Source: an uncultured virus (IMG/VR IMGVR_UViG_3300023174_008763)
Lineage: Duplodnaviria; Heunggongvirae; Uroviricota; Caudoviricetes
Direction: 5' to 3' (one strand)
IMG/VR virus record: IMGVR_UViG_3300023174_008763
DNA: 20,000 bases
Numbering within the stretch: position 1 is the first letter of the stretch; the number at the start of each line of letters is the position of its first letter. Shown one piece after another: positions 1 through 20,000 of this stretch. Both the position numbers and the translations under genes were made by a program. Under the pieces are notes generated by a model. The model was not told the DNA's origin. It did no database searches and saw only the letters and a list, made by a program, of their open reading frames with translations.

Positions 1-330
1 GATAATTGCTATAGATTTTCAGGTAACCCATTCAAACAAGGTGAAACTTTGAAATATGGCAATGAATTTCTCGATCAAATCCAAGCAATTGTAACTATAG
101 TAAACAATTTATTGAAAACCAATAAATTAACAAAAGCCAATCAAGAAAATTTTAAAAAAGCAGTATTTGGTGTTGGTAGAAAAGACTCACCTTTTGCTAA
201 AGTAAGTGCAATCAAGCAAATTGCTATAAATGTTTCAGATTTTATTTTGGGATCAGGAACCATATCAGGAGATGCTCCAAATCTCATTGCTAAAGCCGAA
301 GGATTGATGCAGCAGATGCTGTCTGTTTAA
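1..330 (+). CDS. Hypothetical protein, 5'-partial (runs off the left edge)
   Basis: The frame of ORF 49..330 is open back to position 1 (DNCYRFSGNPFKQGETLKYG...). Stop TAA at 328-330. No recognisable motif. Confidence 0.7.
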   Translation, partial: DNCYRFSGNPFKQGETLKYGNEFLDQIQAIVTIVNNLLKTNKLTKANQENFKKAVFGVGRKDSPFAKVSAIKQIAINVSDFILGSGTISGDAPNLIAKAEGLMQQMLSV

Positions 331-503
331 TCAATTTGAAAGAAATGAGAAGAAATATACCCGAAGCTCTTGGGGAATCAACGCCTGTGGAGATGAAAGC
401 TCTGGTAGATGGCTCCGCCATCTACGAAACTATCGTCGCAGAAGCAGGAATAAAACATCAATTAAGAACAAATGTTCAGAATTGTGTAAGTTTTTAAGAG
501 CGG
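330..503 (+). mobile_element. Remnant right end of an IS607/IS605-type tnpB element (TnpB C-terminal tail plus omegaRNA scaffold, no nuclease gene)
   Basis: Translates as INLKEMRRNIPEALGESTPVEMKAL...ETIVAEAGIKH...CVSF*, resembling the tail after the TnpB 'NAAINL' motif. Contains the recalled tnpB 3'-end words ACGCCTGTGGAGA, GAAGCAGGAA and a GTAAGTTTT...GAGCGG terminus. Hairpin GTAGATGGC/GCCATCTAC at 405-425. Pseudoknot GCTCTT (366-371) with AAGAGC (496-501). Confidence 0.75.
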
Positions 504-560
504 ACTAAAGGTTCCCCTGACGAGAGTTTACGACATTCCAGATCGAATCACTTTTGGCGA
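504..560. repeat. Dispersed non-coding repeat, copy 1 (partner at 19928-19987)
   Basis: ACTAAAGGTTCCCCTGACGAG vs ACTATAGGTTCCCCTGAAGAG (19/21), followed by ATTCCAGA..GAATC..TTTG(G)CGA in both copies. Confidence 0.7.
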
Positions 561-601
561 CCCGAAAAGGATGTTTCAATAATTCACTTAAATTTACGAT
601 T

Positions 602-1636
602 GTGTGGTATAAGTTTAGTCAATCAAATAACCCAATCGTTTGGATTGACAAAGACAATAAACAATATGTGTTATATATTGATAGAAATGGCAAACAACAG
701 AAAGTACCTTTTGATTCTGCTCAAAAACTAGGCATAAACCCAAATAATTTACCAGTAACTAATAATCCAAATTTCGTTAAAAAGAACATTTCCAATTGGA
801 ATTTCAACGATCAAAGCACCAGTCTTACGACAAATAATCCAGATTCCCAATCATTGTTTAACCCAGATTTTACCAGATATCAATCTCAGCAAGGATATAA
901 TTTGATGAATCAAGGATATTCTCTAGATCAAGCCAAACAGATCGTAAATAGCCAAGAATTTATTCAACAATACAATGCAAAAAATTCTTCATTAGGTAGT
1001 CAAAGCGATAGAAATAACCCAATCGTTTGGATCGACAAAGATAATAAACAATATGTATTATATATTGACAAAAATGGCCAACAGCAAAAAGAACCTTTTG
1101 AAACTGCGCAACAAAAATTAGGATTAGATCCAAATCATTTACCAACAACCAATGATCCAAATTTTGTCAAAAAGAATATTTCTAATTGGAATTTTAATGA
1201 TCAAAACACCAGGCTCACCGCCAATTCACCAGGATATTACAGCGGAAAAGATAAATATTCTGTAGAAAAAACTGGTTATATCAGCGAGCCAAAAAGTGAA
1301 CCTAAAATAGACACCACAAATATTACAGAATCAAATTTAAATTCAGCCAAAGCAGATAAAACAAATAAAGTACATTTGGTTAAAAACGACAAAGGCGATT
1401 ACGAAGTATGGTCAAATGGCCAGAAAACGCAAAGAACATTTGTAAATGATACAGGGCAAAAAAACTGGAGTGCAGAGGAAATGAAATCCGCCCTTAAAAA
1501 TTCTCCTCCTCCTGCAACAAATACACCTAATGCCGCGAAAAATCAATCTTCTACTCCTGCCCCCAAGCAAACACAGCCACCTCAGCAAAAAGAAGCTCCT
1601 AAGCAACCAGCGACCCCTGAACAAAAACCCAAATAA
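602..1636 (+). CDS. Hypothetical N/Q-rich protein with duplicated ~66-aa domain and Pro/Gln/Lys-rich tail
   Basis: ORF 554..1636. The more plausible start is GTG 602 (MWYKFSQ...) because 554-600 overlaps the repeat/hairpin region. Two copies of NNPIVWIDKDNKQYVLYID...FVKKNISNWNFNDQ. Confidence 0.75.
   Translation: MWYKFSQSNNPIVWIDKDNKQYVLYIDRNGKQQKVPFDSAQKLGINPNNLPVTNNPNFVKKNISNWNFNDQSTSLTTNNPDSQSLFNPDFTRYQSQQGYNLMNQGYSLDQAKQIVNSQEFIQQYNAKNSSLGSQSDRNNPIVWIDKDNKQYVLYIDKNGQQQKEPFETAQQKLGLDPNHLPTTNDPNFVKKNISNWNFNDQNTRLTANSPGYYSGKDKYSVEKTGYISEPKSEPKIDTTNITESNLNSAKADKTNKVHLVKNDKGDYEVWSNGQKTQRTFVNDTGQKNWSAEEMKSALKNSPPPATNTPNAAKNQSSTPAPKQTQPPQQKEAPKQPATPEQKPK
625..1212 (+). repeat. Intragenic direct repeat (~625-822 and ~1012-1212)
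   Basis: Near-identical protein segments. Many DNA differences are at synonymous positions. Confidence 0.85.
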
Positions 1637-1651
1637 ACCGTATAAAAAATA

Positions 1652-2266
1652 ATGTACTTTAATTTAATGGGCGAAACTTTCCCCACTGTTGTCAACGCGC
1701 CTGGTCAAAGCTACATGATACATCTTCAAGGGTGCAATTTGGGCTGTCAACAATGTTTTAATCCAGAATCTTGGTCATTTAAAACCAAAAACTTAGTAAA
1801 TGTAGAAGAACTTGCTGATAAAATTATTTCACACAATCCTGATTCTCTTACAATTAGTGGCGGCGAGCCTTTTCTTCAAATTCGCCCCCTTCTTTATTTT
1901 CTCAAATACTTACACAACGAAGATCCACACAATTGTCCATTTCCCAAAGGAATATTAATTTATTCAGGCTTTTATGAAGAAGAATTAATCAAAATGCCAG
2001 AATATAAACAAATTTTAAACTATGTTGATGTAATTGTGTCTGGAAGATTTGATTTTAATAAAAGAATTTATAATTCATTGCTGTCGAGCAGTAATCAAAA
2101 ATTTATTTGGGGTGATCGAGGTTTGATTAAAGAACAAGATCTTGAAAATCAAAATTACGAAATAATCATAGAAGAAGAGGGATTAAAACTCACTGGATTT
2201 CCTTCAGATTGGAATAAAGAAATAATAAAAGACCTAAAATCAAAAGGCATAGAATTTAGGAATTAG
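1652..2266 (+). CDS. Radical SAM 4Fe-4S protein, NrdG/RNR-activating-enzyme-like
   Basis: N-terminal 'VNAPG..YMIHLQGC', CxxxCxxC (CNLGCQQC), 'LTISGGEPFLQ', 'DVIVSGRF' and 'SSNQK' motifs. Confidence 0.85.
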   Translation: MYFNLMGETFPTVVNAPGQSYMIHLQGCNLGCQQCFNPESWSFKTKNLVNVEELADKIISHNPDSLTISGGEPFLQIRPLLYFLKYLHNEDPHNCPFPKGILIYSGFYEEELIKMPEYKQILNYVDVIVSGRFDFNKRIYNSLLSSSNQKFIWGDRGLIKEQDLENQNYEIIIEEEGLKLTGFPSDWNKEIIKDLKSKGIEFRN

Positions 2267-2336
2267 TAATAATTTTGTAGAATATTATATGTAGGTTCCG
2301 CAGAATCCATTGATTCATTCGAACCGAAGGTATAAA

Positions 2337-3050
2337 ATGAACACATTCAAAACACAATCTGATGCTTCGCTTATCAGTGAATATCAAAGAAACTTAAATA
2401 ATTCCGATCTTTTAGAATATCTTCTAGCAAAATTTGAGCCAATTTGCAAAAAACTTGCCTATGCTCACACACAAAAATATCCTACCACGCTTTTCGAGGA
2501 TAATCTTCAAAATAGTAGATTGGGTTGTCTGCTGGCTTTCCGCAGATACAAAGCGAATTCTAGCAAACCTTCCACATTTATATATTCCACCATTTATCAC
2601 TACCTTCTGTCTTGTAATGATGAAGAAGCATTTGTTAATTGCCCAACAAATATCAGAGAAGTAAGATCTTACATTGGCGGAAAATACAATTCGCATCCTG
2701 AGAAGAAAAGAAAATTTGAGAAAAAACATGGCATAAATAACAAAAGTGATTATGACAATCTCGCTCGCCAATACTCTCTCGTTAATCCAGAAAATATGCA
2801 AATCAAATCCGACGACCAATTGCCCGAAAATACATATGTTCATAATATTTTGGATAATATTTGCAACAGCATGTTCGTTGATAGCTTGTCTTTAGAATGT
2901 AAACAGATTGCATATTTGTTAATTCAAGGATATTCTCAAACAGAAATTTCAGAGATTATGTCAAAAAATAAATCTACGACAATTAAACAAATTGGAGCAA
3001 AAATAAACATAATCAGAAAAAATCTCGTAAAATACTATCATGAGTGTTAA
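2337..3050 (+). CDS. Divergent sigma-70-family RNA polymerase sigma factor
   Basis: Region-2-like 'LLAKFEPICKKLAY...FEDNLQNSRLGCLLAFRRY...PSTFIYSTI' and region-4 HTH-like 'GYSQTEISEIM'. ATG 2337 preferred over TTG 2310. Confidence 0.7.
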   Translation: MNTFKTQSDASLISEYQRNLNNSDLLEYLLAKFEPICKKLAYAHTQKYPTTLFEDNLQNSRLGCLLAFRRYKANSSKPSTFIYSTIYHYLLSCNDEEAFVNCPTNIREVRSYIGGKYNSHPEKKRKFEKKHGINNKSDYDNLARQYSLVNPENMQIKSDDQLPENTYVHNILDNICNSMFVDSLSLECKQIAYLLIQGYSQTEISEIMSKNKSTTIKQIGAKINIIRKNLVKYYHEC

Positions 3051-3570
3051 ATATTACAGTGTGCATGTTATACCAGGCAGAGAAAATAAAGCTAGAGACA
3101 TGCTTTTAAATAGAGCAGTGGCCCATAAAGCTTGGCAAGATACAATTTTGGAAATAATCATTCCTACTCAAAAAGAATTTGTAACACGAAATGGAAAAAG
3201 AAAAATTGTTGACAAAAAAATCTTTCCTGGATACATCTTTATCAAAATGTATCTTGATGAATACACTGAAAAGTTGGTTCAGGGTACAGATGGTGTGTCT
3301 GGTTTTGTAAGAGTGGGCAAAAAACCAGTTCCGATGGAAGATTATGAAATTGAAAAGATTCTTAAAAATCTTGAAAATCAAGAAGAATCTCCGCAATCAA
3401 CGTTTAAGCCAAACGATATTGTGTTGATTGTTTCAGGTCCATTCTCAGAATTTAAAGGTAAAATTGAAAGCGTGGATGAGACAAAATCAAAGGTGAAAGC
3501 CTATGTGAATATTTTTGGCAGAGATACTCTCGCTGAATTCGATATGAAAGATGTCCAATTAAATGCTTGA
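3040..3570 (+). CDS. nusG: Transcription termination/antitermination factor NusG
   Basis: NGN domain (YSVHVIPGRENK, KIFPGYIFIKM, GVSGFV) and KOW domain (VLIVSGPFSEFKGKI, VNIFGRDT). Confidence 0.95.
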   Translation: MSVKYYSVHVIPGRENKARDMLLNRAVAHKAWQDTILEIIIPTQKEFVTRNGKRKIVDKKIFPGYIFIKMYLDEYTEKLVQGTDGVSGFVRVGKKPVPMEDYEIEKILKNLENQEESPQSTFKPNDIVLIVSGPFSEFKGKIESVDETKSKVKAYVNIFGRDTLAEFDMKDVQLNA

Positions 3571-3581
3571 TTTTCAATTTT

Positions 3582-3610
3582 TTCCCACCTTCACACAATC
3601 TGGGTATAAC
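3582..3610 (+). promoter_or_regulatory. Repeated promoter cassette copy 1 (TTCCCA-N17-TATAAC)
   Basis: TTCCCACCTTCACACAATCTGGGTATAAC. ATG 5 nt downstream (3616). Confidence 0.8.
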
Positions 3611-3615
3611 AAGGT

Positions 3616-4044
3616 ATGCCTAGTAAGACTATAGTTAGATACGCAAAGAATGCTTGCAAGAAATCCTCTTGTGAGCATTCTTTGGCCGCCGTGCTTTACA
3701 AAGGGGGAGCGGTTATTCGCGTAGCCTGCAATGAAAATAAAACGCTGGCCTATAGAAAGAAATACTTTTCTCATGGAGAGCCTTCCCGCCATGCGGAGAT
3801 GAATGTCATTCATGGCATTCCAAGAGATGTAATCACTAAGTGTTCAATGCTTGTTGTTCGTTTGAATAAGAAAAATGAATTATCGTCGGCTAAGCCATGT
3901 ATAGCTTGTGCCAGCGCTCTCTATGATGCAGGTATTAAAAAAGTTTATTATACTTCCTATACAGGAGAAATTTTAAAACTTGATTTTAATGAACTTTCTG
4001 AAGGCAAATACGTTAAGGAAAATTATCTCAATTATACACGATAA
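3616..4044 (+). CDS. Zinc-dependent cytidine/dCMP deaminase-family protein
   Basis: HAE motif (RHAEMN), PCxxC (KPCIAC) and 'GIKKVYY'. Confidence 0.85.
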   Translation: MPSKTIVRYAKNACKKSSCEHSLAAVLYKGGAVIRVACNENKTLAYRKKYFSHGEPSRHAEMNVIHGIPRDVITKCSMLVVRLNKKNELSSAKPCIACASALYDAGIKKVYYTSYTGEILKLDFNELSEGKYVKENYLNYTR

Positions 4045-4050
4045 AATATT

Positions 4051-4599
4051 ATGAAAACAAAACAAGAACATTTCGAACAATTATTTAAAGAATCTCGGAC
4101 CAAGCTTTACAACGTAGCTTACAACATTACCAAAAATAGAGAAAATGCCGAAGAGGTATTACAAGACGCATATGTAAAAGCATGGAAAAAATTCGATTCT
4201 TATGATCCTGAAAAGAAATTCATCAATTGGATGACAACAATTGTTAGAAATGCGGGAATTGATGCCAACAGATTACGTAATAAGAATGTATCTGCTTTTT
4301 CTATCAATAGTGTTTTTGTTAATAATGATAAAGATTCAAGTCAAAATCTTCAATTAGACGTAGAAGACAAATCTTCTGATTTGTATGCTATGCTTGAAAA
4401 TAAAGAATTGATGAAAAGCATTTATGAATCTGTTGCTAAGCTTCCCGCCGATCTACAGATTGTTATGATTCCGTTTATGGAAGGCCAAACATACACGGAA
4501 ATTTCAGATTCTTCTAATCTTGCGCTTACTACAGTGAGGGCAAGAGTACACAGAGGAAAGAAAATTTTGCGAAGTTCAATTAACATCGCAAACTTTTAA
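4051..4599 (+). CDS. ECF-type RNA polymerase sigma factor
   Basis: 'LYNVAYNIT..RENAEEVLQDAYVKAW...FINWMTTIVRN..ID' (region 2) and 'GQTYTEIS...TTVRARVHRGKK' (region 4). Confidence 0.9.
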   Translation: MKTKQEHFEQLFKESRTKLYNVAYNITKNRENAEEVLQDAYVKAWKKFDSYDPEKKFINWMTTIVRNAGIDANRLRNKNVSAFSINSVFVNNDKDSSQNLQLDVEDKSSDLYAMLENKELMKSIYESVAKLPADLQIVMIPFMEGQTYTEISDSSNLALTTVRARVHRGKKILRSSINIANF

Positions 4600-4636
4600 G
4601 TAAAAAAACCGTATAAATTATTAAAGGAAAAAAAAT

Positions 4637-5095
4637 ATGAATAAACTAATCACAATTATTTCACTCGCCGCTCTCACCGTTGGTGCTTTTGCTCAATCAG
4701 GTGAAAAGCTCGGCCTACGACCTTATAACTGGAAGCCACAGGCTCAATTTCAAGCACAATCGCTAGATGTCAAGACATCTTCAGATGGTGTGAGCGTTCT
4801 TTGGCTCCGCGATGGCCTTTCGACAAACTACACCGCTCTTTCTGTTCCAATGTTCCAGGTTACTGGTCTTGGTAATCGAGTGAGTATCGTTGGACTAGGG
4901 GCTTATGATAGCAACTTCACTCGAACCAATGTTTGGGCTGGCACTGGCGTGTCTGTTTCCCTAGTGGAAACTTCAGGCTGGTCGGTTAAGGCATATGGCG
5001 GCTGGAAGGGCTTTAATCTTGGCAATAACTTCAATGCCGCCCAGGGCAAGGAAGCATTTGTCTACGGACTTGGATTCTCAGTTCCTATTCGTTAA
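4637..5095 (+). CDS. Secreted, probable outer-membrane beta-strand protein
   Basis: Signal peptide ending AFA|Q. Amphipathic Gly/aromatic strands (VWAGTGVSVSL, FVYGLGFSVP). SD-like AAGGA, higher GC than neighbours, followed by a strong terminator. Confidence 0.65.
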   Translation: MNKLITIISLAALTVGAFAQSGEKLGLRPYNWKPQAQFQAQSLDVKTSSDGVSVLWLRDGLSTNYTALSVPMFQVTGLGNRVSIVGLGAYDSNFTRTNVWAGTGVSVSLVETSGWSVKAYGGWKGFNLGNNFNAAQGKEAFVYGLGFSVPIR

Positions 5096-5109
5096 TTGAT
5101 TCTTTCGTC

Positions 5110-5137
5110 AAAATCCCTGAGAAATCAGGGATTTTTT
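5110..5137 (+). terminator. Rho-independent terminator
   Basis: AAAATCCCTGA-GAAA-TCAGGGATTTTTT. Confidence 0.85.
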
Positions 5138-5160
5138 GTTCTCTCACATAATAAATCAAT

Positions 5161-5556
5161 GGGGGTATAAGCGAATCGATTGACGAATGACATTCTCTAT
5201 GTTGCATGTAGTGGGTGAGTATCAGGCCACTTAAAAAGATATTCAAAAAATAAATGCTAAAACAAGCAAGAAAACTCGCAGATTCAACAAGGGCTTTGCT
5301 CAAGTTGGAAATGTAATGTTCGCCTAAGAGCGCACTGGAAAATTGAACACCCGTAGCTAGTAGGGTATCTTTTTTCTTAGAATTAAATCTAGCAAAAAAC
5401 ATTAATCACAATCTAATGTTAAAGTTTGTGCATAGAATTTTGTTGATTTGATAATATGTTCAACATTTTTCGGAGTAAAAAACAATTTATCTAAACATGT
5501 AGAAGCAAGATGATGGTTTGGGCAAGAAACGGGTTGGATTCCCGTTACCTCCACCA
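5161..5556 (+). ncRNA. ssrA: tmRNA
   Basis: 5' GGGGGTA pairs with 3' TACCTCC-ACCA, including a G3:U wobble (Ala identity). T-arm ACGGG-TTGGATT-CCCGT. PK1 from GTGG/CCAC plus GAGTATC/GATATTC. Resume context ATAAAT-GCT, then tag ORF 5256-5327. Confidence 0.92.
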
Positions 5557-5606
5557 AGATTTAGAATAATTTAGGTTAAAACTTGATGAATCACGAATAA
5601 ACAATT

Positions 5607-6155
5607 GTGTTTCAGGGTTTTGAAAAATTATATTTACCGTTTGAAAAGTGCACAGAAAAAGAAAAGATTTCTGCGGCAAATCTCATGGCTTTCCCCGAAG
5701 CTGTCACTCCAGAATTATATGATAGTATATTTTATTCCTGTGAATTGAGTTTAAGTGGAATTTGCAAGACTAAAACTGATTTCATTATTGGTGCATTTTT
5801 GGCCCGTGTTTTGCCGGGATATCAATTAATTTTATTAGAGAATATTTCAGTAAACCCAACGCTCAAATCGCGATCATACGGCAGAGATATTATAAATTAT
5901 TTAGGCGAAAAAGGTTTGAGTTTTTATGGTGAAAATTTTAAAGGCATTGTTTCACCAATTAAATGCGACAAAAAGAAAAAATCCACCGATCACAAAAACG
6001 CATTCTTATTAAGATCAATGATTAATTCAGGTGGTTCGATTATTGTTGAAGGCGCAAGAGCAAAAAACAATCATTTGCACTTCATTTATTTTCCTTATAA
6101 TGGAGGCAGTGACAATGAAGAAATCCAAGAGGTTTTCAAAAAAATATATTCTTAA
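5607..6155 (+). CDS. Putative GNAT-fold acetyltransferase
   Basis: 'LLENISVNPTLKSRSYGRDIINYL' resembles GNAT motif A. Confidence 0.45.
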   Translation: MFQGFEKLYLPFEKCTEKEKISAANLMAFPEAVTPELYDSIFYSCELSLSGICKTKTDFIIGAFLARVLPGYQLILLENISVNPTLKSRSYGRDIINYLGEKGLSFYGENFKGIVSPIKCDKKKKSTDHKNAFLLRSMINSGGSIIVEGARAKNNHLHFIYFPYNGGSDNEEIQEVFKKIYS

Positions 6156-6588
6156 TTTTTTTTTGTTAGCGATTGTTTTAGTTTTTGCAATTTATTTCCA
6201 TATATCCACATCTTATTTTTTTGTAATCGTTGAAGGCAATTCTATGAATCCCACTTTCAGAAGCCATCAAATCTTATATTTCACAAGAAATATCGATGAA
6301 ATTGGAATAGATAATGTAGTTGTCTTTAAGCGCAATGGCGAAACATGCATCAAAAGAATAACTGGGATTCCTGGAGGTTATTACCTCAAGAGTCAAGCTG
6401 AGCCATTAAGCTTTGTGATGGTCACGCAAGATTCTTTAAAAATTCGTAAAAGTAAATACTACACCATTCAAGCATTAAATCAAGATGAATTTTATATAGA
6501 AGGCGATAATCGAGGTGAATCTTTCGACTCAAATCGCTTTGGTCCAATTAAAAGATCTCAAATAATTGGAAAGCTTTTTGCATTTTGA
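6115..6588 (+). CDS. lepB: Signal peptidase I (S26)
   Basis: N-terminal TM helix, catalytic Ser box 'GNSMNPT', Lys box 'IKRITG' and 'GDNRGESFDSN'. ATG 6115 has GGAGG upstream. Confidence 0.9.
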   Translation: MKKSKRFSKKYILNFFLLAIVLVFAIYFHISTSYFFVIVEGNSMNPTFRSHQILYFTRNIDEIGIDNVVVFKRNGETCIKRITGIPGGYYLKSQAEPLSFVMVTQDSLKIRKSKYYTIQALNQDEFYIEGDNRGESFDSNRFGPIKRSQIIGKLFAF

Positions 6589-6604
6589 AATGTACAATTA
6601 AATA

Positions 6605-6898
6605 ATGTGGATCAATATTTTAGAAGAAGAATATGCGGTTATATCTCAAGCCCTCAGTCATTGTAATTTACACGGATTAAATTTTCTCATAAAAACAAAG
6701 CGAGGAGATTTTTCGCCACATAATCCCAAGCACACAAGGGAAAATGCCGTGAAAGCCGCCCAAACTTATTTTTCTGCAAATGATTTAATTATCAATGATG
6801 ATTGTGTTCAATGGACTGATGATGGTGATGCTCTTGTTATGGCTTGGCAAAAGGTACCGTCTGCGTTTATTGAAGAAAAATGTAATTGTGGAAAATAA
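6605..6898 (+). CDS. Hypothetical protein
   Basis: 97-aa ORF filling the gap, preceded by a TGTACA motif. Confidence 0.65.
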   Translation: MWINILEEEYAVISQALSHCNLHGLNFLIKTKRGDFSPHNPKHTRENAVKAAQTYFSANDLIINDDCVQWTDDGDALVMAWQKVPSAFIEEKCNCGK

Positions 6899-6938
6899 TT
6901 AAGGAATTTTCCTAAAAACTCTGAAAAATTAAATATAC

Positions 6939-7703
6939 ATGTCTATATTTATGTCGCCACATACACAACAATACTCTGTGGTTGATCCTATAAAAAACAA
7001 TTTGGATGAAGAGCTTATCAAAAATAATAAGCTCAGAAAGGATGTACGCGCAAAAATTTTAGATGCAGTGGATAAAATTTCGAGTAAACTAGATATTAAA
7101 GTAGAAAGAATTTATCTTGTTGGTTCCTCCCTTACCCATCAATATACCGACGATAGTGACATAGATGTAACAATATTTGTTAAGCACACTGAAGAAGAGT
7201 TACACAATCTGAATAAACTCGCAGACAAATATTTCAATGAAAAAATTTATATAAATGAACATCCAATCAATTTTCATTTTAATTCTGGCAGATATTATAA
7301 ATTTAAAGCAGACGCTATTTATGATTTAAAAAATGATAAATGGATCAAAAAGCCAGAAGCTATGTCTCAAGATGATGTTGAAGATATTATTCGCGGATGT
7401 CAAAATGTCAAAGAATTTAATGAAATTCTATCTGAATATACTGAATTAAAAAAAATGCTTGAATCATTTTCTGGTCAACAAGATTCTCTCACAGAAATAA
7501 TTGATCAAACGATGAAAGTTTCTAATTTATTCAATAAAATTAAAGACATTAGACGCGAAGATTTTAAAAAACGCGATACAGAAGGATTGCCTTCTGCAAA
7601 CTTTCGATGCAGTAATATAGTATTAAAATTATTAGAACAATATGGTCTTGATGATTTAGCTGCTCAAATCTCCACCTTTTTGTCTGCTAGGCTCAAAAAT
7701 TAA
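6939..7703 (+). CDS. Pol-beta superfamily nucleotidyltransferase
   Basis: 'IYLVGSSLTHQYTDDSDIDVTI' (GS..DxD) and 'AIYDLKNDKWIKKP', typical of phage NTases. Confidence 0.85.
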   Translation: MSIFMSPHTQQYSVVDPIKNNLDEELIKNNKLRKDVRAKILDAVDKISSKLDIKVERIYLVGSSLTHQYTDDSDIDVTIFVKHTEEELHNLNKLADKYFNEKIYINEHPINFHFNSGRYYKFKADAIYDLKNDKWIKKPEAMSQDDVEDIIRGCQNVKEFNEILSEYTELKKMLESFSGQQDSLTEIIDQTMKVSNLFNKIKDIRREDFKKRDTEGLPSANFRCSNIVLKLLEQYGLDDLAAQISTFLSARLKN

Positions 7704-8237
7704 AGCTACAGGCATTGGAAGATTGCCAGCTTTGACAATTTGGTGAGTGGATCTAAAATAAAATCCCACTTGATTCAATCCTGGGAGCTTTATTGCGTTT
7801 TGGCAATTCATTTCGTCTAATTTTTTTGTAATTCCGCTGAGCAAGCATTTTTTTGTTAGTAATACAATGTAATTACCAAACTTTTTTTGACCTATTGAAA
7901 CATGACATCCAGGTGAAAGTTCGCCCACAGAAAATTCTTCTTCTTTAAATCTTTTTTGTATTTGAAAATTTTCGAGTAATGTAGGGCCAGCTTGAATTAT
8001 ACTATTCCCCACTTCAAAGCTTGGCCTAAATTTTTTTCCTTCAATTTTTGTCATAATTAAGCCATTGTCCTTTAGAAATCCAATTGGGTGTCCATTTTTA
8101 TGATAATTACAACAAATAGCTAATCCATAAAAATTATCACCTGGCTCAAAATCAAATACTATTTTAGTGGAAAAAGAATCTTTTTGAATTTCAATTAAAA
8201 ATTCATCTTCATTATTTCGATGAATTGTGTATTCCAT
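7656..8237 (-). CDS. Hypothetical protein, possibly a degenerate phosphodiester glycosidase (NAGPA-like)
   Basis: 'IIQAGPTLLEN' and 'MNCQNAIKLPG' loosely resemble NAGPA motifs, but the LDGGGS motif is absent. Start probably ATG 8237, 8 nt after TGTACA. Confidence 0.45.
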   Translation of the reverse strand: MEYTIHRNNEDEFLIEIQKDSFSTKIVFDFEPGDNFYGLAICCNYHKNGHPIGFLKDNGLIMTKIEGKKFRPSFEVGNSIIQAGPTLLENFQIQKRFKEEEFSVGELSPGCHVSIGQKKFGNYIVLLTKKCLLSGITKKLDEMNCQNAIKLPGLNQVGFYFRSTHQIVKAGNLPMPVALIFEPSRQKGGDLSS

Positions 8238-8272
8238 GAATTGATTGTACAAAAATGCCCGTATATTCTACT

Positions 8273-8848
8273 ATGATACCCTTTGTGATTGAAAAAACAA
8301 GCTCCGGCGAGCGTTCTTATGATATTTGGAGTAGATTGCTCAAGGACAGAATTGTTTTCTTAGGCGACGATGTTAACGACGACACCGCCAATGCAATTAT
8401 TGCACAATTGTTATTTCTTGAGAAAGATGATCCAGATGCAGATATTCATTTTTACATAAACTCTCCCGGTGGAAGCGTTTATGCTGGTCTAGCAATCTAC
8501 GACGCCATGCAATTAATTAAATGTGATGTGTCAACCACATGCATCGGCATGGCGGCCTCTATGGGAGCAATTTTGCTTGCAGGTGGCACAAAAGGAAAAA
8601 GATATATCTTGCCAAATTCTCGCACAATGATACATCAAGTGAGTAGTGGTTTTCGTGGCACAGTTAAGGATATCAATGTTCAAGCCAAAGAAACTAATTT
8701 GCTCATGGATTCTCTAATGAATATTCTTTCTTGTCATACTGGCAAAGATATAGAAACAGTGAGAGATGATTGTGATAGAGACTGCTGGATGTCAGCAGAA
8801 GAAGCTTTGGCATATGGCCTAGTTGACGAAATCTTAAAACCATCTTAA
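8273..8848 (+). CDS. clpP: ATP-dependent Clp protease proteolytic subunit
   Basis: MIPFVIE N-terminus, '[15 protein letters not shown]', 'YINSPGG', and catalytic Ser (AASMG), His (MIHQ) and Asp (DRD). ATG 8273 lies 7 nt after CGTATA (ORF track start 8255). Confidence 0.96.
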
Positions 8849-8849
8849 T

Positions 8850-8878
8850 TTCCCACCTTCACAAAATCTGAGTATATT
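8850..8878 (+). promoter_or_regulatory. Repeated promoter cassette copy 2
   Basis: TTCCCACCTTCACAAAATCTGAGTATATT. ATG 5 nt downstream (8884). Confidence 0.8.
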
Positions 8879-8883
8879 ATATC

Positions 8884-9453
8884 ATGCTACCAAAATTATT
8901 AGAAATAGCAAAATCAAAACCACAGGCTATTATATTTGACCTAGACGGAGTTTTGGTGGATTCATCAGAGCGTTTTAAGCGTCTTGATTTAAGCGCATTT
9001 GACAATCGAGATAAATCTGCCTATATTGAGTCAGTGAGACAATATTCAAAAGATTGTGTTGGTGATATAGTAATCCCCGAGGGGTTAAATCTTCTTAAAT
9101 CTTTAGTGGAATTAAGCCCCAACATATTCTTTGTCACAGCAAGGGGGGAAACGGGCAGAAATCCAACATTGGCCTGGATAAATGATAATATTTGCGATCC
9201 TCTGATTTTGGACAAATCCAGCAAAGTGTTTAATTGGTCTTTGATTATGCATCCAGAAAACTTGGATAATTATGATTTTTCCACACAGCACGATCACGCA
9301 GAATACAAAAAGAAAGAAGCTAAAAAACTAATGGAACAATATGAAATCATTTATGCTGTAGATGATTCTTGGCTAAATTGTGAAGCTTTCATTTCTTTGG
9401 ATATTACCACCTTGCATTTTGTAAAACCTAATCTTGGCAGAGTTTTAGTTTGA
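8884..9453 (+). CDS. HAD-family phosphatase (PNKP phosphatase-like)
   Basis: Motif I 'IIFDLDGVL', motif II 'FVTAR', a Lys, and motif IV 'AVDD'. Confidence 0.85.
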   Translation: MLPKLLEIAKSKPQAIIFDLDGVLVDSSERFKRLDLSAFDNRDKSAYIESVRQYSKDCVGDIVIPEGLNLLKSLVELSPNIFFVTARGETGRNPTLAWINDNICDPLILDKSSKVFNWSLIMHPENLDNYDFSTQHDHAEYKKKEAKKLMEQYEIIYAVDDSWLNCEAFISLDITTLHFVKPNLGRVLV

Positions 9454-9476
9454 TATGTCAAGATCGGCCCGATATT

Positions 9477-9505
9477 TTCCCACCTTCACACAATCTGAGT
9501 ATAAT
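9477..9505 (+). promoter_or_regulatory. Repeated promoter cassette copy 3
   Basis: TTCCCACCTTCACACAATCTGAGTATAAT. GTG 5 nt downstream (9511). Half-palindrome GGCCCG upstream. Confidence 0.85.
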
Positions 9506-9510
9506 AAAGC

Positions 9511-10089
9511 GTGAAAATAGAAAATAACAAAAAAGTTTGGTTTACCAGTGATAGCCACGCCTGTCATCGCAATATTATCAAATATAGCAACAGGCCTTTT
9601 AAGTGTGTGGATGAAATGAACACACAATTAGTAAAAAACTGGAATGAACTCGTGAAGCCTGGTGATTTAACTTTTCATCTTGGCGATTTTTGCTTTGGAG
9701 ATCTATCACAATGGGAAAATTTTAGAAACCAACTCAATGGTGATATAATCCTCATTAAAGGCAATCATGATAAACTGCAAAATGGTCAAATCAAGCATTT
9801 ATTTCAAGGAATTCACAATTTTCTTGAGATTGATGTGAAAGACGAAGATGCACCAAGTGGCTGGCAACATATCACACTTTGCCATTACGCTCTTAGAGTG
9901 TGGAATCGCTCACACTACGGTGCATATTCCCTTTTTGGTCACAGCCACGGAAGTCTACCAGATGATCTTAATTCATTATCGTTTGATGTGGGTGTGGATT
10001 GCCACAACTATAAACCAATATCATACAATCGTGTTAAAGAGATAATGGCAACAAAAACTTTTAATCCAATCGATCACCACGGAAATTGA
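9511..10089 (+). CDS. Calcineurin-like metallophosphoesterase
   Basis: DxH (TSDSH), GD (HLGDF), GNHD, CHY and GHSH motifs, plus 'DVGVD'. Confidence 0.92.
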   Translation: MKIENNKKVWFTSDSHACHRNIIKYSNRPFKCVDEMNTQLVKNWNELVKPGDLTFHLGDFCFGDLSQWENFRNQLNGDIILIKGNHDKLQNGQIKHLFQGIHNFLEIDVKDEDAPSGWQHITLCHYALRVWNRSHYGAYSLFGHSHGSLPDDLNSLSFDVGVDCHNYKPISYNRVKEIMATKTFNPIDHHGN

Positions 10090-10112
10090 CCTAAATACAC
10101 AGAACACTATAA

Positions 10113-11417
10113 ATGTTGAATAAAAATATAACAATATGCTTAATTTCTTTAAGCACCATAGGCTATTCACAAGAATTCAATACACAATTTGGTTCTGTGC
10201 AATATAAAATAAACCCAGATAACACAATCTCATATCTGGGCTCAAATATTCATTATAAATTCGACCAATTTGCTTATAAGGTGGACATGAATAATAAATC
10301 CACTATACACAATCTGTCATACAATGGCGATTTTTGGTCTATTAATTTGAATAAAATTACAGGTGAAAACCCCGCCTTTGTTTCTTCTTTCAAATTTAAA
10401 GATTTTTCTTTTGTTGATCAGCAGCTTATGAATCAGCAAATCAGAAGCTTTTCATATTCCAGTAAAGGTACACAATTAGATTATATCTCTGCTAAAAACC
10501 CCCTCACATTCAAAGATTATTGGAATAGAAATATTCTTTCAAAAAGTTATTTTTTTATGAACTACAAAGGTGGATCTGCAAAATTCATTGACGATTATTA
10601 TGATGTGAATTTAAATTTTGGCCCGATAAATCTACTGCGCGCACATTCTAGTACACAATCTGAAAACAATCTACAATACAAAGATAAGACCATTTCATTA
10701 AAATGGTCTAATTTCGATAATGCAAAAAATCAAAAAGATTTTATTGATGTTTCTTCAAAAACATTTTCCCTAAAATCTGTTAGCGATGCAAACATCAGTG
10801 CCCAAATGCTTACATTTGGTTTTACCACTCTGGCCCACAATGATTCTCAAAATTATGTTCAATCCAAATTGGGAGATTTATCATATAAAGTGGCACAATA
10901 TAAAAATCAAATTGACTATGGATTCACCTACAAGGGTTTATCTTACAATAATAAGCAATGGTTCTACACATTCGCCCCAAATAAAGATTTGTCATTTCAG
11001 ATTGGGTCAGATGGCAAAATTCATAACACAACATATAATGTAAAAATCAAAGATACAAATGTGTCTTTAAAATATACAGACAAATTCGATGTGTACGATT
11101 TTTATTTCAATCAAGGTGTATTCAATGTTTACGACAATAGTTTTAATATGATTGGTAGCTCAAACACTCAATACAAAAACAGCACATCAATTATGATTAA
11201 CAATTCTTTGTGCTCTTTTAATATTGATGCTATTAATGATTTATGGAATTTGAATTTTAAAGCCAATAAGGAATTTAGTTTTGGCTATCTAAAGGATCAA
11301 AAAAACAATCACATCAGTCTTTCTGATGCCTCAAAATACGGAACCATCACAATTGGGTACAATGTTGATAAAGAGAAAATCGACAGATTGGGTGTGAATT
11401 TTAATTTCAGATTCTGA
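10113..11417 (+). CDS. Secreted beta-rich protein, possible outer-membrane protein
   Basis: Signal-peptide-like N-terminus, many short aromatic beta strands, and C-terminal LGVNFNFRF with terminal Phe (beta-signal-like). Confidence 0.6.
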   Translation: MLNKNITICLISLSTIGYSQEFNTQFGSVQYKINPDNTISYLGSNIHYKFDQFAYKVDMNNKSTIHNLSYNGDFWSINLNKITGENPAFVSSFKFKDFSFVDQQLMNQQIRSFSYSSKGTQLDYISAKNPLTFKDYWNRNILSKSYFFMNYKGGSAKFIDDYYDVNLNFGPINLLRAHSSTQSENNLQYKDKTISLKWSNFDNAKNQKDFIDVSSKTFSLKSVSDANISAQMLTFGFTTLAHNDSQNYVQSKLGDLSYKVAQYKNQIDYGFTYKGLSYNNKQWFYTFAPNKDLSFQIGSDGKIHNTTYNVKIKDTNVSLKYTDKFDVYDFYFNQGVFNVYDNSFNMIGSSNTQYKNSTSIMINNSLCSFNIDAINDLWNLNFKANKEFSFGYLKDQKNNHISLSDASKYGTITIGYNVDKEKIDRLGVNFNFRF

Positions 11418-11422
11418 TTTAC

Positions 11423-11458
11423 AAAAAAGGAGGGCTGCCGCCCTCCTAATTATTTTTT
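11423..11458. terminator. Rho-independent terminator between convergent genes (best for dnaK)
   Basis: AGGAGGGC-TGCC-GCCCTCCT stem. The A-run on the left gives the U-tail on the minus strand. Confidence 0.85.
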
Positions 11459-11467
11459 AATCAATAG

Positions 11468-13318
11468 TTAATTTTGCTCGTCTACCACTTCGGCTTCAAT
11501 TACTTCTTCAGGCGAGACAGATTGTGTTTGTTCGTAAAGTTTGCTACTCAAAGCATGAGATGCAGTGAGTAATTTACTTTTAGCATCAGCAATTTTGTCC
11601 TTGTCATTTTCCTTAAGTGCTTCTTCAGCTACAGTAATAGCCTCTAGTACTGGATCGATCAGAGATGAGTCTTGCTTGTCTTTCTGTTCTTCACAAGTAG
11701 TTTTCATGTTAGAGCAAAGCATCTCAAGCTCATTTTTGTCAAGGATAAATTGCTTTGCTTCTTTGTCAGCTTCGGCATATTCTTCCGCTTCTTTAACCAT
11801 CTTGTCTATTTCATCTTGTGTAAGGTTTGATGAGCCAGAAATAGTAATAGAATTCGATTTGCCCGTACCCAAATCTTTTGCTTTAACCTCCAGAATTCCT
11901 GAATTATTTACGCTTAGTTCCACTTCAATTTGGGGCACTCCACGCTTTGCTTGAGGAATTCCAGAAAGTCTAAAAGTACCCAAGATTTTGTTGTCTTTTG
12001 TCAAAGGTCTTTCACCTGTTGCGATGACAATATCCACTGATTCTTGCCCATCCACTGCTGTGCTAAACACTTCTTTTCTACTTGTTGGAATTGTGCTATT
12101 TTTAGGAACAAGAATGTGATGGATTCCACCATTGGTTTCAATACCAAAGCTTAGGCTTGTAACATCCGCCAGAAGAATACTTCCATTTCCTTCAAGGGTT
12201 TTTGCCAATTCACAGGCACCTTCAGCAACAGCAAGATCCACGTTTACACCTTTACTTGCTGAAACACCAATCATATCTTCGATTAATTTGACTACACATG
12301 GAACTCTTGTTGATCCTCCCACTAGCAAAATCTCTTTGATTTTTGATTTATCAGTGTTGTTGAGCACATCTTCCACCGGTTTTTTAATTCTTTCAAGTAA
12401 ATCAGAAATTAAACTTTCAAATTTACTTCTCGAAAGATCAAGATTCAAATGAACTGGCTGATTATCAACCGATGTAATGAACGGAATATTGATATTTGAG
12501 CTTACTTGTGAAGAAAGTTCACATTTTGCTTTTTCAGCAGCATCTCTAATTCTTTGCAATGCGGCTCCATCTTTACTTAAATCTACACCACTTTCTTTCT
12601 TGAATTCTTGAATAATCCAGTCCATGATTTTTTGGTCAAAATCATCACCGCCCAATCTGCTATCTCCCGAAGAAGCCAATACTTGATAAAAATCATCATC
12701 GCTACTTAATTCTAAAAGTGTAACATCAAAGGTTCCGCCGCCAAGGTCATACACCAAAACTAATCCATCAGATTTCGAGTTGTTTCCATAAGCAAGTGCC
12801 GCCGCTGTAGGTTCATTGATTACTCTAAGAACATTTAAGCCGCAAATAGCTCCAGCATTTTTTGTTGCCACCCTTTGGTCTTGATTAAAATACGCTGGCA
12901 CTGTTATAATAGCATCTGTTACCGTTTCACCCAGATAATCTTCAGCGCACTTTTTTAAATATCCAAGGACAAAGCTAGAAAGTTGCTCTGGTGTAAAATC
13001 TTTATCTAAAATTGGACATTCCACCACTGCAAGGCCTTTTTCATTAGCCTTGATTGTGTAAGATGTTTTTTCATCTTTAATTTCCTCAAATGTGTGGCCC
13101 ATCAAACGCTTAAAAGAACTAAAGGTATTTTTAAAATTAGTGATTTGCTGTCTCTTTGCCACTTGTCCCACTAGTTTTTCACCATCTTTCTTAAATGCCA
13201 CTGCGCTAGGTGTGGTGTTACTTCCTAAATCATTGGGTATTACCGTTCTCACTCCACCAATGTTAGCGCAAACTACCGAATTAGAAGTTCCGAGGTCTAT
13301 TGCGATTATTTTACTCAT
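11468..13318 (-). CDS. dnaK: Hsp70 chaperone DnaK
   Basis: IDLGTSNS, TVPAYFN, INEPTAAALAYG, YDLGGGTFD, LGGDDFD, LVGGSTRVP and RGVPQIEV. SD GGAG upstream. Confidence 0.97.
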   Translation of the reverse strand: MSKIIAIDLGTSNSVVCANIGGVRTVIPNDLGSNTTPSAVAFKKDGEKLVGQVAKRQQITNFKNTFSSFKRLMGHTFEEIKDEKTSYTIKANEKGLAVVECPILDKDFTPEQLSSFVLGYLKKCAEDYLGETVTDAIITVPAYFNQDQRVATKNAGAICGLNVLRVINEPTAAALAYGNNSKSDGLVLVYDLGGGTFDVTLLELSSDDDFYQVLASSGDSRLGGDDFDQKIMDWIIQEFKKESGVDLSKDGAALQRIRDAAEKAKCELSSQVSSNINIPFITSVDNQPVHLNLDLSRSKFESLISDLLERIKKPVEDVLNNTDKSKIKEILLVGGSTRVPCVVKLIEDMIGVSASKGVNVDLAVAEGACELAKTLEGNGSILLADVTSLSFGIETNGGIHHILVPKNSTIPTSRKEVFSTAVDGQESVDIVIATGERPLTKDNKILGTFRLSGIPQAKRGVPQIEVELSVNNSGILEVKAKDLGTGKSNSITISGSSNLTQDEIDKMVKEAEEYAEADKEAKQFILDKNELEMLCSNMKTTCEEQKDKQDSSLIDPVLEAITVAEEALKENDKDKIADAKSKLLTASHALSSKLYEQTQSVSPEEVIEAEVVDEQN

Positions 13319-13410
13319 AATTTTTATTCTCCAAAATTAGCATTCTCGCTAATTGTTAGAATATATTATACAGTTTTTTTGAGATTGTGTTTAGGTTTTT
13401 CGCGTATATT

Positions 13411-13478
13411 ATGTATGCGTGGAAGACCCAGGCACCACGGGAATTTGCTGATCTACGTGGAGCTGGAACGCAATTCAT
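13411..13478 (+). ncRNA. Candidate unannotated structured RNA
   Basis: GC-rich nested stems TGCGT/ACGCA, CCAG/CTGG and CCACG/CGTGG. The TGCGT arm starts 7 nt after CGTATA (13403-13408). Confidence 0.45.
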
Positions 13479-13480
13479 TA

Positions 13481-13530
13481 GGCCAAATTTGGCCCGCAAT
13501 TTTCCCACCTTCACACAATCTGAGTATAAT
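13481..13530 (+). promoter_or_regulatory. Repeated promoter cassette copy 4 with upstream palindrome
   Basis: GGCCAAATTTGGCC (13481-13494), then TTCCCA (13502)-N17-TATAAT (13525). ATG 5 nt downstream. Confidence 0.85.
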
Positions 13531-13535
13531 AAATT

Positions 13536-13844
13536 ATGAAAAATTTAATTATTTTAATAGTCGCAATTCTTTTTGTTTCAGGTTGCGCTACCGAAAATAA
13601 AAACCAAGTTCAAAAAAATCAAATTCTACCTTTGCTTAATAAAATAAAGCTTGGGCAAAGTGAGAAGGAAATAATTAATTTATTTGGTGAGCCAGACAAT
13701 TATGTTCAAGAAGTAGATAAAAAAAGCCATGCAATTATCACGCATTTAGATTATTTCAGTTCCAATAATAACATTAATTGTTTTAGGTTTATTTTTTTGA
13801 ACGATAAATTATTTAAATACGATTTAACAAATTTATCCAAGTGA
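13536..13844 (+). CDS. Lipoprotein, SmpA/BamE-like domain
   Basis: Lipobox LFVSG|C and 'KIKLGQSEKEIINLFGEPD' (GM[ST]..EV...LG.P pattern). Confidence 0.7.
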   Translation: MKNLIILIVAILFVSGCATENKNQVQKNQILPLLNKIKLGQSEKEIINLFGEPDNYVQEVDKKSHAIITHLDYFSSNNNINCFRFIFLNDKLFKYDLTNLSK

Positions 13845-13913
13845 AATGGACTGTGACCGTCTTAATTTATTTTTTAGGAGATAGACAAACCGAAACAATT
13901 ACACAGTCCATTT
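13844..13913 (-). other. 70-nt element closed by a 12-bp perfect inverted repeat (candidate small RNA)
   Basis: AAATGGACTGTG (13844-13855) pairs with CACAGTCCATTT (13902-13913). Minus-strand TGTATAAT immediately upstream. Confidence 0.45.
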
Positions 13914-14005
13914 TAATTATACAAAAAAAGAAAAATATTTCTTTCACTTGATTTGCGATATTATAATGATAACACACCAAATCAAGATAACCCGGTAAAC
14001 AAACT

Positions 14006-15359
14006 ATGTCAGCAAAAAAAACAAAAGATCAATTTATTTTAGAAGCAATCGCCAAACATGGTGATAAATATGATTATAGTAAAGTGGAATATGAAGGCCG
14101 TAATAAAGAAGTTATAATTTTGTGCAAACAGCATGGTGGTGAGTTTAATCAAAAACCCTCTAACCACTTAAGTAGTGGTTGTAGTGTTTGTTCAGGAAAA
14201 AAAACATTAGAAGGTTTTAATGATTTACAAACTAAAAATCCAAAATTAGCAAAAGAATGGCATCCTACTAAAAATGTTGACTTGAAACCTACAGATGTCA
14301 CTTCTAGTTCAAATAAAATAGTATGGTGGCTAGGAGAATGCGGACACGAATGGGAAGCCTCAGTTAAAAATCGAAGCAAGGGAACTAGATGCTTAGATTG
14401 TTTTGGCAACAAAAAAAAGACATTCAAATATGTTAAAGAGCAAATCGAAATAGAAGGATTCAAGCTTTTATCAGATAGTTATGAAAAAGCTCATCAAAAA
14501 TTACAAATAAAGTGCCCAAATGGACACGAGTATAAGGTTACTTGGGGCAGTTGGCAACAAGGAACAAGATGCAAAGATTGTAAAGGGTTAAAAAAACATA
14601 GTTATCAAGATGTAAAAAACCATTTTGAGTCAGAAGGATATATACTTTTTTCCGACAGTTATGGAAATAACAAACAAAAATTACAAGTAAGCTGCCCAAA
14701 CGGGCATTCTTGGGAAGTATCTCGGGGATCATTTTTTTTTCAAAAAAACTCGATGCTCCGAATGCGACGGCAACAAAAAAAAGACATTCAAATATGTTAA
14801 AGAGCAAATCGAAATAGAAGGATTCAAGCTTTTATCAGATAGTTATGAAAAAGCTCATCAAAAATTACAAATAAAGTGCCCAAATGGACACGAGTATAAG
14901 GTTACTTGGGGCAGTTGGCAACAAGGAACAAGATGCAAAAAGTGTAACCTTTCACGCGGCGAAAAAATCATAAATCATATTTTGAAGACTTTTAATTATG
15001 TATATGAAACTGAATATACAAATGATTTGATAAAAAATAAAAATAAACTTAAGTTTGATTTTGCAATTTATGATAAAGATCAAAATTTAAAATGTTTGAT
15101 TGAATTCAATGGAATTCAGCATTATGAATTTATTGAACATTTTCATAAAGATAAAAATAGTTTTGGTCTATATAAAAACCGCGACAAAATCAAAATCGAA
15201 AAATGCAAGCAATTGAAAATACCTTTGCTGATTTTCACGGATCTTGATCTAAATAATTCAAAAACTGATTTAGTTTTGGAAAGTAAAAATAAATTATTTT
15301 CTTTTATTGAAAACCCTATCACAGATTATGGTTTTCATTATGAACTTTTAAGTGAATAA
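14006..15359 (+). pseudogene. Zinc-ribbon-repeat, PD-(D/E)xK (Vsr/DUF559-like) putative homing endonuclease split by a +1 frameshift
   Basis: 'KHGDKYDYSKVEY', 'LAKEWHPTKN...VWW..ECGHEW', repeated CPNGH...RCxxC modules and C-terminal 'FDFAI...LIEFNGIQHY'. Removing one base from T9-C-A7 (14732-14748) joins ORFs 14006 and 14982. Confidence 0.8.
14405..14939 (+). repeat. 171-bp identical direct repeat (14405-14575 and 14769-14939)
   Basis: The copies read identical. The offset of 364 (3n+1) independently shows one extra base between them. Confidence 0.9.
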
Positions 15360-15418
15360 AATCATTAAATATTGCTATAAAATTCAAGTACCTTCACCAC
15401 ACAATCCGTATAAAAACT

Positions 15419-16279
15419 ATGAAAACAAAAATTTTAATTCTATTATCTCTATATCTCTCTATTTTAATTCTATTATCTCTATATCTCTCTATTTTATTTT
15501 GTCAACCAGCATTTGCGCATAATTATCAAACAAATGACAAAATTTCATTTCAAGGCGTTACCTTGGGTATGAGGCCATATGAGGTGTTTTCTATTATCGG
15601 CAAGCCTGACTACAAAGAGGGCAATCTAGCCTCTAAAAAAGGTGGGTATTGTATTTTCTTATACAACTATGACCATTCTAATACTTTGAGTTTTTTGTTT
15701 GAAACAAAAAATGGTTTGGTCTGCAATATGTCGGCAATGATTTACAAGTCTAAAACAAAAAATCACCGTAATAATTTTTCATTTCCAAATAATGTTAATT
15801 CCACATCTTATAGTGATTTTACAAATGCTTATGGCGATTCAATTGACAAAGATTCAATTATTTTCTCTAATGGAATGACAATTGATTTAAATAAAGATGG
15901 AGAAGTGTTTTTTGTTAATTATGGATATAATTCATTAAATCTTGCAAAAGATATTTTGAATTACCAAAATAAATCAGATTATGGACTAATTGTCTCCGAT
16001 TCTACTAGCACTAGTTGTTTCAGCAAAGAAAACCCAGAAAATATTTCATCCACTGAAACCACTGGGTTTGTGAAAAATTTCAGGAATATTAGTGTTGATA
16101 TCAAAATCAGGGTGATTTTTAGAGATAATAAAACAAACAAATTTATCGGTGCGTGTGAATCGGTAGAAAAAGATGTAAACCCTAATGAAAAAAGATATTT
16201 TTCTGTAATTGGTGGAGAATTATATATCCCTAAAACTTACAAAGTTGTCTACGAATTCGAATTATCTTCAAATAACTAA
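15419..16279 (+). CDS. Secreted protein with SmpA-like and FxLYD-like segments
   Basis: Signal peptide ending AFA, 'GVTLGMRPYEVFSIIGKPD', and C-terminal 'TGFVKN...IRVIFRD...IG...DVNPNEKRYFSV'. Confidence 0.6.
   Translation: MKTKILILLSLYLSILILLSLYLSILFCQPAFAHNYQTNDKISFQGVTLGMRPYEVFSIIGKPDYKEGNLASKKGGYCIFLYNYDHSNTLSFLFETKNGLVCNMSAMIYKSKTKNHRNNFSFPNNVNSTSYSDFTNAYGDSIDKDSIIFSNGMTIDLNKDGEVFFVNYGYNSLNLAKDILNYQNKSDYGLIVSDSTSTSCFSKENPENISSTETTGFVKNFRNISVDIKIRVIFRDNKTNKFIGACESVEKDVNPNEKRYFSVIGGELYIPKTYKVVYEFELSSNN
15431..15490 (+). repeat. 30-bp perfect tandem duplication in the signal peptide
   Basis: ATTTTAATTCTATTATCTCTATATCTCTCT x2 (ILILLSLYLS x2). Confidence 0.95.
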
Positions 16280-16312
16280 AACGCCCACCCCAAATAATTC
16301 GTATACATTTAT

Positions 16313-16813
16313 ATGTCTACACATATTTCTAATCACATCATCGTCACCGGAAAGCAAGAAGAACTCGATATTGTCAAGCAAATTTTTTCTTGCTTTGACA
16401 AACCAAAGGCACTTAATGATTTAGTAGCCCATTCACATTTGTTTTCGCAAAAGTGCGATGAGCTTGAATCATCGATTTCTTCAAAAGAAGAACGACAAAA
16501 CGCATTTTTTGAATTATTTAAAGATTATAATAAAGAAACATCCACTGATGATGAATCTTTGTGTGCATTTTACTCGCTTTGGCTCACATGGCTCTCAAAT
16601 GCTGAAATTAGTTCAGATGAAAAGAGCATTGATTTAAAGTTGGCTACACGCACCTATAATTTTTTTGATTTCTTGAATTTAATCGCAGGAATATATAATG
16701 AGTTGGAAATTCATTATCATATGGATGCTTTTGGTGTTGAAAGCAAAAGCTATGTGTGGAAAAATGGTGAACTAGTAGAAACTACCACTGGTGAAAGTGC
16801 TTCTTCTGATTAA
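16313..16813 (+). CDS. Hypothetical protein (possibly YubB/DUF1281 ferredoxin-like)
   Basis: N-terminal 'MSTHISNHIIVTG' resembles the MPNW..N.L.I.G start of that family. Confidence 0.5.
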   Translation: MSTHISNHIIVTGKQEELDIVKQIFSCFDKPKALNDLVAHSHLFSQKCDELESSISSKEERQNAFFELFKDYNKETSTDDESLCAFYSLWLTWLSNAEISSDEKSIDLKLATRTYNFFDFLNLIAGIYNELEIHYHMDAFGVESKSYVWKNGELVETTTGESASSD

Positions 16814-16848
16814 TCAGGCACCAAAGAAATTTTAATATGCTTTTAATG

Positions 16849-16898
16849 CGGGCCAAATTTGGCCCGATTTTCCCACCTTCACACAATCTGAGTATAAT
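16849..16898 (+). promoter_or_regulatory. Repeated promoter cassette copy 5 with 18-bp palindrome
   Basis: CGGGCCAAATTTGGCCCG (16849-16866), then TTCCCA (16870)-N17-TATAAT (16893). ATG 6 nt downstream. Confidence 0.85.
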
Positions 16899-16904
16899 AA
16901 GAAT

Positions 16905-17315
16905 ATGGGCAGAATAATTCAAAATGCAGTAAAGGATATCACTTCCGACACATATTACCAATCCACACATGTCCATGATTATGTGGAATTCGAACATAAT
17001 GGACAAAATCATTTCATCGACGGAGGCCAAGAATATCTTAGACGATCTTTTGCCAACAGCGATCAGATTGTGGATTGGAGCTTATACGATGATTCTCCAC
17101 ACGATCTGATCAAGCGGAGAATGTTATGGGGAACATACGGGCTAAATGGCGACCAACCATTAAAATGGGTGCCACTTTTTGAATGCACCACAGAACATTT
17201 GCAGGCTATTCTTCGTACACAATTGTGTATTTCTCGTAGCACACAATTGTTGATTATGGAAATTTTGAATGATCGAGGAATTGAGGTAGAGGCACTAAAA
17301 AATGAAAATGACTGA
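16905..17315 (+). CDS. Conserved phage hypothetical protein
   Basis: 'STHVHDY...FIDGGQEYLRR' and 'WGTYGLNGDQPLKW' motifs, recalled from phage proteins. Confidence 0.75.
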   Translation: MGRIIQNAVKDITSDTYYQSTHVHDYVEFEHNGQNHFIDGGQEYLRRSFANSDQIVDWSLYDDSPHDLIKRRMLWGTYGLNGDQPLKWVPLFECTTEHLQAILRTQLCISRSTQLLIMEILNDRGIEVEALKNEND

Positions 17316-17650
17316 AGAACAAAACGAAGCATTTATCAGATGCCTCTAGAGCTTTTGGCCACGGCGGTGGAACCGATCTAGCTCTGCCAGTGCTTCATGC
17401 CTTAAAGAATAAGATTGTGTATGATTTGATTATCATCGGGACCGACAACGAAACTTGGCAGGGTTCAAGACATCTCGCCGATGCTTGGAAGCAGTATCAA
17501 AAAGATATTAATCCAAACGCCAAATTAGTGATTGCATCCACTGCCTCTAACCAATACACGGTAGGAGATCCAGATGATGTGTCAGTTTTGCAGTGTGTGG
17601 GGTTTGATGCACACTTGCTATCTATTGTCCAAAACTGGGCAAAGAGTTAA
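17312..17650 (+). pseudogene. C-terminal vWA fragment of Ro60/TROVE RNA-binding protein
   Basis: Frame reads ...GGGTDLALPVLHA...IIIGTDNETWQG..HLADAWKQYQKDINPNAKLVI...NQYTVGDPDD..VLQCVGFD, matching the Ro60 end. An in-frame stop at 17309-17311 means there is no TROVE domain. Confidence 0.8.
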
Positions 17651-17656
17651 GCAATT

Positions 17657-17689
17657 AAAAAACTCGGGCAATTTTTGCCCGAGTTTTTT
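17657..17689. terminator. Rho-independent terminator (bidirectional)
   Basis: AAAAAACTCGGGCAA-TTT-TTGCCCGAGTTTTTT. Confidence 0.9.
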
Positions 17690-17702
17690 CGTACAAAAAA
17701 TT

Positions 17703-18008
17703 ATGAAACCCACACAAATACCGGAATGGCTCCATGATGGATTTGAATCAGCTCAAAGAACAGTGGATGGCTGGAGCGAAGGAAAGAAGATCGCCGCAGG
17801 CTTAATCTCTAAAGATCACACTGATAACACAGAGCAGACAAATAATTATCAATGGCATTTAGATCAAGCTAACAAATTACAAGAGGAAATCAGAATTTTA
17901 AAATTACAATTGAAGCGCAAACAATCCAAGCAAAAGAAACATCTTGATGATGCTCATTCTTTGATGCAAGGTCAATTAACATTTGAAGAGATTGAAGATG
18001 CAAGATAA
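17703..18008 (+). CDS. Hypothetical coiled-coil protein
   Basis: ATG 17703 follows the terminator and CGTACA. The upstream part of ORF 17574 overlaps the Ro fragment and the terminator. Confidence 0.7.
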   Translation: MKPTQIPEWLHDGFESAQRTVDGWSEGKKIAAGLISKDHTDNTEQTNNYQWHLDQANKLQEEIRILKLQLKRKQSKQKKHLDDAHSLMQGQLTFEEIEDAR

Positions 18009-18456
18009 AGTTATTCAAACGATTGTGATAAGGACCAAGTTTCCTGATAAAGACGGAAACATGAGGAAACTTAGATTGGGGAAATATTGTAGTCAAGCTG
18101 CTCATGCTAGTATTGCTTTTTTGTCTAATAAACTCAAAAACACACAATCTTATCAAGCGGAGTGTATTTCAGAAAATAAATATACTTTAAAAACTGTTTC
18201 TGTTCCAGAACCATTTTCTTTAGAAGAGCAAATGTGGATTGATAATCAATTTACGAAAATCTGTTTATGCGTAGATACTGAGGAAGAATTATTAGACATA
18301 TATAGTAGGGCGAAAAATGCAAACCTCACTGTGTATTTAATCCAGGATGCCGGTCACACAGAATTCAATGGCGAAGAGACATTTACTTGTTTGGCTATCG
18401 GTCCTCATTATAAATCAAAAATCGACCCAATCACTGAAAATTTAAGGTTGTTTTAA
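17998..18456 (+). CDS. Peptidyl-tRNA hydrolase, Pth2 family
   Basis: 'QTIVIR', 'GKYCSQAAHAS', 'FTKICL', 'IQDAGHTEF' and 'TCLAIGP...IDPITENLRL'. Confidence 0.92.
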   Translation: MQDKVIQTIVIRTKFPDKDGNMRKLRLGKYCSQAAHASIAFLSNKLKNTQSYQAECISENKYTLKTVSVPEPFSLEEQMWIDNQFTKICLCVDTEEELLDIYSRAKNANLTVYLIQDAGHTEFNGEETFTCLAIGPHYKSKIDPITENLRLF

Positions 18457-18468
18457 CGTAAAAAATAT

Positions 18469-18906
18469 ATGCTACCAACAGAACAAGACCCACACAATCT
18501 ATTTACACCTGATCCAAAACCAAATCAAGATTTAGAAAAATGCCGCTTGAAAGACGCTTTGTTTGTAACCTTAAAAAATAAAAAATTTACACTTGGCGAA
18601 ACATTTGAGAAATTTGGCACCTTTGATCCAACACAATTAACTGGAATTAAATTGCGAGTAGAATTCGATAGGTGGACTGACAAAATTTACGAAAAAGATT
18701 TTGAACTTTTTGGAATTGAATGTTTCAAACCAAAAGAATACAAACCGCTTACATTTCGAACCAAAATCGTACAGCATTCCACCCGAGAAATCGACAATCA
18801 TGGAATGAGCTATGATGTAATAGATAATGTTTGTGTAGTTTTGCCAGAAGATTTCATTCAATTTGTTGACAGAGAAGTGGAGATTGTGGTTAAGGTGATA
18901 GGATAA
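18469..18906 (+). CDS. Hypothetical protein
   Basis: 145-aa ORF. CGTAAA lies 6 nt upstream of the ATG. Confidence 0.7.
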   Translation: MLPTEQDPHNLFTPDPKPNQDLEKCRLKDALFVTLKNKKFTLGETFEKFGTFDPTQLTGIKLRVEFDRWTDKIYEKDFELFGIECFKPKEYKPLTFRTKIVQHSTREIDNHGMSYDVIDNVCVVLPEDFIQFVDREVEIVVKVIG

Positions 18907-19058
18907 TCAACTATTCATTATTAAAGACCGTGTGTTTCCTTAGTGTCAAAGATTATGACTGTTTTAGAGATCGAAGATGATCAAGACTTTAAAACGGAAA
19001 TTTAATAATTTATGATAAGCTTTCCGCATGAATTTCATTTTCGTTCGATGGAAGTAGT

Positions 19059-19388
19059 GTGGACAAACTAAACTACACTCACGTTGTTAAAAGACTATTT
19101 TTAAGAGATTATTTTTCGGGCAAAAAACCCACTATTGTAGACTATATCGAAAAATATCGAATTGTGTTAGATGTTGATGATTTTATTAATTGGGGGCTTG
19201 AATTCGCCTTTTTGGCGATTTCATCCGTATATAAAACTATGGAAGAGAACAAATTGTATCAATATTGTTTAGAAAAATCAGCACAAGCTTGGTGTAAAGA
19301 AAAAACTCAAAATCTAACAATGATTCCTGAATTAGCAACTGAATTCGCGAATATTTTATATTGTGAATTGTCTAAGGAGACAAAATAA
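19059..19388 (+). CDS. Hypothetical protein
   Basis: 109-aa ORF whose stop overlaps the next start (TAATG). Confidence 0.65.
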   Translation: MDKLNYTHVVKRLFLRDYFSGKKPTIVDYIEKYRIVLDVDDFINWGLEFAFLAISSVYKTMEENKLYQYCLEKSAQAWCKEKTQNLTMIPELATEFANILYCELSKETK

Positions 19389-19810
19389 TGCACGATTATA
19401 CACCAGCAGAATTTGGCCGACCATTTCAAAACCTTGATGATAATAAATATTTTCAAAGTTATATAAAATCTTTAAAAGAGTTTGCAATTCTTAGAGATAG
19501 AATTGATGAATGGAAAAAGACCGATACTGGAATCAATTCTAACGAAGCATTTCGAATTGTAGATGCTGTAATTGATCTTTGTGTAACTGTTAAAACTAGG
19601 GTTAAATCCGAATTAAAAATTCTAGATGAGAATTTTATTTCTTATAATTATTCAACACCAATTCGAACTGGTTTAAATCAATGGTCTGTTTTTGTTAGGA
19701 AATACAAAGGTCATACAGATTGTGTTGGTGCAATTGAACATCGTTTTGAAAATGAAGACGCCGCCACCGCATTTTCAGTAAACAATTGGAATCTCGGAGA
19801 ATATTTCTGA
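19388..19810 (+). CDS. Hypothetical protein
   Basis: 140-aa ORF with SD AAGGAG, translationally coupled. Confidence 0.75.
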   Translation: MHDYTPAEFGRPFQNLDDNKYFQSYIKSLKEFAILRDRIDEWKKTDTGINSNEAFRIVDAVIDLCVTVKTRVKSELKILDENFISYNYSTPIRTGLNQWSVFVRKYKGHTDCVGAIEHRFENEDAATAFSVNNWNLGEYF

Positions 19811-19944
19811 TGACAGATTTAGAAAAAGCAAAAAATATAATTGAAAAATTATGGAATATTATTGATGACATAGATAGTTACGTGTTTTATAGAAAAATAT
19901 TCCTAACACGTTTTTTGGACAAAGGGAACTATAGGTTCCCCTGA
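19810..19944 (+). pseudogene. Short, probably truncated ORF (44 aa)
   Basis: TGATG coupling. Reads MTDLEKAKNIIEKLWNIIDDIDSY..., then runs into hairpin/repeat DNA and stops inside the repeat. Confidence 0.4.
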
Positions 19945-19987
19945 AGAGTCAAAGATTCCGCTAAGATTCCAGAAGAATCCTTTGCGA
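19924..19987. repeat. Dispersed non-coding repeat, copy 2 (multi-hairpin)
   Basis: GGGAAC-TATAG-GTTCCC hairpin, then GAGTC/GATTC and GATTC/GAATC hairpins. Similar to 504-560. Confidence 0.7.
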
Positions 19988-20000
19988 TTTCTTTTCTCTT

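Follow-up and report, generated by a model that had tools for sequence, protein, structure and literature searches.

The window, by which we mean the whole 20,000-nt stretch of uncultured viral DNA analysed here, has a G+C content of 33.8% and carries genes for NusG, a sigma factor, ClpP, DnaK, PTH2, dCMP deaminase and HNH and GIY-YIG-like endonucleases as well as a tmRNA, a gene content from which we infer a large uncultured phage, so that the window is probably part of such a genome. Searches of the GenBank phage collection gave no match for window positions 1-3000 (near mode) or 300-560 (distant mode). The tmRNA gene is complete (5161-5556, plus strand; RF00023, 75.2 bits, E 6.9e-28) and lies in a phage-like cluster. 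A 33-nt promoter-like motif, TTTTCCCACCTTCACACAATCTGAGTATAAT, is present five times just upstream of genes (3578-3618, 8846-8886, 9473-9513, 13498-13538 and 16866-16906) and many times in contigs L035, L036, L042, L043 and L047, placing these in the same lineage as the window. Damaged or duplicated genes were also observed. In a region with ORFs at 14006-14800 and 14982-15359, the end of an HNH/DUF4379 endonuclease gene is present twice as a 201-nt direct repeat (14383-14583 and 14747-14947, 95% identity) with an HNH-like fragment after it, together a mobile-gene relic. An 86-aa ORF at 17390-17647 has a match to the Ro60 vWA profile in the C-terminal part alone (positions 82-164 of 165) and looks like a truncated Ro60-like gene. 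The features relevant to the element described below are the following.

1 to 330, plus strand: 3' end of an upstream phage gene, here a 5'-open ORF of 109 aa with its native stop codon TAA at 328-330.
330 to 503, plus strand: 3' remnant of tnpB and omegaRNA scaffold region, made up of the last 55 codons (330-494), the stop codon (495-497) and the right end.
357 to 503, plus strand: structured omegaRNA core, 179.9 bits over positions 1-147 of covariance model R1, with covariation in the family.
360 to 374, plus strand: hairpin 1 (CCCGA/TTGGG; helix 1, 94.8% paired) with loop GCUC at 366-369.
384 to 448, plus strand: long stem, 384-388 with 444-448 and 392-396 with 433-437, around an inner hairpin (405-413 with 417-425).
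455 to 487, plus strand: 3' hairpin (helix 6, 89.4% paired), 459-469 with 474-484, extended by 455-457 with 485-487.
500 to 503, plus strand: element end GCGG, the last bases common to 14 copies, with the IS607-type core dinucleotide GG at 502-503.
504 to 524, plus strand: guide position, the first 21 nt of the flank past the right end.
504 to 560, plus strand: copy 1 of an intergenic module, comprising a hairpin's right half and then ATTCCAGA..GAATC.
554 to 1636, plus strand: downstream gene with internal repeats of ~390 nt, represented by two paralogues in contig L038 and by one in the window.
19923 to 19987, plus strand: copy 2 of the module, with AGGG at 19923-19926, A19927 and then a 19/21 match to the guide position.

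The initial annotation had described a tnpB gene deleted up to 'INLK' of which little more than the RNA-encoding part is left, and protein comparisons agree with that description. The frame starting at 330 reads INLKEMRRNIPEALGESTPVEMKALVDGSAIYETIVAEAGIKHQLRTNVQNCVSF (INLKEM...NCVSF) and is open to its native stop; its peptide aligned over 100% of its length with the C-terminus of the 426-aa TnpB P0001 (98% identity, E 2.2e-25), which supplies the tnpB-end homology on which the annotation depended, and matched two 405-aa TnpBs at 78% and 73%. P0001 carries the domains PF12323, PF01385 and PF07282 (HTH_OrfB_IS605, OrfB_IS605 and TNB), and the match in full-length TnpBs begins right after ...DRDLNAS. 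The remnant itself had no Pfam match and lies beyond the last Pfam domain of TnpB. A tblastn search of the 20-kb window with P0001 recovered residues 372-426 only, no compatible effector tnpB being detected within it, and no tnpA was found in the window. Residues D201, E285 and D367, which we take to be the RuvC catalytic acidic residues of the TnpB family, are invariant in five aligned family proteins and are all missing from the remnant. Cognate intact TnpBs exist on other contigs: three of the 15 listed members of the P0001 90% cluster (P0021, P0022 and P0028, each 405 aa) are full-length proteins whose last 55 residues are identical to those of the orphan, and another member of the cluster sits on a 291-kb contig. 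A 405-aa TnpB of the family is encoded at L043 3468-4682.

The motifs quoted for the RNA were at the places given for them (CTGTGGAGATG at 385, TATCGTCGCAG at 431, GTAGATGGC at 405, GCCATCTAC at 417, GCTCTT at 366 and AAGAGC at 496), and the covariance-model comparison that the annotation had suggested was carried out with R1, a model of 147 positions built from five distinct copies. The orphan scored much like the copies still attached to tnpB (179.9 bits vs 182-187 bits). R1 gave 39 matches at E <= 0.01 in 52 sources, and those examined lay where relatives of TnpB (35-50% identity; viral, bacterial and archaeal) have their 3' ends. In the resulting alignment, which was fitted to the structure of the model and therefore leans towards it, 92.9% of cells were paired as opposed to 37-43% when the partners were slid, with changes on both sides in 42 of the 43 pairs. 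The inner hairpin shows two compensatory pairs within the close family (GTAGATGGC/GCCATCTAC vs GTTGCTGGC/GCCAGCAAC), and because these changes also alter the protein they point to constraint on the RNA. Of the stems proposed as intact, the inner hairpin thus stood, but the outer register 385-395 x 431-441 was rejected, pairing in only 66.8% of cells compared with 93.5% for 384-388 x 444-448 and 93.0% for 392-396 x 433-437 in an alignment that favours the model.

Pairing of the loop GCTCTT with AAGAGC beside the element end, also proposed from the sequence, was borne out for its core, in which the hairpin-1 loop GCUC (366-369) pairs with GAGC (498-501) as a pseudoknot and covaries in relatives. 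These positions were paired in 83.3% of cells vs 34-46% when slid by one or two columns (65.2% at +3), both sides change in three of the four pairs, and relatives carry the variants GCUC/GAGC, GUUC/GAAC, GUCC/GGAC, GUUA/UAAC and GUUG/CAAC; since R1 was not fitted to this pairing, the support is independent of the model. In the minimum-free-energy fold, guide segment GGUUCCCC (510-517) forms eight pairs with scaffold segment GGGGAAUC (372-379), competing with hairpin 1, and such a predicted interaction could sequester the seed and hinder this particular guide.

TnpB homology, the tblastn result and the R1 score agree on an orphan omegaRNA with an intact fold and no nuclease gene, as initially annotated, and we consider it close to certain that window positions 330-503 are the orphan omegaRNA of a TnpB element. 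That the frame arose by chance, or is an assembly artefact without any RNA feature, finds its only support in the lack of an Rfam match (only the tmRNA reached threshold, and nothing relevant appeared at E <= 10 on window 200-700), and is refuted by the TnpB homology (E 2.2e-25), by the R1 score of 179.9 bits and by recurrence of the same junction in the independent contig L038; the orphan ORF is moreover on record for eight contigs, and we give this explanation practically no credence.

An exact-pattern scan of metagenome contigs yielded 13 loci which, with the window, make 14 copies. AAGAGCGG is the last sequence that they have in common, and 12 distinct flanks follow it. Because all copies diverge after this sequence, 503 is the last position of the element and 504 the first of the guide, the boundary that the annotation had chosen. 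A contig of the public run X1, of which a small share was covered and contigs only, carries 371-503 with a 13th flank and breaks again at 503; it represents another copy and has no bearing on expression. Among the distant R1 matches, 21 of 25 end in CGG. Left flanks are represented by two independent insertion sites only, TGGG in L001 and AGGG in L043/L047, the window copy having lost its own. In L003 a gene encoding a MerR-type HTH and a Resolvase domain lies directly upstream of each of two tnpB relatives (43% identity). In the close family (L001, L043) no tnpA was seen, the left end running straight into tnpB, and this family is accordingly non-autonomous. The GG end, the TGGG/AGGG left flanks and the resolvase-linked relatives identify the element, on sequence grounds, as IS607-type.

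For IS607 TnpB, the published core is strictly GG, the TAM is TGGG and the scaffold terminates in UCGG (bioRxiv 10.1101/2023.11.20.567912). As in published elements such as CboIStron, the omegaRNA here overlaps the tnpB 3' end and the guide is the right-end flank, the scaffold ends in CGG at the GG core, and the left flanks at the two sites (TGGG and AGGG) are suggestive of the same G-rich TAM (bioRxiv 10.1101/2023.11.20.567912). The window copy differs from IS607 TnpB elements in having no left end, no tnpB beyond the last 55 codons and no tnpA. The covariance model and the pseudoknot define the RNA of this IS607-type family.

Several arrangements of related elements were noted alongside. In L001 (4870-4885 and 6231-6240) the left end and the right flank begin with the same 8 nt (TGAAATAA), so that the insertion site looks like the junction at the element's own end, which would be expected if a serine recombinase pairs similar sites. 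L003, a viral contig, holds two tandem IS607 units (3122-7595), each with a MerR-Resolvase tnpA, tnpB and omegaRNA. In L040 (6429-6913, minus strand) a copy of the element lies inside a tnpB of another family (47% identity), its guide-position flank reading as the TnpB motif KIRNIRKD.

The left edge of the remnant coincides with the end of the upstream gene, the last A of its TAA being the first base of the tnpB sequence. Seven of the eight aligned homologues of this gene, window and L038 counted in, share the same ...SV end, which indicates that it is whole rather than truncated. As the conserved RNA core begins at 357, only 27 nt of additional tnpB sequence were retained. The left-end motif was found only in L001/L034/L037 and L043/L047 and is absent from the window and from L038, no G-rich TAM lies upstream of the remnant, and IMG/VR held no relatives of the upstream gene and hence provided no empty site. 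The remnant is an immobile, 5'-truncated deletion derivative. Its source would be a TnpB element of IS607 type, non-autonomous and active among the large uncultured phages of one lineage. A single deletion, reaching from the upstream stop codon to tnpB codon ~371 (P0001 numbering), would have removed the intergenic DNA, the left end with its TAM-bearing flank, all catalytic residues and ~1.1 kb of tnpB, leaving behind the ~147-nt scaffold core, the GCGG end and whatever flanking DNA occupies the guide position. A scan of positions 1-800 for promoters and terminators stayed at chance level; with no convincing terminator or promoter in between, the RNA would probably be transcribed together with the upstream gene, prolonging it at the 3' end.

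The same orphan was found in L038 (8,002 bp), with the upstream gene and junction as in the window and a scaffold (L038 3066-3239) that agrees with the window's in all 174 of its 174 positions, amid flanks that have diverged (36 differences in window positions 1-329 and 80 in 535-2381). The identical run at 311-503 (193 nt) exceeds the next longest between the two contigs (140, 129 and 115 nt). After GCGG the window has 24 nt (ACTAAAGG...) and L038 ~71 unrelated nt, both then joining the same promoter-like sequence, and the difference at the guide position starts exactly at the right-end boundary. The repeats of the downstream gene (625-842 and 1012-1232) have a period of ~387-390 nt and 79-87% identity. 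The window's single downstream copy looks like the outcome of recombination between two repeated promoter regions. The exact 50-aa ORF of the orphan (P0015) is on record for eight contigs, the longest of 71,887 bp, and copies of the element, some of them full, occur on contigs that share the promoter-like motif of the window (L035, L036, L040, L042, L043 and L047), from which we infer that the element family is active in the window's lineage. Beyond these contigs the scaffold pattern was found in IMG/VR only on the L001 contig and in GTDB species genomes not at all (0 matches), and a protein profile run against GTDB retrieved nothing but distant TnpBs, of which the best match, from a Synechococcus MAG, reached 52%, with no host indicated.

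The annotation had further drawn attention to a second occurrence of the guide within the window. The 21-mer at 504-524 does recur at 19928-19948 with two mismatches (guide positions 5 and 18), and none of 200 shuffles gave two matches. AGGG is likewise present, at 19923-19926, but does not adjoin the match, A19927 standing between them. Nor is the similarity confined to 21 nt as had been assumed, since the alignment extends over 504-560 and 19928-19987 with a local score of 39 vs 15.8 +/- 2.6 (maximum 32) in 500 shuffles. At 19924-19941 the hairpin GGGAAC-TATAG-GTTCCC is intact, the left arm in copy 1 having been replaced by the element end, and from ~528 on the sequence of copy 1 is common to two promoter-like regions of L038. 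The right flank is, judged from these alignments, part of a ~60-nt repeated terminator/promoter-like intergenic module, and it is probably because the flank belongs to this module that the match at 19928 exists.

In register, the 19928 site would offer GGGA as its TAM; if AGGG is taken as the TAM, the guide slips by one base and hardly any of its positions match. The -3 G is the most strictly read base of the published TGGG TAM of IS607 TnpB (bioRxiv 10.1101/2023.11.20.567912). The site was rejected as a guide target for its out-of-register TAM, its mismatch at guide position 5 and its paralogous flank, and we read it as shared flanking sequence and not a credible target. Of the two readings offered initially, a stand-alone guide RNA acting in trans on a phage repeat family or a decayed insertion into that repeat, the longer module, the TAM shift and the position-5 mismatch favour the second. 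The suggested mapping of guide matches and their TAMs gave the same picture for both orphans, neither guide having a TAM-flanked target in IMG/VR: there were 15 matches to a 16-mer of the window guide and 23 to an 18-mer of the L038 guide, none of them with an NGGG TAM. The IMG/VR matches stop at the searched core with the exception of L154 (22/24), which is preceded by TTGG and lies in an unrelated zinc-finger ORF. Matches of 16 nt in L006 and L007 had no TAM, and no empty sites for the other 11 flanks were found among the fetched loci. The L154 match (151-172; ..FGNLKSSKDGLRYDCKDC..) is on an unrelated viral contig and covers the first 22 nt after the L038 orphan (L038 3240-3261), so that the L038 flank may be a remnant of a zinc-finger gene or the match may be due to chance.

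What the orphan now does, if anything, was weighed from these observations. The most likely state, which we favour with moderate confidence, is that of a passive relic that sibling TnpBs could probably still load in trans. The TnpB of an intact sibling element could bind and process the orphan RNA, and a complex so loaded would be expected to cut at NGGG followed by ACTAAAGGTTCC... (NGGG + ACTAAAGGTTCCCCTGACGAG), that is, in sister phages with an uninterrupted intergenic hairpin module. In favour of a relic, no target was found in IMG/VR or the fetched loci, no sign of expression was seen and recombination between modules explains the exchange of flanks; the truncated or duplicated genes elsewhere in the window (the Ro60 vWA fragment and the HNH gene end) also suggest that relics are tolerated. 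Against it, the scaffold shows no difference from that of L038 in the midst of diverged flanks, the deletion is tidy, with its left edge at a stop codon and its right edge 27 nt upstream of the RNA core, the DNA at the guide position differs between the two contigs with the change exactly at the right end, and the remnant is free of decay, its frame still open to the native stop. The scaffold identity, the tidy deletion and the guide change are more readily explained by selection or selfish spread than by neutral decay.

Selfish spread could take the form of a 'cheater' guide, a minimal homing allele that parasitises the TnpB of intact sibling elements. During co-infection the omegaRNA would direct cutting of sister-phage genomes that lack the orphan, and repair would copy the orphan in, so that it spread with neither a nuclease gene nor transposon ends of its own. 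We regard this as possible, if unlikely. An omegaRNA supplied in trans to an IS607 TnpB is described as working as well as one in cis. Stand-alone omegaRNAs also function in trans (PMC10691335), and the cutting of empty sites for homing is given as an established role of TnpB (bioRxiv 10.1101/2023.11.20.567912 and 10.1101/2023.03.14.532601). The absence of any difference in 174 nt beside diverged flanks, the exact 50-aa orphan ORF on eight contigs, the existence of intact TnpBs with an identical C-terminus and the compactness of the truncation are all in keeping with such spread. However, the empty target allele (NGGG + guide) was not found in the fetched loci or in IMG/VR, the right flanks of the window and L038 differ, so that at least one did not arise by simple homing, and the identical block is equally explicable by recent recombination in mosaic phages.

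A domesticated guide, with a fixed scaffold and exchangeable guides that aim a TnpB or TldR at competitors or at the phage's own promoter-proximal repeat for defence or regulation, appears very unlikely. It would account for one scaffold and junction carrying different guide-position DNA in two contigs and for the location of 19928 in a terminator/promoter-like intergenic module, and TldRs offer a precedent (PMC13622181). On the other side, the TldR link drawn by the annotation did not materialise, no nuclease-dead copy being seen and D201, E285 and D367 being kept in the five aligned family proteins; at 19928 the TAM is out of register and the seed mismatched, neither guide has a TAM-flanked IMG/VR target, only two alleles are known, and recombination of the repeated promoter module explains both the flank swap and the loss of one downstream paralogue. 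No sign was seen that the phage has adopted the RNA or uses it. Rather improbable, in our estimate, is a guide gene without a protein, fixed at its locus and living on the TnpB of sibling elements, which either spreads between co-infecting phages in the manner of a minimal homing allele or is retained by the phage, and whose guide can be exchanged by recombination exactly at the right-end GG. If this were true, the locus would stand midway, in nature, between an omegaRNA still bound to its transposon and a free-standing locus of scaffold plus spacer. Returning to the relic still open to loading, if sibling TnpBs do load such RNAs, the relics would widen the set of sites that these nucleases cut and would behave as cheaters when phages compete.

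The orphan has counterparts among known guide RNAs. Stand-alone omegaRNAs are described as 'evidently mobilized' and working in trans (Altae-Tran et al. 2021, as summarised in PNAS 2023, PMC10691335). The orphan resembles them in its complete scaffold, the lack of an adjacent effector and the presence of compatible effectors in the same population, but differs in that it has no left end, was made by deletion in place and is immobile (PMC10691335). PATEs, gene-less mini-IS of the IS200/IS605 group, encode omegaRNAs as well (Meers et al. 2023, bioRxiv 10.1101/2023.03.14.532601); like the orphan they are protein-less, keep the guide RNA and would need TnpB in trans, whereas PATEs keep both ends and transpose, the orphan having a right end only and being IS607- rather than IS605-type (bioRxiv 10.1101/2023.03.14.532601). 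With the TldR guide RNAs of PMC13622181 the orphan shares a TnpB-type guide and an intergenic, promoter-proximal look-alike site; unlike what is described there, the family keeps its catalytic triad and the look-alike site has no in-register TAM. Since omegaRNAs work in trans and gene-less omegaRNA elements are known, the kind is not new, and the orphan is a further, well-documented instance among the stand-alone omegaRNAs already known. It illustrates cleanly how a TnpB element in what is probably a large phage has decayed in nature until nothing but the guide-RNA gene was left, precisely where a neighbouring gene ends, and how this relic has lasted in phage backgrounds that have diverged and that differ in their DNA at the guide position.

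Two further loci with tnpB-related sequences were noted. L038 encodes a different TnpB (6440-7558, minus strand; 372 aa, 30% identity to P0001) with a different RNA, which was not matched by R1 and sits at the point (window 2381) from which the window and L038 no longer resemble each other; in the window, 2310-3050 is instead an ORF with a weak SegE GIY-YIG match, and this breakpoint may be a hotspot for mobile genes. In L084 (3001-3487), from a Thermoleophilia MAG, an internal deletion has joined tnpB residues 23-59 to 306-417 while an R1-positive omegaRNA (73.9 bits) was retained, which is a different route to a nuclease-less guide locus.
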